From the NCBI GenBank assembly GCA_001795615.1, contig MGKI01000002.1, positions 2,760 through 66,759 of the forward strand: DNA of 64,000 nucleotides. Reading direction: 5' to 3'. The notes below the pieces were generated by a model. That model was not told where the DNA came from, made no database searches, and saw only the letters and a list, made by a program, of their open reading frames with translations. The translations under genes were made by a program, and so were the position numbers. How positions within the stretch are numbered: the first letter of the stretch is position 1; every line of letters starts with the position of its first letter. This stretch comes from Candidatus Yanofskybacteria bacterium RIFCSPLOWO2_01_FULL_42_49 (GTDB lineage: Bacteria; Patescibacteriota; Minisyncoccia; 2-02-FULL-40-12; GWA2-44-9). Positions 1 through 64,000 of this stretch are shown piece after piece.

Positions 1-1188
1 GTATGGATGTACCGCCGACAGTGAAAGCGGTGACGCCCGTAAAGCTTTGGACAACATTAGGCAATACGGCAATCACGCCCAAGAACAAGGCACCCACCAA
101 AGTTATCCTATTCAATAAAAATAATAGAAACTGCGCCGTCATCGGTCCCGGTCTTATTCCAGGAATATATCCGCCTTGTTTTTGAATATTGTCGGATATG
201 GATTTGGGATCAAAAGTAACCGCAGTATAGAAGTAAGTAAACAGGACGACAAGCAAAAAGTAGAAAGTTGAATACCAGGCGTTGGACTGTAAAAATCCAC
301 TGACAAAAGCTGCGGATTTGGCGATAAACGCATTGCCAGAAACCGATAAAAAATTAGCAATCATGCCCGGAAAAAGAAGAATTGACAATGCAAAAATTAT
401 AGGAATAACTCCCGCATTATTCACTCTCATCGGGAGATAAGTCGAAACGCCGCCATACACTCTCATGCCACGAATTCGTCTAGCATAATTAATGGGAATA
501 TTCCTTTGAGCTTCTGATACATAAATAACGCCTACTATAACCACAAGAGCAATGACAACAAAGCCGACATAGGTGAAAAGTTGGGTCGGATCATAAGTAA
601 AAATTGTTTGCCTTAAGGCGCTAGGAAAGCCTGCAACTATTCCAGCCAAGATTAAAATAGAAACGCCGTTGCCAAGATTTTTTTCGGTTATCAGTTCGCC
701 AAGCCACATCAAAAACACGCTACCGGCGATAATCACAGATATTGCACTAACCCACTCTAAGAGAGACAAACTTCCGATTACCCCCTGACGCGACAGCAAA
801 ACTAAAAAACCATATCCTTGCAAAGCGGCCAAGGGCACAGTCAATAAACGCGAATACTGGTTGAATTTCATCCTACCCGCCTCGCCTTCGTACTTATACA
901 TCTGCTCCAACGAGGGAAAAATCATTGTAAGAAGCTGCATAATAATTGATCCTGTAATATAAGGACCCAGACCAAGCATGCCGATCGATAGCGCCGCCAA
1001 GGACCCGCCCGTAAATGTACTTATAAGGCCAAAAAACTGATTCTGGGCAAAAAACTCTCTCAACTGAGAAGAATCAACGGCTGGAATTGGAATGTTAGAA
1101 ATCAATCTAAAAACAACCAGAATAGCCAAAATAAATAGCACCTTATTCCTTAGGTCGGGCCGTTTGAAGATTTGTAGTAGTTTGTTCA
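1..1188 (-). CDS. secY: Preprotein translocase SecY. The N-terminus lies near 1188 with a probable GTG start, and the C-terminal part runs off the window edge.
   Basis: Hand translation of the minus strand gives multi-TM protein with SecY-like motifs (GGSLAALSIGMLGLGPYITGSIIMQLLT; RGMRVYGG). It sits downstream of rplO in the ribosomal operon. It is missing from the ORF track because the stop codon is outside the window. Confidence 0.75.
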
Positions 1189-1267
1189 CTATTTAGGTTT
1201 TAGGTTTTAGGTTTTAGGTTTTAGGTTTTTTATTAACCTAATCCCTAATTTCCTAACACCTAATGCT

Positions 1268-1741
1268 CTACTTAATTGTTCCGCCGGCTTTTACTATCTT
1301 ACCCCTCGCCGATTTTGACAAGCTGAATCCTTCAAATACAAGCTTCTTGCTTAACTCACCGTCTCCAAGTATTTTTACTTCTTTGTTTTGCTTACCTAAA
1401 ATTCCTCTGTCAAAAAGAAGTTTCGGGTTAACCGTATCGCCGTCGTTAAATTTATTAAATTCTTCCACATTAACTGCCGCCGGCTTATCCTGCTTCAGTC
1501 TGTAAAATCTGTGTTTTGCATACACGCCGGAACCGCCCGGCTTTTTGGAAGCTCCTCTTTGTTTTGGAAACAACTGCCAGATTCGGTTATCTCCTCCTCG
1601 AAAACCCGGCCTTACGCTGGCGCCAGCTCTTGATTTTTGTCCCTTAGTGCCATGTCCGGAAAAAGTCCCGCGCTTACCGCCGCGACCAATTCGCTTACCA
1701 GATTTTCTAGGAGTTTTCGATTGTAGATTAGATAGGTTCAT
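1268..1741 (-). CDS. rplO: 50S ribosomal protein L15
   Basis: Gly/Arg/Lys-rich N-terminus KRIGRGGKRGTFSGHG typical of L15; position between S5 and secY. Confidence 0.9.
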   Translation of the reverse strand: MNLSNLQSKTPRKSGKRIGRGGKRGTFSGHGTKGQKSRAGASVRPGFRGGDNRIWQLFPKQRGASKKPGGSGVYAKHRFYRLKQDKPAAVNVEEFNKFNDGDTVNPKLLFDRGILGKQNKEVKILGDGELSKKLVFEGFSLSKSARGKIVKAGGTIK

Positions 1742-1817
1742 ATTAATTTAAATTCGAAATGTTTTTAATTTTTGGATTTTGGTCATTTGAGCTTGTTTAG
1801 GATTTAGAGATTAGAAT

Positions 1818-2369
1818 TTAGGATTTCACTCGAAGTTTTTTCAAAGCTTCGAGTGTTGCTTGGGCAATATTAATTTTGTTATTTGTTCTACTGATTAATT
1901 TTCCAGTCAAGCTGGTTATGCCAGCAAGTTTTGCCACTACTCTGACCGGGCCACCGGCTTTAACTCCGCTTTTTGAGGGCTTTAATATAACTTCCGCACT
2001 ATTATATTTTGCCTCAACCTGATACGGAATAGTACCCCCAACTAACGGTATGGCTATTAAATTTTTCTTAGCTTTGTTAAAAGCTTTCTGAATAGACTGG
2101 GCCACATCTTTTCCTTTAGCCATACCAAGACCAATCCTGCCCTTTCCATCTCCTATAGCTATGGTCGTTCTGAAACTAAATCTTTTTCCGCCCTTTGTTA
2201 CCCTGGTAACCCTCGCTATGTCGAGCACTTTTTGTTCATACTCTGATTTTTTATCACCGCCAAAATCACCGCCTTTTTTAAAACCGCCCCTTCTACCTCC
2301 CTGAAAGTTACTACCGCCTCTTGCCTGACCCTGGTTCGGTCCCCTAAAATTGTTATTTTGATTGTTCAT
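1818..2369 (-). CDS. rpsE: 30S ribosomal protein S5 with a Gly/Arg-rich N-terminal extension
   Basis: S5 core (TKGGKRFSF..., VKAGGPVRVVAKLAGI); operon position. Only 76 bp separate it from rplO, so L30 is absent. Confidence 0.9.
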   Translation of the reverse strand: MNNQNNNFRGPNQGQARGGSNFQGGRRGGFKKGGDFGGDKKSEYEQKVLDIARVTRVTKGGKRFSFRTTIAIGDGKGRIGLGMAKGKDVAQSIQKAFNKAKKNLIAIPLVGGTIPYQVEAKYNSAEVILKPSKSGVKAGGPVRVVAKLAGITSLTGKLISRTNNKINIAQATLEALKKLRVKS

Positions 2370-2371
2370 AA

Positions 2372-2803
2372 TTAAAATTTTATTCCGCCTTTTCTTAAAC
2401 CGTCGGCAACGGCTTTTATGCGGCCGTGAAATTTAAACCCCCCTCGGTCAAAAACGGCTTCTTTGATCCCCGACTCTTTAGCCTTTTCAGCAAGCATTTC
2501 ACCTATTTTTGTCGCCTTATCTGTTTTCGTGCCCACGGAGACCCGGCTACCTAGACCCGGCTCCGCACGGGTCCCTCTTGGCGAACGCACGGGTCCCTCT
2601 CCGCGACCAATCTTGCTTTTTTTATCTGCTACAACCTTGCTACTCAAGATAGTTTTGCCTGTTTCATCATCTATAAATTGGGTAAAAATATGCTTATTGC
2701 TTTTAAAAACCGAAATTCTAGGCCGCTCACTAGTGCCCTTAACCAAAGCTCTTACTCGAGAGTGGCGTCTTTGCCTATTTAGTTGTTTTGTTTTAAAATT
2801 CAC
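2372..2803 (-). CDS. rplR: 50S ribosomal protein L18 carrying a ~25-aa GC-rich internal insertion
   Basis: C-terminal FDRGGFKFHGRIKAVADGLRKGG is the L18 signature; operon position. Confidence 0.85.
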   Translation of the reverse strand: MNFKTKQLNRQRRHSRVRALVKGTSERPRISVFKSNKHIFTQFIDDETGKTILSSKVVADKKSKIGRGEGPVRSPRGTRAEPGLGSRVSVGTKTDKATKIGEMLAEKAKESGIKEAVFDRGGFKFHGRIKAVADGLRKGGIKF

Positions 2804-2889
2804 CGAGGGTTTTGGGTTTTAGATTTTAGGTTTTAGGTTTTTATTTTCTTAAACCTAATCACCTAAATACCTAACACCTAGAAGCTATT

Positions 2890-3426
2890 TTATCCCGCTG
2901 CCACTGCTTTCTTACCCGCTTTTTTCTTGATAATTTCATTCTTGTATCTTATGCCGCTGCCCTTATAGGGTTCCGGGGGTCTTTTCGATCTTATTTCAGC
3001 CGCCACCTTGCCAACCAACTCTTTGTCAAGTCCTGATATTTTTATTGAATTTTTTTCTACGCTAAACATAATTCCTTCAACGGCAGAAATAGTTACGGGG
3101 TGAGAGAACCCCAAGCCAAGCTCAAGACCCCCCTCTTTTGCGTTAGCTTTGTAGCCAATGCCCTGAAACTCTAATATTTTATTAAAACCATTTGTAACCC
3201 CAATAACCATATTAGCGATAAGAGCTCTTTGCAAGCCCCATTTGGCTGAATTATCTTCTCCTTTGGGAGAAAGTCTGATTAAATTTCCTTCAATTATAAC
3301 TTCCGATCCTTTTACTAAGGGCTTGGTTAATTCTCCTTTCGGGCCTTTTACAAAAATACTGTCTCCTTCTATCTTTACCGTAACACCGTTTGGAATTTCA
3401 ATTGGTTTTTTGCCGATTTTGGACAA
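2890..3426 (-). CDS. rplF: 50S ribosomal protein L6
   Basis: MSKIGKKPIEIPNGVTVKIEG...; two-domain L6 pattern; operon position. Confidence 0.9.
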   Translation of the reverse strand: MSKIGKKPIEIPNGVTVKIEGDSIFVKGPKGELTKPLVKGSEVIIEGNLIRLSPKGEDNSAKWGLQRALIANMVIGVTNGFNKILEFQGIGYKANAKEGGLELGLGFSHPVTISAVEGIMFSVEKNSIKISGLDKELVGKVAAEIRSKRPPEPYKGSGIRYKNEIIKKKAGKKAVAAG

Positions 3427-3508
3427 ACTAGAATTTAGAATTTAGAATTTAGAATTTAGAATAAGGACTTTGATCCAGATTCTAGCTTCCAGATTCTAGA
3501 TTCTGTTT

Positions 3509-3907
3509 TTACCACACTTCAAACAACATCTCCCCCCCCAGATTCTGTTTCCTTGCTTCTTTTGAACTCATTATTCCTTTAGGAGTTGAGACTACTGCCA
3601 TTCCGTGTCCCGATCTTACCGGTTTTATTTGGCTGGCCTTAATATACATTCTCCTTGATGGGCGACTAATAATCTTGATTCCGCTTACGGCCGGACCATG
3701 TCCGTCATATTTTAATGTAATAAATATCTGTTCATGTTCAGACTTTTTTGTTTTTCTTGTTTTTCTTTCCACTCCAACTAAGTACCCCCCCGCTTTCATG
3801 ATATTAGCTACATCAAATTTCATTCTTGAAAACGGTAAAACAACGGATTCTTTGTTTACCGCTTGAGCATTCATTATTTGTACTAACATATCTGATATGG
3901 GATACAT
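3509..3907 (-). CDS. rpsH: 30S ribosomal protein S8; start probably at the internal M (MYPISDMLVQIMNA)
   Basis: DMLxxIxNA N-terminal motif and a GYLVGVER...HGPAVSGIKIISRP core. Confidence 0.85.
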   Translation of the reverse strand: MYPISDMLVQIMNAQAVNKESVVLPFSRMKFDVANIMKAGGYLVGVERKTRKTKKSEHEQIFITLKYDGHGPAVSGIKIISRPSRRMYIKASQIKPVRSGHGMAVVSTPKGIMSSKEARKQNLGGEMLFEVW

Positions 3908-4047
3908 AAATAATTTAATAATCAATCACCCTGCCTACCGGCAGGCAGGCAATGATCAATAACCAATAAATAATCAATTTCTAAACATTTTAAACATTTA
4001 AAGTTTTATTGGGTATTGGATGTTGGTTATTGGTCATTTCAAATATT

Positions 4048-4233
4048 TTACCAGCTGCTTTTTTTAACTCCTGGCAACAATCCTTGGCTCGCCAACTCTC
4101 TGAAATGAATCCTGCACAATCCAAATTTTCTCATATATCCTCCTTTTCTTCCGCACATAAAGCATCTCAACACCGTGCGCGTAGAAAATTTCGGTTTTTT
4201 GTTTGATCTTGCTATTGTAGACTTCTTAGCCAT
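4048..4233 (-). CDS. rpsZ: 30S ribosomal protein S14, zinc-binding type Z
   Basis: 61 aa with CxxC...CxxC ([23 protein letters not shown]). Confidence 0.9.
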
Positions 4234-4326
4234 GTTTCAAATTTAAAATTTAAAAATCAAAATGAAAAATTACAGTGTAAAATTTTAAAATTTTGAATTG
4301 TCATTTTCCATTTTGATATTTGCATT

Positions 4327-4869
4327 TTACATTTTCTTGATGGGAAATCCCATCAAGCGCAACAATGCCATCCCTTTTTCTTTGTCCATGCTTGTCGTTA
4401 CCACCGTCACTTCCAAGCTGAAAATGTCTTTCAATGTTTCATAGGTAACTTCCGGGAAAACGCTTGACTCCTTCATCCCCAAGTTTAAATTACCGTTCTT
4501 ATCAAAATTTTTTGTATCTATCCCCCTGAAATCTTTGGATCTTGGCAGAGCGATGGATATTAACCTATCTATAAAATCATACATTCTTTTTCCGCGCAAA
4601 GTAACAGACAGGCCAACATTCATCCCTTCTCTTAATTTAAAACTGGATATGGACTTCTTCGCTTTTCTGAACACTGGTTTTTGGCCGGTAAGTTTGGCCA
4701 GATCGGCAACTATTTTTTCTACAGCCTTATCGTCTTTTGTAATTTTGCCTATCCCAACATTAACCACTACCTTCTCGACTTTGGGAACGGCCATTATGTT
4801 TTTAATACTAAACTCTTTCTGCAAAGCAGGAATAATTGATTTTCGATAGTTTTGAATTAATCTAGACAT
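4327..4869 (-). CDS. rplE: 50S ribosomal protein L5
   Basis: L5 motifs (EKVVVNVGIGK, RKAKKSISSFKLREGMNVG); operon position. Confidence 0.9.
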   Translation of the reverse strand: MSRLIQNYRKSIIPALQKEFSIKNIMAVPKVEKVVVNVGIGKITKDDKAVEKIVADLAKLTGQKPVFRKAKKSISSFKLREGMNVGLSVTLRGKRMYDFIDRLISIALPRSKDFRGIDTKNFDKNGNLNLGMKESSVFPEVTYETLKDIFSLEVTVVTTSMDKEKGMALLRLMGFPIKKM

Positions 4870-4886
4870 AAATAAGGCGGGTATTA

Positions 4887-5192
4887 TTATACTTCATTTC
4901 TACATTTTTTACAAATTCTCACTTTGTTATTTCCTTCGAATTTATATCCAACTCTGGTTGGCTTACCACAGGATTTACAGACCAAGGCAACGCTTGATGC
5001 CGAAACAGCTCTTTCTTTGTGTATGACCTGGCCTTTCTGGCCTTGTTTTCTTGCTCGGACATGCTTTTTAATTAAATTGAGTCCTTCAACCACAACCCTG
5101 TCTTTTTGTGGCAAAATCAAAATCACCTTAGCTTTTTTGCCCCGGTCTTTGCCGCTTAACATTATTACATTGTCATTTCGTTTTATCTTCAA
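4887..5192 (-). CDS. rplX: 50S ribosomal protein L24 with a C-terminal zinc-ribbon extension
   Basis: KOW region (KIKRNDNVIMLSGKDRGKKAKV) followed by CKSCGK...CKKCRNEV. Confidence 0.85.
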   Translation of the reverse strand: MKIKRNDNVIMLSGKDRGKKAKVILILPQKDRVVVEGLNLIKKHVRARKQGQKGQVIHKERAVSASSVALVCKSCGKPTRVGYKFEGNNKVRICKKCRNEV

Positions 5193-5263
5193 AACTAGTT
5201 TCTAGTTTCTAGTTTCTAGTTTACAGATTGCTGTCAACTGTAAACTGTCAACTGTAAACCGTC

Positions 5264-5629
5264 TTACACTACTTCCTCTGCCAACGATGCTATGGTATTA
5301 AATCCTTTCTCTTTTATTTCTCTCGGTATCGGGCCGAATATTCTCCCGCCTTTCGGTTCCATGCCATCCAATATCACAACTGCGTTGTCGTCAAATCTGA
5401 TGTATGTACCGTCTTTCCTTCTGAAGGGTTTCCTTTGTCTGACAACAACCGCCCGCAATACTTCTTTTTTCTTTACCGTCTTTCTCGGTTCAGCAACTTT
5501 TACCGAAACAACAACCATATCTCCTATCTGAGCATATCGCCTTTTAGATCCTCCGAGTACCTTAAAGACGCCAACCTTTTTCGCTCCGCTGTTATCTGCT
5601 ACTTCTACTATTGAACGTAATTGCAACAT
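5264..5629 (-). CDS. rplN: 50S ribosomal protein L14; start at the internal MLQLRS
   Basis: [22 protein letters not shown] is the canonical L14 N-terminus. Confidence 0.9.
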
Positions 5630-5795
5630 AATAAAATAATCTCTAAATCCTAAACACCTGCCTGCCGGCAGGCAGGAATCCAAAATTCTCAGCCTGAGGC
5701 TGATCCGCCTCTGGCGGAAAATATTTAAACTGTTTTTGATTTTGATATTTGGTCATTTGATATTGTTTAGAAATTAGATATTAGAAATTAGAAAT

Positions 5796-6050
5796 TTAAT
5801 CAACTCTGTTGATTATTGTCCATCTTTTGTCTTTCGACACCGGCTTTGTTTCTTTTATCAAAACTTTTTCGCCTATTTTATAAACGCCCTCCGCATCATG
5901 TGCCTTGAATCTTTTAGACACACTATAGTATTTTTTGTATTTTGGATGCTTTTTCATCCGCGAAACTTCAACAACTACAGTTTTCTGCATTTTATCAGAC
6001 ACCACAACGCCTTTTAATATTCTCTGTTTTGAATTTTGAATTTTAGTCAT
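5796..6050 (-). CDS. rpsQ: 30S ribosomal protein S17
   Basis: GVVVSDKMQKTVVVEV...KYKKYY...KAHDAEGVYKIGEKV. Confidence 0.9.
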   Translation of the reverse strand: MTKIQNSKQRILKGVVVSDKMQKTVVVEVSRMKKHPKYKKYYSVSKRFKAHDAEGVYKIGEKVLIKETKPVSKDKRWTIINRVD

Positions 6051-6060
6051 TGTTTAAAGT

Positions 6061-6270
6061 TTAAAGTTTAGGGTTTAGGGTTTGCGAATTTTGACTTTTC
6101 AATAAAGTCAAAATTCGTGCTATGTCTTTTTTTATTTTCTTAATTTGACTTGTATCCTTCAGGGCATGAGCTTCTAATTCGAAACTGATTTTGGCTAGTT
6201 TAATTTTCAGGTCGCTTAAAGACCCTTCTAACTCTTTCGATGTTTTATTTTTTAAGTCAGTTGATTTCAT
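6061..6270 (-). CDS. rpmC: 50S ribosomal protein L29
   Basis: 69-aa helical protein between L16 and S17 (LKNKTSKELEGSLSDLKIKL). Confidence 0.8.
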   Translation of the reverse strand: MKSTDLKNKTSKELEGSLSDLKIKLAKISFELEAHALKDTSQIKKIKKDIARILTLLKSQNSQTLNPKL

Positions 6271-6671
6271 CTTTTAACTATCCTCACTTTAATTGGTAAT
6301 TTATGCGCAGCCAGCCTTAATGCTTCTCTGGCCTGTTCTTCCGATAAACCGTCAATCTCAAATATCATTCTTCCCGCTTCTACTGGTACTACAAAATGAG
6401 AGAGGGCACCTCTGCCACCGCCCATTCCAACTTCAGAACTTTTGGATGTTCTCGGTTTGTCTGGAAAAACTCTTGTCCATATTTTACCCCCTCTTTGGAT
6501 AAATCTAGCCATAACTTTGCGGGCAGACTCAAGCTGGTTCGATTTCAACCAAGACGATTCTTCGGATTTAAGGCCGAATGTACCAAAACTTAACTCAGCG
6601 CCACGAGATGTGCGATTTTTCAATTTGCCCTTGTGGACTTTAGTGTGTTTTACGCGACTAGGCTGTAACAT
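6267..6671 (-). CDS. rplP: 50S ribosomal protein L16
   Basis: MLQPSRVKHTKVHKGKLKN...; GGGKG...; operon position. Confidence 0.9.
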   Translation of the reverse strand: MLQPSRVKHTKVHKGKLKNRTSRGAELSFGTFGLKSEESSWLKSNQLESARKVMARFIQRGGKIWTRVFPDKPRTSKSSEVGMGGGRGALSHFVVPVEAGRMIFEIDGLSEEQAREALRLAAHKLPIKVRIVKR

Positions 6672-6720
6672 AACTAAGTTTAAATATTTAAATATTTAAA
6701 TATTGTCATATTGAAGTTTT

Positions 6721-7359
6721 TCATTTTTGAAAAACTTCTCCCTTATATATCCATACTTTCACTCCGATTGTTCCGTATGTTGTCATGGCAGTTGCCTTTG
6801 CAAAGTCGATGTCGGCCCTGATAGTCTGAAGGGGTAAACTGCCTTGTTCAAGATGCTCTAGTCTTGCAATCTCAGCACCGTCTAAGCGGCCGCTTATTTG
6901 CATTTTAACTCCAGCCACATCTTTGTTCGCTATTATCTTCGCTACAGTTTGCTTCATGACTCTTCTGAATGGTATCCTCTTCTCGATTTGATCGACTACG
7001 GACTCAGCCATTATGGCAGCCGAGGCTTCTGGATTTTTTACTTCTTGAATTTCTACCCTAATACCGACTTTTTTCTTAAGAAGCTGCCGGACTGCTGATT
7101 TTAACTCTTCCACTCCAGTACCGCCTCTGCCAATTATTAAACCGGGCCTTGCCGTATATATTAAAATGTTGAGCATGTCTGTCCCTCTTTCAAGTTCAAT
7201 TCTGTCAACCGCAGTATTTTTTAATCGTTTGCTAAGAAAGTCCCTCACCGCAACATCATTTTTTAAATACTCCACATATTTTCTACGACCAAACCATCGG
7301 GACAACCAGTCCTTATTTATTCCTATTCGATATGATGTTGGTGATATTTTTTGTCCCAA
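6721..7359 (-). CDS. rpsC: 30S ribosomal protein S3
   Basis: MGQKISPTSYRIGI...; KH domain; ...RIPFRRVMKQ. Confidence 0.9.
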   Translation of the reverse strand: MGQKISPTSYRIGINKDWLSRWFGRRKYVEYLKNDVAVRDFLSKRLKNTAVDRIELERGTDMLNILIYTARPGLIIGRGGTGVEELKSAVRQLLKKKVGIRVEIQEVKNPEASAAIMAESVVDQIEKRIPFRRVMKQTVAKIIANKDVAGVKMQISGRLDGAEIARLEHLEQGSLPLQTIRADIDFAKATAMTTYGTIGVKVWIYKGEVFQK

Positions 7360-7436
7360 ACTGGTTAGTTTTTAGTTTCTAGTTTTTAGTTTCTAGTTTT
7401 AAAGCTAGAAACTAGTCGCTAGAAGCTAGAAACTAG

Positions 7437-7946
7437 TTATATGGCTTTTCTTCTGAACACTCTCTTGCCCAAACTCTTTAAAACATTTTCTTTTCGACCC
7501 AATTCTGTTTTAATTTCCGGCCTTTTTACTTCTTGTTTGTCAGATTCCGATGTTTGTCCGAATTCCTTTTCCTTGACCCTCTTTTCAATCGGCGATCTCT
7601 TTAAACCAGCTACCCTCTCCGCTAAAATTACTTCTATGTGGCTCGTTTTCTTTTCTATTGGGGAAACCCTTCCAAAACCTTTCGGCTTGAACCTCTTCAG
7701 CTTAACACCTTCGTCAACCTTTATACTTTTAACATACAGGTTATCTTTTACCATGTTGTAGGTGTTTTCTGCATTAGCTATGGCCGATTTTAATAACTTT
7801 ATAACAGGCGAGCTCGGACGCTTAATCATAGCCTCAAGTTGACTAATGGCATCAAGCGCATTTTTTCCTTTTATCAGATTCGAAACAGCTCTAACCTTTC
7901 TTGGAGCCAATCGTAGGTTATTCAGTTGTGCTTTTACTTCTGCCAT
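7437..7946 (-). CDS. rplV: 50S ribosomal protein L22 with a ~50-aa basic C-terminal extension
   Basis: AKAQLNNLRLAPRKVRAVSNLIKGKNALDAISQL... Confidence 0.85.
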   Translation of the reverse strand: MAEVKAQLNNLRLAPRKVRAVSNLIKGKNALDAISQLEAMIKRPSSPVIKLLKSAIANAENTYNMVKDNLYVKSIKVDEGVKLKRFKPKGFGRVSPIEKKTSHIEVILAERVAGLKRSPIEKRVKEKEFGQTSESDKQEVKRPEIKTELGRKENVLKSLGKRVFRRKAI

Positions 7947-8019
7947 TTTTAGGTTTTAGATTTTAGGTTTTAGATTTTAGGTTTTTTACCTAATTACCTA
8001 ACACCTATCACCTAATAAG

Positions 8020-8373
8020 CTATTTCTTCGGTGCTTCTCCTTCCGCTGGTGCTACTTTTGCTGCTTGCGCCGCTTCTATTTCTTTCTGCTTTTGGGCCGC
8101 TTCCAATTCTTTCTGCATTCTCCCTCCGTGTCTCACAAATTTTCTAGTCGGAGAAAATTCTCCAAGTTTATGGCCAACCAAATCCTCTGTAATAAAAACT
8201 GGAATGTGTACTCTACCATTATGAACGCCAAACGTAAAACCGATCATCTCTGGAATAATCGTACAGGCTCTTGACCATGTTTTAATTATTATTTTGTCGC
8301 CCGCCCTTAAACTGGCTATTTTTTTTAACAGCCTTTGATCGACATATGGTCCCTTTTTAAGTGATCGTGACAA
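8020..8373 (-). CDS. rpsS: 30S ribosomal protein S19 with a repetitive (QKELEAAQ...) C-terminal tail
   Basis: [11 protein letters not shown]..., [26 protein letters not shown]. Confidence 0.9.
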
Positions 8374-8439
8374 ATTAGTTTCTAGTTTCTAGTTTCTAGC
8401 TTACAGATTCTATCAACTGTAAACTGTAAACAGTAAACT

Positions 8440-9264
8440 CTATTTAGTTCTCCTTCTAACAATGAATTTATTTGATTTCTTCTTCTTGTTTCTGGTTTTT
8501 CTTCCTCCCGTAATTTTCCCTTGAGCCGTTTTCGGCCTTTTTGTCCCGCGTCCTTGCCTTCCCTCTCCTCCTCCATAAGGATGGTCTACTGGGTTCATAA
8601 CAGTGCCTCTTACTTTTGGTCTTCTGCCCAGCCACCTTGTTCTTCCGGCTTTGCCTAAAACAACCGAACTATGCTCCATATTGGACAACTGTCCCAATGA
8701 CGCGTAGCTTTCACCTGATATCGTTCTGGTTTCCGATGATGGCATTATTAATTGAACATGGCCACCTTCGCTGGCAAGCACTGTTGCCGCTCCGCCGGCT
8801 GATCTTATTAGCCTACCGCCTTGCCCGGGCCTGAGTTCAACATTATGAACCATAGAGCCCTGCGGAATATTTTTTAATTTCATCCTGTTGCCCGGCCGAA
8901 GCGGCGCTTTTTCAGCCGTAATCACATCATCCCCAACCTTAATATCTTGCGGAGCAAGAATGTATCTTTTGTCTCCGTCAGCGTAGTTTATTCGGGCTAT
9001 TCTGGTAGTTCTATTCGGATCGTATTCTATCGAAAAAATCTTACCGGGAATATTCAACTTGTTCTGTTTAAAATCAATCTCTCTATACAGCCTCTTAGCA
9101 CCGCCGCCTCTGTACTTGCTGGTGATTCTGCCCTTATTGTTTCTTCCCCATGACCTTATTAATCCTTTGGTGGCCGACCTTAACGGACCGACCTTTGATA
9201 GTCCGCTAAAATCATATCCCTTCATGTGCCTCCTTGACGGAGTTGTTGGTGAATAACTTTTCAT
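8440..9264 (-). CDS. rplB: 50S ribosomal protein L2
   Basis: ...GGGAKRLYR..., HPYGGGEGR... are classic L2 motifs. Confidence 0.95.
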   Translation of the reverse strand: MKSYSPTTPSRRHMKGYDFSGLSKVGPLRSATKGLIRSWGRNNKGRITSKYRGGGAKRLYREIDFKQNKLNIPGKIFSIEYDPNRTTRIARINYADGDKRYILAPQDIKVGDDVITAEKAPLRPGNRMKLKNIPQGSMVHNVELRPGQGGRLIRSAGGAATVLASEGGHVQLIMPSSETRTISGESYASLGQLSNMEHSSVVLGKAGRTRWLGRRPKVRGTVMNPVDHPYGGGEGRQGRGTKRPKTAQGKITGGRKTRNKKKKSNKFIVRRRTK

Positions 9265-9429
9265 AAACTTTAACCTTTAAAACACAAGGCACAGGAACCA
9301 AATCACAAATGTTTTGGTCTCTGTGTTTTTCTTAAGTTTATGTTTTATTTGTGTTTTGTGCATTTGTGTTTTGTGTTTTTTAATTTGGGGTTTATTTAGA
9401 AATTAGTAATTAGAAATTAGAAATTCTCG

Positions 9430-9864
9430 TCAGGCCTTAGCCTGATCGATGGCATATCCTTCTCTTAAAACCACCACTGCCTTTTTAATGCCTGCCTTAA
9501 ATCCTGAATGTCGGCCCACACTTCTTTTTTTCTTCGGCAAATTTATCATCTTAACTCCCTTAACTTTAACACCGAAACTTTTTTCAACCTGCTTTTTGAC
9601 TTCATTTTTAGTCGTATCATCAAAAACTTTAAAAACATACTGGTTTGAGGCATTAAGAACTGACGCTTTCTCGCTCACATAAAAACCCTTCAGAACCCCG
9701 TATTCCGTCGGTAATACAGCAAGCGAACCGGTCTTTTCAACTTCCTTCTCTGCGGTCGGAGACTCTTGAACGGTTATTTCGTTCCCTTGCTTTTGGCCGG
9801 TCTTTTCCTTCGTCTCTGAGTCGCGGGTGTCTCCGGTAGTTTTTTTATCTTTTTTCCAAAACAT
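9430..9864 (-). CDS. rplW: 50S ribosomal protein L23 with an acidic/Lys-rich N-terminal extension
   Basis: C-terminal L23 core (YVFKV...KKQVEKSFGVKVKGVKMIN...KKR); operon position. Confidence 0.8.
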   Translation of the reverse strand: MFWKKDKKTTGDTRDSETKEKTGQKQGNEITVQESPTAEKEVEKTGSLAVLPTEYGVLKGFYVSEKASVLNASNQYVFKVFDDTTKNEVKKQVEKSFGVKVKGVKMINLPKKKRSVGRHSGFKAGIKKAVVVLREGYAIDQAKA

Positions 9865-10474
9865 TTATTGAATCTTTAATTAAAATTAAGTTCTTGCACG
9901 AAAGCACTTCGAGGGAATTTAAATTTCTTGCCTCAACTATCCCCAATTTTTGTATATTGCCAGATGCTCGTTGAATGTCCTTATTAGTTGACGGTAAAAC
10001 CATTAAAACACTACCGAGTCCGCCTAGCTTGCCAGTGAATAATTTCAAAATAGCGGCCACTTCTTTTGTTTTTGGCGCGTTCAGGACAACATTATCAACC
10101 ACTACAATATTTCCGCCTCTTGCTTTTTCACTTAATGCCACAAAAAGGGCTCTGTGTGCCATCTTTTTGCCTATTTTTTTCTCAAACTTTACATCCTTGG
10201 TCGGCCCAAAAGTTACCCCTCCGCCCTTCCATATCGGAGAACGAATAGAACCGTGTCTCGCTCTGCCTGTGCCTTTCTGCCGCCAAGGTTTTTTACCGCC
10301 GCCCCTTACTTCAGACCTTGTCTTTGCGTGAGCCAAGACTTGTCTTTTGTTGGCCATTTGCGCTGAAACCACTTGGTGAAGCAGATCATTATTTGAAGGA
10401 ACGGCAAAAACAGAGTCGGGCAAGTCAATTGTGCCTATTTGTTCAGCCTGCTGATTGTATAAAGGTTTTTCCAT
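9845..10474 (-). CDS. rplD: 50S ribosomal protein L4
   Basis: ...GGGKKPWRQKGTGRARHGS... is the L4 signature. Confidence 0.9.
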   Translation of the reverse strand: MEKPLYNQQAEQIGTIDLPDSVFAVPSNNDLLHQVVSAQMANKRQVLAHAKTRSEVRGGGKKPWRQKGTGRARHGSIRSPIWKGGGVTFGPTKDVKFEKKIGKKMAHRALFVALSEKARGGNIVVVDNVVLNAPKTKEVAAILKLFTGKLGGLGSVLMVLPSTNKDIQRASGNIQKLGIVEARNLNSLEVLSCKNLILIKDSINVLEKR

Positions 10475-10600
10475 AAAAATTTCTAATACCTAATATCTAA
10501 TTTCTAATAAAATTTCCAATTTCTCAATGTCTAATGTCTTAACTTTTTAGAATTTAACATTTGGCATTTCATTAGAAATTAGGAATTAGTAATTAGGAAT

Positions 10601-11146
10601 TCACTCTTGTGATTGTATAATCACAATCGATTTCTTATTCCCCGGCACTGCTCCTTTAACTGCAATCAGATTATTTTCTACATCTATTTTAACCACCTTT
10701 AAACCTCGCGTAGTTGCTTTCACTCCACCCATTCGTCCAGCCATTCTCATACCTTTCAATGTATGCTGGGGAAATCTTTGACCGATTGAACCGGCATGCC
10801 TAAGCACATGGTGATGGCCGTGGCTGAAAGGCATTCCGGAAAAACCATGTCTTTTTACTACGCCCTGAAATCCCTTGCCCTTAGATACTCCGCTGACTTT
10901 AACAATGTCTCCTTCGGAAAAAATTGAAACGGTCAGCTTGTCCCCGACATTTTGTTGTTGATTAATTTTAGTCTCTCTTTTCTTTTTTCCTACGGACACC
11001 TGAACTGCTTCATAGCCATCTTTTTCTTTGGTTTTAACCTGGGTTACAGTATTCGGTTCAACCTCAATAACGGTAACAGGTATTACAGCGCCATCCTCGC
11101 TGAATATCTGGCTCATTCCTAATTTTCGTCCAATTATGAATTTCAT
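10601..11146 (-). CDS. rplC: 50S ribosomal protein L3
   Basis: ...KGKGFQGVVKRHGFSG... is an L3 motif. Confidence 0.9.
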   Translation of the reverse strand: MKFIIGRKLGMSQIFSEDGAVIPVTVIEVEPNTVTQVKTKEKDGYEAVQVSVGKKKRETKINQQQNVGDKLTVSIFSEGDIVKVSGVSKGKGFQGVVKRHGFSGMPFSHGHHHVLRHAGSIGQRFPQHTLKGMRMAGRMGGVKATTRGLKVVKIDVENNLIAVKGAVPGNKKSIVIIQSQE

Positions 11147-11528
11147 GTGGCTACCGCTGAATTAACGCTGATTATTACGCTGATTTATCGCTGACCTATT
11201 TCGGCGCCATATCAGCGCTCCTATCAGCGACATATCGACGGTTATTTCCAACAAAAAACCCAGTTCTAGCTGGATCTAACCATAAACTAAAACTTTGTAT
11301 TGCTAACTATGCGGTTTTATTTGGGGTTAAAACCACTTTTATTTGATTTGAGATATTAACACAACAATGTACTTTTACAAACCCGTTCTTTTAACCTTTC
11401 TTCGGGATAAGTTCTAATGTTGTATTACTACCTTATCTCTTGCCACCTTCGCCTTCGCCGGCTGGCGAATGGCAAATCTGATGACAAGGGGAAGGGAATA
11501 ATTATTTATGCTGCACTTTAAGGAAATC

Positions 11529-11855
11529 TCACATTTTAACCTCTATATCGACCCCGGATGGTAAATTAAGATTCATCAATGCGTCGATTATTTTAGGTGT
11601 TGGCGAAGTTATATCGATTACCCTTTTGTGCGTTCTCATCTCAAATTGTTCACGGGAAGTTTTGTCTATAAAGGTAGACCTGTTAACCGTGTATTTGTGT
11701 ATCTCTGTAGGCAACGGCACAGGGCCCACCGGCTTGCCGCCGTATCTTTCAATAGTATCAACAATCTGCTGAGCAGACTTGTCTATAATCTTATTATCGT
11801 AAGCCCGCAGTTTTATTCTTATTTTCTGTTGATTTTCCGTCGTTTTTTTTGCCAT
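11529..11855 (-). CDS. rpsJ: 30S ribosomal protein S10
   Basis: [14 protein letters not shown]...GPVPLPT...[20 protein letters not shown]. Confidence 0.9.
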
Positions 11856-11953
11856 TTTCTTAGTAAAGAACTAGATATAACACTAACCTACAAATCCTTA
11901 CGAATGCTACGAATAATTATTTGTGGTATTCGCATGTCATTCGTAGATTTGTG

Positions 11954-13156
11954 TTACATTGTAACCTTCGTTACCACTCCCGCTCCGACCGTTTTGCCGC
12001 CTTCTCTGATGGCAAACCTCTGCTTTTCTTCCATGGCAATAGGAGCAATAAGTTTAACTTTCAAATTAACAGTGTCACCCGGCATGACCATTTCCGCTCC
12101 TTCCGGCAACATGACCTCGCCTGTAACATCCGTAGTTCGGAAATAGAATTGCGGTTTATAGCCCTTGAAAAACGGGGTATGCCTTCCGCCCTCTTCCTTA
12201 GTCAAAACATAAATCTCCGTCTCAAATTCAGTGTGGGGAGTTATCGATCCTGGCTTGGCTAAAACTTGGCCTCGCTCTACATCTTCCTTTTTGGTACCTC
12301 TCAAAAGAACACCGGCATTATCTCCAGCTAAACCTTCGTCGAGCTGTTTGTTAAACATCTCAATTCCAGTAATAACGGTTTTTGATGTCGGTTTCAGTCC
12401 TACGATTTCAACCTCTTCGTTGACTTTTGCTTTGCCTCGTTCGATTCTACCGGTAACAACAGTTCCCCTGCCTTCAATAGAGAAAATATCTTCAATCGGC
12501 ATAAGAAATGGCTTATCAGTTTCGCGAACCGGATCGGCAAAATATGTATCAAGAGCATCAAGTAATTCTTTTATCGGTTTGGCGGCGGGATCGTCTTTTG
12601 ACTTCGCCTCAAGTGCTTTCAGCCCGGAACCTCTTATGATGGGGGTTTTTTCTCCGTCATATTGATACTTGCTCAAAAGCTCTCTTATTTCAGCTTCAAC
12701 CAGTTCAAGCATTTCGGTATCGTCAACTTGGTCGACTTTGTTTAAAAATACGATTAAGGAGGGCAGACCAACCTGTCTTGCTAATAGAATATGCTCTCTT
12801 GTTTGAGGCATTGGACCATCGGTAGCAGCAACAACCAACACGGCACCATCCATTTGAGCTGCGCCGGTTATCATGTTTTTGATGTAATCCTGGTGGCCTG
12901 GAGCATCAACATGAGCATAATGGCGCTTAGGGGTTTCGTATTCAGAATGGTGGAGAGAAATGGTGATTCCTCTTGCTTTTTCTTCCGGAGCGTTATCAAT
13001 TTGATCAACCGCCTCAACACGGGCGCTGTATCCATCATCTTTATACAAATTAGCTGTATGCAAAATCGCCGCTGTTAAAGTGGTTTTTCCGTGGTCAACG
13101 TGACCGATTGTGCCGACATTCATGTGCGGCTTTGATCTTTCAAATTTTCCTGCCAT
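11954..13156 (-). CDS. tuf: Elongation factor Tu
   Basis: [31 protein letters not shown]-motifs; 400 aa. Confidence 0.95.
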
Positions 13157-13275
13157 TGTTTCACAACTTACAACCTACAACTTACAATCTACAACTTTTT
13201 GTTGCTGATTGTTGATTGTGGATTGTTGGTTAAAATGTGTATTGTCGTGTAAGTCCTATTTTATACGAATAACTG

Positions 13276-13686
13276 CTATCCGTCAACAACTGTGGATTTC
13301 TCTTCCTTGTCTATTTCGTTCTTTAGCGCCAATATTTCTCTGTTTATTTTTTCTAAAAGCTCCGCTTCTTTCTCGCTTATGCGGTATTGGAATTTTCCAG
13401 AAACATCAACCGGGGAACTGGCCGGAAAAATGGGTTTTTGAATTCCGGGATCATCCGCCGATAAGTTTAGGGGCTGGCCGTTATTAATACTAGGAGAAAC
13501 GCCGACTTGAACAGGGTGATTAATCTTTATTTCTTTCTCCTGATCTGAGATAAGATTTTTATAAGAATCATAACCAAGTACCACAAACGACGGCTCGCCG
13601 TTATCCAAAATTAAAACTGCGGTGGAACCTTTCAGTAGTTTTTTTAGTTCATCAGTATTCAAATTAACATTTGAACAACTAAACAA
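13276..13686 (-). CDS. Hypothetical 136-aa protein between fusA and tuf; the N-terminal part faintly resembles a Phd/YefM-like fold.
   Basis: Intact ORF with the neighbours' codon usage. AVLILDNGEPSFVVLGYDSYKNL resembles antitoxin N-domains; no partner toxin is visible. Confidence 0.4.
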   Translation of the reverse strand: MFSCSNVNLNTDELKKLLKGSTAVLILDNGEPSFVVLGYDSYKNLISDQEKEIKINHPVQVGVSPSINNGQPLNLSADDPGIQKPIFPASSPVDVSGKFQYRISEKEAELLEKINREILALKNEIDKEEKSTVVDG

Positions 13687-13756
13687 ATTAACAAATAAAC
13701 AAGGATGTAAAATCGCCGGCCTGGCTAATTGCTAAATTGTTTAATTGTTAAGTTGA

Positions 13757-15880
13757 TCACTTCTTCCCTTCTTTAATGAGCTCCGCAATATTATTCGGTA
13801 CTGGCTCATAATGGTCAAACTCCATATTAAATGTCCCTCTGCCTTCGGTCAAGGACCTCAAAGATGTCGCATATCCGAACATTTCTGACAACGGAACCCG
13901 CGAATCAACAACTTTAAGATTCAAGGGGCTCCTGTCGTTTATGCTCAAAATCTGGCCACGCCTTGAGGCCAAGTCACCCGTAACTTCTCCCATAAAATTG
14001 TCGGGCATTATAATCTCAACTTTCATTATCGGTTCCAGCAATATGGCTTTGGCTCTCCTGGCAGCTTCTCCAAGAGCGGTTGATGATGCAATTTTGAAAG
14101 CAATTTCTGACGAGTCAACATCGTGGTACGAACCGTCATACAAAGTAACCTTCATATCAACCATCGGGAAACCGGCAACGACTCCTTTGTCCAAGGCTTC
14201 TCTAACGCCTTTCTCGCAAGGGTTGATAAATTCTTCCGGTATGGCTCCCCCTCTGATAGCATTAACAAATTCAAAGCCGGAGCTTCTGTCTTTCGGCTCT
14301 ACTCTTAACCATACATGGCCGTACTGGCCGCGGCCTCCCGACTGACGAATATATTTCCCTTCCGCTTCTGCGGTACCGGTAATTGTTTCTTTGTAAGCAA
14401 CCTGGGGACGGCCGACGCTTACCCCCACGCCAAATTCTCTTTTCAGTCGGTCGACAATTATTTCAAGGTGCAGCTCGCCCATTCCGGAAATAATTGTTTC
14501 GGCAGTCTCCTCATCGGTTTTAATCCTAAAAGTAGGATCTTCGTCTGAAAGCTTCCTTAATGCCAGGCTCATTTTTTCCTGGTCGGCTTTTGTTTTTGGT
14601 TCAACCCTCAGAGATATGACCGGCTCAGGGACTTCTATGCCCTCCAAAACTGCCGGGTTATCAGGATCGCAAAGCGTATCTCCCGTTTTCGTGTCTTTCA
14701 AGCCAACCGTTGCGGCGATATTGCCGGCATATATTTCTTTGATCTCTTCTCTTTGGTTGGCGTGAAGCCGAACAATACGGCTTATCCTTTCCTGTTGTCC
14801 GCTTCTGGTGTTAAGAACATAGGAACCGGATGCCAGTTTTCCAGAATAAACCCTAAAAAAAGTAAGAGAACCGACAAACGGGTCAGTTGCGGTTTTAAAC
14901 GCCAACGCGGTAAACGGAGCATTTTCGTCAGCTGAAACCAGTTTTGTCTGGCCAGTTTTTGAGTCCACGCTGCTGGTCGGAGGTATGTCTATCGGGGAAG
15001 GCAAGTAATAAGCAACGGCATCAAGCACAAGCTGAACACCTTTATTTTTCAAAGCAGAACCGCACAAAACAGGGAAAATTTTATTTTCTATAGTTGCTTT
15101 TCTTAATATCTCCCTCAACTTGTCCAGGCCGACTTCTTTTCCTTCAAGGTAATCAGACATTGCTTTATCATCCTGCTCAACTATTTTTTCAATGGCAACC
15201 GCTCTTTCTTTTTCAGCTTCTTGTTTTAGGTGTTCCGGTATTGCGCTTTTTACCACCTTCTCCCCTCTTTCGCCCTCAAAGGTTATGTATTCCATCGTAA
15301 GCAAATCGACAATGCCCTTGAATTGATCTTCATGTCCATCGGGTATCTGTAGTTTCACGGCAAACGGAGAAAGACGACCGAGGATTGATTGGAAAGATCG
15401 TTCGAAAGAAGCACCCAGCCGGTCAAGCTTGTTAATAAAACAAATCCTCGGCACCTGATAGTCATCGGCATACCGCCAGTTTGTTTCTGACTGGGGCTCT
15501 ACTCCGGCCACACCATCAAAGACCACAACAGCCCCGTCCAAAACACGCAAAGAGCGCTTGACCTCAATCGTAAAATCAATGTGTCCGGGGGTGTCGATAA
15601 TGTTGAGTTTGTACTTATTATCTGTCTGCTGATGGCTGATGACTGATGGCTGATGGCTAGTGGGGGTCCAATAAGCGGTAGTAGCTGCCGCGGTTATGGT
15701 TATCCCTCTCTCCCTTTCTTGTTCCATCCAGTCCATTATGGTATCTCCTTCATGGACCTCCCCTATCTTGTGGGAAATACCGGTATAAAAAAGAACCCTC
15801 TCTGAGGTCGTGGTCTTGCCGGCATCAATATGAGCAATGACGCCGAAGTTACGAATTTTATTTATTGGATAATCGGCCAA
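13757..15880 (-). CDS. fusA: Elongation factor G
   Basis: AHIDAGKTTTSERV, DTPGHIDF and the five-domain EF-G layout; it carries a small repeat insertion in the G domain. Confidence 0.95.
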   Translation of the reverse strand: MADYPINKIRNFGVIAHIDAGKTTTSERVLFYTGISHKIGEVHEGDTIMDWMEQERERGITITAAATTAYWTPTSHQPSVISHQQTDNKYKLNIIDTPGHIDFTIEVKRSLRVLDGAVVVFDGVAGVEPQSETNWRYADDYQVPRICFINKLDRLGASFERSFQSILGRLSPFAVKLQIPDGHEDQFKGIVDLLTMEYITFEGERGEKVVKSAIPEHLKQEAEKERAVAIEKIVEQDDKAMSDYLEGKEVGLDKLREILRKATIENKIFPVLCGSALKNKGVQLVLDAVAYYLPSPIDIPPTSSVDSKTGQTKLVSADENAPFTALAFKTATDPFVGSLTFFRVYSGKLASGSYVLNTRSGQQERISRIVRLHANQREEIKEIYAGNIAATVGLKDTKTGDTLCDPDNPAVLEGIEVPEPVISLRVEPKTKADQEKMSLALRKLSDEDPTFRIKTDEETAETIISGMGELHLEIIVDRLKREFGVGVSVGRPQVAYKETITGTAEAEGKYIRQSGGRGQYGHVWLRVEPKDRSSGFEFVNAIRGGAIPEEFINPCEKGVREALDKGVVAGFPMVDMKVTLYDGSYHDVDSSEIAFKIASSTALGEAARRAKAILLEPIMKVEIIMPDNFMGEVTGDLASRRGQILSINDRSPLNLKVVDSRVPLSEMFGYATSLRSLTEGRGTFNMEFDHYEPVPNNIAELIKEGKK

Positions 15881-15959
15881 AACTAGGTTTTAGGTTTTAG
15901 GTTTTAGGTTTTAGGTCCTCAACTAACACCTATTACCTAAGACCTAACACCTGATTTTC

Positions 15960-16427
15960 TTACCACGAAAAATGAGCAAATGCCTTATTTGCCTCTGCCA
16001 TTCTTTGTACATCTTGTCTCTTTTTAACCGCACCACCGGTATTATTGGAAGCATTGGCAAACTCTTCGGCTAATTTTACCGCCATTGATTTGCCTTTTTG
16101 AGATCTGGCTGAATCAACTATCCACCTAATCGCCAAAGCCGTTCTTCTTTCCGGCCTGACTTCGACTGGCACCTGATAATTGGCTCCGCCCACTCTCTTT
16201 GATCTTAGCTCAACGGACGGATAAACGTTGCCCATTGCCTTTTCAAATACTTCCATGGCTGGTTTTTTGGTCTGTTTTTCAAGAATATCTAAGGCTGAAT
16301 AAACAATCCTCCTTGCAATCGGTTTTTTACCTTCCTGCATTATTTTGTTAATAAATTTGGAAATTAAAACATTAGAATACTTGGTATCCGGTTCAGTTGC
16401 CGCTCGTTTTTTTATTAGTCTACGCAA
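15960..16427 (-). CDS. rpsG: 30S ribosomal protein S7
   Basis: ...QEGKKPIARRIVYSA..., ANYQVPVEVRPERR. Confidence 0.9.
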   Translation of the reverse strand: MRRLIKKRAATEPDTKYSNVLISKFINKIMQEGKKPIARRIVYSALDILEKQTKKPAMEVFEKAMGNVYPSVELRSKRVGGANYQVPVEVRPERRTALAIRWIVDSARSQKGKSMAVKLAEEFANASNNTGGAVKKRQDVQRMAEANKAFAHFSW

Positions 16428-16492
16428 TTAAGTATTGAGTATTTGGTATTAAGTATTAAGTATACTGGATACATAATACTGAATACATAATA

Positions 16493-16903
16493 CTATTTCG
16501 GTCTCTTGGCTCCATATTTTGACCTCTGTTGCATCCTTCCTTCTACTCCTGTGCTGTCTAATACTCCCCTTACTATATGATATCTTACTCCGGGTAAATC
16601 TTTAACCCTTCCTCCTCTGATAACAACGACGGAGTGTTCCTGAAGATTGTGTCCTATGCCAGGAATATATGCGGTTACTTCCATACCGTTGGTTAATCTG
16701 ACACGGGCGAATTTACGCAAAGCAGAGTTCGGCTTCTTGGGAGTCATCGTACCGACCCTTATCGCAACTCCTCTTTTAAAAGGGGCCGAATAGTGTGCCG
16801 GTTTATTCTTTAAAACATTAAATCCGCGAGCCAAAGCCGGCGACTTGGTTTTCGCTTTTGCTATTTTACGAGGTTTTTTTAATAACTGGCGAAATGTTGG
16901 CAA
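16493..16903 (-). CDS. rpsL: 30S ribosomal protein S12
   Basis: [13 protein letters not shown]...[16 protein letters not shown]...VRYHIVRG. Confidence 0.95.
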
Positions 16904-17053
16904 GCTTCACTCGCACCCACAACCTACAACTTACAACTTACAACAAAACTGTCGTTGGTCATTGGTCATTGGTTATTGGTCAATAAAATAAGACCCCCTA
17001 AGGTCTTGAGAAGTATATCAGCCCTTAAGCATTTGTGTCAATCTGGACGTTTG

Positions 17054-17794
17054 CTAGAATCCTATCCCTGTTAATAAGCGAAACATCCATCCTATCAATG
17101 GCATCAATAATGGAAAGACGAAGAAGAGAAAAAACAAAAGCAACAAGAATCCGTATTTGTATAAAAACACTTTTATCGCTGCGAATTTAAGCGGCAGGAA
17201 TGTCAGCAAAAGCCAGTGGCCGTCTAAGGGCGGTACCGGGAAGAGGTTAAATATCGCAAGAAAAAGATTTAATGTTACTACGACGCTTAACAACTCTGGA
17301 ACAAGAGATGAAGAAAAAACATCCGGCAAAAATCTCAGCGTAAGACCGAACAATACCGCCAAAGCGATGTTGGATGCCGGTCCAGCGAGAGCGACCTTGG
17401 CCGGGCCGTATTTTCTGTCACGCAAATTTTCGGGATTATACGGAACCGGTTTGGCATACCCGAATATAAAGCCCCCGAGCATAAAGGAAATGAGGGGAAG
17501 AAAAACAGAACCAAACATATCCAGATGTTTAATCGGATTCAGTGTCAATCGGCCAAGATTCTTTGCCGTAGGATCGCCCAAAGAATAGGCCACCGCTCCG
17601 TGGCTTACCTCGTGTATTACAACAGAATACAAAAGCGCTATTATCCAGAAAATGGCAGTTAATGTGGATTCCATGCTAATGCTTGAAATAATAGCAAGGA
17701 TGAGATATACTAGCAAGACAAATCTGAAACAGAATAACTCAATATACAATAACCAACATCCAATCAAGTTATAAAAACTCTTACAGGTTTTCAA
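17054..17794 (-). CDS. Site-2 protease / peptidase M50 family membrane metalloprotease; the true start is probably downstream of the first ATG.
   Basis: HEVSHG (HExxH) in a TM helix and a LNPIKHLD motif; multi-TM. Confidence 0.7.
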   Translation of the reverse strand: MKTCKSFYNLIGCWLLYIELFCFRFVLLVYLILAIISSISMESTLTAIFWIIALLYSVVIHEVSHGAVAYSLGDPTAKNLGRLTLNPIKHLDMFGSVFLPLISFMLGGFIFGYAKPVPYNPENLRDRKYGPAKVALAGPASNIALAVLFGLTLRFLPDVFSSSLVPELLSVVVTLNLFLAIFNLFPVPPLDGHWLLLTFLPLKFAAIKVFLYKYGFLLLLFFLFFVFPLLMPLIGWMFRLLTGIGF

Positions 17795-17872
17795 ATAAAG
17801 GTTTCCAAATATTTAAAGAGTTGATTATTTATTGGTGATTGATTATTGGTTATTGATGATTTATTAACCCAC

Positions 17873-18055
17873 ATGACTCGTTGTTCCCAATGTGGTAAAA
17901 AACCGATAATGGCTACAACTCGCAAACTCTTGCGAGGCCATTATAATCCGACATCTAAAACCAAAAGGTATCCCAATCTCCAATGGACTAAAATAGGAGG
18001 AAAAAGAGTAAAACTCTGCACCGACTGCATTAAGACACTGCATAAAGTCAGATAG
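17873..18055 (+). CDS. rpmB: 50S ribosomal protein L28, zinc-ribbon type
   Basis: CSQCGKK...NPTSKTKRYPNLQ...CTDCIKTL follows the L28 pattern with CxxC...CxxC. Confidence 0.65.
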   Translation: MTRCSQCGKKPIMATTRKLLRGHYNPTSKTKRYPNLQWTKIGGKRVKLCTDCIKTLHKVR

Positions 18056-18068
18056 AACTTGCTAGACC

Positions 18069-18314
18069 TTGTACAAGGAACATCTCCCAAAACAGGAATT
18101 AAGTGCCGACAAACTCACTCCCGCTGAAGAGAAAGCTTTTGATTTGCTTATAGCCGAACGAAGCGGAACGGCAACAAATATGAGCGACTTCATTGAGGTG
18201 GAAGGTTACGGCGAAGAACGCATCCGCAGAGACAAGGAAAGGGTTGAAAGAAAAAAGAGAGAAAAAAAGAACACGGTACCGAACCGACAAGAAAAGCCCG
18301 GCTTCTGGAGATGA
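18069..18314 (+). CDS. Hypothetical charged protein; its stop overlaps the next start (ATGA).
   Basis: ORF track only; no recognisable motifs. Confidence 0.35.
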   Translation: MYKEHLPKQELSADKLTPAEEKAFDLLIAERSGTATNMSDFIEVEGYGEERIRRDKERVERKKREKKNTVPNRQEKPGFWR

Positions 18315-19057
18315 TCCTCACCGACCAGATTGAACTAAGCAACTGGTTCGGCCAGGATACATACACGATAATACCGGCCGAATACGACGACCTGTTTCAT
18401 GGTGTAGACCTTGCTTTGGAAGTAGAAGATGAGTCAGAAGTTAAACACTTGGCTCTGGGAATAGATGCCACATCTTCTACTATCAACATCAGAGAAAAAT
18501 TAAAGAAGATAAAAGACCATATCGCTGACGGAACATTGACCACAATGGAGTATTTCCATTCCGACGACCACAACCCGGATTTCTACGGAACAATGAGAAA
18601 CATACCGCAGGTAATCATTGGGGTTGACGGCAAGACTATTAGAGATTTAGGCGAGCTGTGGATGTCGGCATACGGTTTAGCCAGATTAAGACAGAGGTCG
18701 GGCGGACCTGAGTTGAGTCCCGAGGCCGAGGAAAGCCAGAAACAAAGAGTAAAAGAGGCAAAAGAAAAGCTCGCAAGTCATCGAGCACAATTTCTCCTGC
18801 TCGAAGAAATTAAACTGCAGTTAATAGTATTCCGAAAATTCGCCATTGAAGAGAGCCAGCGACAGGAAGCAAGGGGCAATATACGATTAGCAGAAAAAAT
18901 TATTCAAGCAGCCAACAAATTAGAATCGACCCTAAACCTCATAAACTCGGTACTGCAGAAAAAAGGAATCCCCGACAGAGAAGATGTTTTCAAAAATAAT
19001 GAAGATGTGGTTTTCCAGGCATTAAGTGAAGCGGTAAGCGATTTTGAAAATCTGTAA
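18311..19057 (+). CDS. Hypothetical 248-aa protein, acidic and coiled-coil rich
   Basis: Long intact ORF, translationally coupled to the upstream ORF. Confidence 0.5.
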   Translation: MILTDQIELSNWFGQDTYTIIPAEYDDLFHGVDLALEVEDESEVKHLALGIDATSSTINIREKLKKIKDHIADGTLTTMEYFHSDDHNPDFYGTMRNIPQVIIGVDGKTIRDLGELWMSAYGLARLRQRSGGPELSPEAEESQKQRVKEAKEKLASHRAQFLLLEEIKLQLIVFRKFAIEESQRQEARGNIRLAEKIIQAANKLESTLNLINSVLQKKGIPDREDVFKNNEDVVFQALSEAVSDFENL

Positions 19058-19114
19058 ACCTCGTCTTCGCGAGCACGGGCTTTGCCCGTCGTAGCTCGCT
19101 TCGGCGAGCGAAGA

Positions 19115-19188
19115 CGGGACGGAGTATGCCGGTAGTACGCGTCCATGGGGTGGATGTAGACCGGGTTCGATTCCCGGCGTCCCGACCA
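19115..19188 (+). tRNA. tRNA-Pro (anticodon GGG) with encoded CCA
   Basis: Cloverleaf folded by hand: acceptor CGGGACG/CGTCCCG, D-stem GTAT/GTAC, anticodon stem CGTCC/GGATG with loop AT-GGG-GT (G37), T-arm CCGGG-TTCGATT-CCCGG, then ACCA. Confidence 0.8.
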
Positions 19189-19233
19189 ACTAAATCTAAA
19201 CGGCTCACTGGGTGAGCCGTTTAGATTTAGTTG
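19187..19233 (+). terminator. Long perfect hairpin (22-bp stem, TGG loop) directly after tRNA-Pro
   Basis: caactaaatctaaacggctcac-tgg-gtgagccgtttagatttagttg. Confidence 0.5.
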
Positions 19234-19408
19234 GTCGCAATTGCTAAACGAGACTTGGCAACAACACCTAAAAACACGCCAGTTGGCGTGTTTTTAGGTA
19301 AGCCCTCCTTTATCTCAAAGTCTTCAGCATTTTGCAAAGTGGGTTTCCGCAGGATAACCCCACGGGGTTATCATCATGTAAGAATCCCTAACAAAATAAT
19401 TTGTCCAA

Positions 19409-19680
19409 GGGAGGCAGAACTCAAACTAGCATCACTTGAGCGGAGTCAATTTTGACTATATTCAAGGCGTCGAGGAGTGATTCGTACTTAATGTACGTAA
19501 GCGACGAGCAACGAAGAATATAGTCAAAATTGACCCGCCCCCAGGGGGAAGCTCAAAAATGGCTGATTTCTTTGTTGTGACTCCTTGAAGTAGTGTTAAA
19601 CTACATCTTCGTCATCACACCAAACAAATCATCTCATTTTTGAGCTTCTCAAGTTGATGATAGTTTGAGTTCTGCTTCCC
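19409..19680. repeat. Copy A of a ~270-nt structured repeat element (MITE-like or ncRNA-like) with ~26-nt terminal inverted repeats
   Basis: gggaggcagaactcaaactagcatca ... tgatgatagtttgagttctgcttccc. The core is ~85-90% identical to the reverse complement of 55905-56175. Confidence 0.6.
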
Positions 19681-19711
19681 ATGCTTGGAAAAAAAGGTGA
19701 GCTCACTCTTA

Positions 19712-20185
19712 TTATAGCTCATCTTCGGCATAATAGAAGTGGATATCCGGGCGCGAGTAGCTGAAAATCTCGTTTTTGTTGAAGAATATCCCTATTTCCC
19801 TTTTAGCCGCCTTAAGATCTTCCGAAGAATGGATAATATTGGCTGAAGTTGACATCCCGTAGTCCCCCCTTATCGTGCCCGGTAGAGCGTTCTTGCCATC
19901 TGTCGGCCCGCACATACTTCTGACCACTCGAATAACATCTAATCCTTCGAGTATAACCAGTATCACGGGCAACAACTTCATAAACTTCTTCAGGTGCGGT
20001 AAAAAATGTTTACCCTTGTGTTGGGCATAGTGTTTATCCAAAAGCAGGTCGGACATCTTGAGCATCTTCATACCAACCGGCCTTATTCCTTTTTGCTCAA
20101 ACCTGTCTAAAATTTCCCCGACTATCCCCCGATGGATAGCATCGGGTTTCATTATTATTAATGTTTTTTCTTTAGTATTCGGCAT
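19712..20185 (-). CDS. ndk: Nucleoside diphosphate kinase
   Basis: TLIIMKPDAIHRGIVGEILDRFEQKG..., active-site NIIHSSED. Confidence 0.85.
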   Translation of the reverse strand: MPNTKEKTLIIMKPDAIHRGIVGEILDRFEQKGIRPVGMKMLKMSDLLLDKHYAQHKGKHFLPHLKKFMKLLPVILVILEGLDVIRVVRSMCGPTDGKNALPGTIRGDYGMSTSANIIHSSEDLKAAKREIGIFFNKNEIFSYSRPDIHFYYAEDEL

Positions 20186-20221
20186 GTCTATTTTTATGAT
20201 AAATCAAAATATCAATAGATT

Positions 20222-21085
20222 TTAGTTGGTAATTATCATCTGATAATTTTCTCCGTCGCTGACGATCTTAACACTGCCGTCAACATCGGTACGATATACC
20301 TTTATACCGAAATTTTCAAGACGGCCCAAAACTTCCTTTGTCGGATGGCCATATCTGTTCTTGGCTCCGACTTGGATTACGGCAACTTGCGGAGAAACCC
20401 CATACAAAAACTCTTCGGAGGTAGATGTTCTTGAGCCATGGTGAGCAACTTTAAGAATGTCAGCATCGAGAGCCACGCCGCTCAATATTATCTGTCTTTC
20501 TGCTCTGGCTTCAATATCTCCGGTCAGTAAAACCTCCATCTCGCCGTATTTAAGCATTAGAACAACGGATTCGTTGTTAACCTTATCCATAACCTTACCG
20601 GCCAACGATTCCGCTGGATGAATTATGGCTAGAATCACGCCGTTTCCCAAGTCAATAACTTTGTTAACCATGGGATCAATAACACTAGCCCCCTCTTTTG
20701 CAACGACTTCTTGCCAAGCGTTATACAGAGATGACTTACGAACAATATTTGAATAAACAATGTTCTCAATCTCGTATCTTTCTAGCACTCCTATCAGCCC
20801 CGTAACATGGTCAGCATCGGAGTGAGTAAGCACAACTAAATCAATGTCTTTATCATAAAACGGCATTGTTTCTCCCAATTTTTGAACGACCGCATTATCC
20901 GGCCCCCCGTCAATTAAAACCTGACTCCCGTTCGGAGCTTCGACAAATATTGCATCCCCTTGGCCGACATCGAAGAAGTGAATTTTAAGGAGGCCATCCT
21001 TGCTACTTGCAATGGAATGAGTTGAAAATGCAAAGACAGAAAGGCAGAGAAGAATGACAAGATGTATTAGAGATAGTTTCCGCAT
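20222..21085 (-). CDS. Secreted metallo-beta-lactamase-fold hydrolase, ComEC C-terminal-domain-like
   Basis: Signal peptide, HxHxDH-type motif (LTHSDADHVTGL) and a late HHGS motif. Confidence 0.7.
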   Translation of the reverse strand: MRKLSLIHLVILLCLSVFAFSTHSIASSKDGLLKIHFFDVGQGDAIFVEAPNGSQVLIDGGPDNAVVQKLGETMPFYDKDIDLVVLTHSDADHVTGLIGVLERYEIENIVYSNIVRKSSLYNAWQEVVAKEGASVIDPMVNKVIDLGNGVILAIIHPAESLAGKVMDKVNNESVVLMLKYGEMEVLLTGDIEARAERQIILSGVALDADILKVAHHGSRTSTSEEFLYGVSPQVAVIQVGAKNRYGHPTKEVLGRLENFGIKVYRTDVDGSVKIVSDGENYQMIITN

Positions 21086-21128
21086 GGAGATTATTTATCA
21101 TAAATTCGGACAAAAAGAAAAGCCCCTT

Positions 21129-21758
21129 TCAGGACTTTATGTCTATAGATAAGTCGGCCTCTTTTTGTTGCATAAATCTAGTCGATGTCAAACTTGAACG
21201 AGGAGTACCGAATATCTGAACGACGATCATGGTCAGCCTGCCCTGAAATGTGTCATAACCGGTAGCAACACCGATATCACGAAACACACTATGAAGAATA
21301 TTAGCCCGATGCCCCGGACTGGCCATCCAAACTTCCACTAATTCTTTAGCATTTTTAAAATCACCGAGAGCCAGATTTTCCCCGGTCGCTGAGTACTGAT
21401 AATTAAACCGCAACAACAACTCGGGAACCCCTGAAGTCTGATCCGGTCCGTAGTGGGCAAAATATTGCCGTGCAAACATGTCTCTCATTTTAAAATCAGC
21501 AGCCTGATTGAGTTTAGAATTTTCAGCGAGAGAATTTAGGCCGTTGGCCCTTCGTTGGTTATTTGTTTCAAAAATAATATCATCCGGCGATATGAACGCT
21601 CTTGGAACTGGTGGCGGCCCTTGCGCCGGAGGCCCTTGTTCGTTGCCGGAACCGGGAGAACCGCTGGGCGGAGCTGTGGGCGACTTAAAAGTTTCACATC
21701 CCCAAAATCCCAAAACAGAAAATACGACAAGAACAGCTAGCTTAAGTCTAGTGGCCAC
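21129..21758 (-). CDS. CAP/SCP/PR1-like domain protein with a Pro/Gly-rich linker, secreted
   Basis: Signal peptide; CAP-domain motifs (GH.N...HYTQVVW-like: ASPGHRANIL). Confidence 0.65.
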   Translation of the reverse strand: MATRLKLAVLVVFSVLGFWGCETFKSPTAPPSGSPGSGNEQGPPAQGPPPVPRAFISPDDIIFETNNQRRANGLNSLAENSKLNQAADFKMRDMFARQYFAHYGPDQTSGVPELLLRFNYQYSATGENLALGDFKNAKELVEVWMASPGHRANILHSVFRDIGVATGYDTFQGRLTMIVVQIFGTPRSSLTSTRFMQQKEADLSIDIKS

Positions 21759-21825
21759 TCTTTTTTCCTTTTATCAATGAACAATGTGTATTTACCACAA
21801 ATCCGTTTAAAAAACAAAACCGCCG

Positions 21826-22737
21826 TTAAGCGGTAAAAAATTTAGCTGTTAAAAATTCACTCAACAACATTCTTCTTATCATCTGCGCCCTTCTAAGACC
21901 GTAGGATTTCCAGACATCCTCGCACCACTTATCGGTAAAGGGGACATAAATTCTAACAGGATATCCCCTCTCCAATAACTTCTTTCTCAAAGATTTGCCG
22001 AGAGGACCGTAAAGAAACTGGAATTCAAACGGAAACCTGCCTCTCTCAGAAGCCTTTATGATTTCTTCGGCTAGTTTTCTATCCCTTACCGTTGCCACAA
22101 AAGGAACCCGTCCTGTTTTTAAGTTCTTCCTGAAAATATTTAAATAATTCTCGTTGACCTCCGAAGGATCGCTTAAGACGATCGACGGATCCTCGATGTA
22201 AACACCGGACCCCTTCACAATTCGGAGATTTTTATTCCACAACTTATATTCCCTCATAAGCCGGTTGATTTCAGAAAGATGAGCTTGGACTGCCTGGCGA
22301 ACGATGTTTCTAAAAACAGGGCGAGACGCAAAACTGGAGAAAACCTCAAAAGTATCGGGAATATATTCGTAACTCTCGGCGTCAAACTCCACTTCAATGC
22401 CCCTTGAGAAAGCCTGCTCAATAACAGGAGTCATCTTTTTCAAAAACAACTCCTTGGATATCGCCAAGCCATACAGAGTTGGTTTACATGAAACATTGCC
22501 GCAGTTCCGAGGGTTCATCGTATCAATTAGCGCAAGAGTGGTATCAACTGCCGCATCAACCGTTTTTTCGTCTTTAACATGTTCTCCCAAAAGATTGTAG
22601 GTCATCTTAAACCCTTGGTCCTTTAAACATTCGCCCGTTTTCAGAACCCCACTTACGTTTTGGGCGCCTATAAATCTTTTCCCTAAAAAATGACAGCCAA
22701 TAACATCAATCGGCCACCACAAATCTTTAAAGCCCAT
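21826..22737 (-). CDS. Proline dehydrogenase family protein
   Basis: TIM-barrel ProDH pattern including LRIVKGSGVY (cf. LRLVKGAY). Confidence 0.7.
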   Translation of the reverse strand: MGFKDLWWPIDVIGCHFLGKRFIGAQNVSGVLKTGECLKDQGFKMTYNLLGEHVKDEKTVDAAVDTTLALIDTMNPRNCGNVSCKPTLYGLAISKELFLKKMTPVIEQAFSRGIEVEFDAESYEYIPDTFEVFSSFASRPVFRNIVRQAVQAHLSEINRLMREYKLWNKNLRIVKGSGVYIEDPSIVLSDPSEVNENYLNIFRKNLKTGRVPFVATVRDRKLAEEIIKASERGRFPFEFQFLYGPLGKSLRKKLLERGYPVRIYVPFTDKWCEDVWKSYGLRRAQMIRRMLLSEFLTAKFFTA

Positions 22738-22885
22738 AACTGCCTCTTGTTAAAGGACATCTTGCTTTGTAATACCATAAATTTTAAAAAATAAAAGCCG
22801 GGTAGTAGATTTTTGAGATATGCCTTGGACATAAAGCCAAAAGCAACTCAAAAATTCACTACCCGGAAAAGCCCGATTGGGCCTT

Positions 22886-23245
22886 TCAGCGAAAAATGAT
22901 TCCGTGAGCGGTAAGCCGCGACCTTAGAAGTTCAGCTAAGACCTTGTCTCCTTTGGCATAAATATCCGGAACACAAAGAATGCACACTTTTTCCTTGCCA
23001 GCACCAAACCTCTCTTGCAAAATGGAAGCGTGGCGATCGTGATCTTCGTCCATCACAAATATAATATCCGCCCAATCAACCAGCTCTTGTGTTACCACTT
23101 GTTTTCCTTGGTCATGCTTTTTTATACCGGCTGACTGAACTTCATATCTGTCAGAGCCCTTAAGTAAATCTTCAGCGGTACGGCTTCTGTTGATATTGGC
23201 AGTGCAAACAAATAAAAGCTTGAGTTTAGACACATTAAGCCCCAA
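22886..23245 (-). CDS. Low-molecular-weight protein tyrosine phosphatase / ArsC-like
   Basis: CTANINRS P-loop (C-X5-R) at the N-terminus. Confidence 0.8.
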   Translation of the reverse strand: MGLNVSKLKLLFVCTANINRSRTAEDLLKGSDRYEVQSAGIKKHDQGKQVVTQELVDWADIIFVMDEDHDRHASILQERFGAGKEKVCILCVPDIYAKGDKVLAELLRSRLTAHGIIFR

Positions 23246-23580
23246 GTTTTATGTACTGTTTGAATTGTGACAGATCCTTGAAAAATATCAAGCATTACAA
23301 AGTCCCGCTTTATCGGGGCCAGGCAATCCTGATTATTTTCGGATTTTCTTTCTTGCTTCTTCGAGCTGTCGGACCAAAATTTGACGATGGTCCTCCAATT
23401 CTTTTTTGGGACCCTTGCTTTCTTCTTTAATACTTTTCTCTGTTGCCCGCAACGCCTCTTCAAGCCCCGCTATTTCTTGGTTTGGATTTTTGGGTTTCAC
23501 TTCAAGAAAAGGCCCTTTGTTCTTTTATCATACTAAAATTATACCACGAGTATAAGAAATTGGGACGATATCCAAGCAAT

Positions 23581-25065
23581 TCAAAATCCGGCAAAAAATC
23601 TGATCACTCCGATTTGATAGACCGTAATAGCCCAAGCCAGCCAGCCGACTATCTGGCCGACAACCGGCAAGACCATTCCGCCCAGGCCAGCAGTAAAACC
23701 AAACAGCATTGATGCCGGCAAAAAGGGTGCGACTAAAATATTCGCCGGCAGGGAAACTAGAGAAAAATTTCTGAAATAATAAATTAGCAGCGGGGCTACG
23801 GCCGCCTGAGCGGACACTGTCATAAGAACCGTCTCCTTGACCACACCGAACTCAGGCAGTCTTTTTAATTTCAGGTTAAGGCGAGGGTATAAATACATAA
23901 GCCCAATAACTGCCGAGAATGATAATTGAAAACCTATATCAAAAACTAGCGCCAGAGGATTAACCCAAACCATTATCGCTCCGGCAAGAATAATCGAGTT
24001 TTTAGGATTATATAGACGACCATAGCCGTTGGCAAACAATAACAGAAGGCCCATAATCGAAGCCCTGACGACAGAAGCTGATGCTCCAGTTAGAACGGTA
24101 AATAAAATTATTACAACAACTGAAATCCAAAAGGCAACCCGCCTCCTGAAAAACATGATCAAGCCGGCCAAAACTGCCCATGAAATTATCATTATGTTGT
24201 ATCCTGATATTGCAAGCATATGAGTTGTACCGGTCTTATTGAACGACTCTTTGAGATCGTCCGGTATGTTTTGCCTGGAGCCAAGCAGAATGCCGTTTAT
24301 AAAAGCCGCGTTCGGCTCTGGCACCGACCTTGAAACCGCCGATTCAAAACTTTTTTTAATAAAGAATATTTTTTTATACAAACCGATATTTGCTTTCTCA
24401 AAAAACCCAATACTTTGATACATCAAAGAATCAAAGTGTCCATTTGAATCTAATATATCCGGATAAAACATCGTAGCCCTTATACCGTCTTTTTTGAGAT
24501 AGGTGACGTAGTCGAAATCAACTCGCCCTGAGCTGGTTGAAGGGGTAAAGTTGGCTGGCTTTTCAAGAGAACCGGTTGCCGAAACGATCTCGCCATATTT
24601 AAATTTTGGGAAACTGTCGGTTGTAACTAAAACTTTATCATCGACTTCAACTATTCTGTTCCCGGCGACGACTTGTTTGGCTTTTAAGACAAACTCCTGC
24701 CTCTCGCCGCGATCTGTCGGTTCGCTATCAACATAACCGTTAACAACGACTTCAATTCCCTTTCCGCCGGCCTTTAGGCCGGTGAAAAAGTCCAGCCGAT
24801 CTTGGCTAAAATTTACTGAGTTAAGTCTCACTGCCCCAAACAATAAAGCAATCCCCAAAAAACCGGCCAGCATTAATTTGCCGTTAAAACTTTTGTTATA
24901 CCCAAATACGCCAACCAAACCAATAGCTGCCATGAAGCCCGCATAAATAAAAGTCTGGCTAATATTAAAAACAGAAGCGACAAAAATCCCCCCGAGAAAA
25001 CTGGCTAACGACCAAAAAAATACCTGCGACTTGTGCATGTTTAAAAATCTACCAGCATTTAACAA
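23581..25065 (-). CDS. comEC: ComEC/Rec2 competence membrane channel (membrane domains only)
   Basis: Multi-TM with the ComEC competence-domain pattern (HMLAISGYNIMII). Confidence 0.75.
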   Translation of the reverse strand: MLNAGRFLNMHKSQVFFWSLASFLGGIFVASVFNISQTFIYAGFMAAIGLVGVFGYNKSFNGKLMLAGFLGIALLFGAVRLNSVNFSQDRLDFFTGLKAGGKGIEVVVNGYVDSEPTDRGERQEFVLKAKQVVAGNRIVEVDDKVLVTTDSFPKFKYGEIVSATGSLEKPANFTPSTSSGRVDFDYVTYLKKDGIRATMFYPDILDSNGHFDSLMYQSIGFFEKANIGLYKKIFFIKKSFESAVSRSVPEPNAAFINGILLGSRQNIPDDLKESFNKTGTTHMLAISGYNIMIISWAVLAGLIMFFRRRVAFWISVVVIILFTVLTGASASVVRASIMGLLLLFANGYGRLYNPKNSIILAGAIMVWVNPLALVFDIGFQLSFSAVIGLMYLYPRLNLKLKRLPEFGVVKETVLMTVSAQAAVAPLLIYYFRNFSLVSLPANILVAPFLPASMLFGFTAGLGGMVLPVVGQIVGWLAWAITVYQIGVIRFFAGF

Positions 25066-25098
25066 ATTAAAAAAGAGCGCTGAAAACTCTTTTTTAAT

Positions 25099-27999
25099 TT
25101 AATTACAAACTCCTGTCGTCGCGAAGCAATTGGGGCACGAGTAGCACGACCCCGCTCTTATCATTATCGTTCCACAGCCATTGCACAACGGCGCATCGGC
25201 GTTTAAAGATTCGGCTTTCCCGTTGCCTATCGTCCCCGTACCGATGTTGCTTTCGCGTTGAGCCGAAGCAACTTGTCCCTTTTGTCCCTGCTTGTCAAAG
25301 ATAAAGGCAACATCGGTAGCGGAATGGACCAGTTCTGCTAATATTTTGTCGTTTTTGGAGGTTTCGTTTTCTTGCGCGACAGGAATTGGTTCTGCGCCAT
25401 GATCTTCGGCTAAGTACTGATCAACCGGACCAAAGAGTTCTTCCCGATCGTTGGGACTAAGGTATTTCATCCCAATATATCTGAAAACATAATCCATAAT
25501 TGATTTTGCTGTCGGGATATTTGGATTATTTGTAAAACCTGCCGGCTCGAATCTCATATCTTTAAATTTCCTGACCAGTGTCTTAAGCGGTATGCCCGAT
25601 TGGAGGCACATTGAGATCAGAGTCGCAATGGTATCAAATAACCCCGATATGGTACTCCCCTCTTTCGCAGTAGTAATGAAGGTTTCGCCCGGCTGCATCG
25701 TATCAGGATAAAATCCAACCGTAAGGTAGCTTTCAAATCCGCCGACCGAAAACTTATGAGTAATGGACGGCCTTTCGTCCGGCAGTTTAATTCTGGTATA
25801 GCCATTAACCTGCTCAACCAAGCCTTTTTCTTTTTTATTTTCTAGATCCAGAGTTTTTGAAGTATTAAGCGGTTGGATTGATTTGCACCCATCGCGATAA
25901 ACGGCAAGAGCCTTGAGTCCCAACCGCCATCCCTGAAAAAACACATCCTCGATGTCTTCAATCGTTGCATCGCTGGGCAAGTTAATTGTTTTTGATATGG
26001 CTCCCGATATGAACGGCTGAGCGGCGGCCATCATTTTGATGTGACCCATGTAACTTATACTGCGAGTGCCATTCGCGGCCTTAAACGAACAGTCGAAAAC
26101 TGGCGCATGCTCGTCTTTAAGATACGGAGCACCTTCTATGGTTTCTCTGTCTAAAATATAGTCCGATATTGCGTCTACTTCTTCATTTAAATAACCAAGC
26201 CGACGCAAGGCCAAAGGTATTTGGTTATTTACCAGTTTCAATGTCCCTCCCCCAACTAATTTCTTATACTTAACAAGCGCAAGCTCCGGCTCAATCCCAG
26301 TAGTATCACAATCCATTAAGAACGAAATGGTGCCGGTCGGAGCCAGTACGGTAACCTGGGAATTTTTAACTCCATATTCTTTAGCTAAGTTATTAGCTTC
26401 GTGCCAAACTGTTCGAGAGGCTGTTTCGAGATATTTATCATCCATGTTCTGCTCCTGAGAATTATTGAATAATTCCTCTGCTTTATCCAAGTGCTTGGCT
26501 GTAACTTCAAGTGTTCCCTCGCTGTCTTTATAATAACCGGCAAACGGCCCTTTGTGGCTGGAAAGAACCGCCGACATTCTATAGGCCTCCCCGCACATCA
26601 AAGAGGTTATCTGGCCGGCAAGAATCCTTCCTTTGTCAGAATCGTAAGGCAGACCCAAAACCATTAACAATGCGCCCAAATTGGCATAACCCAATCCGAG
26701 TTCTCTATATGCATGGGCATTGTTCTCTATTTTCTCAGTCGGATAAGAAGATCGATCAACCAATATGTCCTGGGCAAGGATCATGGTGTCAACCGCTTTT
26801 TTGAAAGTATCCGCATCAAACCTCCCGCCTTCCCTCAAAAATTTCATTAAATTAAGGGAAGAGAGGTTGCAGGCAGAATTATCTAGGTGCATATATTCAC
26901 TGCACGGGTTAGAAGCATTAATTCTTCCTGCTTTGGGACAGGTATGCCACTCATTTATGGTTGTATCGTATTGAATTCCCGGGTCAGCCGAATGCCACGC
27001 CGCTTCAGCCATCCAGCGAAGAACATCTTTTGCCTTAACCGTCTCAACAGTTTGACCGGTCACTACCGATTTCAAATCCCAATAACCGTCAGCTTCCACC
27101 GCCCTCATAAAGGCATCTGTAACCCTTACAGAGTTATTAGCGTTCTGATAAGGGAGAAGAGTATAAGGGTCAAAAAGATCAGCCGCGATTGAGTCTTTAA
27201 AACCTGCTTGGGCTAACGCTTTAGTCATGTCTTCTATTATTTTTTTGGAATAAATAAAACTGCTAATGTCCGGATGATCGACATTGAGAACTACCATTTT
27301 AGCGGCACGGCGTGTCGTCCCGCCGGAGCGAATTGAATTAGCGACCCCGTCAGCGCCCTTCATAAAAGATACCGGACCGGAAGAGAAACCGCCTTTCGAT
27401 AATGGTTCTTTAGATGATCTTAATTTAGATAAATTAATACCTGAACCGGAACCGTATTTGAATATCCAGCCCTCATCTCTAAACCAGTCCAAAATTGACT
27501 GCATATTGTCTTCAACAGAAAGTATGAAACATGCGCTGCATTGCGGACGCTCATAAACCCCGACATTAAACCACACGGGGCTGTTAAATGCTCCGTATTG
27601 ATTTACCAGAATCCAGGTTAAGTCCTTGGTAAAATTATCGCAGTCGCCTATCGTATCAAAGTATCCGTCGCGCATTCCCCATTCGCCTATCGTTTTGGCA
27701 ACTCTATCAACCATTTGTTTAACGCTATATTCTCTTTCCGGTGAGTCTAACTTGCCCCTGAAGTATTTAGAAGCAACTATGTCAGTAGCAGTTTGGGTCC
27801 AGAAACTTGGAACTTCAACATTGCTTTGTTCAAACACAATAGTGCCATCGCCTTTGACTATCTTGGCCACTCTCTTTTCCCACTTAATGGCATCGTAGGG
27901 ATTGCCCTCGCCAAAAAGACGAGGCCATTTAATACCGATACCGGACTCAATAACCTCGCCGTTAATTCCTAAATTTGGTTGTAATCGGGGTTCGTTCAT
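25099..27999 (-). CDS. nrdJ: Adenosylcobalamin-dependent (class II) ribonucleotide reductase
   Basis: 966 aa; class II RNR architecture with active-site NPCSE and a C-terminal Cys-rich tail (CNGCG...CYSCPNC). Confidence 0.9.
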   Translation of the reverse strand: MNEPRLQPNLGINGEVIESGIGIKWPRLFGEGNPYDAIKWEKRVAKIVKGDGTIVFEQSNVEVPSFWTQTATDIVASKYFRGKLDSPEREYSVKQMVDRVAKTIGEWGMRDGYFDTIGDCDNFTKDLTWILVNQYGAFNSPVWFNVGVYERPQCSACFILSVEDNMQSILDWFRDEGWIFKYGSGSGINLSKLRSSKEPLSKGGFSSGPVSFMKGADGVANSIRSGGTTRRAAKMVVLNVDHPDISSFIYSKKIIEDMTKALAQAGFKDSIAADLFDPYTLLPYQNANNSVRVTDAFMRAVEADGYWDLKSVVTGQTVETVKAKDVLRWMAEAAWHSADPGIQYDTTINEWHTCPKAGRINASNPCSEYMHLDNSACNLSSLNLMKFLREGGRFDADTFKKAVDTMILAQDILVDRSSYPTEKIENNAHAYRELGLGYANLGALLMVLGLPYDSDKGRILAGQITSLMCGEAYRMSAVLSSHKGPFAGYYKDSEGTLEVTAKHLDKAEELFNNSQEQNMDDKYLETASRTVWHEANNLAKEYGVKNSQVTVLAPTGTISFLMDCDTTGIEPELALVKYKKLVGGGTLKLVNNQIPLALRRLGYLNEEVDAISDYILDRETIEGAPYLKDEHAPVFDCSFKAANGTRSISYMGHIKMMAAAQPFISGAISKTINLPSDATIEDIEDVFFQGWRLGLKALAVYRDGCKSIQPLNTSKTLDLENKKEKGLVEQVNGYTRIKLPDERPSITHKFSVGGFESYLTVGFYPDTMQPGETFITTAKEGSTISGLFDTIATLISMCLQSGIPLKTLVRKFKDMRFEPAGFTNNPNIPTAKSIMDYVFRYIGMKYLSPNDREELFGPVDQYLAEDHGAEPIPVAQENETSKNDKILAELVHSATDVAFIFDKQGQKGQVASAQRESNIGTGTIGNGKAESLNADAPLCNGCGTIMIRAGSCYSCPNCFATTGVCN

Positions 28000-28269
28000 A
28001 AATGTAATGCAAATCTACAAATGGCATGCGGATACCGCAAATAGATTCGTTAGGGTCAAATTGCCGCCCTCAAGGGCGGCAATTTGACCCATAAGAGAAG
28101 TTTTAACCCGCTTGAAAGCGGGAGTTGTTCAACTAAATGACTTTATTTTCAAAATTTTAATCACTCAATTTCAAGATATAAAAAAATGCCGGACGAATCA
28201 AGGCAGTTTTTTGTTGATAACCCATTATCCAAGAACAAGGGTTCGACAAAATACTTAAAACAAGCAATA

Positions 28270-29415
28270 TTACTTCATTTTTCGGCGGATAAACGCAGGA
28301 ATATCAAACTCATCATCGTTGACGGAAGAGTCAACCAGTTCTTTTACTGTTATCGGCTGATGGGGAATACCGTTGCCGGAGAGATTCGTGTTTTTTTTTG
28401 GCATATTATCAAACAAGCTCGGACCGCCATTTACTGTCGGCTTTACGGACGAAGGATGGCCGTTGGCAAATCCTGTTGCAACCACCGTAACTTTTATTTC
28501 TCCTTTTTTAATCTTGTCGTCAAGAACTGCTCCGAATATAACTTTCGCATCTGCGTCGATATGCTCGGTAATTATCCTGGCCGCTTCATTAATCTCGGCC
28601 ATCGCCATATCAATACCGCCGGAAACATTGAAAAGCACCCCCCTTGCTCCGTCTATAGACACTTCGAGGAGAGGAGAGTTGATTGCCATTTTAGCCGCTT
28701 CAATCGCTCTGTCTTCTCCGCTTGCTCTGCCAATGCCCATCAAGGCCGAACCTGAATTCGCCATCACGGCTTTCACATCAGCAAAGTCAACATTGATCAC
28801 TCCGGGAATTGTAATTAAGTCGGAAATACCCTGCACGCCTTGGCGCAGAACATCGTCAACGATTGCAAACGATTCAAGCAGCGGCGTTTTTCTGTCTATG
28901 ATAGAGAGCAGTCGGTCGTTAGGAATGGTAATAAGGGCATCTACCCTGTCTCTTAAATTGTGCCAGCCCTCTTCGGCTATCCTCGCTCTTTGAGCACCTT
29001 CGAAATTAAAAGGCTTGGTGACAACGGCAACAGTCAAAGCTCCCAGCTCGCGCGCAATCTCGGCAACAACCGGAGTCGCGCCGGTACCTGTACCGCCGCC
29101 TAAACCAGTCGCAAGAAAAACCATATCCGCACCCTTGAGAGCATTCTGGATTTCTTCTTTCGTATCCTCTGCCGCTTGCCTGCCCACTTCAGGATTCATT
29201 CCGGCGCCAAGTCCTCTAGTTAGACTTTTACCAATGTGAATTTTGGTCGGGGCATTGGTGGCATGAAGCGCTTGAGCATCGGTATTTATCGCAATAAACT
29301 CAACCCCGTGAATCCGGGCCTCTATCATCCTTGCCAGAGCGTTTCCTCCTGAGCCGCCGCATCCAATAACTTTGATCCTGGCAAATGTTTCAAATGGTGG
29401 TTTAATTTGAGCCAC
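28270..29415 (-). CDS. ftsZ: Cell division GTPase FtsZ
   Basis: [29 protein letters not shown] tubulin signature. Confidence 0.95.
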
Positions 29416-29677
29416 TGACTAGTGCCTAGCGACTAGTGCCTAGCGACTAGTTTTTTACTAGTAGCTATTGGCTAGTGGCTAGTGGCTAATTACAACTGCT
29501 TATTAACACAAATAAAAAAGCCTTGCAAAGCTGTTGTGTATTACCTGTGGATAACTAGCATCCGAGTAGCGCGCTACGAATGCGCCCACACGAATATATT
29601 TGTGTGAAGCCATCCGTGGTCGGTGATTTGTAAAACTATTTGTGGCATTCGTGTATTATTCGTAGATTTGTGTTGTT

Positions 29678-30916
29678 TTATGGCAAAAAGTTCTTCAGCC
29701 AGTCAGTAATTTTTGAGATGGCACCGTTTGCTTCAGGCAGTAATTTCTGTTTTTGTCCGCCTAGCTCTTTGTCTATCCCCCACAAGACCAAGCCGACCGA
29801 GACAGAAAATGAAGGATCGCCGACAATATTGTTTGCGCCGTCAAAACCTAACGGCTCAGCTACTCTTACCGGCAGTCGCAGCCTATCCTTAACCAAGAAA
29901 GCAAAGCCGGGTAAATTTGAACCGCCACCTGATAAAACAACTCCTGCCGGCAATATACCGTTTTTTGAAACTTTTTTAAGTTCTGACTCTACGATGTCAA
30001 GCAATTCCCCTATTCTGGCATCGACAACTTTAACAAGCTGTTTCTTTGGCACGACAAAATTTTCTTCTCCTATTATTTGCGATAAGTCGATATTGTCCCT
30101 TTTTCTCAGATCTTCTAAGTTTGATGTGGAACAATGTTCAAGTTTAATTCTTTCTGCGATGTTAAGGGATGTTCTCAACGCAACGGCCAAGTCGTTGGTG
30201 ATGTGTTTCGAACCGATTGGTATTACGGCGCTGTGAATTAGGTCGGCTTCTTCAAATACCGCCAGTGTAGAAGTGCCCCCGCCAAAATCAAGATTAATCA
30301 CTCCGTGTTCTCTTTGGCTTTTATTTAGAGACGAGAGAGACGCGGCAAGCGGAGCATATACAAGTCCTGAAACTTCAATGCCGTTTTCATTGACGCACTT
30401 GGCTATATTTCTAAGATACGGGGATAAACCGTCTATAATAAGCGCATCCGCCTCAAGACGAACCCCTTTCATCCCCAAAGGATTTTTAACATATTCCGTA
30501 CCGTCAACAACAAAGTTTCGGGGAATGACATGAATTATCTCTCTGTTGGCCGGCATGCTCACAACCGAAGCGGCCTGAATAACTCTATCTATATCGTTCT
30601 GGGATATTTCATTATCCGCCCTGGATACGGCAATAACGCCTCTGGAAACTTGGGTTTTAATGTGAAGACCGTTAATGCCGACATAAGTTTTCTTTATCTG
30701 CACACCCGCCATTGCTTCAGCTTTCTGAATAGCTGATTTAATGTTATCGATAGTTTCCTCCATGTCTACAACCATCCCTCTGCGCAACCCCTCCGATTCG
30801 GCACTGCCCGTACCCAATATTTCCGGCCTTAAACTGCCGCTGTTTATTCTAGCAACGACAACTTTCACTTGAGAGTTACCTATATCGATACCGGAAATTA
30901 AATATGGACGAGCCAA
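29678..30916 (-). CDS. ftsA: Cell division protein FtsA
   Basis: Actin-like ATPase (GIDIGNSQVKVVVA, DFGGGTSTLAVF); adjacent to ftsZ. Confidence 0.9.
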   Translation of the reverse strand: MARPYLISGIDIGNSQVKVVVARINSGSLRPEILGTGSAESEGLRRGMVVDMEETIDNIKSAIQKAEAMAGVQIKKTYVGINGLHIKTQVSRGVIAVSRADNEISQNDIDRVIQAASVVSMPANREIIHVIPRNFVVDGTEYVKNPLGMKGVRLEADALIIDGLSPYLRNIAKCVNENGIEVSGLVYAPLAASLSSLNKSQREHGVINLDFGGGTSTLAVFEEADLIHSAVIPIGSKHITNDLAVALRTSLNIAERIKLEHCSTSNLEDLRKRDNIDLSQIIGEENFVVPKKQLVKVVDARIGELLDIVESELKKVSKNGILPAGVVLSGGGSNLPGFAFLVKDRLRLPVRVAEPLGFDGANNIVGDPSFSVSVGLVLWGIDKELGGQKQKLLPEANGAISKITDWLKNFLP

Positions 30917-30970
30917 CTAGGTGTTAGGTGTTAGGTGTTAGGTGTTAGAGATGTTTCTAAAACCTAGAAG

Positions 30971-31492
30971 CTAAAACCTAAAAGCTTTTATAATTTTTCC
31001 TTCCAATTTAAACATCTTCTCCGCCTCTCTCTTGGATTTTTCATGCTCATATCCTTTTAAATGCAAAAATCCGTGCACAACTAGCTGTGCCAACTTTTGT
31101 TCTATAGTTATATTCTCTCGCTTTGCCTCATTTTTGGCAATGGATAAGCAGATGAAGATGTCGCCGATATCATAGAAACTGAGAAATTGAGAAATTGAGA
31201 AATTAGATTTGTTTTGAATCGGGAAAGACAAAACATCGGTGGGTTTGTTTTTGTTACGGTATTTTTTGTTTAATTCTTGAATTCTTTTCTCCCCCACCAG
31301 ATTGACGCTAACACTCAACTTGCCTTTGAGTTTTAGTTCTCGAGTAGCCATTTCCAAAATTTTTTTGAAAAAAATCCGCCTGGGAGCTTTTCTTTCTTTA
31401 TAATTTTTTCCGCCAGAGGCGGATCCGCCTTCGGCGGAGAAAACAAGATCGAAATTTTTATTCATTGGCTCGATTTTACCACTAAACCTCAA
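30971..31492 (-). CDS. ybeY: Endoribonuclease YbeY
   Basis: HGFLHLKGYEHE metal-binding motif at the C-terminus. Confidence 0.8.
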   Translation of the reverse strand: MRFSGKIEPMNKNFDLVFSAEGGSASGGKNYKERKAPRRIFFKKILEMATRELKLKGKLSVSVNLVGEKRIQELNKKYRNKNKPTDVLSFPIQNKSNFSISQFLSFYDIGDIFICLSIAKNEAKRENITIEQKLAQLVVHGFLHLKGYEHEKSKREAEKMFKLEGKIIKAFRF

Positions 31493-31583
31493 TATTCGCG
31501 GAAGACCAAGGGATCAAGCCTCCTTCGCCAAGGCTACGGAGGGCCAATCAAGGATCAAGGGATCCAAGCGTCCAAGTACCTTG

Positions 31584-31706
31584 AAACTACCGGGAGGGGC
31601 AGACACCGAGATGCGAAGTCGCATCGTCGCGGGAAGCGTGGCCGACGCGGAGACCGTCCGAGTCGAAGCGGCCAACGTTGACGAAGTAGCCGCCGGAAGA
31701 CCGCAC
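31584..31706 (-). other. DGR variable region VR1
   Basis: 123 nt aligned to TR by hand; every substitution maps to an adenine of TR. Confidence 0.8.
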
Positions 31707-32414
31707 ACCGGACCAGTCCCACTTATCCTCTAAGAGAGTTTCTTTGTTTTCTCCGTAGTAGAGAAATGTATCATAGACAATTTCTACAGGTGTCCTGCGT
31801 TTAACCAATGCCGGGTCAATGTTATTTTGCTTAGCCCAGTTTTTTAGCACTTCTTCTTGTTGATCCCAATTCTTGCTCAACGAGTCCGGCAAGACGGATT
31901 TCATAACAAGACCCCAGCCAAGCTTGGGAGTTCCTTCAAGAGCAAACTTTTCCTTATCAAACCATCCATCACCCTTACTTCGATAAAACATTTTCTTCTT
32001 CTTTTCCTTGGGATCACCCAAAGTATCTCCACCTGAAAACTTTTCTCGTATTTGATCAATGGTTAGGGGCTTAGCTTCCTTGCCTTCACCGATGCTTGGC
32101 ACTCGAAGTACCAGCATCATTCCCAATTGTTTTGCCTGTTCCAACTCCTCTCTGGTAAATGGTATGTTTTCAATCTCTTGCAATTCATCCGGAGTAAGTT
32201 CGACACCGTAGGTTGTTTTAATTGCCTCTGGGCCAAGAAAGTCCTTACCAAATATCTCTCGAGCCTCATCAAATTCAATGTTTACTTCTTTAGCCTCAGG
32301 CACCAGACCTTCTTTCTTGGCAGTATCTAAAGCCTGCTCAACCTTTTTCTGAGTAGAGTTTTTGAACTTATCTGGCTCGTATTCTTCGTAGATTTTGTAG
32401 GCTTCAAATGGCAT
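31587..32414 (-). CDS. DGR target protein 1; the C-terminal CLec-like variable region ends ...HLGVCPSR.
   Basis: The C-terminal 40 codons are homologous to TR (35702-35824), and all differences sit at TR adenines. It is 80% identical to the paralog at 34491-35318. Confidence 0.8.
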   Translation of the reverse strand: MPFEAYKIYEEYEPDKFKNSTQKKVEQALDTAKKEGLVPEAKEVNIEFDEAREIFGKDFLGPEAIKTTYGVELTPDELQEIENIPFTREELEQAKQLGMMLVLRVPSIGEGKEAKPLTIDQIREKFSGGDTLGDPKEKKKKMFYRSKGDGWFDKEKFALEGTPKLGWGLVMKSVLPDSLSKNWDQQEEVLKNWAKQNNIDPALVKRRTPVEIVYDTFLYYGENKETLLEDKWDWSGVRSSGGYFVNVGRFDSDGLRVGHASRDDATSHLGVCPSR

Positions 32415-32415
32415 A

Positions 32416-34404
32416 TTATAGGTCTTGGGTATATTTTAGAATAACTTTTTGAACTGCATGAGGCAACGCTTTAATATCTGTTATTACTTCGGCATCCGGC
32501 TTGTAGGTTTCTCTAACGGCTTGACCTGATTCAGTCATGCCCAATCCTAAACAAATAACCCCCTTATTCCTTAACTGAAGTAAAACAGTTTGGACTTTTC
32601 CTGAATCTTGGCTTTCGCCATCAGAAAGTACAACAATAACTTTTCTTCTTAATTTTTCTCTTAACTCTTTTTCTTGTTCCGGAGTTATTGAATCAAGAAC
32701 TTCTTCAAGAGAAAGGTAATCTGGCGTACCGCCACCAGCTTTGTGCATTTTTTTCCAAATACCAATTCTATCTTTTTCTGACAAGTCAGGTGATAACGAT
32801 TTTAGTTCTACATCGCCAAAGTCACCAAAAGCTCTAGTTTCAGTTCTGACTTGAAGTCCCAACGAAACACCACTCTCAAATTCGGCTTCTTCTATTTCTT
32901 TTTGAAAATCAGCTAGAGATTCCAGGAATAGGAGTTTGCTCTTGCGGTCCATCTCAAGCTTACCGCCTTCATTCATAGAACCAGATAAATCATTAACTAA
33001 AGACATATCAAGCATGCCATAGCCCTCCTGCTCTCGTTTATGCCTCTCAATCTCTCTAAATGCCCTTGGTTGGCCTCCGGCTCGCGATTCAATAGAAGAA
33101 TCAACCAATGTGTCCTCGGCTAGTTCTTCGCCTTCTGTTTTGAGCTGAGGCGAAAATTGCCATCGTTCTTTTAATCGCCTGGCAATGATCTTCTTAAAAA
33201 CTTCCCTTAGCTCGGCTACCAGGGGAGCGATCTCTTCATACTCCTTGCGATAACCAAGAACATCCTCGGCACTGACTCCATGCTCACGAGCCCATTCCTC
33301 AAGAATATTTTGTTCAAGAGTTGGTTGTCCGCCTTTTTTAGCAACTATTTCTTCCATCAACTTCTTGATTTCCTTTTCTTCGGCATGCGTTATGGGTTCT
33401 GGATGACCGTCATGGTAGGTCTTATACTCTTTCTTAAATTTCTTTTCAGCCGCTTCTCTGGCGGCACGGTCACTGGATTTCTTATCTCCACCTTTACTAG
33501 GTTGTTCTTCTTTGCCTTTTCCTTCTTGGGGTGTTTCCTTTTTTCTTTGCCACCATTTTTTCTTATCCTGGCCTGAACCTTGGCCTTGTTGAGGTTTATC
33601 AGAAACTTGAGTGTCCGTGGGTGACCCTTCACCCTGATCCTTGCTTTTACCGCTTTTCTTTTCTTCTTCTAAATCTTTTTCATAGAGTTCTCGATAGATA
33701 GGTTCGACAATTGTTCGCATTATTTGAAAACGATCTTTGGGGTCAATGGTTGGTGTAGTAACCAGATCAAGAATATCTATTTTATCTGAACCAAAGCTTC
33801 TCAATTTATCCAAAGCGGCCTGGGCTTCTGATCCAAGCTGTACCGCTTCTTCTGGCACCATCATCTGGCGAATAAAACCGTAAGTAAACTGAACATGAGA
33901 GGATTTATCGGTATAGTCAGTCGGTGGGAACATCTTTTCTCGGTAGAGTTGTTCTCGAGTTTCTTCTAGGAAAGGAAGTTCAGCAACAATACGTCTGTTA
34001 CCCAAAACATCTTCAAAGATATTGTATAAAAGATGGAGATGACCTTTTGCGCTGTATCGTTTGGCTTCTTTTAAGACAAGTTCCGGATTACGCATAAGCT
34101 CGCCATAGTGAGCCATAAGTTCGTGGGTGGTGGCAAAGAGAGTTTCCTGGAGGCTATAGCCACGTTCTATGAAGAATTTTGGATCGTAAATTAACTTTCG
34201 ATTTTGAAAATCAAATGCCCAACCGCCGTTACCTCGTTCAAGGGTAATATCACCCCTCAACCCGTAAGCTCCTAGTATTTCAGTTTCCTTATTTAAAAAT
34301 TCCTCGACGGCTTGAGCATCAATTTCGCTTTCCTGTTTTGGAACCTCTGGTTTTGGTTCGTCTTGAGGAGTTTCTATTCGATTTATGGGAAATGATTCTG
34401 GCAT
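32416..34404 (-). CDS. Protein with an N-terminal putative HExxH metallopeptidase-like region and a C-terminal von Willebrand factor A (MIDAS) domain, encoded between the two DGR targets
   Basis: HELMAH motif; a long K/E/Q/G-rich disordered middle; VWA with DLSGSM (DxSxS), a T (GGTPDY) and a VIVVLSDGES motif. Confidence 0.65.
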   Translation of the reverse strand: MPESFPINRIETPQDEPKPEVPKQESEIDAQAVEEFLNKETEILGAYGLRGDITLERGNGGWAFDFQNRKLIYDPKFFIERGYSLQETLFATTHELMAHYGELMRNPELVLKEAKRYSAKGHLHLLYNIFEDVLGNRRIVAELPFLEETREQLYREKMFPPTDYTDKSSHVQFTYGFIRQMMVPEEAVQLGSEAQAALDKLRSFGSDKIDILDLVTTPTIDPKDRFQIMRTIVEPIYRELYEKDLEEEKKSGKSKDQGEGSPTDTQVSDKPQQGQGSGQDKKKWWQRKKETPQEGKGKEEQPSKGGDKKSSDRAAREAAEKKFKKEYKTYHDGHPEPITHAEEKEIKKLMEEIVAKKGGQPTLEQNILEEWAREHGVSAEDVLGYRKEYEEIAPLVAELREVFKKIIARRLKERWQFSPQLKTEGEELAEDTLVDSSIESRAGGQPRAFREIERHKREQEGYGMLDMSLVNDLSGSMNEGGKLEMDRKSKLLFLESLADFQKEIEEAEFESGVSLGLQVRTETRAFGDFGDVELKSLSPDLSEKDRIGIWKKMHKAGGGTPDYLSLEEVLDSITPEQEKELREKLRRKVIVVLSDGESQDSGKVQTVLLQLRNKGVICLGLGMTESGQAVRETYKPDAEVITDIKALPHAVQKVILKYTQDL

Positions 34405-34487
34405 TTAGATGTGTTTATATAAAATTTTTTCGAAAGCCCAAGGAGACCAATAAGAATCAAGGGGTCCGAGCGCCCAAGCACCCTACG

Positions 34488-34610
34488 AAACTACCGGGAG
34501 GGGCAGACACCGAGACCCGAACTCGCATGGCCGCGGGAAGCGCCGTCGACGCCGAGACCGCCCGAGCCGAAGCGGCCAACGCGGACGAAGTTGCCGTCGG
34601 AAGACTGCAC
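34488..34610 (-). other. DGR variable region VR2
   Basis: Aligned to rc(TR); about 16 substitutions, all at TR adenines. Confidence 0.8.
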
Positions 34611-35318
34611 CTCGGTCCAATCATATTTATCCTCCAGTAGTGATTCTTTGTTTGCTCCATAGTATATCAGGGTATCATATGCAATTTCCACGGGTGTTCT
34701 TCTCTTAACTAGGGTAGGGTCTATATTATTGTCCTTTGCCCATTTCTTTAGAACTTCTTCTTGTTGATCCCAGTTTTTGCTTAATGAATCCGGTAATACG
34801 GATTTCATGACTAGACCCCAGCCGAGCTTAGGAGTGTCCTGGGTCACAAATTTTTCATTGTCATACCAACTTTCGCCTTTTTTACCATAAAAGACTTTTT
34901 GTTTCTTTTTCTTGGGATCACCCAAGGAATCGCCCTTGGTAAATAGTTCTCTGGCAGAATCAATGGTTAGAGGCCGTTCTGTTTTGCCTTCGCCGAGTCT
35001 GGGTACTCTTAGAACCAACATCATACCAAGTTGTTTGGCTTGTTCAAGCTCCTCTCTGGTGAAAGGGATGTCTTCTACCTCCTTGAGTTCATCTGGCGTC
35101 AACTCTACACCGAAAGTAGTTTGAATTGTTTCTGGTCCTAAGAAATCTTTGCCGAATATTTCTCGAGCTTCTTCAAATTCAACATGGACCTCCTTTGCCT
35201 CAGGTACTAGCCCTTCTTTTTTAGCGGTATCTAAAGCTTGCTCAACTTTCTTTTGAGTAGTGGTTTTAAACTTATCCGGTTCGTATTCCTCGTAGATTTT
35301 GTAGGCTTCAAATGGCAT
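34491..35318 (-). CDS. DGR target protein 2, paralog of 31587-32414
   Basis: Same architecture; the C-terminal VR differs from TR only at A positions. Confidence 0.8.
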   Translation of the reverse strand: MPFEAYKIYEEYEPDKFKTTTQKKVEQALDTAKKEGLVPEAKEVHVEFEEAREIFGKDFLGPETIQTTFGVELTPDELKEVEDIPFTREELEQAKQLGMMLVLRVPRLGEGKTERPLTIDSARELFTKGDSLGDPKKKKQKVFYGKKGESWYDNEKFVTQDTPKLGWGLVMKSVLPDSLSKNWDQQEEVLKKWAKDNNIDPTLVKRRTPVEIAYDTLIYYGANKESLLEDKYDWTEVQSSDGNFVRVGRFGSGGLGVDGASRGHASSGLGVCPSR

Positions 35319-35701
35319 GGTTCGATCAACTCACCACAAGTGGTGTAGTCGGAACTTTATTACATAAATATACAGTCAAAAATAGAATTTTACCAGCCCT
35401 TTTATAGTTGGGTATTTTATGTAATAATATTATTGAGTTTTGTTAATAGAGATTAAGCTCGGCTCAGGCTAGTTTAATCTTACGAACCTCCTCTTTTTGA
35501 TATCCACCGGAGTTCTTGTGGCCTATGGCTATAAGGAGTGGCGTGGCCGGAAAGTAGTAAAAACTACGAAACTACGTGTTTTATTTCAGCGTAGATGTCC
35601 TGCGAAAATCGAAGGACTGCTACCAGGTAAAATTCAGGGGAGAATCTTTTGATAATCCCCGGTGGCTATGGAGCGCTCATGGAGGGAATAAAACATATCG
35701 G

Positions 35702-35824
35702 TGCAGTCTTCCGACGGCAACTTCGTCAACGTTGGCAACTTCGACTCGGACGGTCTCAACGTCAACAACGATTCCCGCGACAATGCGAATTCGAATCTCG
35801 GTGTCTGCCCCTCTCGGTAGTTTT
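35702..35824 (+). other. DGR template repeat (TR); non-coding and AAC-rich
   Basis: No start codon in frame. It encodes SSDGNFVNVGNFDSDGLNVNNDSRDNANSNLGVCPSR in the frame matching the VRs and ends with an IMH-like GC-rich tract that differs from the VRs by a T/C change. Confidence 0.85.
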
Positions 35825-35828
35825 GTCT

Positions 35829-35871
35829 AAGTAAGTAATAGGCCTTCTTTCGAAGGCCTATTACTTACTTA
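35829..35871. terminator. Strong hairpin directly downstream of TR and overlapping the avd stop codon
   Basis: taagtaagtaataggcctt-cttt-cgaaggcctattacttactta. Confidence 0.5.
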
Positions 35872-36243
35872 CTCGCGAGTGGATCGAATCCAACCGCCAA
35901 GCATTTTGCCGATTTCTTGAATGTGGTTTTGGCAAACTATATACCTTTTGTCGCTCAATACGCCGAGGTCGCTTGCCATGCGAATAAACACTTTAAGGAT
36001 ATCAAGCTTGTTGCTGACCGATTCTAGAATCGGCAGCTTGTGGCTCTTGCTTGTTTGAGCTGCAAGCATAATGCCCTCAAGAATCTTTAATATGTATTCT
36101 TCGCAACGCTGTCCGAGCGTGTAGCGGTCTTTCTTGGGAAAATCAAGCTCAAAGATATAAAATTCTTTTAGAAAATCATGAGTTTTCTTAAAGATAGGAA
36201 TATCCAGGCTAAATTTCCCGTCATAGTTATGAGAGTTTTCCAT
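35869..36243 (-). CDS. avd: DGR accessory variability determinant (Avd), four-helix-bundle family
   Basis: 124 aa; C-terminal IQEIGKMLGGWIRS matches the Avd family pattern (cf. bAvd ...LIAEVGRILGSWI); adjacent to the RT. Confidence 0.75.
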   Translation of the reverse strand: MENSHNYDGKFSLDIPIFKKTHDFLKEFYIFELDFPKKDRYTLGQRCEEYILKILEGIMLAAQTSKSHKLPILESVSNKLDILKVFIRMASDLGVLSDKRYIVCQNHIQEIGKMLGGWIRSTRE

Positions 36244-37281
36244 AATGTTTTTAATAAGATTATTAGTTTAGAGAATTTGGTAATCTCGTGGAGGGAATTT
36301 CGAATTGGCAAAAAGCATCGGAGAGATACGCTGATCTTTGAGCGTGACCTGGAAGATAATCTGTGGGGACTTCACCGAGTTCTTGTGGATAGAACATATA
36401 AGCATTCCGGATATTCCTCATTTTTCGTCCAAGACCCGAAAGTAAGACACATCCACAAAGCATTGGTTCGAGATCGTGTTTTGCATCATGCCATAGTGAA
36501 GCACCTTAATCCAATCTTTGAACCAACTTTTATTTATGACTCCTATTCCTGTCGGATCGACAAAGGAACCCACCGGGGAGTAGAAGCTTTTGCTGAACAT
36601 GCTCGGCAAGTCAGCAAGAATTGGACCATTCCATGCTGGGTGCTCAAATGCGACGTCAGAAAATTCTTTGCCAGCATTGACCACAAAGTTTTGCTAGACA
36701 TCGTATTCAAGCAGGTAACGGATCTGGATGCCCGATGGTTAATAAATGAAGTGATCTCAAGTTTCAAATCAGAATTTACAATTAACCCCGAGAAGCCTAA
36801 GGGATTGCCAATTGGAAATCTGACTTCGCAGCTTTTTGCCAATGTGTATCTCAATGAGCTCGACCAATTCATGAAGCATCAGTTGAAAGAAAAACATTAC
36901 ATTCGTTATGCAGATGATTTTGTGATACTACATCCTCAAAGAGACCATTGTTTAAATATCGTAAAGCCAATAAATGCCCTCCTTAAAGAAACTCTCAAGC
37001 TGGAACTCCATCCAAATAAAATTACGGTCAGAAAATTTAGCCAAGGAGTCGATTTCTTGGGTTATGTTTGTTTTCCACATTTTGTAATACCAAGAGTTAA
37101 AACCGAATGTAGGATTTTTAATAAAATTCATAGAAATATTTTGCTATTTAAGCATAATCAGCTCAGTCTTGAATCGCTAAACCAAAGTATCCATTCATAT
37201 TTCGGTATTCTTTCGCATAGCGATTCTTTCGAACTGCAACAAGGGCTTGAAAATCAAATATTTTTCTGGCTTACACAATAA
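36229..37281 (+). CDS. DGR reverse transcriptase
   Basis: RT motifs including YADDFVI. The DGR-specific motif-4 signature LPIGNLTSQLFANVYLNELD has SQ in place of the QG of other RTs. N-terminal ENLVISWREF...RVLHHAIVKHLNPIFEPTFIYDSYSCRIDKGTH. Confidence 0.9.
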   Translation: MRVFHNVFNKIISLENLVISWREFRIGKKHRRDTLIFERDLEDNLWGLHRVLVDRTYKHSGYSSFFVQDPKVRHIHKALVRDRVLHHAIVKHLNPIFEPTFIYDSYSCRIDKGTHRGVEAFAEHARQVSKNWTIPCWVLKCDVRKFFASIDHKVLLDIVFKQVTDLDARWLINEVISSFKSEFTINPEKPKGLPIGNLTSQLFANVYLNELDQFMKHQLKEKHYIRYADDFVILHPQRDHCLNIVKPINALLKETLKLELHPNKITVRKFSQGVDFLGYVCFPHFVIPRVKTECRIFNKIHRNILLFKHNQLSLESLNQSIHSYFGILSHSDSFELQQGLENQIFFWLTQ

Positions 37282-37709
37282 AAAATCATCAAGCCAAGAA
37301 TAATATTTCTTGCAGAACGTTCTACAACTACAAAACGTGGAGCCAAACGATTGCTTGGTTCCTTAAGTGGTTTTGGTGCCATGCCAGCCATAAATCTGGT
37401 TTAGGCTAAGTTGTTGGGACTATGGTAGTAGAAATTAGTTAGATAATCTATAACTTAAAACCACCTAATTTCGGTGGTTTTAAGTATTCTTGCTAAAGCT
37501 ACGAGAACAACTTAGTTACTTTAGTTGCAAGCAACCGATCTCGAGCTAGCACAAAGTGTGCACCATTACAACGCTTCTCGTTATAGCTGTAAATGGCCAG
37601 CAGGGAGTCGAACTCCGAAGACCCACTTGAGACCAGGAGGGTCTTGTCGCCAGAGCCAGAGCCAGTCCCAGGTGCCACAAGAATAGCAAAACAAAGTTTA
37701 ATTTCAAAA

Positions 37710-38171
37710 CTATTTTTCCAACTCTTCTTTCACTATCCTGCTTACCGTTTGCCCGTCGGCTTTTCCTTTTAGTTTGAGCATCAGCACACCTAATACTTTT
37801 CCCATTTCCTTTATCTCCTTAGCGCCGGTTTCCGCTATCGCCTTTTTTACTTCGGCTCTTATCTCATCCTCCGACATTTGTTCCGGCATATATTCCATCA
37901 ACACAGTGAGCTCGTCTCTTTCTTTCTGGGCAAGCTCTCCCCTCCCTGCTTTTTCGTAAACTTCTATTGACTCTTTTCTTTTCTTAACTTCCGAAGTAAT
38001 CACTTCCAGGACTTCTTCGTCTGAAAGTTCTTCGGCTTTGCCGGACTTTGCCCTTTTTTGCAATTCTTTATTTTTTATCGCGCTTTGAAGCAAACTTAAA
38101 ACCAACCGCTTTAGAGTGTTGCCTGACTTCATCGCTTCTTTCATGTCGTTTTTAAGTTTTTCTTTTAACAT
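37710..38171 (-). CDS. yqeY: GatB/YqeY domain protein
   Basis: 153-aa helical protein with the YqeY pattern. Confidence 0.65.
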   Translation of the reverse strand: MLKEKLKNDMKEAMKSGNTLKRLVLSLLQSAIKNKELQKRAKSGKAEELSDEEVLEVITSEVKKRKESIEVYEKAGRGELAQKERDELTVLMEYMPEQMSEDEIRAEVKKAIAETGAKEIKEMGKVLGVLMLKLKGKADGQTVSRIVKEELEK

Positions 38172-38189
38172 AGGCTAGGTTTTAGGTTA

Positions 38190-38555
38190 TTAGCTTCTAG
38201 GTTTTAGGTTGTCAATCAAAGAATTCAACATTTTCATAACTTCCATTAGCAGTTGATCTGCCTTATTATAGTTTAGACTTTTTGTTTTAGCCAACCTTTT
38301 AGCTATTTCTATCTGTGTTTCTAATTCTGCACCCGAACCATATGCATTTAGTAAAAAATGCCTATAGTCTTTTCTCGTGCCACGCAATCGTCCTTCTGCG
38401 ATATTAGACGGTATTGAGATGGATGCTCTTCTCATCTGAGAAGTTAACCCATAATTTTCTTCTTTGGGAAAATCTTCAGTTAGAAGATAAACCTCCGTTA
38501 CAAGATTCATGGCTTTTTGCCAAACTATTAAATCCTTATATCCATTTAGAACCAT
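38190..38555 (-). CDS. Four-helix-bundle protein of the 23S rRNA intervening-sequence / Avd-like family
   Basis: DLIVWQKAMNLVTEVY...FPKEENYGLTSQMRRASISIPSNIAEG...FLLNAYGSGAELETQIEIA is the canonical family motif. Confidence 0.8.
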   Translation of the reverse strand: MVLNGYKDLIVWQKAMNLVTEVYLLTEDFPKEENYGLTSQMRRASISIPSNIAEGRLRGTRKDYRHFLLNAYGSGAELETQIEIAKRLAKTKSLNYNKADQLLMEVMKMLNSLIDNLKPRS

Positions 38556-38606
38556 AATCTTTCTCTCCTAGTCCCCTCCTAAAACCTAACACCTAAAATC
38601 TAAAAC

Positions 38607-38873
38607 CTATAACCCTAATTTTTGTTTCATTTTGCGCTTTTCCTCTTCAAATGTCTCATCGTCATACTTGCCAAGCTTGGTCAGTCGTTTCCTTAATTCG
38701 CCAAGGTGCATACCCATAATAGCGGCATTTTTTTCTTTTCTTTCGTTCATTTTTTTCTGACGATGTTGATCCTTCTTTGCTTTAAGCAAAACTCCGCTTT
38801 GCTGAACAAAACGGTTAAATCGTCTCATTAAACTCCCCACTGACTCGTTCGGTTTTCGTTTTACTTCAACCAT
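38607..38873 (-). CDS. rpsU: 30S ribosomal protein S21
   Basis: VEVKRKPNESVGSLMRRFNRFVQQSGVLLKAKK; basic; 88 aa. Confidence 0.75.
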   Translation of the reverse strand: MVEVKRKPNESVGSLMRRFNRFVQQSGVLLKAKKDQHRQKKMNERKEKNAAIMGMHLGELRKRLTKLGKYDDETFEEEKRKMKQKLGL

Positions 38874-38977
38874 ATTTGACCTCCTTTCGCGATGATTGTC
38901 TGCAAGCGTAAGCGAGCAGATACAATCATCAGCGTCCGCCGAAGCTTTATGCGAAGGCGGACTGCTACATTATTATT

Positions 38978-39322
38978 TTACTCTTTAACTAATTTTGGTC
39001 CCAGTCTTTTCCCCCCTAACAAATGTATGTGAAAGTGGGGAACAAGTTTGCCTCCATGATCGCCTTCATTAATTATTAGCCTATAACCATTTTTTAAGCC
39101 CTGTTTGTGAGCAACCTTGTCAGCAACAATCAACGCTTTACCAAGCAGTTCTTCGTCTTTATGAAAATCTTCAATGTTTAAAAAGTGCCTTATGGGAACA
39201 ATCAGCAAATGAACGGGCGCTTGCGGGTTAATGTCTTTGATCACCCAAAAATCATCGTCCTTATAAACAACATCGGCCTTCAGTTCGCCATTCAATATTT
39301 TACAGAAAACATCGGTAATCAA
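38978..39322 (-). CDS. HIT-family (histidine triad) nucleotide hydrolase
   Basis: HFHIHLLGG (HxHxHxx). Confidence 0.85.
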   Translation of the reverse strand: MITDVFCKILNGELKADVVYKDDDFWVIKDINPQAPVHLLIVPIRHFLNIEDFHKDEELLGKALIVADKVAHKQGLKNGYRLIINEGDHGGKLVPHFHIHLLGGKRLGPKLVKE

Positions 39323-39387
39323 AACAGGTTTTAGGAATTAGGTTTTAAGTTTTAGGTTGAGAATTATTAGAACCTAGAACCTAAAAG

Positions 39388-40695
39388 CTAACTGCTTCTT
39401 AAACGCTTCTTAACTTCCTCCACTATCTTCTCTAACGGTATGGTTTCCTGAATGCCAGTTTCCATTTCTCTCAATATTATCGTACCCTCCAGCGCCTCTT
39501 TCTGCCCGAAGATAAGAGCAAATCTCACTCCAAGCCGGTTAGCTATTCTTAATTGTGATTTAATACTGTCTCTGCCGATCGACGACTTGGCGTCTATGCC
39601 CGCTTTGCGGAAACTTTCGTAAAGGTTAATGCTTTTTCTTTTTGCCGCCTCGCCAAGCTGTACCAGAAATATTTTCGGCCGAGAAACTCCATCGTGGATA
39701 TTGGCATTTTTTTCTTTAAGAGCCAGAACTATTCTATCCACCCCCAGTGCCCATCCGGCAGCAGGAGTTTTAGACCCGCCCAGTATTTCTACGAGCCTAT
39801 CATAACGGCCGCCTGCAATAACTGATGATTGCGCCCCCCCCTGCCCTGAGCCAGTCGAAGGGTCTTCGTCAGGCATAAATTCAAAAACAGTCCTGGTGTA
39901 ATAATCCAACCCCCTTACAAGACGAGGGTTTAGAATATATGGCACCTTCACTTCATCCAAAAATTCTAAAACATGTTTAAAGTGAGCCCGGCAATCGTCA
40001 TCAAGAAAATCAACAATCTGAGGAGTCTCCTTGGCCGCTTCTATACATTCAGCTTCCTTGCAATCAAGCAGACGGAGAATATTTGTCTTCAGTCTGTTCT
40101 TGCAGTTGGAACACAATTTTTTTGTCCTATTTTTATAATATTCCTTGAGAGCCTTCAGGTATGCGGGACGGCAGCTGCTGTCTCCCAAACTGTTTATGTG
40201 CACACTGTAACCATCTAGTCCCAGCATATCCAATAATTTATAGCCGAGAAATATTAACTCCGCATCAACGGCCTCAGAGCTGTCGCCTATTGTTTCTACT
40301 CCCAACTGATAGAACTGTCTGTATCGGCCATGCTGAGGTTGGTCATGCCTAAACATAGGACCCCAATAAAAAAGCTTGACGGGATGGGGCCTGACATTCA
40401 TACCGTTTTCTATGTACGCCCTGACAACACCGGCTGTTCCTTCGGGACGCAAGGCTAAGACATCTCCGCCTTTTGTTTTGAGGGTATAAATTTCTTTCTC
40501 CGCTATGTCTGAGGTTTCCCCGACAGAACGCAAAAAAAGATCCATCGACTCAAGTAACGGAGTGTCGATCCTTTCAAACCCGTAATATTCTAAAAGCGAC
40601 TCTCCTTTTTTGAGTATGTGCCTGAAATATCTCTGATCCTCAGGGAGAGTATCGTGCATTCCCTTGGGAGATTGGATTTGTTTTGGCTTCGCCAC
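39388..40695 (-). CDS. hisS: Histidyl-tRNA synthetase
   Basis: Class II aaRS motifs, GGRYD, anticodon-binding C-terminus. Confidence 0.9.
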   Translation of the reverse strand: MAKPKQIQSPKGMHDTLPEDQRYFRHILKKGESLLEYYGFERIDTPLLESMDLFLRSVGETSDIAEKEIYTLKTKGGDVLALRPEGTAGVVRAYIENGMNVRPHPVKLFYWGPMFRHDQPQHGRYRQFYQLGVETIGDSSEAVDAELIFLGYKLLDMLGLDGYSVHINSLGDSSCRPAYLKALKEYYKNRTKKLCSNCKNRLKTNILRLLDCKEAECIEAAKETPQIVDFLDDDCRAHFKHVLEFLDEVKVPYILNPRLVRGLDYYTRTVFEFMPDEDPSTGSGQGGAQSSVIAGGRYDRLVEILGGSKTPAAGWALGVDRIVLALKEKNANIHDGVSRPKIFLVQLGEAAKRKSINLYESFRKAGIDAKSSIGRDSIKSQLRIANRLGVRFALIFGQKEALEGTIILREMETGIQETIPLEKIVEEVKKRLRSS

Positions 40696-40790
40696 AATAT
40701 AAGCATGTAAGCTGGTAAGTATATTAAGCTGGTAAGTATTTGAAAGATTCGTTAGCTTACTGGCTTATTAGCTTACTGGCTTATTAGCTC

Positions 40791-41381
40791 TTAATAAACT
40801 GCTCCTTTTATTTTATCGAACTTCGTGAACGGCCACGCTCTTAAAAACGCTTTTCCTGTTATAAGTGATTTGTTTACCGGCCCCCAGCGCCTTGAATCAG
40901 AACTTGCCAAACGATTATCTCCTAAAACAAAATATTCGCTGCCGTCCAAACGAATAAGCATATTTCCAAGAGTTTCCTGTTCCGAGCTCAGATAGTCCTC
41001 TTGAAGTTCAAGCCCACCCGAGCTTTGGCTGTTGTAAATTATCACCTTGTTATTCTTCACCTCTATTGTTTCGCCCGGCAATCCGATTATTCTTTTAACG
41101 AAAAATTGACTTTGGTCTTCGGGATACCGGAATATTACTACATCGCCCCGGGACGGTTCAGAAAAACGATATGATATTTCGTCAACCAAAAGATAATCCC
41201 CGTCTTCAAAATTTGGCTCCATGGACGCGCCTTTTACAAAAAACGGCTGAACAAGATAGTACCTTATCGGAAGTATAATGGCAAGGGAAATAACTATTAC
41301 CTTTATCGTCTCCCAAACAAAGGCAAGAAGTTCGTTTCTTGATGCTTGTGGTGTATTATTTTGGATATTTTCCTCATTCAT
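40791..41381 (-). CDS. lepB: Signal peptidase I
   Basis: N-terminal TM plus VKGASMEPNFEDGDYLLV (S26 catalytic Ser). Confidence 0.85.
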   Translation of the reverse strand: MNEENIQNNTPQASRNELLAFVWETIKVIVISLAIILPIRYYLVQPFFVKGASMEPNFEDGDYLLVDEISYRFSEPSRGDVVIFRYPEDQSQFFVKRIIGLPGETIEVKNNKVIIYNSQSSGGLELQEDYLSSEQETLGNMLIRLDGSEYFVLGDNRLASSDSRRWGPVNKSLITGKAFLRAWPFTKFDKIKGAVY

Positions 41382-41459
41382 CGCCTAATTTTACACCAAA
41401 TTTTGTCTCATTACAACTGGCGATTTTTATGAAAACAAATAAGGAGCGTTTGGCTCCTT

Positions 41460-42167
41460 TTATGATCGGGTCCTGACTTTCAAAAGCGGGCAAATGCCGC
41501 GCTTACCCGTCTTAACATACTCACGCACCAACATCACTCTCGGGTTTTCTGATTTGCCAACCTTATCTGCAACCCAAGCGGCTACCAAAAGTATAGCTAT
41601 TACCAACATTGCAACAAAAGAGATTAGTGTCCAATTCCAAGTCGTCTGCGGATATGACCATAACAGCCATGCGTACAAAGCCGGAAACACTACCAGATAC
41701 GGCTTGAGTTCCAATTTGCCGATTCGCGGAAATGATATCTGTTTCACCTCAACGGCAAATATATTCCCCTCTCGTTTCATAACCTCTATAGTCGGCCACG
41801 GATAATAGCCGAATAGAAACATAAAATGAGCATAAACAACCGTTTTGACAGTTTGCCACGCGCCGATAACCGTAAAAAGCAAAGGAGTCCAGAACACTCG
41901 CCAGAAATAGCCACAGAGACCTATCTGGTAGTATTCTAAATGGTTGACTTTGACGTAATCACAAGTGTGGGTCTGAAAGGTTTCGTGCATTTTCCATCCG
42001 TAACATTTCTTGCATGCCCGATAATGCAGCGAGTCAGAGTCAACAAGCAGTGACCCATCTTTGTCCTTTTCCAAACAAGCAAAAAGCAGAAATCCGACTG
42101 CGGCCAGAACGTATGCCCCGGCAAACAACCCTAGACAGTAAAGAACCGACCAACCGAAAGATGGCAT
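41460..42167 (-). CDS. Hypothetical polytopic membrane protein
   Basis: Hydrophobic, Trp/Tyr-rich; no motif recognised. Confidence 0.4.
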   Translation of the reverse strand: MPSFGWSVLYCLGLFAGAYVLAAVGFLLFACLEKDKDGSLLVDSDSLHYRACKKCYGWKMHETFQTHTCDYVKVNHLEYYQIGLCGYFWRVFWTPLLFTVIGAWQTVKTVVYAHFMFLFGYYPWPTIEVMKREGNIFAVEVKQISFPRIGKLELKPYLVVFPALYAWLLWSYPQTTWNWTLISFVAMLVIAILLVAAWVADKVGKSENPRVMLVREYVKTGKRGICPLLKVRTRS

Positions 42168-42260
42168 TTTGCCCCCTTTCCTTAAGGCCTAAGTAATGTA
42201 TCACATCCATAGTTAAAGTCAAGATTGGTTTTTTTGTGTGAGGCAGTATAATTTAATTCT

Positions 42261-42863
<603 letters not shown>

Positions 42864-42883
42864 TTGATCTAATCTCTAAATAA

Positions 42884-42914
42884 CCAAAAAATCCGCCTTA
42901 AGCGGATTTTTTGG
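42884..42914. terminator. Bidirectional rho-independent terminator hairpin flanked by A- and T-runs
   Basis: ccaaaaaatccgc-cttaa-gcggattttttgg. Confidence 0.6.
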
Positions 42915-43097
42915 TTTGAATAACTATCCAAACATGAATATTATAACGCCGCTGGCTTGACCAAGATTGAGGCAAAAGCGAGTATTGCGACGAACCATAT
43001 TGTAATATGGTGAGGAGCAAACGGAGCTTTTAACGAAAATATTGGTCAAGAGCGTACTCCGATGTTTCCGGTCGGAGAGCGGCCAGCAAGTTATAAA

Positions 43098-43781
43098 CTA
43101 ATCCTCGATTCTTCTTCGTAATTTCCCGATCATCTCGTCTGCGTGCTTAACTCCGCCGAGGCCGAAGGCAAGACCAAAGGCCAATGCGGCAGCGGCGACA
43201 AAACCGACAACAACTATTCTGATAATGTCATCGGCAACTCTCAACTGAGCCAAAGACACAAGCAGGGTAAATACAAAAACCGCCCACCTGGTTAAAGCTC
43301 CGAGGAAATTGGCGGAAACCAATCCGGCTGCTTTAACCGATGCTCTTACTAATCCCTCCAAGAATTTTGCGACTAAAATACCAATTAATAATATGATAAC
43401 CGCAACCATTACATTGGGAAGATAGGATACGACGGTTCTCAAAAATTCCGTTACCTGATCAAGGCGAAGGATATTGGTAGCTGCCATTAAAAAGACAACT
43501 ATGAAGAACCACTTAACCAGCTCATAAAAAAACTTAGGCGTATCCAATCTGAAACCGCCCTTTTCCCACGCTTGCCTAAAACCGACTTTGGTCAAAGCGC
43601 TGTCAACGCGAAGCATTCTTACAACATGCCACGCAACTCTGCCCAAAAGCGCGGCTATCAGCCAGCCTACTAGAAAAACAACTACCGCCGCAACCAAACG
43701 GGGTACAAACCCGGCTACGCCGGTCCAGAGAGTTAATAATGATTCTCTTACAATATCCGATGCTGCTACTACTTGAAACAT
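43098..43781 (-). CDS. Membrane protein with repeated conserved TM-helix units (mechanosensitive-channel-associated type)
   Basis: Repeated hydrophobic helices with VxxxxxVxxV patterns; weak assignment. Confidence 0.45.
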   Translation of the reverse strand: MFQVVAASDIVRESLLTLWTGVAGFVPRLVAAVVVFLVGWLIAALLGRVAWHVVRMLRVDSALTKVGFRQAWEKGGFRLDTPKFFYELVKWFFIVVFLMAATNILRLDQVTEFLRTVVSYLPNVMVAVIILLIGILVAKFLEGLVRASVKAAGLVSANFLGALTRWAVFVFTLLVSLAQLRVADDIIRIVVVGFVAAAALAFGLAFGLGGVKHADEMIGKLRRRIED

Positions 43782-43987
43782 ACGCGCACCTCCTTCCTTC
43801 GCCCGCCGAAGCCTTGGCGAAGGCGGGGCTTAATCTCAATTATATTCACCCGTAAATTCTAACATTTTGAGCAAATTAGCCCTAGGTATAATGTGGATAA
43901 CCCCTCACCTTTTGAGCAACAGTGGCAAAACCGCTTTACTGATAATTGCTCAAAAGGTGAGGGGTGGACAACAAAAACCGAAAAATT

Positions 43988-45970
43988 CTAGACCAAAAAC
44001 CTCGCAATCAGCAAAGCCACGATATTGGCTACTTTGATCATAGGGTTAATGGCCGGGCCAGCTGTATCCTTATAAGGATCCCCTACCGTATCGCCTGTAA
44101 CCGCTGCTTTGTGAGCATCGGAGCCCTTGCCGCCGTATTGGCCTTCTTCAATAAACTTTTTTGCATTATCCCAAGCCGCTCCGCCGGAGGTCATTGAAAT
44201 AGCGACGAAAAGACCTGTAACTATCACGCCGACCAAAAGCCCTCCCAGTGCTTCCGGCCCAAGGATAAATCCAACCACTATCGGAAAAGCGATTGGAATT
44301 ATTGCCGGCACTATCATTTCTTTCAAAGCCGCTTGGGTAACGATATCAACCGCTTTGGCGTAATCGGGTTTTTGAGTACCTTGCATAATTCCCGGCATTT
44401 CCCGAAATTGTCGGCGAACTTCATCAACTATCGCTCCCCCGGCTCTTCCTACCGCTTGCATCGCCAGCGAACCGAAAAGATAAGGCATCATGCCGCCGAT
44501 AAGCAACCCCAGCAAAACTCTGACATCAGATAATTCAAATAATACGTTATACCCGAGATCGTAAAGTTCCTGGTTATAAGCGGCAAAAAGCACGAGTGCC
44601 GCAAGACCAGCCGAAGCAATAGCGTAACCCTTGGTAACAGCTTTAGTTGTATTGCCTACCGCGTCCAAGGGATCAGTGACATCTCTGACTGAATCAGGCA
44701 GTCCAGCCATTTCCGCAATACCGCCGGCGTTGTCAGTTATCGGGCCAAAGGCATCGATTGCGACAATAATCCCCGTAAGCGAGAGCATGCTCATTGTCGC
44801 AAGCGCTACGCCGTAAAGTCCGCCGAAAATATATGAAACCAGTATCCCCCCACCTATTATTAAAACCGGCCAGGCGGTTGACTGCATAGAAACGGCCAAC
44901 CCGGTGATAATGTTCGTGCCGTGCCCAGTAGTTGATGCTTTGGCGATGGACTGTACAGGTTTAAATTTCTTTGAAGTGTAGTATTCGGTAACTAAAACCA
45001 TAAGAGCAGTTACGACGATACCAACCACTAAAGCGCCAAATACATTCAAATTTCCTAAGTCAATAATATTTGTTCTTTTTACAACCCAGTAAAACATCCC
45101 GAGAAGCATTACAGTGGTAACAGCAAGACCCTTATACAAAGCCAGCATAATTCCACCGCCGGATAGACGAACAAATAAAGACCCGACAATAGATGCCACA
45201 ACCGCAAAAGAACCCACGAGCAACGGGAACTCAACCACATTTTTCAGTCCGCCGAACATCAGGTCGCCTAAAAGCATTACAGATAAAGCTGACACAACAT
45301 ATGTTTCAAACAAATCGGCGGCCATGCCGGCATCATCACCGACATTGTCCCCCACATTATCAGCTATAACCGCCGGGTTTCTTGGATCATCTTCCGGAAT
45401 TCCGGCCTCAACTTTCCCGACAAGATCCGCCCCCACATCAGCGCCTTTAGTAAAAATGCCCCCACCGAGACGAGCAAAAATAGATATCAAAGATGCTCCA
45501 AACCCTAAACCAATGAGAGACTTAACATCCTGGGTCCACCAATAAAACAGAGTCAGCGATAAAAGCGCCAAGCCAACCACAAAGAACCCCGTTACCGCTC
45601 CGCCCTTGAATGCCAGTCCGAAAGCACGCGCCAAACCATGTTTAGCTTCTTCGGTAACTCGGACATTGGCTCTCACGGCGACCATCATGCCGATATATCC
45701 GGCAAAGGCCGAGGCAACTGCTCCGACGACAAAACCTGCGGCAAGCGAAGTGCCCAGCCAATACCAAAGAACCAACACCGCCGCCAGCCCCACCCAAAAC
45801 ACAGTCTTATTCTGCCGGGCAAGATACGCAGAAGCGCCCTCTTGTATCGCTTTCTGAATCTCCCGCATTTTCTCATCGCCGGTTGGCTTTTTCAGCACCT
45901 GCCAAATTAAAAACGCCCCGTATCCGAGCGACGCAATCGACGCCAATAACGAAAATAGTAATATATTCAT
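43988..45970 (-). CDS. hppA: Membrane-bound proton/sodium-translocating pyrophosphatase
   Basis: [23 protein letters not shown] motifs; ~16 TM helices. Confidence 0.9.
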
Positions 45971-46038
45971 GGTAGATATGTTACAAAAAAATTACTCAAA
46001 ATTCAAGATCAACTTTTTTATAATCAGTTATCAGATTA

Positions 46039-46302
46039 TCAATTGCTGCGATATTTTAAAATTAGAATTACCAAAAATAACCAGAGGGCGGATTGGGTGG
46101 AGTAATTAATTATAAAAAGAATGTCGCCGATATTGATTGATCTGACAAGCATCAAAAGATCCCCCATAAACACAAGAAACACCATTAGAAAACTAATATC
46201 CTTGGCTGTTTTGTTTTTTAAAAGTTTTCCAATTTGCGGCACAGACGAAACAATAAAAACAAAAATTGCCACCAAAGAAAGAACATCTATAAAATTATAC
46301 AT
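46039..46302 (-). CDS. Small hydrophobic membrane protein (hypothetical)
   Basis: ORF track only. Confidence 0.3.
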   Translation of the reverse strand: MYNFIDVLSLVAIFVFIVSSVPQIGKLLKNKTAKDISFLMVFLVFMGDLLMLVRSINIGDILFIINYSTQSALWLFLVILILKYRSN

Positions 46303-46309
46303 ATCATAA

Positions 46310-47386
46310 TTACACTTTCGGCGCTTCTATTTCTTCCGGTTTCTCCTCTGTCTCCCCTATCTTAATCACCTTACTTACCCGTTCCGTCATTAACCCTAAT
46401 CGTTTCTCCGAATCCTCATAAGCCGATGTGGCGTTGGAAAGGTGGCTGCCAAGCTTGCGGAAAGTATCCGCCAGCTTAGCGCTATCAGCAACTATTCCCT
46501 CCAACTTCTTGATTATGGATTGGGTCTTTTGGTTTATGTGGACATCGCGATACCAGTGCTGAATGGCGGAAACGGACAAGGCAAAAGTATTCGGCGAAAC
46601 AAGAATTACTTTTTTCTTCCTGGCATAATCGGCGACATCTACATCTTTCATGTTGTTGATCATCTCATAATAAACCGTCTCCGCCGGCACGAACATCAGC
46701 GCAAAATCGGTTGTACCTTCTGCCGGAAGAATGTATTTAGAACTTATCTCGTCAATTTTCTTTTTTACATCAGAATAAAAAAGTTTGCGGTAGCCGTCTT
46801 TGTGGATATCGTTATCGGCATTAACCAGTTTCTGAAAATTATCCCAATTAAACTTTGAGTCAATCGGAAGCAAAATATCGTTCGGCAAACGCAAGGCCGC
46901 ATCCACCGCCTCGCCGGAGCTGAAATAATGCTGAATTAAATATCTGTCTTTAGGAAAGTACTGAGCCAGAGATGCCTCAAGAGACATTTCCCCCCACTGT
47001 CCACGAAGTTTAGGGTTTCTAAATAAATCCTGAAAAGAAACGACACTCTTTACTGAATCGTGCATGCCCTTCAAGCCTTCGTGGAGTTGGGTCATTCCTT
47101 GGGTAAAATTCTGGACTTGCTGATGAACCGTGAGAGTCGCTCGTTCCGATGCTTGGCGAGATTTCTCGAGCTGGTCATTTATCGCCTGGGACAAAGAATC
47201 CATGCGCTGGTGAAGAACCATGTAATTCGCGTCCGGCCCCTCTTTTCTTCTTGACTTTATAACCAAATACAAATTAATCCCCAGCATTATAAGGATAGAG
47301 ATAGAAACGGCTGCGATTAGTACGGTAATGGGACTTATCATGATTATGATTATAATATAGTTGTTAAGACGGTTTTTGGCAACCAA
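46310..47386 (-). CDS. rmuC: DNA recombination protein RmuC
   Basis: N-terminal TM, coiled coil, DSKFN / DFALMFVP / VILVSPNT motifs as in RmuC. Confidence 0.7.
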   Translation of the reverse strand: MVAKNRLNNYIIIIIMISPITVLIAAVSISILIMLGINLYLVIKSRRKEGPDANYMVLHQRMDSLSQAINDQLEKSRQASERATLTVHQQVQNFTQGMTQLHEGLKGMHDSVKSVVSFQDLFRNPKLRGQWGEMSLEASLAQYFPKDRYLIQHYFSSGEAVDAALRLPNDILLPIDSKFNWDNFQKLVNADNDIHKDGYRKLFYSDVKKKIDEISSKYILPAEGTTDFALMFVPAETVYYEMINNMKDVDVADYARKKKVILVSPNTFALSVSAIQHWYRDVHINQKTQSIIKKLEGIVADSAKLADTFRKLGSHLSNATSAYEDSEKRLGLMTERVSKVIKIGETEEKPEEIEAPKV

Positions 47387-47424
47387 TAAATTAAAATTTT
47401 TTTATTTGACTAAACATAAAAATA

Positions 47425-47814
47425 TTGGTATCTTCTTGCCAATTCTTTAACAAACAAAAGGGCTCAGTGCCATACATAGAAAAAAATGACAGAGCCACAC
47501 TTGATCCATACATTGACCGGCTAAGCGATGTTATTACCGAACAAGCCAACCAAGACAAGACTTTCAAGGGCCTCTTAAAATTTGCCGGCTTTTTAAACTA
47601 TGTCTTCACCAGAATTACTTTAAAAGTTCTAAAATCGCTCTTTGGAAAGTTCAGCTATTGGATGTTTGCTCTGATAATCGGAGTCCTTATTACAATGGTC
47701 TTTGAAATGTATAGAAGAGTTATTGCGCCATATGAAGATAAGAAAATAAAAGAGAACGGCGATGTTGATGTTTTTGAAGAATTTTCTGGTAAGAAAGAGG
47801 GCTGGGATGCCTAA
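47425..47814 (+). CDS. Hypothetical small membrane protein
   Basis: ORF track only. Confidence 0.3.
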   Translation: MVSSCQFFNKQKGSVPYIEKNDRATLDPYIDRLSDVITEQANQDKTFKGLLKFAGFLNYVFTRITLKVLKSLFGKFSYWMFALIIGVLITMVFEMYRRVIAPYEDKKIKENGDVDVFEEFSGKKEGWDA

Positions 47815-48763
47815 GAGCAAAGCCAAAAGTTCCCAGCTTATTATTTTTGAAGACGGCACTCTATATCACATAGACTTAAGACGGTCCGACAACATGCCTC
47901 ACAATGTTCTTCTGGTCGGAGCCTCTGATAGGGTTGACTTGATATCGTCCCATTTCGATATGATCACATTTGAAAACCGAAACAAAGCACGACCCGAATT
48001 CCATACAATTGTTGGAATATACAAAGACCTGCCAGTGGCGGCAATGTCCATCGGTATCGGAATGGGCCCGATAGATATTGCAGTTAATGAACTGCATGCT
48101 TTGTTTGAATACGATCACAAAATGGATTCATGGACATTCAGAAAAAAACCCAGAATAAACATCATTAGGGTCGGCACTTGCGGCACTTCCCTGCCGGAAG
48201 TTTCTGCCGGTGCACTCGCCATTTCATCCCACGGTATCGGGCTAGACAATTTGGGCGCATATTACCCCATACCCGTCCGGGAACGAGACCCGCTGACGAT
48301 AAAAATAGAACAAAATTTCTTGAGAACCAAGATAGGCACAATCAATCCTCTTGCCTATTGCTCTCCAGCCAGTCCAACAACAGTCTGGGCACTGAGAAAA
48401 TCAGCTGAAGCGTTAGGAGAAGGTCACAATGTTGTTAGGGGGATAACCACTGCGTCTCCCGGATTCTTCGGTCCGGAAGGGCGCCAAATCGGTAGACTTA
48501 AGACTGCCTTTAGCTCTGGAGATTTCAGAAAAATAATTCAGTCGTTCAACGTTAATGGACTAAAAATAATAAACCATGAAATGGAAACGGGTATTCTTTT
48601 CCGCCTCGGTCATGAACATCTCAGTTATAATGTCGGCGCCATTTGTCTTGTAATAGATAATCTAGCCACCGACGAAGTTATCACCGGTGATGAGGCCAAG
48701 GAAAAAATGAATGTCTGTATTAAAGTAGCTCTTAATTCTTTAGTTGCTTTTTCAAACAAATAA
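47807..48763 (+). CDS. Nucleoside phosphorylase, PNP/UDP family
   Basis: VLLVGASDRV ... MSIGIGMGPIDIAVNEL pattern of PNP_UDP_1; start taken at MPKSK. Confidence 0.6.
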   Translation: MPKSKAKSSQLIIFEDGTLYHIDLRRSDNMPHNVLLVGASDRVDLISSHFDMITFENRNKARPEFHTIVGIYKDLPVAAMSIGIGMGPIDIAVNELHALFEYDHKMDSWTFRKKPRINIIRVGTCGTSLPEVSAGALAISSHGIGLDNLGAYYPIPVRERDPLTIKIEQNFLRTKIGTINPLAYCSPASPTTVWALRKSAEALGEGHNVVRGITTASPGFFGPEGRQIGRLKTAFSSGDFRKIIQSFNVNGLKIINHEMETGILFRLGHEHLSYNVGAICLVIDNLATDEVITGDEAKEKMNVCIKVALNSLVAFSNK

Positions 48764-48789
48764 CCGCCTCGGAGGCGGTTATTATATTT

Positions 48790-48865
48790 TGGTGGACCGT
48801 AGGAGACTCGAACTCCTGACCTCCTCATTGCAAATGAGGCGCTCTACCAACTGAGCTAACGGCCC
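48790..48865 (-). tRNA. tRNA-Ala (anticodon TGC) with encoded CCA
   Basis: Hand fold: acceptor GGGCCGT with the G3:U70 alanine identity pair, anticodon stem CCTCA/TGAGG with loop TT-TGC-AA, T-arm AGGAG-TTCGAGT-CTCCT. Confidence 0.85.
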
Positions 48866-49041
48866 AATATTTTGAAATCTCTAATTTCAAAATATCAAAA
48901 TCTTTAAAAAATTATATTTGGAATTCCTGCCTGCTGGTAGGCAGGTGTTTAGATATTAGAAATTATAAATTCCAGACAACTGGCTTGGCAGTTATCTGGT
49001 ATTATGTTATATTTTACCATAAGATCTTTGTGTTTTAAAGG

Positions 49042-49389
49042 ATGCAGACAATGAATATCACGGTTACAGATAAAGCCGCTGATAAAATAAAGAAACTGCT
49101 GGCCGAAGAAAATAAAAAGTTTTTGAGAGTCTTTGTTCAAGGCGGAGGATGTTCTGGATTTCAGTATGGACTAGCTTTAGCAGGTGACAAAAATGAAGAA
49201 CATGACAAACGGAAAGACGAGGTACCGACCGAAGCAAATGGAGTTATGATACTGGTAGATCCGATCAGTTCTAGATATTTAGACGGCTCAACCATAGACT
49301 TCGTTGATAATCTGGTAGGCGGCGGATTTACAGTTAAGAATCCCAACGCCAAGTCAACCTGCGGCTGCGGACAGTCGTTTGATGCATAA
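49042..49389 (+). CDS. HesB/IscA-family iron-sulfur cluster insertion protein
   Basis: Three conserved Cys (GGGCSGFQY ... CGCGQSF). Confidence 0.85.
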   Translation: MQTMNITVTDKAADKIKKLLAEENKKFLRVFVQGGGCSGFQYGLALAGDKNEEHDKRKDEVPTEANGVMILVDPISSRYLDGSTIDFVDNLVGGGFTVKNPNAKSTCGCGQSFDA

Positions 49390-49412
49390 TAAATCCCGGA
49401 TATCCGGGATTT

Positions 49413-50153
49413 TTAAATTTCTGGCCAATCAATAAGGCCTAAATTCTTAAACATTACGATTAAATTATTCCTCTCTCTGGCAACCGCACTCATGTTAACT
49501 CGTAAAAATTCGTCCCTAACATTATAATGATATCCTAAACCGCCCAGCTTTCTAAAAGCCTCCGCGTTGGGCAGGTGATCGTCCACTAGCAGACAATTTT
49601 CCGCTTTTAGCCCAAGAATCTCCATGGGTCGAATAAAAATTTCCGGGTCGTCGGGCTTTCTCATGTGCATTTCATAAGAAATCGCCTCAAAGTCAAATCC
49701 ACACATTACTTCTGGATATCTTTGCCTCATTGTTTCCACATGAACCGGATTATTATTTGTAACCAGAACTAACTTTACGCCCTGCTCCTTCAGTTTTATT
49801 TTCAGCTCAAGTATAACCGGATCGGGAATCATTACTTCGTTACCGGTAAATACATCGATAAATTCCGCAAAAGACATGTCGAGTTCAAGGATGCGCTGCA
49901 CTCTATCAAAGAATTCTCTGCTATTTATATCGCCAAGCTCAAAATCAACAAAAGCACTTCTATATTTGCCGACCAAAATTTCATGGACTGGAATTTTGCT
50001 TCTTTTTCTCTTTTCAAGATCACGGTAGAATATCGAGGTATTATAGAGCAAAAGCACATTGCCGCAATCAAAGAACACAGCTTCTACCATTTTCAACCTA
50101 CAATTACAAAGAACTATGCCCAACATAGTGCCAGAACTTACGGAAATGCGCAA
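49413..50153 (-). CDS. HAD-superfamily hydrolase; start may be at the internal MVEAVFFDCGNV
   Basis: Motif I FFDCGNVL; Rossmann-like pattern. Confidence 0.55.
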   Translation of the reverse strand: MRISVSSGTMLGIVLCNCRLKMVEAVFFDCGNVLLLYNTSIFYRDLEKRKRSKIPVHEILVGKYRSAFVDFELGDINSREFFDRVQRILELDMSFAEFIDVFTGNEVMIPDPVILELKIKLKEQGVKLVLVTNNNPVHVETMRQRYPEVMCGFDFEAISYEMHMRKPDDPEIFIRPMEILGLKAENCLLVDDHLPNAEAFRKLGGLGYHYNVRDEFLRVNMSAVARERNNLIVMFKNLGLIDWPEI

Positions 50154-50394
50154 TGCGCGCGTACGAAGAGGTTTATAACCTTAAACTACCGGCGCTCCTT
50201 CCCAAATTTTTGTTCTTTGCTCTTTTTCCTTTTTTCTAAATCTCCGTACGCTGTTTCGACGGCTTTATTGGCGCGTTTCCATTCTTCGCTGTCTTTTCCA
50301 TAAACATCTTCGGCAATACTCATTGCAGAACCTTCGTTGGCGGCGCTTTGCGCCGCCAACGAAAAAGTCGGTCAATTTTCTGAAAGTCAGATTT

Positions 50395-50505
50395 TGGTGG
50401 GTGCGGTAGGAATCGGACCTACGACCTTCCACTTATCAGACGGATGCTCTACCAAGCCGACGTTACAGTCGGCTCCCCGACCGAAGCGTCGGGGCTGAAC
50501 TACGT
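50395..50505 (-). pseudogene. 3' two-thirds of a tRNA-Ile(GAT)-like gene (D-arm with a 39-nt twin-hairpin insertion, anticodon arm, T-arm, acceptor 3' strand, CCA) lacking its 5' acceptor strand
   Basis: rc sequence gtagttcag[cccc...gtcggc]ttggtagagcatccgtctgataagtggaaggtcgtaggtccgattcctaccgcacccacca. The matching 5' acceptor gggtacg lies about 430 bp away at 50936-50942. Confidence 0.5.
50443..50505. repeat. 63-bp direct repeat, copy 1, flanking the GIY-YIG/tRNA-Ile cassette
   Basis: Identical to 50872-50934 except for one mismatch. Confidence 0.8.
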
Positions 50506-50512
50506 TATTTTG

Positions 50513-50584
50513 TGGGCGTGCTAGGAATCGGACCTAGGACCTCCTTTTTATCAGAAAGGCGTTCTACCACTGAACTACACGCCC
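50513..50584 (-). tRNA. tRNA-Ile (anticodon GAT); CCA not encoded; T-loop TCCGATT
   Basis: Hand fold: acceptor GGGCGTG/CACGCCC, D-stem GTTC/GAAC, anticodon stem CCTTT/AAAGG with loop CT-GAT-AA, T-arm CTAGG-TCCGATT-CCTAG. Confidence 0.75.
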
Positions 50585-50598
50585 ACAAAATAACCTAA

Positions 50599-50862
50599 TT
50601 ATGGTTTTATTTTTATAAAACCATCTCTGACTATTTTTTCAATAAAATCTCTCCGCTTAAGTTTTTTAAGTTTTAATTCAACCTCTCTCGCTTCTTTTAT
50701 GTTCATATATTCTTGAATTAAAACTGGCTCAGGATTTATCATCCTTTTAGTCGTATAAGTCCCCCCGTATTTATGGTGAGCTAACCTTCTTATTATGTTA
50801 TTGGTACTGCCAATATAATACTTGTGACCATTGTCTTTCAAAAAATACACATATCCTTTCAT
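50599..50862 (-). CDS. Small stand-alone GIY-YIG nuclease, YhbQ/UPF0213-like
   Basis: GYVYFLKDNGHKYYIGSTNNIIRRLAHH (GIY...YIG...R); 87 aa. Confidence 0.8.
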   Translation of the reverse strand: MKGYVYFLKDNGHKYYIGSTNNIIRRLAHHKYGGTYTTKRMINPEPVLIQEYMNIKEAREVELKLKKLKRRDFIEKIVRDGFIKIKP

Positions 50863-50871
50863 GGTGTTATT

Positions 50872-50934
50872 GATGCTCTACCAAGCCGACGTTACAGTCG
50901 GCTCCCCGACCGAAGCATCGGGGCTGAACTACGT
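50872..50934. repeat. 63-bp direct repeat, copy 2, immediately upstream of the GIY-YIG start; it carries the 5' acceptor and D-arm half of the disrupted tRNA.
   Basis: See copy 1. Confidence 0.8.
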
Positions 50935-50991
50935 ACCCGCAAATTTCCTCTTATTTTACTAAATAAAAAGGGGCCCGGCAACCCCTATAAA

Positions 50992-53064
50992 TTAAATCTT
51001 ACCACCGCTTGAATAAGCTTCTTTAAAAATTAACAACTGTTGAATTTCGTTGGTACCTTCAAAAATAAGATTAATACGAGAATCTCGCCACATTCTTGAA
51101 ATTTCAGATTCATCCGAAAATCCGTCCCCTCCAAGTATCTGAAGTGCCGTATCAACATTCCACATATTCATTTCTGAACACCTAAGCTTCACGCAAGCTG
51201 CCTCAAGACGAACATCTTTGCCTTCATCAGCCGTCTTGGCCGCACTATACACCGCCTGTTCCATCATATAGATATTGGCTCTTATTCTTGCAAGATAAGA
51301 TTGGATCATCTGGAAACTCAAAAGTGGACTGTCAAATTGCTGACGATCCGAGGCATGTTTGAAAGCAATTTCAAACGCTCTCTTAGACGACCCGACACAA
51401 CCGGCAGCAAGACCCAGCCTTCCACCATTTAAAGTCTGCATAAACATTCTAAATGCTTTACCGACTTCTCCGAGAAGATTTTCGTCGGGAACAAAGACAT
51501 CTTCAAGCGCCAATTCGACAGTACGAGATCCCTTAATTCCAAGCTTATGTTCAACTCTAGATACCTTATAGCCTTTGGTTTTTGTCTCGACAATGAATGC
51601 CGCCAGACCGTCTTTTTTGAGCATCGGATCAGTTTGGGCAATAACAATCGTAAAATCCGCATCGGCTCCGTTGGTAATGAATCTCTTGGAACCATTAAGC
51701 ACCCAGCCACCATTTTTTTTGATAGCTGATGTTTTGATATTTCCGGCATCTGAGCCAGCACTTGGTTCAGTCAACGCAAATGCTCCCATCATTTTACCTT
51801 CTAAGGCCTGCGTAAGGTATTTCTTTTTTTGTGTTTCGTTGCCACCCAGATAAATGGCTCCGCAGGCAAGACCCATATGAGCACCGGCTACAACAGCCGA
51901 AGAACCGTGAACACGAGACAACTCTTCAAAAACTATGCAGTAAGCAGTTTTGCCAAGACCGGCCCCTCCATATTCCTCAGGATATGAGGCGGCAAAAAAC
52001 CCCATTTCACCCATTTGATTAAATAGTTCGCGGGGCATCCCGCCAGCTTCTTCCATCTCCTTGATCCGCGGACGAATTTCCTTGTCGGCAAATTCCCGAA
52101 CCATCTCACGAAACATTTTTAGATCTTCTTCGTGTTCAGATTTGTCAGTTTTAACCGATGGGGTTGCTTGTTTCTTCGGCTCAAGGTCAATTTTCAGGAA
52201 CTTTGCCAATCCACGCCTGGCAGAGTCCTTTACTACCAATTCTGCAAACAATTTCTGCTCCAGTTTCAATGCATCCGCCAATGGAAGTACCATTCCATTC
52301 CTGACCGCAGAGAGAATCGCCTCTACCGCTTCGCTAGATTTTGATTGCATCAGCATTTTGAATTGATCAGATGCAATAAGCCCGTTAAACCTTTCTGGGT
52401 CGAAAGTTTGCAGTCTTTTTGACGGATAACCGCCTGCAACTAGTTGTTGAGCGAGATTTTTTGCCTCATTATCTATATCTATTTTGAAGACAACTTTATC
52501 TACAAGGCCGTATTTCATTGCATCATGCGCTGAAATAATCACGCCCGACAAGAGAAGCTTGAGGGCCATCTCAATATCCATCAGCCGAGGCAAACGCTGG
52601 GTACCACCCATGCCAGGAATAATGCCCAGACCTATTTCCGGTTGGCCAAATTTGGCCTCATCTACCGCTATGCGGACAGTGCAGGCCATTGCCAGTTCGT
52701 TTCCTCCACCCAAGCAATAACCGTTGATAAGGGCAACGGACGGTTTGCCGAGATTTTGAACCGCATCCACAACAGCATTTACCTTTTCGAGAAGCTCGAA
52801 GGCTTTCTGAAAATTACCTTCTTTGGCAATCGTCCAAATCTCTTTAACATCAGCACCAGCTGAAAAGAGTCCCTTGCCTTCAATAATAAGCGCTTTAGTC
52901 CTTTCGTCTTCCTTGACCTTTTCGAGAAGAGTAGCGAGGGACATAAGGACTTCTCCGGAAAGTTGATTCATCGGAGGATTTTGAATAGTGAGTTTGGCGA
53001 TATTCGTATCCTTAATTCTTGAAAGCTTAACCTTCGGTTCTTCCTGTTTTTCAGCCACTTTCAA
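50992..53064 (-). CDS. Fusion protein: enoyl-CoA hydratase (crotonase) N-domain plus acyl-CoA dehydrogenase C-domain
   Basis: Crotonase motif (ALIIEGKGLFSAGADVKE) and ACAD motifs (FALTEPSAGSD ... E...G.NEIQ). Confidence 0.75.
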   Translation of the reverse strand: MKVAEKQEEPKVKLSRIKDTNIAKLTIQNPPMNQLSGEVLMSLATLLEKVKEDERTKALIIEGKGLFSAGADVKEIWTIAKEGNFQKAFELLEKVNAVVDAVQNLGKPSVALINGYCLGGGNELAMACTVRIAVDEAKFGQPEIGLGIIPGMGGTQRLPRLMDIEMALKLLLSGVIISAHDAMKYGLVDKVVFKIDIDNEAKNLAQQLVAGGYPSKRLQTFDPERFNGLIASDQFKMLMQSKSSEAVEAILSAVRNGMVLPLADALKLEQKLFAELVVKDSARRGLAKFLKIDLEPKKQATPSVKTDKSEHEEDLKMFREMVREFADKEIRPRIKEMEEAGGMPRELFNQMGEMGFFAASYPEEYGGAGLGKTAYCIVFEELSRVHGSSAVVAGAHMGLACGAIYLGGNETQKKKYLTQALEGKMMGAFALTEPSAGSDAGNIKTSAIKKNGGWVLNGSKRFITNGADADFTIVIAQTDPMLKKDGLAAFIVETKTKGYKVSRVEHKLGIKGSRTVELALEDVFVPDENLLGEVGKAFRMFMQTLNGGRLGLAAGCVGSSKRAFEIAFKHASDRQQFDSPLLSFQMIQSYLARIRANIYMMEQAVYSAAKTADEGKDVRLEAACVKLRCSEMNMWNVDTALQILGGDGFSDESEISRMWRDSRINLIFEGTNEIQQLLIFKEAYSSGGKI

Positions 53065-53166
53065 ACTCCAAATAAGTTATCAAGAATCTGACGTTAATAT
53101 AACTCCTTTTTTATAAAAAACAAGCCCCTCACCTTTTCAAAAGGTGAGGGGTTAAATACTTAAAAA

Positions 53167-54387
53167 TTACCATTCTTCTTCAATCTTTTTAAATATCTTC
53201 TTGTCTTCCGCGACAAGATCTTCAAGCAGTTTCGCCGGCTTGAACCGCATTCCGCATTCCCGCTCAAATCGCTGAAGATCGGCAAGAAGATTTGCAAAAC
53301 CATATTTTTCTTGAGCATAGTGTAGAGGCCCTTCCAACGCCATGGGAAACATTATGCCAAGAGTAGCACCGGTTTCAATGTCATCTGCCGTAGCAACTCC
53401 TTCTTCAAGACACAATAATGATTCGACGCAAAGACCGGCCGTCATACGTTTAAAACCTTCTTCAATATCATATTCTTGCCGATTTGGATATTCACGGTCA
53501 ATAATCGCCTGGGTATCTTCGAAACCAGTGGCATTAGAACTAACATAGAAACCAGCCCCGACTTTGTTACCAATCCGACCAAGTTCAATCATACGATTCA
53601 TAAATGGCGCCGGCTTCGCCCTTTCCCCGTATCCTTGATGTAAAATCTTTGCCACGTTAGCAGCAATATCTATGCCCACATAGTCAAGAAGGGTAAACAA
53701 GCCCATTGGCCATCCAAATTTCTCAGCTCGAGCGTCAATTTGCTTAATTGTAAGTTTTGTTTCGGTAAGAAGCCGTACCGCTTCATTTGCATATGGCATC
53801 AAAATACGATTGACCAGATATCCGGGACAACCCTTTACGGGAAGCGGGGTTTTTCCAAGAACGATTTGAACGAAACGATTTACTATTGTAAATGTTTCAT
53901 CCGAAGTCTTATCGCCTTTTACCAATTCCACTAGCGGTGCTTTAACCGGCGGATTAAAAAAGTGAGTGCCGATAAATCTGTCCGGGCGATTGGTTACCGA
54001 TGCTATCTCGGTAACAGAAAGCGATGAACTATTTGTCGTAAAAATAACATCATCAGACAATAACGAATTCAGTTCCCCAAAAACAGCCTTTTTTACGGCC
54101 ATGTCTTCAAAGACCGCCTCAATTACAAGATCGGCATTTTTGATATCGTTGTACGAACTTGTGACTAAGAAGCGTGCCTTTGTACCTTCGGCTTCTGCTA
54201 AAGTTATTTTTCCAAGCCGAACCACTTTGTCAAGCTGGCTGAAAATTCTTTCTTTACATGCTTGAGCGCGTTCATTGTTGGCTTCTTTCACAACAATACT
54301 TACGCCCTTTTGGGCAATATGCTGTCCGATACCGCTTCCCATCGTTCCGCCGCCGATAATTCCAACTGTCCTAATAATTCTGGCCAT
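53167..54387 (-). CDS. 3-hydroxyacyl-CoA dehydrogenase
   Basis: NAD-binding VGIIGGGTMGSGI, 3HCDH pattern. Confidence 0.85.
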   Translation of the reverse strand: MARIIRTVGIIGGGTMGSGIGQHIAQKGVSIVVKEANNERAQACKERIFSQLDKVVRLGKITLAEAEGTKARFLVTSSYNDIKNADLVIEAVFEDMAVKKAVFGELNSLLSDDVIFTTNSSSLSVTEIASVTNRPDRFIGTHFFNPPVKAPLVELVKGDKTSDETFTIVNRFVQIVLGKTPLPVKGCPGYLVNRILMPYANEAVRLLTETKLTIKQIDARAEKFGWPMGLFTLLDYVGIDIAANVAKILHQGYGERAKPAPFMNRMIELGRIGNKVGAGFYVSSNATGFEDTQAIIDREYPNRQEYDIEEGFKRMTAGLCVESLLCLEEGVATADDIETGATLGIMFPMALEGPLHYAQEKYGFANLLADLQRFERECGMRFKPAKLLEDLVAEDKKIFKKIEEEW

Positions 54388-54496
54388 TGTTTTCTCCAGA
54401 AAAATATTTCAAAAAACTGTCCAAAATATAGTCCCTTAAACAATTACAGTCAATAGCTTAATTTGTAAATAAAAAGGGCTCTCGCCCCATACTAAC

Positions 54497-55810
54497 TCAA
54501 ACTCTTTCTATGATCAGGCATCCGCCCTGGCCACCGCCCACGCACATAGTAATTGCGGCATAGCGTTTCTGATATTCCAATAATTCGTGCATAGCCTGAA
54601 CTGTTAGCTTTGCACCAGTTGCCCCAACAGCATGGCCAAGAGCAATAGCTCCACCATGGACATTCAACTTCTCGTCAGGAATATGAAGTCCTCTCTGACA
54701 AGCAATCGCTTGAGACGCAAAGGCCTCATTGAGTTCAAATAAATCAATGTCTTCAATCTTCAGCCCGGCTTTAGCGAGTGCCTTAGGAACAGCAAAGATA
54801 GGTCCTTCGCCCATCAGTGCCGGATCGCAACCGGCATATGCATAGGACACTATATATGCCAACGGAGTAAGTCCCAATGAAACAGCTTTTTCTTCGGTCA
54901 TGATCAAGAGTGCCGCCGCGCCATCATTCATTGGACAGGCATTAGTCGGAGTTACTGTACCGCCGAGATGGTACGTTTTCTCAATAACGAACGTGCCGGT
55001 TTTGTCGATATAGAAATTTACATCATTTTCAATCGGATTCATAATATTCTCATTCATGAATATGGCAGGCGCACCAGATGCGGATCCAGGACTTTTGGCT
55101 AGTTTCTCGCTTGGACTTTCGTCTTGTGAAAATACAACCTGACCTCCCGGAATAATCTTATCATCTGATTCAACACCCCCTCGGATACGCATTCTGTCTT
55201 GAATTTTTAACGGAAGGATTTGCGCATCAAATTTTTGATTCTCTCGAGCATCACACGCCTTTTGGTGAGAACGCACCGCATATTCATCCTGCTCTTCGCG
55301 GGTAATTCCCCATTTTTGGGCAACATTTTCAGCTGTCCGTCCCATCATTTGTTTAATGTTGGGATCAAAAAGTCCATCCCACAAGGCGTCTGTAAGAATA
55401 TGGTTTTGCATCCTAAGTCCGAACCTCGCATCTTTCATAACATATGGCACTTGCGACATATTTTCGGTTCCACCGACAAGAAATATTTCCCCGTCCCTAG
55501 CCGCAGCGGCCTGGCACGCCGAAGTGATCGCCTCAATTCCTGACGCACAATTTCGTGCAACTGTCCGCGCCGGAACACCTTGGGGAACCTTTGCATAAAG
55601 AGCCGCAACGCGGGCAATATTGGCTTTGGGCTGGCATATATTACCAGCCACAACTTCATCAATTTGGGCCGGATCAATGCCGCTCTTTTTTACCACATGA
55701 CGAAAACAATATGCCAAAAGAAACTCTGCGGGAACATTTTTCAAAGCACCGCCAAATTTGCCGATAGCAGTCCTGATTCCGCCTACAATAACCATTCTTT
55801 TTGTCGTCAC
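54497..55810 (-). CDS. Acetyl-CoA C-acetyltransferase (thiolase)
   Basis: Thiolase signatures (ARNCASGIEAI, NVHGGAIALGHAVGATG, CVGGGQG). Confidence 0.9.
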   Translation of the reverse strand: MTTKRMVIVGGIRTAIGKFGGALKNVPAEFLLAYCFRHVVKKSGIDPAQIDEVVAGNICQPKANIARVAALYAKVPQGVPARTVARNCASGIEAITSACQAAAARDGEIFLVGGTENMSQVPYVMKDARFGLRMQNHILTDALWDGLFDPNIKQMMGRTAENVAQKWGITREEQDEYAVRSHQKACDARENQKFDAQILPLKIQDRMRIRGGVESDDKIIPGGQVVFSQDESPSEKLAKSPGSASGAPAIFMNENIMNPIENDVNFYIDKTGTFVIEKTYHLGGTVTPTNACPMNDGAAALLIMTEEKAVSLGLTPLAYIVSYAYAGCDPALMGEGPIFAVPKALAKAGLKIEDIDLFELNEAFASQAIACQRGLHIPDEKLNVHGGAIALGHAVGATGAKLTVQAMHELLEYQKRYAAITMCVGGGQGGCLIIERV

Positions 55811-55904
55811 TTTTCCGCCTTTGTTAAGGTGCCAATTACAGTTTAGCCATAATTAACATTTCATAAATCTCTTGTCAAAATTTATATAGTATGGTAGTAT
55901 CCAG

Positions 55905-56175
55905 GGAAGCAGGTTGAGAATTATAATCAAGTTGAGAAACTTAAAAATGAGATGATTTGTTTGGCGCGACGACGAAGATGTAGTTTTACACTACTTCGAG
56001 AAGGAGCAACAAAGAAATCAGCCATTTTTGAGTTTCCCTTGGGGGCGGGTCAATTTTGACCATCTTCCACGTTGTTCGTCACTCGCGTACATAAAAGTAC
56101 GCATCGTTCCTCAACGCCTTGAATATGTGCAAAATTGACTCCGCTCAAGTGATTATAATTCTCAACCTGCTTCCC
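55905..56175. repeat. Copy B of the ~270-nt structured repeat element, in inverted orientation relative to copy A
   Basis: Terminal inverted repeat gggaagcaggttgagaattataatca / tgattataattctcaacctgcttccc; the core matches rc(19409-19680). Confidence 0.6.
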
Positions 56176-56179
56176 TACT

Positions 56180-56731
56180 ATGGCTGATGCTACAAATCTA
56201 CAACATGTGCATACGGCTTTAAAGAAAAAATTCTCGAATAGAAAATTGATTTTCGGAAGGGGTTTAATTGGTTCAAAAATCGTATTCGTCAGCGATCATC
56301 CCGGGGCTGAAGGAGCAAAAGAGGGCAAACCCTTGGCCGGAAATAATCAAAAACTGCTCAACAAACTTCTCCGTTCCGCAGGCATTGATACAAATAAAAT
56401 TTATATCACAAACGTCATCAAATATCATCCCGAAAACAAAAAACCGACGTCGAAAGAGATAAAATCATATGTCCCCTTTTTGAAAGAAGAGATAAAAACC
56501 GTCGGACCGAAAGTTGTAGTCACCCTTGGCGACATTGCTTTAAACGGAGTGGGGTTGAGGCAACCTCTTGATAATGTTCACGGAAGAACTTTCAATCTCG
56601 GCAGTTTTACGTTAGTTCCGACATTCCATCCGGAATCAGCCCTAAAAGATCCGGTGGTACAAACACTCCTTCAATCAGACATCTCAAAACTCAAAAAAAT
56701 AATAGCAGAAGCAGAAGAAAACCAAGTCTAA
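56180..56731 (+). CDS. Uracil-DNA glycosylase superfamily protein (family 4/5-like)
   Basis: IVFVSDHPGAEGAKEGKPLAGNNQKLL resembles the family-4 GEAPG...PFVG motif; HPE near the C-terminus. Confidence 0.7.
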   Translation: MADATNLQHVHTALKKKFSNRKLIFGRGLIGSKIVFVSDHPGAEGAKEGKPLAGNNQKLLNKLLRSAGIDTNKIYITNVIKYHPENKKPTSKEIKSYVPFLKEEIKTVGPKVVVTLGDIALNGVGLRQPLDNVHGRTFNLGSFTLVPTFHPESALKDPVVQTLLQSDISKLKKIIAEAEENQV

Positions 56732-56777
56732 CTAAAAACCCCGATGCCGGGGTTTTTAGTTAGCAAGCCTCAACAGT

Positions 56778-57818
56778 TTATTTTTTTCTGACAATAACTT
56801 TTTTTACGGCATTTTTTATACTTTCTACATCCATACCGAAATGTTTGATCAGTTCTTCTGCAGTACCTGACTCACCAAAGCGATTTTGAACTCCGATATA
56901 CTCCTGCGGAACCGGATAATTTCGCGACAAAACTTCCGCCACAGCAGAACCCAATCCCCCATTAATCTGGTGTTCCTCCACCGAAACAACAGCTCCACAT
57001 TTTTGAGCCGCTTCGATGATTGTTTTTTCATCTAGAGGTTTCACTGTGTGTGAGTTTATAACCATACATTCAATCCCCTCTTTGGATAGTTCCTCCGCGG
57101 CCAGAAGCGCATTATACAAAAGCATTCCACAGCCGACGATCGCCGCGTCAGGCGATCGCCCTGAGCCTGTCGAAGGGTCTCTGTAAACCTCTGCCCTTCC
57201 AACTTCAAACGGAGTGTCTTTGGTCGTAAAGACCGGGGATTTTTCTCTTCCGACTCTTACATACGACGGCTTGCCATTGAACGCTATCGCAACAGTCGCT
57301 TTCTGCGCTTCAACCGCATCGCACGGAACGACAACCGTCATATTCGGCTGGACACGCATTAAAGCTATATCCTCAAGCGCTTGATGAGTCGCCCCATCCG
57401 GACCCACTGAAATACCGGCATGAGCCCCGATTACTTTCACGGGAACATTGTTTAACGAGATATTGGTCCTTATCTGTTCGTTATTCCTTCCCGGCGAGAA
57501 AACCGCATAAGAAGAAATGAAAGGAATCTTGCCATAATTAGCCATGCCGGAGGCCACTAAAGCAAGGTTCTGTTCGGCAACGCCTAACTCCACGAACCTT
57601 TCCGGGAATTTTTCCGCAAACCAAAGAGACCGAGTTGATTCGGTCAGGTCCGCGCAAAGAACAACGACTCTCTCGTCTTTTTCTCCGGCTTCAACGACGC
57701 CCTTACCATAGCCGTCGCGAGTCGGAAACATCTCTGGCTTTGATAAGTCCTCTATGAGATGTGCGTTTTTGTTTAACATAACTTTAGTGTAAAAGTAAAA
57801 ACGAAAAATGCAAAACAA
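56778..57818 (-). CDS. Transketolase, C-terminal (pyrimidine-binding plus C-domain) subunit
   Basis: Matches the transketolase C-terminal half; it partners the N-subunit at 61455-62351. Confidence 0.85.
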   Translation of the reverse strand: MFCIFRFYFYTKVMLNKNAHLIEDLSKPEMFPTRDGYGKGVVEAGEKDERVVVLCADLTESTRSLWFAEKFPERFVELGVAEQNLALVASGMANYGKIPFISSYAVFSPGRNNEQIRTNISLNNVPVKVIGAHAGISVGPDGATHQALEDIALMRVQPNMTVVVPCDAVEAQKATVAIAFNGKPSYVRVGREKSPVFTTKDTPFEVGRAEVYRDPSTGSGRSPDAAIVGCGMLLYNALLAAEELSKEGIECMVINSHTVKPLDEKTIIEAAQKCGAVVSVEEHQINGGLGSAVAEVLSRNYPVPQEYIGVQNRFGESGTAEELIKHFGMDVESIKNAVKKVIVRKK

Positions 57819-57890
57819 CAGCCCAAAATTTAAAACTTTCTTTGGTTTTTCACTGTTGTTTTACGCTTTGCGCTTTAAGCTTATCGCTTC

Positions 57891-58190
57891 TTAGCGGCAT
57901 CTGTCGCAGTCGCCACATTTACAATCCGGCTGGTGAGAGCATGTTTTATTTCCTTCACCAGAAACAGACATACCCTTAGCGGACATTCCGCAGCATCCGC
58001 AAGACTTCATGCCAAATGCCATTAAACTCAAAATGACTGCTGACCACGCATAAAACAACGGGTCATAGCCCCAAACCATCACACCTTTCAGCGCCGACCA
58101 GAAAAATAAAATACCGGCCAGCCACACAAGACCCGATATGACCTCAACTATCCGATGATGGGGACATTTACAATTTCTGTGATACATCAT
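57891..58190 (-). CDS. Cys/His-rich small membrane protein (hypothetical, possibly metal-binding)
   Basis: CKCPHH ... CGCCG ... CSHQPDCKCGDCDRCR. Confidence 0.4.
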   Translation of the reverse strand: MMYHRNCKCPHHRIVEVISGLVWLAGILFFWSALKGVMVWGYDPLFYAWSAVILSLMAFGMKSCGCCGMSAKGMSVSGEGNKTCSHQPDCKCGDCDRCR

Positions 58191-58224
58191 AACGACACCT
58201 CCTTTCTTTAATTAATTATTTTTC

Positions 58225-61092
58225 CTACTCAATATCTGAGCCAAGTACATACCCGTCTAATTCTGTCTGGTTAACCGGCGCAACCTCGTCCCACTTAAAT
58301 CCGTTTCTGGTAAAAGCGTCGACAGAAACAATCCATCTTTTGATATTGCCCTCGAGTTTGTAAATTTTTGCATCTCCTGGAATGTAAATTAGGATATTGT
58401 CGGGTATGGCGTCAAGCTCAAATTGTTTGACGGTTACAATATCTTCCCACTTATTGCCGTAAGATAAAAATATTTCTGCGGTAAGCATCCAGCGCTTCAT
58501 GCCCGATTCGGTGATGTAGTAAACTTTTGTATCATTGTCGGCTCTAAGCAATTTAGCGCGCATATATTGATCTGCCGTGCCGGCTGGCTTTACTTCCACT
58601 TTATTCCAATCAAGATTTAGATTTTGGAATACTTGGGGAGTGGGTATCCATTTAAGCTGACTATCGGGAGTTTGAACATAGATCTGGGGATCACCCTGGA
58701 AACGGATAATTTTAGTGACTGGGGTTGGTGTTGGGGTTGGTGTAGGTGTTGGAGCGGGAGTAGGGGTTGGAGGATTACCATTAATACTCATTAGCGTCGC
58801 CTTAAATAAGTTGTCAGGTATAAAATCGTTTAGAATTGATAACCCCGGTATAAATGTAAAATGCTGAGGAATATAGTTGTTAAGCGCTGTACCCCACCAG
58901 ATTAATCCTTGAAAGTCTTGGCTCCAATTATAATTAGCCATGGCTTGCAATTCATTTGGAGTAGGAGTCCTATGGCTGGGGTTATTAGTGTAAGCATAAT
59001 TATTAACAGCTTGGTGAACGAACCACCTATCCCTAATGCCCGCCAATTGAAATACGTCTTGATAATAAGATGCGTAAGTGGCGGGAACATTAATATCTGC
59101 TGGCTGGTTGTTGATTGGATAGTAATCTATGCTTACTATGTCTCCCCAATCGTATCCATTCATTTGATTTACGCTCAAACCAGGTGCCTCATTATACCAT
59201 ATATATTTATCGGGAAATCTAGTTTTGAACAGATTATATCCTTCTTGAAGCGAAACTTTGCTCCAAGCAACCCCGGTATTTCCTGCTTCTATGGGTGCAC
59301 CCGGCTCGTCTATTGTGTGTATGCCCAAAACACGGCTGGAATTAAAGCATGAAGCGATATCGTTTAAATACTGGGATTTGTAAGCTGTGGCTAACCCCTT
59401 TTCAAAAGGCACTATAGTTGCCCAAAATATATCGGTGTTATTACTATTAGCTTCGCTTATTCTCGCATTGCAGAAAGCATTTATTCTGGCGATATTTGAA
59501 GAATAATTGCCTGATCTGAAATTATTGCTATTGAAGTAATCGTAAAACAGCCAATCGAGGTTATACATAATCATCTTAGCTCCGAAGTCTTGTCTCAATG
59601 ATGGGATATCTTTTCTTTCTGCCCTTAGTGCTGATTCTGAAGTGGGGTTATACCGTGGACCCACCCAAAGGCCGGTCATCTTTGAGGGCAAGCGTTGAGT
59701 GTTTTTAACAAAAACTTTGCTCACTGTTTTCTTCGCGCCATTTTCGGCCGTCAAATTGTAAAGGGTGTCCGATTGAAAGTTTAACGAATAACTATTTCTA
59801 TTGGTCACATCGACATTGCCCGGGTTGAAAATAAGTTTTGCGGCTCCGGAAACTTCCCATGCCAGAACAACCGATTGCCCCGGGCTGGCCGTTGATAAGT
59901 TTGAAGAGAAAGCTTTGATTTCCGGAGGCGATACGCCGAATTGGATGGGCCTATTGTTTAAGACCCGGCTTGTGTCAGCCGTCTCTGCAATTATCGTCTT
60001 GTCCACTCCCCAATTCCCATTTTTTTGGCTGAACACTCCGGGAGAATTATAAATTAGAGAAACCCAATTTCCGTTCTGGGAATTATAGACCAAAATATCC
60101 GAGCGACTGTTGTTGTCAAAATCACTTATATAAACCTGCCAGTTCACATCCCAAACGCCTGAATAATACGCAAAATCTGTGCCGGAACCGTTATTAATGG
60201 CCTGAACCCAAATCCCGTTGGATTTTTTGTAAAAGAAAATATCCGCCTTATCATCACCATTAAAATCAGCAACACTTAAAGAATCCCAATCTCTGTCCAA
60301 GTTTGCAGAAAAAGGATAACTAAAATCACTACCGTTATTTATGGCAACGTAACCGGTAGGAGTATTTGCCGGCCCGTATAAAAGAATGTCCGACAATCCG
60401 TCCCCATTAAAATCAGCAGGATAAATCTGCCAGTTAGGAGACCACTGGGAATTTAACGGATAAGAAAAATCTGAATTTAAATTTCCGTCATTAATTACCC
60501 TATACCATGCTCCGTTGGTCGGATTGTAAAGAAATAAGTCATCGTAAGAATCACTATTTATCCTTGTCGGGTAAACTTGCCAATTTGCAGACCAATATCG
60601 GCTTTGAGCGCAAGAAAATCCATTTCCGATAACACTATTACATTTAGCCCAGACACCATTGGAAAAATTATAGAAAAAGACATCCGAGATTCCGTCGCCA
60701 TTCAAATTCATTATGTAGATATTCCAGTCCGTGCTGAAAGTTCCGGATTCACTATAAGTAAAATCATCGCTGCCATTATTTATGGCTTTGAACCACTGCC
60801 CGGTTGTTTTTTTGTATAAGAAAAAATCAGTCAAGTCGTCTCCGTTAAAATTGGCGGCTTGAACCGACCATTGAGGATCCCAAGAACCATTTTTTTCGCT
60901 GAATGTCCCGGAGCCATTATTAAATTTTATTGACCAAGAGCCAGTATTTTTGTCGTAGATAAAAATATCAGGGAAAATATCAGAAACTGCCTTGGCATTC
61001 CGGTCGAAATTACCTATTAAAAAAGTGGCGAGTGTTAAAATCACAATGAAACCAATCGTTACAAATCGCCATTGTTTATTTTTTTTATTCAT
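58225..61092 (-). CDS. Large secreted/surface protein with FG-GAP/VCBS-like repeats and a (PT)n linker
   Basis: N-terminal TM/signal; at least six repeats of the DFNGDGLSDILLY type; PTPTPAPTPTPTPTPTP linker; 955 aa. Confidence 0.6.
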   Translation of the reverse strand: MNKKNKQWRFVTIGFIVILTLATFLIGNFDRNAKAVSDIFPDIFIYDKNTGSWSIKFNNGSGTFSEKNGSWDPQWSVQAANFNGDDLTDFFLYKKTTGQWFKAINNGSDDFTYSESGTFSTDWNIYIMNLNGDGISDVFFYNFSNGVWAKCNSVIGNGFSCAQSRYWSANWQVYPTRINSDSYDDLFLYNPTNGAWYRVINDGNLNSDFSYPLNSQWSPNWQIYPADFNGDGLSDILLYGPANTPTGYVAINNGSDFSYPFSANLDRDWDSLSVADFNGDDKADIFFYKKSNGIWVQAINNGSGTDFAYYSGVWDVNWQVYISDFDNNSRSDILVYNSQNGNWVSLIYNSPGVFSQKNGNWGVDKTIIAETADTSRVLNNRPIQFGVSPPEIKAFSSNLSTASPGQSVVLAWEVSGAAKLIFNPGNVDVTNRNSYSLNFQSDTLYNLTAENGAKKTVSKVFVKNTQRLPSKMTGLWVGPRYNPTSESALRAERKDIPSLRQDFGAKMIMYNLDWLFYDYFNSNNFRSGNYSSNIARINAFCNARISEANSNNTDIFWATIVPFEKGLATAYKSQYLNDIASCFNSSRVLGIHTIDEPGAPIEAGNTGVAWSKVSLQEGYNLFKTRFPDKYIWYNEAPGLSVNQMNGYDWGDIVSIDYYPINNQPADINVPATYASYYQDVFQLAGIRDRWFVHQAVNNYAYTNNPSHRTPTPNELQAMANYNWSQDFQGLIWWGTALNNYIPQHFTFIPGLSILNDFIPDNLFKATLMSINGNPPTPTPAPTPTPTPTPTPVTKIIRFQGDPQIYVQTPDSQLKWIPTPQVFQNLNLDWNKVEVKPAGTADQYMRAKLLRADNDTKVYYITESGMKRWMLTAEIFLSYGNKWEDIVTVKQFELDAIPDNILIYIPGDAKIYKLEGNIKRWIVSVDAFTRNGFKWDEVAPVNQTELDGYVLGSDIE

Positions 61093-61107
61093 GTTCTGAT
61101 TCTATCT

Positions 61108-61183
61108 TACCTCCCAATGTTCTAAGTTCAGTTAAAAATTTCTGCGCCTCTTCTGGCTTTGGCGGAATTCCGTGCCCCCACAC
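61108..61183 (-). pseudogene. Displaced remnant copy of the transketolase N-subunit 3' end (last ~30 codons plus stop), downstream of GIY-YIG gene 2
   Basis: Minus-strand translation WGHGIPPKPEEAQKFLTELRTLGGKIESEHE* against the TK-N C-terminus WHGISPTKEQGKEFLDELRTLGGKIASEHQ*. Confidence 0.55.
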
Positions 61184-61435
61184 TTATAAACTACGCTTAA
61201 GTCGCTTTTTAAGCTGAAATAAAGCATTGGATCTTAGTTTTAAATTATGTTCTCTTGTTCTAGCGTCTTTTTCGTTATTGTAAGCTTCATAATAGATAAG
61301 TTCAAAAGGCTTTCTGTTTTTTGTGCTTACAACTTTCCCGTCATTATGCTCTGCCAATCTTCGTCTCAAGTCAGCGGTCGATCCCATGTATAATTTGGAA
61401 TCTTTTGAACTTCTTAATATGTAAACATAAAACAT
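61184..61435 (-). CDS. Small stand-alone GIY-YIG nuclease, paralog of 50599-50862; start at the internal MFYVYIL
   Basis: FYVYILRSSKDSKLYMGSTADLRRRLAEHN; flanked by the inverted repeats cgtgcccccacac / gtgtgggggcgtg. Confidence 0.75.
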   Translation of the reverse strand: MFYVYILRSSKDSKLYMGSTADLRRRLAEHNDGKVVSTKNRKPFELIYYEAYNNEKDARTREHNLKLRSNALFQLKKRLKRSL

Positions 61436-61454
61436 AAGTGTGGGGGCGTGCCAA

Positions 61455-62351
61455 TTATTGATGCTCGCTGGCAATTTTACCACCCAATGTCCGGAGTTCG
61501 TCAAGAAACTCTTTGCCCTGCTCTTTTGTTGGTGATATCCCATGCCAGCGAGCATCAAACTCCATTTCTTTTATACCCTTCCCCGGTATCGTATGTGCAA
61601 TTATGACTGTCGGCTTTTCATATACTGCCTTGGCCTCTTCAACGACATCGACAAATTGCTCTATATTGTGCCCGTCAACCTCCAAAACGTTCCAGCCGAA
61701 TGATTCGTATTTCGCCCTCAACGGCTCAAGAGGCATAATGTTCTCCGTCATACCGTCTATCTGTATATTATTGCGATCAATTACTGCCGTTAGATTGCTT
61801 AACTTGTTTTTCCCGGCAAACATTGCCGACTCCCAAGTCGCTCCTGACTCTTGTTCACCGTCGGACATAAAGCAATAAACTCGAAACTTTCCTCGCCCTT
61901 CCGAAGCTTTACGCGAAGGAGGGTTGCTATCCATCCTTGCCGCATAAGCATATCCTGCGGCTTGACCCAACCCCGAGCCCAGCGGTCCCGATGTTGTTTC
62001 AACTCCCGGCAGTCGTTCCCGTTCAGGATGACCTTGCAACCGTGAACCGAATTTTCTCAAAGTTTTCAATTCTTCGATCGGAAAATAGCCGGACATTGCC
62101 ATCAACACATAGCGGATCGGACAAATGTGGCCATTTGACAAAATAAGTCGATCCCTTTCTTCCCACATTGGATTTTTAGGATCGTGATTGAGAACATGAA
62201 AATACATAGCCATAAAAATATCGGCCATCCCCAACGGCCCTGCCGTGTGCCCCGACCCCGCTTCCGTAAGCATCTCAATTAAAAACTGGCGGGCCTCGTT
62301 GGCCTTTAGTTCTAACTCCTTAATCTTGTTTTCATGGATATACTGCGACAT
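61455..62351 (-). CDS. Transketolase, N-terminal (thiamine-diphosphate-binding) subunit
   Basis: GHTAGPLGMADIFMAMY, GDG..MEG-type motifs (SDGEQESGATWESAMFAG). Confidence 0.9.
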   Translation of the reverse strand: MSQYIHENKIKELELKANEARQFLIEMLTEAGSGHTAGPLGMADIFMAMYFHVLNHDPKNPMWEERDRLILSNGHICPIRYVLMAMSGYFPIEELKTLRKFGSRLQGHPERERLPGVETTSGPLGSGLGQAAGYAYAARMDSNPPSRKASEGRGKFRVYCFMSDGEQESGATWESAMFAGKNKLSNLTAVIDRNNIQIDGMTENIMPLEPLRAKYESFGWNVLEVDGHNIEQFVDVVEEAKAVYEKPTVIIAHTIPGKGIKEMEFDARWHGISPTKEQGKEFLDELRTLGGKIASEHQ

Positions 62352-62692
62352 TATAATACTGAATATTTCCGGGCAATTAGGTTAAAAAACGGCAAAAAAT
62401 AATTTTCTAAGCCGGACAATGTGGTGCCGTATTCCTTTCCGTCCAGAACCCCGTCGCAAAAAACTTCTTTTAAACGACCAAGTTCCAACAAGCGTCCGCC
62501 CCGCCACTTTGGATCTTCAAGGGTCAGATCAAAAAGCTCCAGGGCCCTGGTTACGGCTCCATAGAATATTTTATCGTCTCTGCCCTGCCATTTTGCCGCT
62601 CGCCCGACTTCAGATCCGATATTAGCCATTTGCTCGGCTAACGGCATTTGACGCCATCTGCCTTCGGCTGCGTTTTTGTGAAGATAGTCCAC
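62351..62692 (-). CDS. Hypothetical protein
   Basis: ORF track only; overlaps the neighbour by 1 nt (coupled). Confidence 0.4.
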   Translation of the reverse strand: MDYLHKNAAEGRWRQMPLAEQMANIGSEVGRAAKWQGRDDKIFYGAVTRALELFDLTLEDPKWRGGRLLELGRLKEVFCDGVLDGKEYGTTLSGLENYFLPFFNLIARKYSVL

Positions 62693-63045
62693 TAGTCCAA
62701 AATTAATTTTCTTACAATTTTTTTAATTTTTTCCTGAATTTCTATGTTATCAACTCCTCGGGTTCGATTACCCAAAGCTGGTTTAAGATTTATAACCGAA
62801 TCATACTCTATCATATCATCTCCAAACTTATCCGGATATAAGTTAATCCCCCAAACATCCTCTGACCTTGACCCGCGTTGCTCATATAAAAAATTCAATT
62901 CATCCATATGAAACTCCCCACCTAGTACCATAGTCTCCTGCTCAATATCCACTGCCCCTTTAACTAAATCGCCGAATCTCTCTTCGGCAATTTTTTTTAA
63001 TTCCACTCTGGTTATAGGATTTTCGATTATATGCAGTTCGGACAT
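62692..63045 (-). CDS. Hypothetical protein
   Basis: ORF track only. Confidence 0.4.
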   Translation of the reverse strand: MSELHIIENPITRVELKKIAEERFGDLVKGAVDIEQETMVLGGEFHMDELNFLYEQRGSRSEDVWGINLYPDKFGDDMIEYDSVINLKPALGNRTRGVDNIEIQEKIKKIVRKLILD

Positions 63046-63093
63046 ATTTTTCTCAAAAACTTTGAAATTGTTTAGAAATTAGGATTTAGAAAT

Positions 63094-64000
63094 TTACATT
63101 AGTTCAGCAACCTTTAACACATGCTGAACTAATGTATTTGTGTATCCGAATTCATTGTCATACCAGGAATAGACCGAACAAAGATCACCGTCAACAACTT
63201 TGGTGAGCAATAAATCAGCAATCGCGGCATAAGGATCGCCTATAATATCGCTTGAAACAATCTGATCATCGGTCACCCTGAAAATCCCCTGCCAACGCGG
63301 TTGGTCTGCGGCATCGCGCAGTATTTTATTAATTTCTTCAATCGTAGTTGGTTTTTCGGAAACAAATGTAATTGAAGAAAGAGACCCCGTGATAATGGGC
63401 ACGCGCATTGAGGTGCCCTCGAATTTGTTTTCAACGGCCTTGACGGCCCTTCCTACCGCAACCGCTGCGCCCGTATATGAAGGGACAATATTCACTCCCC
63501 CGGCCCGGCCTCGTCTAAAATCATGGCCCCTAACCGGTCCATCGACTAAATTTTGAGTGGCAGTATAGCCATGAGTGGTATTCAAGAATGCTTTTTTAAC
63601 TCCAATAGTTTCAGAAAGAATTTGCAGTATCGGGGAAGCCGAGTTAGTGGTACAAGAACCGTTTGATGAAATGGTGCAGGTTTTAAGGTCATCGTCATTC
63701 ACGCCCATTAAAACTGTTTTTGTGTCGGCGGTGTCTGCGTCTTTTGCCGGCGCGGTCAGAACAACTCTTTTGGCCCCGGCCGTTTTGTGAGCCGAAATCT
63801 TGTCAAATGTTTCAAAAGCCCCGGTAGACTCCACGACTATATCAACCCCGAGTTCTTTCCAGGGAAGTTTTGCCAAGTCCTTTTCTTGAATAAACAGGTA
63901 TTCATTGCTATCGACAATCAGTTTGCCGTCACGAACAGAAACCTCTTTATTAAAACGACCGTAGGCCGAGTCATACTTTAACAGGTAGGCTAAATTCTCA
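63094..64000 (-). CDS. gap: Glyceraldehyde-3-phosphate dehydrogenase; the N-terminus extends beyond the window end.
   Basis: Active-site SNGSCTTNSASP, WYDNEFGY C-terminus; the reading frame stays open upstream of the first Met out to position 64000. Confidence 0.85.
   Translation of the reverse strand, partial: ENLAYLLKYDSAYGRFNKEVSVRDGKLIVDSNEYLFIQEKDLAKLPWKELGVDIVVESTGAFETFDKISAHKTAGAKRVVLTAPAKDADTADTKTVLMGVNDDDLKTCTISSNGSCTTNSASPILQILSETIGVKKAFLNTTHGYTATQNLVDGPVRGHDFRRGRAGGVNIVPSYTGAAVAVGRAVKAVENKFEGTSMRVPIITGSLSSITFVSEKPTTIEEINKILRDAADQPRWQGIFRVTDDQIVSSDIIGDPYAAIADLLLTKVVDGDLCSVYSWYDNEFGYTNTLVQHVLKVAELM

Follow-up and report, generated by a model that had tools for sequence, protein, structure and literature searches.

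The window analysed here is a 64 kb stretch of contig MGKI01000002.1, and all coordinates below refer to it. Within it, neighboured by an acyl-CoA dehydrogenase/enoyl-CoA hydratase (ACAD-ECH) fusion gene and an HAD hydrolase gene, lies a compact cassette of tRNA pieces around a single small gene, every part of which is on the minus strand. The upstream neighbour, the ACAD-ECH gene (50992-53064), ends in an intrinsic-terminator-like hairpin (50969-50986) that is conserved in L085, L003 and L141. A promoter-like site, TTGCCG-17-TAAAAT (50953-50981), has a -10 box that aligns with the one upstream of a plain tRNA-Ile in L085; it is presumably the promoter of the resident tRNA-Ile, now predicted to drive the whole cassette. 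Next come positions 1-15 of that resident tRNA-Ile (GGGTACGTAGTTCAG, 50924-50938), a 40-nt twin hairpin (50884-50923; CCCCGATgcttcgGTCGGGG followed by AGCCGACtgtaacGTCGGCT), and a gene of 87 codons for a single-domain, UPF0213/YhbQ-like GIY-YIG protein (50599-50862). Beyond a short leader (TTAGGTTATTTTGT, 50585-50598) stands an intact replacement tRNA-Ile(GAT) (50513-50584), with acceptor strands GGGCGTG and CACGCCC and CCA not encoded. The leader is complementary to the trailer of this tRNA (a 23-nt inverted repeat, I1, 91 % complementary), so that their pairing extends the inner acceptor helix, a feature also found in L002. The remainder of the resident tRNA-Ile persists as a 3' fossil (50395-50505), which comprises positions 5-15, a second twin hairpin (50455-50494), positions 16-73 and CCA, and lacks the 5' acceptor strand. 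Downstream of the fossil is a perfect 14-bp inverted repeat (I2, 50333-50363), probably the old tRNA terminator.

Much of this layout had been proposed in an earlier sequence-only reading, and its parts were recovered. Two 63-nt direct repeats (50872-50934 and 50443-50505), each made of tRNA positions 5-15, the twin hairpin and positions 16-27, were found where that reading placed them and differ, as it said, at one base; the sole ORF between them is the GIY-YIG gene it had named. The inner tRNA-Ile(GAT) is called by ARAGORN and scores 71.5 bits against the Rfam tRNA model, again in agreement. The proposal that a second tRNA-Ile is split around the cargo also holds, since ARAGORN calls a tRNA-Ile(GAT) once the hairpin is deleted in silico together with the cargo and one repeat, while the same reconstruction with the hairpin retained yields no call. 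The single mismatch that had been claimed between the outer acceptor halves is an A·C pair in this reconstruction, and the fossil's 3' strand CGCACCC otherwise pairs with the acceptor strand of the 5' fragment; that strand, GGGTACG, had however been put at 50936-50942 and actually occupies 50932-50938. Whether 50395-50505 might by itself be a complete tRNA had been raised as an objection, and it is not one: ARAGORN makes no call there, and the Rfam tRNA model matches only in part (50406-50458, model positions 9-63, 30.9 bits). When compared with the working tRNA-Ile of the close relatives L002 and L003, the outer halves agree at 14 of 15 positions in the 5' part and throughout the 3' 30 nt, and the inner tRNA differs from them in sequence. 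The D-arm insert is indeed a pair of hairpins that abut one another, both with stems of 7 bp and loops of 6 nt, and is set exactly between tRNA positions 15 and 16, but it measures 40 nt rather than the 39 nt first given, and the description of both hairpins as perfect applies to the downstream copy and not to the upstream one, which contains one G·T pair. The 39-nt hairpin string occurs at two sites in the 64 kb window, both at this locus, against a chance expectation of 0.

The 87-aa protein is, by sequence comparison, a member of the GIY-YIG superfamily and a predicted nuclease. Its residues 2-71 match Pfam GIY-YIG (PF01541) with 40.2 bits, above the cut-off of 22.6, and an E value of 4.3e-10; no NCBIfam model reaches its cut-off. 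Residues Y6, Y16, R26, H30 and E62 are invariant among 37 homologues and, mapped to I-TevI by motif order, are the likely catalytic residues. An AlphaFold model (pLDDT 90.9) has the GIY-YIG alpha/beta fold. A profile search of the PDB returned 1zg2 and 1ywl and then Slx1, and Foldseek with the model returned 1zg2 as the best match, then Slx1, with 1ywl also among the best. The protein consists of one domain and a short basic C-terminal helix, and no separate DNA-binding domain of the kind carried by I-TevI or the Seg proteins was found in it.

Comparison with relatives indicates that the arrangement is real and that some relatives have it and others do not. Two further assemblies, L139 (JGI 3300002105) and L140 (ENA ERZ27254836), show exactly this arrangement, and three independent assemblies thus agree, which disposes of an assembly artefact. 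The syntenic position is occupied by the cassette in the window, L139, L140, L003/L004 and L141, and empty in L085/L086, L148, L145 and L146, where there is a plain tRNA-Ile(GAT) with neither nuclease gene nor hairpins and where the neighbouring ACAD is 68-79 % identical. Such presence/absence polymorphism at one locus among relatives is what is looked for in a homing endonuclease. The central claim of the sequence-only reading, namely that a mobile cassette carrying a GIY-YIG gene along with a replacement tRNA-Ile sits inside a resident tRNA-Ile, is borne out by these four empty sites, by the distinctness of the inner tRNA from outer halves that resemble working tRNAs of relatives, and by the distance from the -10 box to the 5' fragment, which is about equal to that before the plain tRNA in L085. 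The same layout of split resident and replacement, there with tRNA-Val, is present in L064 and lends further support. One candidate for an eroded tRNA 5' fragment, GCGGGTTTGGTAAAAT in L003 and L141, proved on alignment to be the promoter -10 region.

The association of nuclease, hairpin and tRNA is a family-wide architecture, found beside many different tRNA genes across CPR genomes. The family was assessed in 80 patescibacterial loci that encode the 87-aa GIY-YIG family, 75 of them assessable for tRNA and 79 for the hairpin. A co-oriented tRNA begins no more than 30 nt past the nuclease stop codon in 59 of the 75 and no more than 130 nt past it in 68, and in several loci the stop codon is itself T8-A9-G10 of the tRNA. 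Eight tRNA classes serve as partners (Arg, Thr, Phe, His, Ile, Val, Asn and Lys), and no other conserved neighbouring gene was noticed among those loci whose gene calls were looked over, unsystematically. Upstream of the nuclease gene, 27 loci contain an exact copy of tRNA positions 1-10, usually reaching position 15, with the hairpin breaking in after position 15 or 10; the tRNA segments retained on either side of the hairpin vary from 5 to 15 nt. The commonest layout does not have the downstream repeat. About a dozen loci have 3' fossil tRNAs with a hairpin downstream, among them L014 with two fossils in series. A putative variant in L001 has the nuclease followed by tRNA-Val. At L002, the upstream fragment contains the final 12 nt of a nuclease reading frame together with its leader, a sign that the inner tRNA was itself re-invaded. 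The upstream 5' fragments of L057 and L083 agree with the inner tRNA and not with the fossil. The inner tRNA and fossil are mosaic in L025, L030 and L057, and the tRNA-Ile of near relatives diverges strongly in sequence; both observations are no more than suggestive of co-conversion.

The hairpin itself is a conserved module. The twin structure CCGACG-loop-GTCGG-N4-CCGAC-loop-CGTCGG lies upstream of the ORF in 63 of 79 loci (52 under strict matching and a further 11 when the pattern is relaxed), and the copies in the window are supported by this family consensus and its covariation. The cores CCGAC and GTCGG do not vary. The stem positions outside them covary, at 94-96 % Watson-Crick, with each forming such a pair in 47-50 of the 52 loci and using three to five pair types; only 2 % are G·U. 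Loops range from 5 to 34 nt, and the consensus is dyad-symmetric, reading the same on either strand. A nested alternative, which has the minimum free energy when the upstream copy is folded as RNA, was discarded, its positions being paired in 19-25 % as against 94-96 % for the twin fold. The hairpins occur overwhelmingly in tRNA D-arm fragments beside the nuclease gene rather than dispersed, and the copies within one locus have much loop sequence in common (e.g. L032, L057, L083 and L014). None was found in a working tRNA (0 of 85), and excision in silico never made a tRNA callable in the 85 instances; the hairpin is thus a module of the element in most family members and not a peculiarity of the resident tRNA. 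An intron or ribozyme was likewise rejected, as no intron RNA family was found in 50000-51300 at Rfam E values up to 10, where only the tRNA and the partial tRNA appear. Some hairpin copies lie away from tRNAs or are not accompanied by a nuclease gene (L060 has tandem units of the latter sort), and in L005, L008, L030, L066 and L141 extra hairpins are nested within hairpin loops, which hints at a mobility of the hairpin's own.

We consider it fairly probable (roughly 0.6) that the locus is a free-standing homing-type nuclease cassette that targets the tRNA D-arm and restores or replaces the tRNA it breaks, and that it belongs to a selfish family of the Patescibacteria. The unit, of about 0.4-0.55 kb, consists of a conserved G+C-rich twin hairpin in the D-arm of a truncated target-tRNA copy, the nuclease gene and a complete tRNA abutting its stop codon. 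On this model, which leans on analogy with phage T4 SegB, the nuclease would cut an uninterrupted tRNA gene in or near the conserved D-arm, and the break would be repaired by copying the cassette-bearing allele. Were the right-hand end to pair with the donor's complete tRNA, the product would be tRNA positions 1-15, hairpin, positions 16-2x, nuclease and intact tRNA, which is the commonest layout; were it instead to pair with the short 16-2x stub by the hairpin, the resident 3' part would be left as a hairpin-bearing fossil and the D-arm and hairpin would be duplicated, yielding the 63-nt repeats of the window. Transcription of the cassette may proceed from the resident tRNA promoter, and the hairpin could serve either in disrupting the target in dead copies or as a binding site for the protein. 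Since the working copy of that tRNA at the locus comes from the cassette, the cassette may be hard for the host to lose. Several points fit the homing cassette less well. The D-arm of the intact inner tRNA is uninterrupted, so that nothing obvious protects this tRNA from its own nuclease; the 5' fragments of L057 and L083 fit the inner tRNA, and a single pathway therefore does not trivially explain every locus. A single-domain protein without a DNA-binding domain, unlike SegB or I-TevI, counts against homing, and the strict conservation and dyad symmetry of the hairpin exceed what a simple target disruptor needs. The hairpins that lie off tRNAs or nested in other hairpin loops fit it less well too.

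A bolder, speculative reading, which we regard as doubtful, makes of the 87-aa protein and the twin hairpin with its dyad symmetry a self-contained, structure-guided mobile element of a new kind. Its nuclease would recognize extruded hairpins and not a duplex sequence, and the element would invade the D-arm of essentially any tRNA gene and be retained as the carrier of the cell's functional tRNA, a form of addiction through replacement. The unusually rapid turnover of tRNA gene sequences among closely related Patescibacteria would then be driven by it. A hairpin-guided rival of the homing model, which we think unlikely, would have the twin hairpin, as a cruciform or single-stranded, be the substrate of a structure-specific GIY-YIG nuclease within a minimal transposon with non-autonomous derivatives, D-arms being preferred landing sites and tRNA duplications by-products of repair, by a logic like that of REP/RAYT or the ends of IS200/IS605. 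The invariant stem sequences, their covariation and the spread of loop lengths suggest that a folded hairpin rather than duplex DNA is recognized; the dyad symmetry with so few G·U pairs, the nested hairpins, the copies off tRNAs and the tandem nuclease-less units are all in keeping with this rival, and the nearest functionally characterized structural relative, Slx1, is a nuclease of branched DNA. The hairpin also has the folded form, conserved stems and multiple copies of a palindromic repeat element, but no HUH transposase (TnpA/RAYT) is associated with it, the associated protein being GIY-YIG. GIY-YIG enzymes are hydrolytic nucleases, and none is known to perform strand transfer. The confinement of most hairpins to D-arm fragments beside the nuclease gene, which in the window extends to its only two copies, further weighs against hairpin-guided transposition, and a target-site duplication of fixed length is not seen.

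The near-identical 63-nt repeats that flank the cargo, here as in L002, could alternatively be attL and attR, left when a small circle of D-arm with hairpin, nuclease and tRNA integrated in Campbell fashion by host homologous recombination or an unidentified site-specific recombinase. The loop sequence largely common to the hairpin copies of a locus would agree with this, but we judge it improbable, given that the 87-aa nuclease is the only ORF and no tyrosine or serine recombinase is encoded in or beside the element at the window locus, that the commonest layout has no downstream repeat, that the tRNA segments by the hairpin are not of constant length, as a fixed att core would be, and that no circular junction was observed. 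Least probable, and already disfavoured, is a non-mobile housekeeping operon in which the GIY-YIG protein acts on the tRNA or its precursor, the tRNA-derived leader with its hairpins is a cis-regulatory RNA and the extra pieces stem from local tandem duplication. The tight coupling of ORF and tRNA and the constant place of covarying hairpins in the transcribed 5' leader would suit such an operon; the empty sites in close relatives, the change of partner tRNA between genomes, the serial fossils and split resident tRNAs, 5' fragments that are exact copies of the adjacent tRNA rather than a conserved leader, and a hairpin consensus identical on both strands do not.

Among known systems, the nearest analogue of the cassette is SegB of phage T4, a GIY-YIG homing endonuclease whose free-standing gene lies in the T4 tRNA gene cluster, whose recognition site includes the conserved tRNA T-arm motif and which spreads its own gene and neighbouring tRNA genes into relatives without it (PMC2330249). 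Both place a GIY-YIG gene among tRNA genes, but SegB is larger, belongs to another GIY-YIG branch and is a phage gene active in co-infection, with no twin hairpin, split target tRNA or fossil; the presumed target of the cassette is the D-arm rather than the T-arm, and its hosts are cellular CPR genomes. Also in that phylum, non-intron insertion sequences in rRNA genes encode GIY-YIG proteins (PMC11270868). [quoted passage not shown] The best profile and structure matches, the UPF0213/YhbQ-like proteins BH0048 (PDB 1zg2) and EF2693 (1ywl), are similar to the cassette protein in size and fold and only about 26-28 % identical to it; to our knowledge, no tRNA or hairpin linkage has been reported for them. 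Genomic islands that target tRNA genes use a tyrosine or serine integrase, insert at the 3' end of the tRNA and bring in many genes. Islands and prophages resemble the cassette in their insertion into a tRNA gene, their direct border repeats and the restoration of a functional tRNA, and the sequence-only reading had likened it to the islands. That likeness fails in the details, for the cassette has no recombinase, its junction is in the D-arm, its cargo is a single 87-aa nuclease gene with a whole new tRNA, and its repeat is not the tRNA 3' end of an island att site but positions 5-27 with the hairpin at 15/16. In Allomyces mitochondria, a mobile endonuclease ORF is reported, in work by Paquin et al. 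from 1994 and 2000, the later paper being cited in PMC7218506, to have carried a replacement 3' end of atp6, and G+C-rich double-hairpin elements (DHEs) are reportedly present. The atp6 case appears to resemble the cassette in its logic, whereby the disrupted part of the gene is made good by a working substitute that arrives with the endonuclease gene while the resident part stays behind as a fossil, and the DHEs in being short, G+C-rich, two-hairpin elements tied to mobility in an A+T-rich genome; it differs in its eukaryotic organelle, protein-coding target and unrelated sequences, and DHEs are dispersed repeats whereas the hairpin here is a fixed module. An element combining GIY-YIG gene, twin hairpin and tRNA was not found in the searchable full-text literature, whose coverage is incomplete so that absence is not proof, and the cassette is apparently undescribed.

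If the homing reading is right, the cassette, at about 400 bp with a single nuclease of 87 aa and a single hairpin module of 40 nt, would be among the smallest autonomous mobile units known, and would offer a mechanism for rapid tRNA gene replacement in reduced genomes. In CPR metagenome-assembled genomes it would account for tRNA pseudogene fragments and possibly for breaks in the assembly at tRNA loci, and it would warn annotators that a tRNA beside such a gene may be a recent import. It would also give the widespread UPF0213/YhbQ-like GIY-YIG proteins a first functional context and provide a compact predicted nuclease with a candidate defined nucleic-acid partner.

As to a vector, IMG/VR contains no true family member, which argues against phage; the 24 matches to the hairpin pattern there are chance occurrences on high-GC contigs with neither a tRNA nor a nuclease gene nearby. 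That no family member turned up on viral contigs that might serve as vectors is a point against the homing model. The register of the hairpin (after position 15 or 10) does not significantly track nuclease clade, 23 of 29 nearest neighbours agreeing and 184 of 2000 shuffles doing as well. Nuclease identity is higher within tRNA classes than between them (58.4 % versus 52.8 %), a difference reached in 0 of 2000 permutations with host phylogeny uncontrolled, and the tRNA classes broadly match the two D-arm sequence types. The closest protein in a search of genome contigs, whose hits do not include the window's own species, is 64 % identical to the nuclease of the window, and the family is abundant, with 568 clusters at 50 % identity in Patescibacteria at E values of 1e-10 or below.

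The tRNA-Ile locus lies on the minus strand, behind an acyl-CoA dehydrogenase/enoyl-CoA hydratase (ACAD-ECH) fusion gene (50992-53064), the terminator of that gene (50969-50986) and a promoter-like site, TTGCCG-17-TAAAAT (50953-50981). It begins with tRNA-Ile positions 1-15, GGGTACGTAGTTCAG (50924-50938), followed by a 40-nt twin hairpin (50884-50923), tRNA positions 16-27 (50872-50883), a spacer of nine bases (50863-50871), the GIY-YIG ORF of 87 aa (50599-50862), a 14-nt leader (50585-50598), an intact tRNA-Ile(GAT) recognized by ARAGORN and Rfam (50513-50584) and a 7-nt trailer (50506-50512), and it ends with tRNA positions 5-15, a second twin hairpin, positions 16-73 and CCA (50395-50505). 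The sequence-only reading had described this locus rightly, including the single-base difference between its two 63-nt repeats, except that it placed the 5' acceptor 4 nt off and gave a different length for the hairpin insert; the twin hairpins are real, but they are two abutting hairpins with 7-bp stems that occupy 40 nt, not 39. No further copy of the hairpin string occurs elsewhere in the 64 kb. The 50395-50505 segment is not a complete tRNA by itself, as ARAGORN makes no call and the Rfam match is confined to model positions 9-63. When the cargo, one repeat and the hairpin are deleted in silico, a tRNA-Ile(GAT) is called, and when the hairpin is kept in that reconstruction none is. Two further assemblies, L139 (JGI 3300002105) and L140 (ENA ERZ27254836), have the identical structure. 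The host belongs to Patescibacteria, near Candidatus Yanofskybacteria, and its EF-G shows 85-88% identity to named matches. On either side of the inner tRNA-Ile, leader and trailer (50585-50598 and 50498-50512) are complementary (TTAGGTTATTTTGT / ACAAAATAACGTAG) and lengthen its acceptor helix by ~12 bp, as also in the related locus L002; the extra helix may be used in processing, or it may be left over from assembly of the cassette.

That the cassette is mobile, as had been proposed from the arrangement, is supported with some refinements by relatives that have empty sites. Four such loci (L085/L086, L148, L145 and L146), in which the ACAD is 68-79% identical to the window's and the neighbourhood is the same (ACAD ... 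erpA ... tRNA-Ala), contain a plain tRNA-Ile(GAT), with neither nuclease gene nor hairpin at the syntenic tRNA-Ile. The distance from the -10 box to the plain tRNA in L085 approximates that from the -10 box to the 5' fragment in the window. Among cassette-bearing loci, the closest relatives of the window are L002 and L003, and it is their working tRNA-Ile that the window's outer halves resemble (14/15 positions in the 5' part, and an identical 3' 30 nt), whereas the inner tRNA agrees with the 5' fragment at just 12/15 positions and is unlike the outer halves in its anticodon, T and acceptor stems. Thus, the resident tRNA-Ile has been split, and a tRNA-Ile of foreign origin now serves in its place.

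The tRNA-Ile locus is also a rearrangement hot spot. The acceptor stems of tRNA-Ile(GAT) across the window, L085, L145, L146 and L148 (GGGCGTG, GGGTGCG, GCGGGCG, GGGCATG, GCGCGTG and GGGGCGA) are strongly divergent despite a neighbouring ACAD identity of 68-79%, a HAD-hydrolase gene varies between relatives in the side of the tRNA-Ile on which it lies or is absent, and in L145 a 3' fragment of tRNA-Ile (GTGGGTGCGGTAGGAATCG) stands in inverted orientation immediately past the ACAD terminator. A U at tRNA position 55 (pseudouridine 55) is almost universal; the T-loop TCCGATT, with C at position 55, occurs in tRNA-Ile(GAT) of the window (50513-50584 and 50395-50454), L002, L003 and L085, and the usual form, TTCGAT, in L145, L146 and L148. 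Finally, contig L001 (ENA ERZ27254754 k141_2875417, positions 1-1660) has 100% identity to the window over 1520 nt spanning the ACAD 3' end, 5' tRNA fragment, hairpin and nuclease gene, until, 13 nt ahead of the nuclease stop, the sequence changes to another ORF end and then tRNA-Val(GAC). Either L001 is a genuine recombinant, or a tRNA-Val gene has a second, nearly identical copy of the nuclease beside it, or the contig is chimeric.

The 87-aa protein consists of one GIY-YIG domain, which scores above the threshold of Pfam PF01541 and matches no NCBIfam model at cut-off. Residues Y6, Y16, R26, H30 and E62 are invariant in its homologues, the AlphaFold model is confident (pLDDT 90.9), and the closest solved relatives are two uncharacterised UPF0213 proteins (1zg2 and 1ywl), with Slx1, a nuclease of branched DNA, coming next. 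A profile search (E ≤ 1e-10) places its relatives in 568 clusters at 50% identity, and the named matches are nearly all from Patescibacteria, with some from Omnitrophica. In a set of 80 loci from species-representative genomes, 75 of which could be assessed for a downstream tRNA, a co-oriented tRNA starts within 30 nt of the nuclease stop in 59 and lies within 130 nt in 68. The linked tRNAs are Arg, Thr, Phe, His, Ile, Val, Asn and Lys. In nine loci (L012, L035, L048, L050, L051, L053, L070, L080 and L083), the ORF reads 10-11 nt into the tRNA and takes its stop from the conserved T8-A9-G10. Ahead of the ORF, tRNA positions 1-10 are copied exactly in 27 loci, the copy mostly reaching position 15, in the order tRNA 5' piece, twin hairpin, few tRNA bases and ATG; the hairpin follows position 15 or position 10, and the bases between it and the ATG are positions 16 to ~25, or 11 onwards. 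Protein identity is higher within (58.4%) than between (52.8%) linked tRNA classes, a difference reached in 0/2000 permutations that do not control for host phylogeny, and the nearest neighbour is of the same class in 43/61 cases. The classes fall broadly into a GTTCAA-GGATAGAAC and a GCTCAG-TTGGTAGAGC type of D-arm, a pattern that, host phylogeny being uncontrolled, would be compatible with recognition of the D-arm.

The hairpin module has the consensus NN-CCGAC-G...R-GTCGG-NN | NN-CCGAC-Y...C-GTCGG-NN. The 5-bp cores of both hairpins are invariant; each of the outer two pairs per stem takes 3-5 pair types and shows Watson-Crick pairing in 47-50 of 52 loci, which amounts to compensatory change. 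A competing nested fold, the minimum-energy RNA fold of one copy, was rejected, being paired in just 19-25% of loci. Loops are 5-34 nt long, and some (L005, L008, L030, L066 and L141) contain a further nested CCGAC/GTCGG hairpin. The scarcity of G·U pairs (2%) and a consensus identical on both strands hint that the module may act as folded DNA or on both strands. It marks dead tRNA pieces only, interrupting an otherwise complete tRNA in 0/85 instances. Other twin hairpins (L011 409-449, L033 161-193 and 1816-1856, L006 2809-2856, L040 1336-1371, L060 1386-1539 and L077 5614-5667) are without a nuclease gene in some cases, distant from any tRNA in others, or else form stubs of tRNA 1-10 or 1-15 plus hairpin directly 5' of an intact tRNA, with two such units in tandem in L060.

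About a dozen loci, including the window, have a hairpin-bearing 3' fossil immediately past the intact tRNA, made up of positions 5, 8 or 11 to 15, the hairpin and positions 16-76. L064 repeats the split-and-replace picture of the window, since its upstream fragment, GCGCGCT, is complementary to AGCGCGC of the fossil and its inner tRNA-Val has GGACGAT. The upstream fragment of L057 and that of L083 match the inner tRNA instead of the fossil. Inner tRNA and fossil are mosaics of each other in L025, L030 and L057, indicating crossovers within the tRNA. L014 has two serial fossils that differ in T arm and acceptor end. In L002, the final 12 nt of a nuclease ORF, with its leader, stand directly ahead of the upstream fragment; this and the tandem units of L060, which lack a nuclease gene, point to functional tRNAs that were invaded repeatedly, with deletion afterwards.

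The recurrent architecture, its polymorphism, the covariation and the fossils are demonstrated, and the favoured explanation for them is a free-standing homing-type cassette, for which we infer the cleavage, target, repair route and hairpin role. The nuclease would cut an uninterrupted tRNA gene within or near the D-arm, and the break would be repaired by copying the cassette from a donor allele, the outcome depending on which donor segment the right-hand end of the break anneals to. If it anneals to the complete tRNA of the donor, a tRNA would be regenerated and the common layout would result; if it anneals to the short stub next to the hairpin, a hairpin-bearing fossil would be left and the D-arm-plus-hairpin segment duplicated, which would account for the window's 63-nt repeats. 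The cassette would be transcribed from the resident tRNA promoter. The main rival is a hairpin-guided element in which the hairpin itself would be the nuclease substrate; strict stem conservation, the hairpins that are nested or stand alone and the resemblance of the fold to Slx1 speak for it. Campbell-type integration of a circle is less likely, as is an operon that does not move, given the absence of a recombinase, variable junction positions, the empty sites and a partner tRNA that differs between genomes.

In Allomyces, a mitochondrial endonuclease ORF reportedly brought a new atp6 3' end, and the same mitochondrial genomes are said to contain G+C-rich double-hairpin elements; the replace-and-leave-a-fossil logic is common to that case and the cassette. 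The 2000 paper on Allomyces by Paquin et al. is cited in PMC7218506. The closest functional analogue is T4 SegB, a GIY-YIG homing endonuclease whose site includes a conserved tRNA T-arm motif and which carries neighbouring tRNA genes along in its own spread (PMC2330249). SegB itself is encoded by a phage and belongs to another branch; it lacks a hairpin module and leaves its target tRNA unsplit. Non-intron insertions with GIY-YIG proteins are described in CPR rRNA genes, in a paper whose main text contains none of the words tRNA, hairpin and palindrome (PMC11270868). A full-text search found no description of the present element, which is classified as a nuclease cassette of the homing type whose structured module, a conserved one, is new and whose strategy is to replace the tRNA. 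The finding extends beyond the window to a widespread, apparently undescribed tRNA-invading cassette of Patescibacteria.

A second, divergent GIY-YIG ORF (83 aa, ~61184-61435, minus strand, within 61095-61460; 40% identity to the first over 64 aa) lies directly past the stop of a transketolase N-terminal-subunit gene (61455-62351). On its 3' side is a diverged copy of that gene's last ~27 codons (...HGIPPKPEEAQKFLTELRTLGGKIESEHE vs ...HGISPTKEQGKEFLDELRTLGGKIASEHQ), and it is flanked by an inverted repeat of 13-14 bp, GCCCCCACACTTAT / ATAAGTGTGGGGGC, with no CCGAC hairpins at this ORF; the locus applies the replace-the-end-and-leave-a-fossil logic to a protein-coding gene. Elsewhere, the window encodes an H+-pyrophosphatase and a class II ribonucleotide reductase, as well as a beta-oxidation set (50992-55810) of the ACAD-ECH fusion, 3-hydroxyacyl-CoA dehydrogenase and thiolase. 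Metabolism of this kind is uncommon in Patescibacteria, and the window shares it with other Yanofskybacteria.

Follow-up and report, generated by a model that had tools for sequence, protein, structure and literature searches.

The genes of the two transketolase subunits, TK-N and TK-C, are separated by three genes in the window (the whole stretch of 64,000 nucleotides analysed). One of them encodes a small GIY-YIG nuclease and is bordered by two differing TK-N 3′ ends. The locus therefore raises the question of how the nuclease gene came to lie there and whether one of the gene ends arrived with it. The genes concerned are:

61455..62351, minus strand: TK-N, transketolase N-subunit gene (Pfam Transketolase_N, E = 2.7e-63)
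61184..61435, minus strand: GIY2, gene of an 83-aa single-domain GIY-YIG nuclease, UPF0213/Slx1-like (PF01541, E = 6.8e-18)
58225..61092, minus strand: gene of a 955-aa FG-GAP/PT-linker surface protein (FG-GAP Pfam matches)
57891..58190, minus strand: gene of a 99-aa Cys-rich membrane protein (without Pfam match)
56778..57818, minus strand: TK-C, transketolase C-subunit gene (Pfam Transket_pyr and Transketolase_C)

The Pfam matches confirmed the genes and domains named in a preliminary description of this stretch. The true start of TK-C is probably 57779 and not 57818; alignments with TK-C homologs begin at MLNKNAHL. The TK-N/GIY2 arrangement was reproduced in five independent assemblies.

Layers of the transketolase spacer

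The spacer had been interpreted as a single 3.6-kb insertion between two normally adjacent genes. Adjacency, however, is true of only 24 of 67 related loci. At 17 of the 67, the interval between the two genes contains a homolog of the Cys-rich gene (up to 56% identity), which by this comparison is an ancestral occupant of the spacer in the clade. The 955-aa gene was absent at all 80 related TK-N loci and was detected only in contigs of the same genome (L001-L005). It lies downstream of the native TK-N stub, outside the duplicated ends, and is therefore regarded as a separate, lineage-specific insertion. Neither gene had a part in the GIY cassette event. Judged by the related loci, the spacer is composed of three unrelated layers: the Cys-rich gene, the 955-aa gene and the GIY cassette with a foreign gene end. 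The newest layer comprises approximately 385 bp (61174-61558) and contains the foreign TK-N 3′ end, its stop codon and the GIY-YIG gene in an inverted repeat with perfect arms of 14 bp; directly downstream follows the native 3′ end of TK-N, now displaced (61176-61085). Thus, the expectation that related tkt loci lack the insert held for GIY2, which was found at this site in none of the 80 TK-N loci, but not for the spacer as a whole.

The two 3′ ends of TK-N

The two ends were delimited as follows:

61455..61558, minus strand: end A, the putatively imported replacement 3′ end of TK-N, ..FDARWHGISPTKEQGKEFLDELRTLGGKIASEHQ and stop codon (segment identities and the motif FDAR)
61085..61183, minus strand (homologous part 61176..61085): stub or remnant, the apparently native, displaced TK-N 3′ end, VWGHGIPPKPEEAQKFLTELRTLGGKIESEHE and stop codon (tblastn)

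The reading frame of the stub is intact across its homologous part, and it terminates with a TAA within the opening codons of the 955-aa gene, whose ATG overlaps this stop. A diverged TK-N copy with this overlap had been recognized before, though its extent has to be corrected from 61108 to 61085. Compared to TK-N residues 270-298, the stub gave a tblastn E value of 4.8e-7 (66% identity). At the DNA level, 58 of 93 positions (62%) agree between stub and end A, and a local alignment of the two GIY2 flanks reached z = 9.2 over shuffles, while blastn-short alone returned merely a 14-nt seed. The duplication is therefore significant at the protein and alignment level but weak at the word level.

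Comparison with relatives revealed which of the two ends is the unusual one. Up to residue 265, the identity of TK-N to its top ten relatives is 0.88, 0.80, 0.89 and 0.82 by segment, and then 0.60 for residues 266-298. End A shares only 60-63% identity with the closest relatives, the gene bodies of which are 83-86% identical. By contrast, the stub shows a mean identity of 83% to relatives (attached end, 69%) and, compared with end A, is the nearer sequence for 90 of the 95 closest homologs; relative to L006 the stub reaches 87% (aa) and 81% (nt), the attached end 63% and 67%. The motif FDAR in end A is unique among the 95 homologs, 84 of which possess FDY[KNLR]. By these measures, TK-N is a hybrid whose codons 1 to approximately 265 are native and whose last ~31 codons are foreign, and the displaced stub looks native, end A being the odd one. 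The codons of stub and end A (12 synonymous differences, 10 non-synonymous, 8 identical) display a pattern attributable to orthologs from different species and not to a decaying copy.

End A was encountered a second time, in a contig (L166/P0125) whose upstream genes differ from those of the window. The first 513 nt of its TK-N gene are approximately 70% identical (60-80%) to the window's, whereas the subsequent 407 nt, running through end A, the stop codon, TTGGCACGCCCCCACACTT and the ATG of GIY2, are 100% identical. The contig breaks off at the opening bases of GIY2 and covers the upstream side only. We take the identical tract as a sign of lateral spread between two TK-N lineages, though L166 could alternatively be a window-like genome with foreign DNA imported upstream, or a partial assembly chimera. 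A donor allele of end A was not found, the carriers being only the window genome and L166.

The cassette and its family

The borders of the cassette at TK-N are formed by the following elements:

61434..61447, minus strand: left arm of the inverted repeat, GCCCCCACACTTAT, ending inside the ATG (repeat search)
61174..61187, minus strand: right arm of the inverted repeat, ATAAGTGTGGGGGC, overlapping the stop codon (repeat search)
61447..61452, minus strand: left copy of the direct repeat GGCACG, placed after the TK-N stop and TT and before the left arm (read from sequence)

GGCACG also opens the native stub (61176-61171) and is thus present on both sides of the cassette. Inverted repeats of 13 nt had been noted at this gene; a repeat is indeed present, but the quoted 13-mers are complementary at only 11 of 13 positions and the second is located at 61438-61450, not 61437-61449. 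The real repeat is the perfect 14-mer, which overlaps both start and stop of GIY2. It is unique in the window, where this cassette type occurs in one copy, and it is not due to chance because it is a signature of the whole protein family. It recurs beside other genes of the family: inverted repeats scoring at least 10 bracket 61 of 81 homologous ORFs from other metagenomes (shuffles as null, 1 of 81), and 57 of these 61 contain the C-rich core CCCCCACACC...GGTGTGGGGG. Outside the search seed, the individual arm positions show 79-99% Watson-Crick pairing and three to four pair types each. This distribution indicates that the inverted repeat belongs to the mobile cassette and is not a junction scar of the TK-N locus.

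Altogether, 524 GIY2 homologs were found, and 28 columns are invariant across 36 aligned members. By its occurrence, the cassette family is widespread in candidate-phyla-radiation (CPR) bacteria and apparently represents a large bacterial family undescribed so far. The closest relatives of GIY2 (77-78% identical) reside at unrelated loci, and many family members adjoin tRNA genes. ORF-less repeat pairs (hairpin derivatives) are common. Of 70 repeat pairs, 25 are abutted by direct repeats of 4 nt or more (4.7% in the null) and 5 by direct repeats of 6 nt or more (0.17%); the length of the direct repeats varies from 4 to 10 nt. At L123, two cassette copies are 97.6% identical over 331 nt, the identity stopping at a TATGA repeat. 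A target motif common to the family was not found; GGCACG is present in 2 of 85 right flanks.

The best sequence match to GIY2 is the UPF0213/YhbQ/prokaryotic Slx1-like group; the profile of the GIY2 family matches PDB 1zg2 (E = 1.1e-9) and 1ywl. GIY2 and the proteins of this group alike consist of one minimal domain (80-100 aa). Members of the group have been described as putative repair nucleases that are mainly passed on vertically (PMC1564403), and its literature does not report mobility, inverted repeats or gene-end replacement. GIY2 might hence be a housekeeping repair gene in the loop of a terminator-like hairpin, the TK-N duplication being an unrelated rearrangement. A related solo hairpin at 53125-53151, followed by a T-run, does resemble an intrinsic terminator. 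However, a hairpin is missing at this site from the native coding sequence of TK-N, the repeat moves with the gene in L166 and L123, and syntenic GIY2 orthologs, sought across the clade, were not found; the distribution is sporadic and the 80 related TK-N loci lack the cassette. That the gene is not mobile is therefore highly improbable.

The order of attached end, cassette and remnant was also detected at two other genes, one zincin-like (L163) and one methylase-like (L153), and tRNA fragments lie beside complete tRNAs at cassettes in L097, L104 and the tRNA-Ile locus of the window:

50392..50935, minus strand: comparator locus with, in this order, a 5′ fragment of an odd tRNA-Ile, GIY1, canonical tRNA-Ile and the old tRNA-Ile without its first 4 nt
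50862..50629, minus strand: GIY1, second GIY-YIG gene, 41% identical to GIY2
50584..50512, minus strand: canonical tRNA-Ile, flanked by a 23-nt inverted repeat

The comparison with this locus drawn in the preliminary description was confirmed, since a 63-nt direct repeat (50443-50505 and 50872-50934, 98% identity) flanks GIY1 and the canonical tRNA-Ile. Together with the native-looking stub, these layouts at two other genes and at tRNAs bear out the proposal that the small GIY-YIG gene marks an insertion bringing a replacement gene end. The little-changed 63-nt repeat, and a perfect 27-nt flank repeat at L161, could suggest that ~93 nt of TK-N were likewise doubled on insertion and then diverged in place. 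At TK-N, however, it is the selected, attached copy that is divergent, while the unselected stub is consensus-like with intact frame. Moreover, the synonymous divergence is heavy, the end A tract is identical in the second TK-N lineage, and current data lean toward an origin of end A outside the clade. Duplication in situ is thus quite improbable.

Arrival of the cassette at TK-N

It is conceivable that the cassette is an autonomous transposon, in which the GIY-YIG protein acts like a transposase (cut- or copy-and-paste) and which inserted at GGCACG with target-site duplication; the gene-end duplicate would have resulted from the insertion, e.g., by template switching in gap repair, or have existed before. 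The terminal inverted repeats, the enriched direct repeats, the TATGA-bounded, near-identical copies at different sites, the MITE-like ORF-less derivatives and the GGCACG flanking the window copy on either side agree with this, and the perfect repeats that enclose the attached end, both in the window and in L153, could be traces of fold-back synthesis. REPtrons (REP/RAYT) similarly consist of one small nuclease gene flanked by inverted palindromic arms, with many dispersed ORF-less arm copies, and the cassette resembles them and MITEs in these respects. RAYTs, though, are HUH Y1 transposases, usually single-copy and vertically inherited, while here a GIY-YIG nuclease gene moves between loci and lineages. 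To our knowledge, there is no GIY-YIG transposase, which counts against a transposon, as does the inconstant length of the direct repeats. End A, furthermore, is not a local copy. Of 30 codons, 22 deviate from the stub (12 by synonymous changes), and relatives resemble end A less closely than the stub. With a simple target duplication, tandem duplications would already have had to exist in three independent genes, and the cassette would each time have had to hit their junction precisely. On balance, we consider transposition unlikely.

In icd, the target of e14 and phage 21, as well as at tRNA-targeting islands, an element-borne 3′ end keeps the gene functional and the original end lies at the far junction. 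A recombinase provided in trans might correspondingly have inserted a module with a substitute 3′ end and GIY-YIG as cargo, and in L173 Y1_Tnp and integrase genes are located upstream of a family member. These elements, however, rely on tyrosine integrases and on a core site that is identical, whereas the unit in the window is ~0.4 kb. No recombinase gene was found between TK-N and the stub or beside most family members, and the only constant gene, strongly conserved, is the GIY-YIG ORF. Site-specific integration is accordingly very improbable.

The closest parallels are the mORF elements of fungal mitochondria, known from atp6 of Allomyces macrogynus and from atp6, atp9, cox2 and nad3 hybrids of Glomus (PMC3630166). 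Their hybrids read core, inserted C-terminal, mORF and native C-terminal, the native copy being closer to relatives, and their spread has been attributed to endonuclease-induced break repair (PMC3630166). The window presents gene core, foreign C-terminal, endonuclease ORF and displaced native C-terminal in identical order, but on a CPR bacterial chromosome instead of an organelle genome. Unlike mORFs, which are full-length homing enzymes, the nuclease here is an 83-aa UPF0213/Slx1-type domain, and its ORF has its own start and stop, a conserved inverted repeat, flanking direct repeats and ORF-less hairpin derivatives.

In the intronless homing of T4-like phages, GIY-YIG genes (Seg/Mob) lie beside a conserved gene with a linked variant copy of the target, and the flanks are co-converted. 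GIY2, too, adjoins a conserved gene and is not inside an intron. The phage enzymes, however, have 200-250 aa with DNA-binding modules, while the GIY2 protein lacks a domain of the kind that gives I-TevI/Seg enzymes site specificity. Phage homing normally replaces the allele cleanly, without a stub, and we know of no terminal inverted repeats at free-standing homing endonuclease genes of these phages. Gene-end replacement by an endonuclease ORF, known from fungal mitochondria and phages, would here extend to a CPR bacterial family.

On the sequence evidence, it is reasonably probable that GIY2 is the gene of a homing-like mobile endonuclease cassette that reached TK-N by break repair, together with a foreign end of ~31 codons. 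The cassette (~0.28-0.33 kb) consists of one 83-aa ORF between inverted arms of 10-21 bp that contain the core CCCCCACACC...GGTGTGGGGG; at TK-N it would have arrived along with the foreign copy of the last ~31 codons. A naive allele may have been cut, presumably by the GIY-YIG protein, near codon 268 (TGG CAC GGA), in the native TK-N sequence around TGGCACGGAATT. In the ensuing double-strand-break repair, the left end would be restored by homologous copying from a donor allele carrying replacement end, stop and cassette, and the right end would be rejoined through the short homology GGCACG or through the stub of the donor itself. This would leave a functional hybrid TK-N, the cassette and, as an untranslated stub, the native 3′ end. 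We infer that the cassette was placed here by repair and not by transposition.

Some features lie outside the homing model. The short direct repeats, like the derivatives lacking the ORF, speak for a step resembling transposition. End A is enclosed in a perfect 16-nt inverted repeat (arms 61543-61558 and 61458-61473), and the attached end in L153 in an 11-nt repeat.

Composition of the TK-N/TK-C interval and origin of the duplicated gene end

The genes of the N- and C-subunits of transketolase (TK-N and TK-C) and the features between them are arranged in the window as follows:

62351..61455, minus strand: TK-N (Pfam Transketolase_N), stop codon TAA
Spacer from the TK-N stop to GIY2, minus strand: TT, GGCACG, CCCCCACAC TT, then the ATG of GIY2
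61435..61184, minus strand: GIY2, an 83-aa ORF (Pfam GIY-YIG) ending with TAA
61174-61187 / 61434-61447: arms of the inverted repeat bracketing GIY2, GCCCCCACACTTAT, perfect over 14 nt
Stretch after the GIY2 TAA, minus strand: GTGTGGGGG CACG GAATTCC..., continuing in frame as VWGHGIPPKPEEAQKFLTELRTLGGKIESEHE to a stop codon
61176..61085, minus strand: stub, the second copy of the TK-N 3' end
61092..58225, minus strand: 955-aa gene (Pfam FG-GAP), with the stop of the stub inside its first codons
3' of the 955-aa gene, minus strand: 99-aa Cys-rich gene, then TK-C (Pfam Transket_pyr/Transketolase_C)

The window stems from a Candidatus Yanofskybacteria genome, and the same gene arrangement was present in five independent assemblies, so the order TK-N, GIY2 and stub is not an assembly artefact. 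The preliminary description regarded the interval as one 3.6-kb insertion between two normally adjacent genes. Both parts of this view had to be abandoned when the proteins of the window were mapped onto 80 related TK-N loci. TK-N and TK-C lay at most 60 nt apart in only 24 of 67 related loci, and the interval is composed of three layers. The Cys-rich gene is ancestral, since homologs with up to 56% identity occupy the TK-N/TK-C spacer at 17 loci of the window's own clade. Neither the 955-aa gene nor GIY2 was found at any of the 80 loci. The 955-aa gene is assigned to a separate event because it is located 3' of the native stub and is not enclosed by the duplicated ends. The duplication of the TK-N 3' end beyond GIY2, on the other hand, was substantiated: the stub matched TK-N residues 270-298 by tblastn (E = 4.8e-7), and the two ends are 62% identical at the DNA level (flank alignment z = 9.2).

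The origin of the two ends was deduced from homologs. Compared with its 10 closest relatives, TK-N of the window showed an identity of 0.80-0.89 in every segment up to residue 265 but of 0.60 in residues 266-298. Identity to the TK-N relative L006 is 87% (aa) and 81% (nt) for the stub, compared with 63% and 67% for the attached end. Of the 95 closest database homologs whose C-terminus aligns without gaps, 90 are nearer to the stub than to the attached end (means 83% vs 69%). Within 30 codons the two ends differ by 12 synonymous and 10 non-synonymous substitutions. Taken together, the identity profile, the 90 homologs and the codon differences argue that the stub is the recently displaced native end, the attached end (end A, about 31 codons) being imported. 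This bears out the earlier suggestion that the GIY-YIG gene marks an insertion which brought a replacement gene end along. A second perfect inverted repeat of 16 nt (61458-61473 / 61543-61558, spacer 69 nt) encloses the attached end exactly and accounts for its odd residues FDAR, in place of which 84 of the 95 homologs have FDY[KNLR]. Folded as single-stranded DNA, the inserted tract gives two neighbouring stem-loops (z = -3.8), which enclose the attached end and GIY2, respectively. The sites compare as follows:

Naive TK-N site, reconstructed: ...GAGTTTGATTAYNNNTGGCACGGAATTCCGCC...
Counterpart in end A: TGGCATGGGATA

A search for the donor with the last 46 aa of TK-N yielded only three partial transketolases, all devoid of end A, and a search with full-length TK-N retrieved end A in a single homolog, P0125. 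This protein is encoded on a contig from another sample (L166) with different upstream genes, and carries end A exactly. The first 513 nt of its TK-N gene are 60-80% identical to the window while the next 407 nt are 100% identical, spanning end A, the stop codon, TTGGCACGCCCCCACACTT and the start of GIY2 up to the end of the contig. From the sequences, this looks like a co-conversion tract beside the cassette (the GIY-YIG ORF with its bracketing inverted repeat); the downstream side lies beyond the contig end, and the direction of exchange is not provable.

The GIY2 family and its inverted-repeat cassette

GIY2 belongs to the GIY-YIG superfamily (PF01541, residues 1-71, E = 6.8e-18). Across 36 members of its family, Y3, Y5, Y16, G18, R26, H30 and E62 are invariant, as are 28 alignment columns in all. 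Its close homologs number more than 520, are about 84 aa long and 60-78% identical, and come mostly from CPR metagenomes; the closest relatives reside at unrelated loci. A search with the family profile returned 3,170 clusters at E values up to 1e-10. The nearest solved structures were 1zg2 (E = 1.1e-9) and 1ywl (E = 4.8e-6), both UPF0213 proteins, and SLX1 and I-TevI appeared only at E ~0.006. As a stand-alone minimal domain nearest in sequence to BH0048/EF2693, GIY2 can be placed in the UPF0213/YhbQ/prokaryotic Slx1-like subgroup, whose Slx1-like proteins have been considered putative repair enzymes with mostly vertical inheritance (PMC1564403). With 83 aa and a single domain, it contains no separate DNA-binding module like those of I-TevI and Seg, and it scored 25.7 bits against the group I intron endonuclease model, the cut-off being 56. 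Many relatives from the profile search comprise 230-340 aa with the GIY-YIG domain at the N-terminus, so longer forms with additional uncharacterised domains exist.

The repeat around GIY2 noted in the preliminary description is real, although the 13-mers quoted there are complementary at only 11 of 13 positions and the perfect repeat is the 14-nt one. Nor is it peculiar to this locus. In a survey of 80 metagenome loci with 81 non-redundant ORFs, an inverted repeat scoring at least 10 bracketed 61 of the 81 ORFs vs one of 81 in shuffles, and 57 of these 61 shared the core CCCCCACACC...GGTGTGGGGG. It is a family-wide terminal repeat that forms part of the cassette. Arm positions outside the search seed are 79-99% Watson-Crick paired while their bases vary. 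It was considered whether the arms reflect an RNA stem; non-Watson-Crick positions are not enriched in G:T, so that such a stem is not favoured over DNA-level complementarity, and Rfam gave no match over 60900-61700 at E values up to 1. Likewise, a pre-existing host hairpin was rejected as the source of the repeat, the native TK-N having no hairpin there and the repeat travelling with the ORF.

Direct repeats of 4 to 10 nt adjoin the arms, often overlapping the repeat ends; lengths of at least 4 nt were seen in 36% (null 4.7%) and those reaching 6 nt or more in 7% (null 0.17%). On contig L123, two cassette copies are 97.6% identical over 331 nt, the identity ending at a TATGA repeat which restores a stop codon on the upstream side and a start codon on the downstream side. 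Repeat pairs without an ORF are common. Their loops, many of about 95 nt, are unrelated in sequence, for which reason a shared small RNA was dismissed. The window itself harbors two ORF-less hairpins (43900-43965 and 53125-53151). Both have the arm CCCCTCACCTTTT, a relative of the cassette repeat of L016, L139 and L165; with a T-run after it on the minus strand, the second hairpin resembles an intrinsic terminator.

Cassettes at tRNA genes and other gene ends

The layout of the TK-N locus, in which the endonuclease ORF is positioned between an inserted foreign gene end (upstream) and the displaced native end (downstream), recurred on two contigs. There, the cassette lies exactly between attached and displaced copies of the last 50-75 nt of a zincin-like gene (L163) and a methylase-like gene (L153). 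In L153, the attached copy is located inside a perfect 11-nt inverted repeat (2679-2689 / 2763-2773, spacer 73 nt). The perfect repeats around imported ends, 16 nt in the window and 11 nt in L153, may point to fold-back or template-switch synthesis, or to selection for a stem.

A tRNA gene was present within 125 nt of 18 of the 81 elements, in all cases co-oriented with the nuclease gene, and GGGG of the right arm often runs into the tRNA 5' end. A tRNA 5' half accompanies a complete tRNA-Ile in L104 and a tRNA fragment a complete tRNA-Ala in L097, and the tRNA-Ile locus of the window contains a 63-nt repeat plus a new tRNA. At this locus (50392-50935, minus strand), the displaced 'old' tRNA-Ile(GAT), for which ARAGORN made no call, has a D-loop insertion of about 40 nt forming two small hairpins, CCCCGAcgcttcgGTCGGGG and AGCCGACtgtaacGTCGGCT. 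A 23-nt inverted repeat, reaching at least 10 nt beyond the acceptor stem, brackets the canonical replacement tRNA-Ile. The 12-mer GAGCATCAATAA occurs identically just upstream of both GIY-YIG genes of the window (61455-61466 and 50867-50878), constituting the TK-N end (SEHQ and stop) at one site and the break point of the tRNA-Ile fragment at the other. Such a match is expected by chance about 0.3-0.8 times; its position is striking.

Where cassettes are situated 3' of tRNA ends (L108, L148, L159), the far end consists of a 7-nt inverted copy of the tRNA end and then a direct copy, e.g., TGGTGTC tc GACACCA, which means that the outermost repeat bases are matched to the target. This could be due to guide-like recognition or to hairpin-derived palindromic junctions. 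A tRNA-Ile/tRNA-Ala spacer (L015, 9832-10076) has no nuclease gene; it contains a duplicate of the tRNA-Ile 3' end along with the 5' half of a tRNA-Ala, and looks like the footprint of a lost cassette.

Mechanism of insertion and class of the element

By analogy, the best fit is offered by the mobile endonuclease ORFs (mORFs) of fungal mitochondria, whose hybrid genes have the order core, inserted foreign C-terminal, mORF and native C*-terminal, the native copy being nearer to the relatives (PMC3630166). The TK-N locus would fit intronless homing of T4-like phages as well. Sporadic occurrence and a flank that looks co-converted, as in this class, were observed: the cassette is absent from the 80 related loci, and the identical 407-nt tract occurs in a TK-N gene otherwise of ~70% identity (contig ending at the GIY start). 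In such a homing event, the naive TK-N allele would be cut near TGG CAC GGA, the left end repaired off a donor carrying end A, stop and cassette, and the right end rejoined via the GGCACG repeat or the donor's own stub. Homing would require that GIY2 cuts alleles lacking the cassette, at the insertion point or close to it, a predicted activity on TGGCACGGAATT-containing DNA. The remnant starts with TGGCACG[GA]AAT in both the window and L163. As GGCACG was present in only two of 85 right flanks vs a background of 0.8%, no general cleavage motif is claimed. How an 83-aa nuclease finds its site with no DNA-binding module might be explained by recognition of DNA structure, as in Slx1, which is one possibility.

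Other classes agree less with the locus. A group I intron or intein is contradicted by stop codons that part TK-N, GIY2 and the stub and by the lack of an Rfam match. With a DNA transposon or insertion sequence the cassette shares terminal inverted repeats; its only ORF is the GIY-YIG nuclease, and none of the known transposase classes (DDE, HUH, Ser or Tyr recombinase) is represented. For an island carried by an integrase, a recombinase is likewise missing, and apart from GIY2 no ORF of 40 aa or more between 61085 and 61560 gave a domain match. However, direct repeats, ORF-less derivatives and the perfect repeats around imported segments indicate an extra step, transposition-like or fold-back, which the homing model leaves unexplained. 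A more far-reaching reading, which we hold less likely than not though a serious possibility, is that the cassettes are an unrecognised class of ~0.3-kb autonomous elements: the sole 84-aa UPF0213/Slx1-type nuclease would recognise or resolve its own repeat structure, make short target duplications, spawn MITE-like hairpins and persist in genes and tRNAs by means of the replacement end. If this were true, a 'repair' nuclease family of thousands of clusters would be largely selfish, and the cassettes would be the smallest autonomous DNA elements known.

In the literature on GIY-YIG in conjunction with CPR, tRNA, inverted repeats, REP or YhbQ, no description of the cassette was found. With a homing-like cassette as the preferred explanation, the strategy of an endonuclease gene plus a replacement gene end, known from fungal mitochondria and phages, would extend to CPR bacterial chromosomes. 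A concrete, testable role would fall to part of the UPF0213/YhbQ group, a very large set of minimal GIY-YIG proteins whose function is obscure. An explanation would also be given for hybrid ends of genes, orphan fragments of genes and tRNAs, and hairpin repeats in CPR genomes, otherwise taken for annotation noise or misassembly, and stretches of a few hundred bases within essential genes would have a means of very local horizontal transfer. Site-specific action by a minimal nuclease that lacks a DNA-binding domain, possibly via DNA structure, would have practical interest.

Three further loci deserve mention. In L052 (5995-11752), ~4.4 kb of genes for DUF2339/DUF3999 membrane proteins separate a complete TK-N from a displaced 3' half of TK-N further downstream (residues ~164-298, 62% identical); judged by its sequence, this is a larger insertion with a replacement end at TK-N, in which no nuclease or integrase is recognisable. 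In another lineage (L072, 6855-7215), a 94-aa member of a different GIY-YIG subfamily directly follows TK-N; there is no duplicated TK-N end, and each flank is a palindrome (GTCATTCCTGCGAAAGCAGGAATCC and TGGATCCCCGCCTGCGCGGGGATGAC), the two being mutually inverted. Finally, genes for a Y1 (IS200-type) transposase and a phage integrase are located directly upstream of a close GIY2 relative adjoining tRNA genes (L173, 185-1427).
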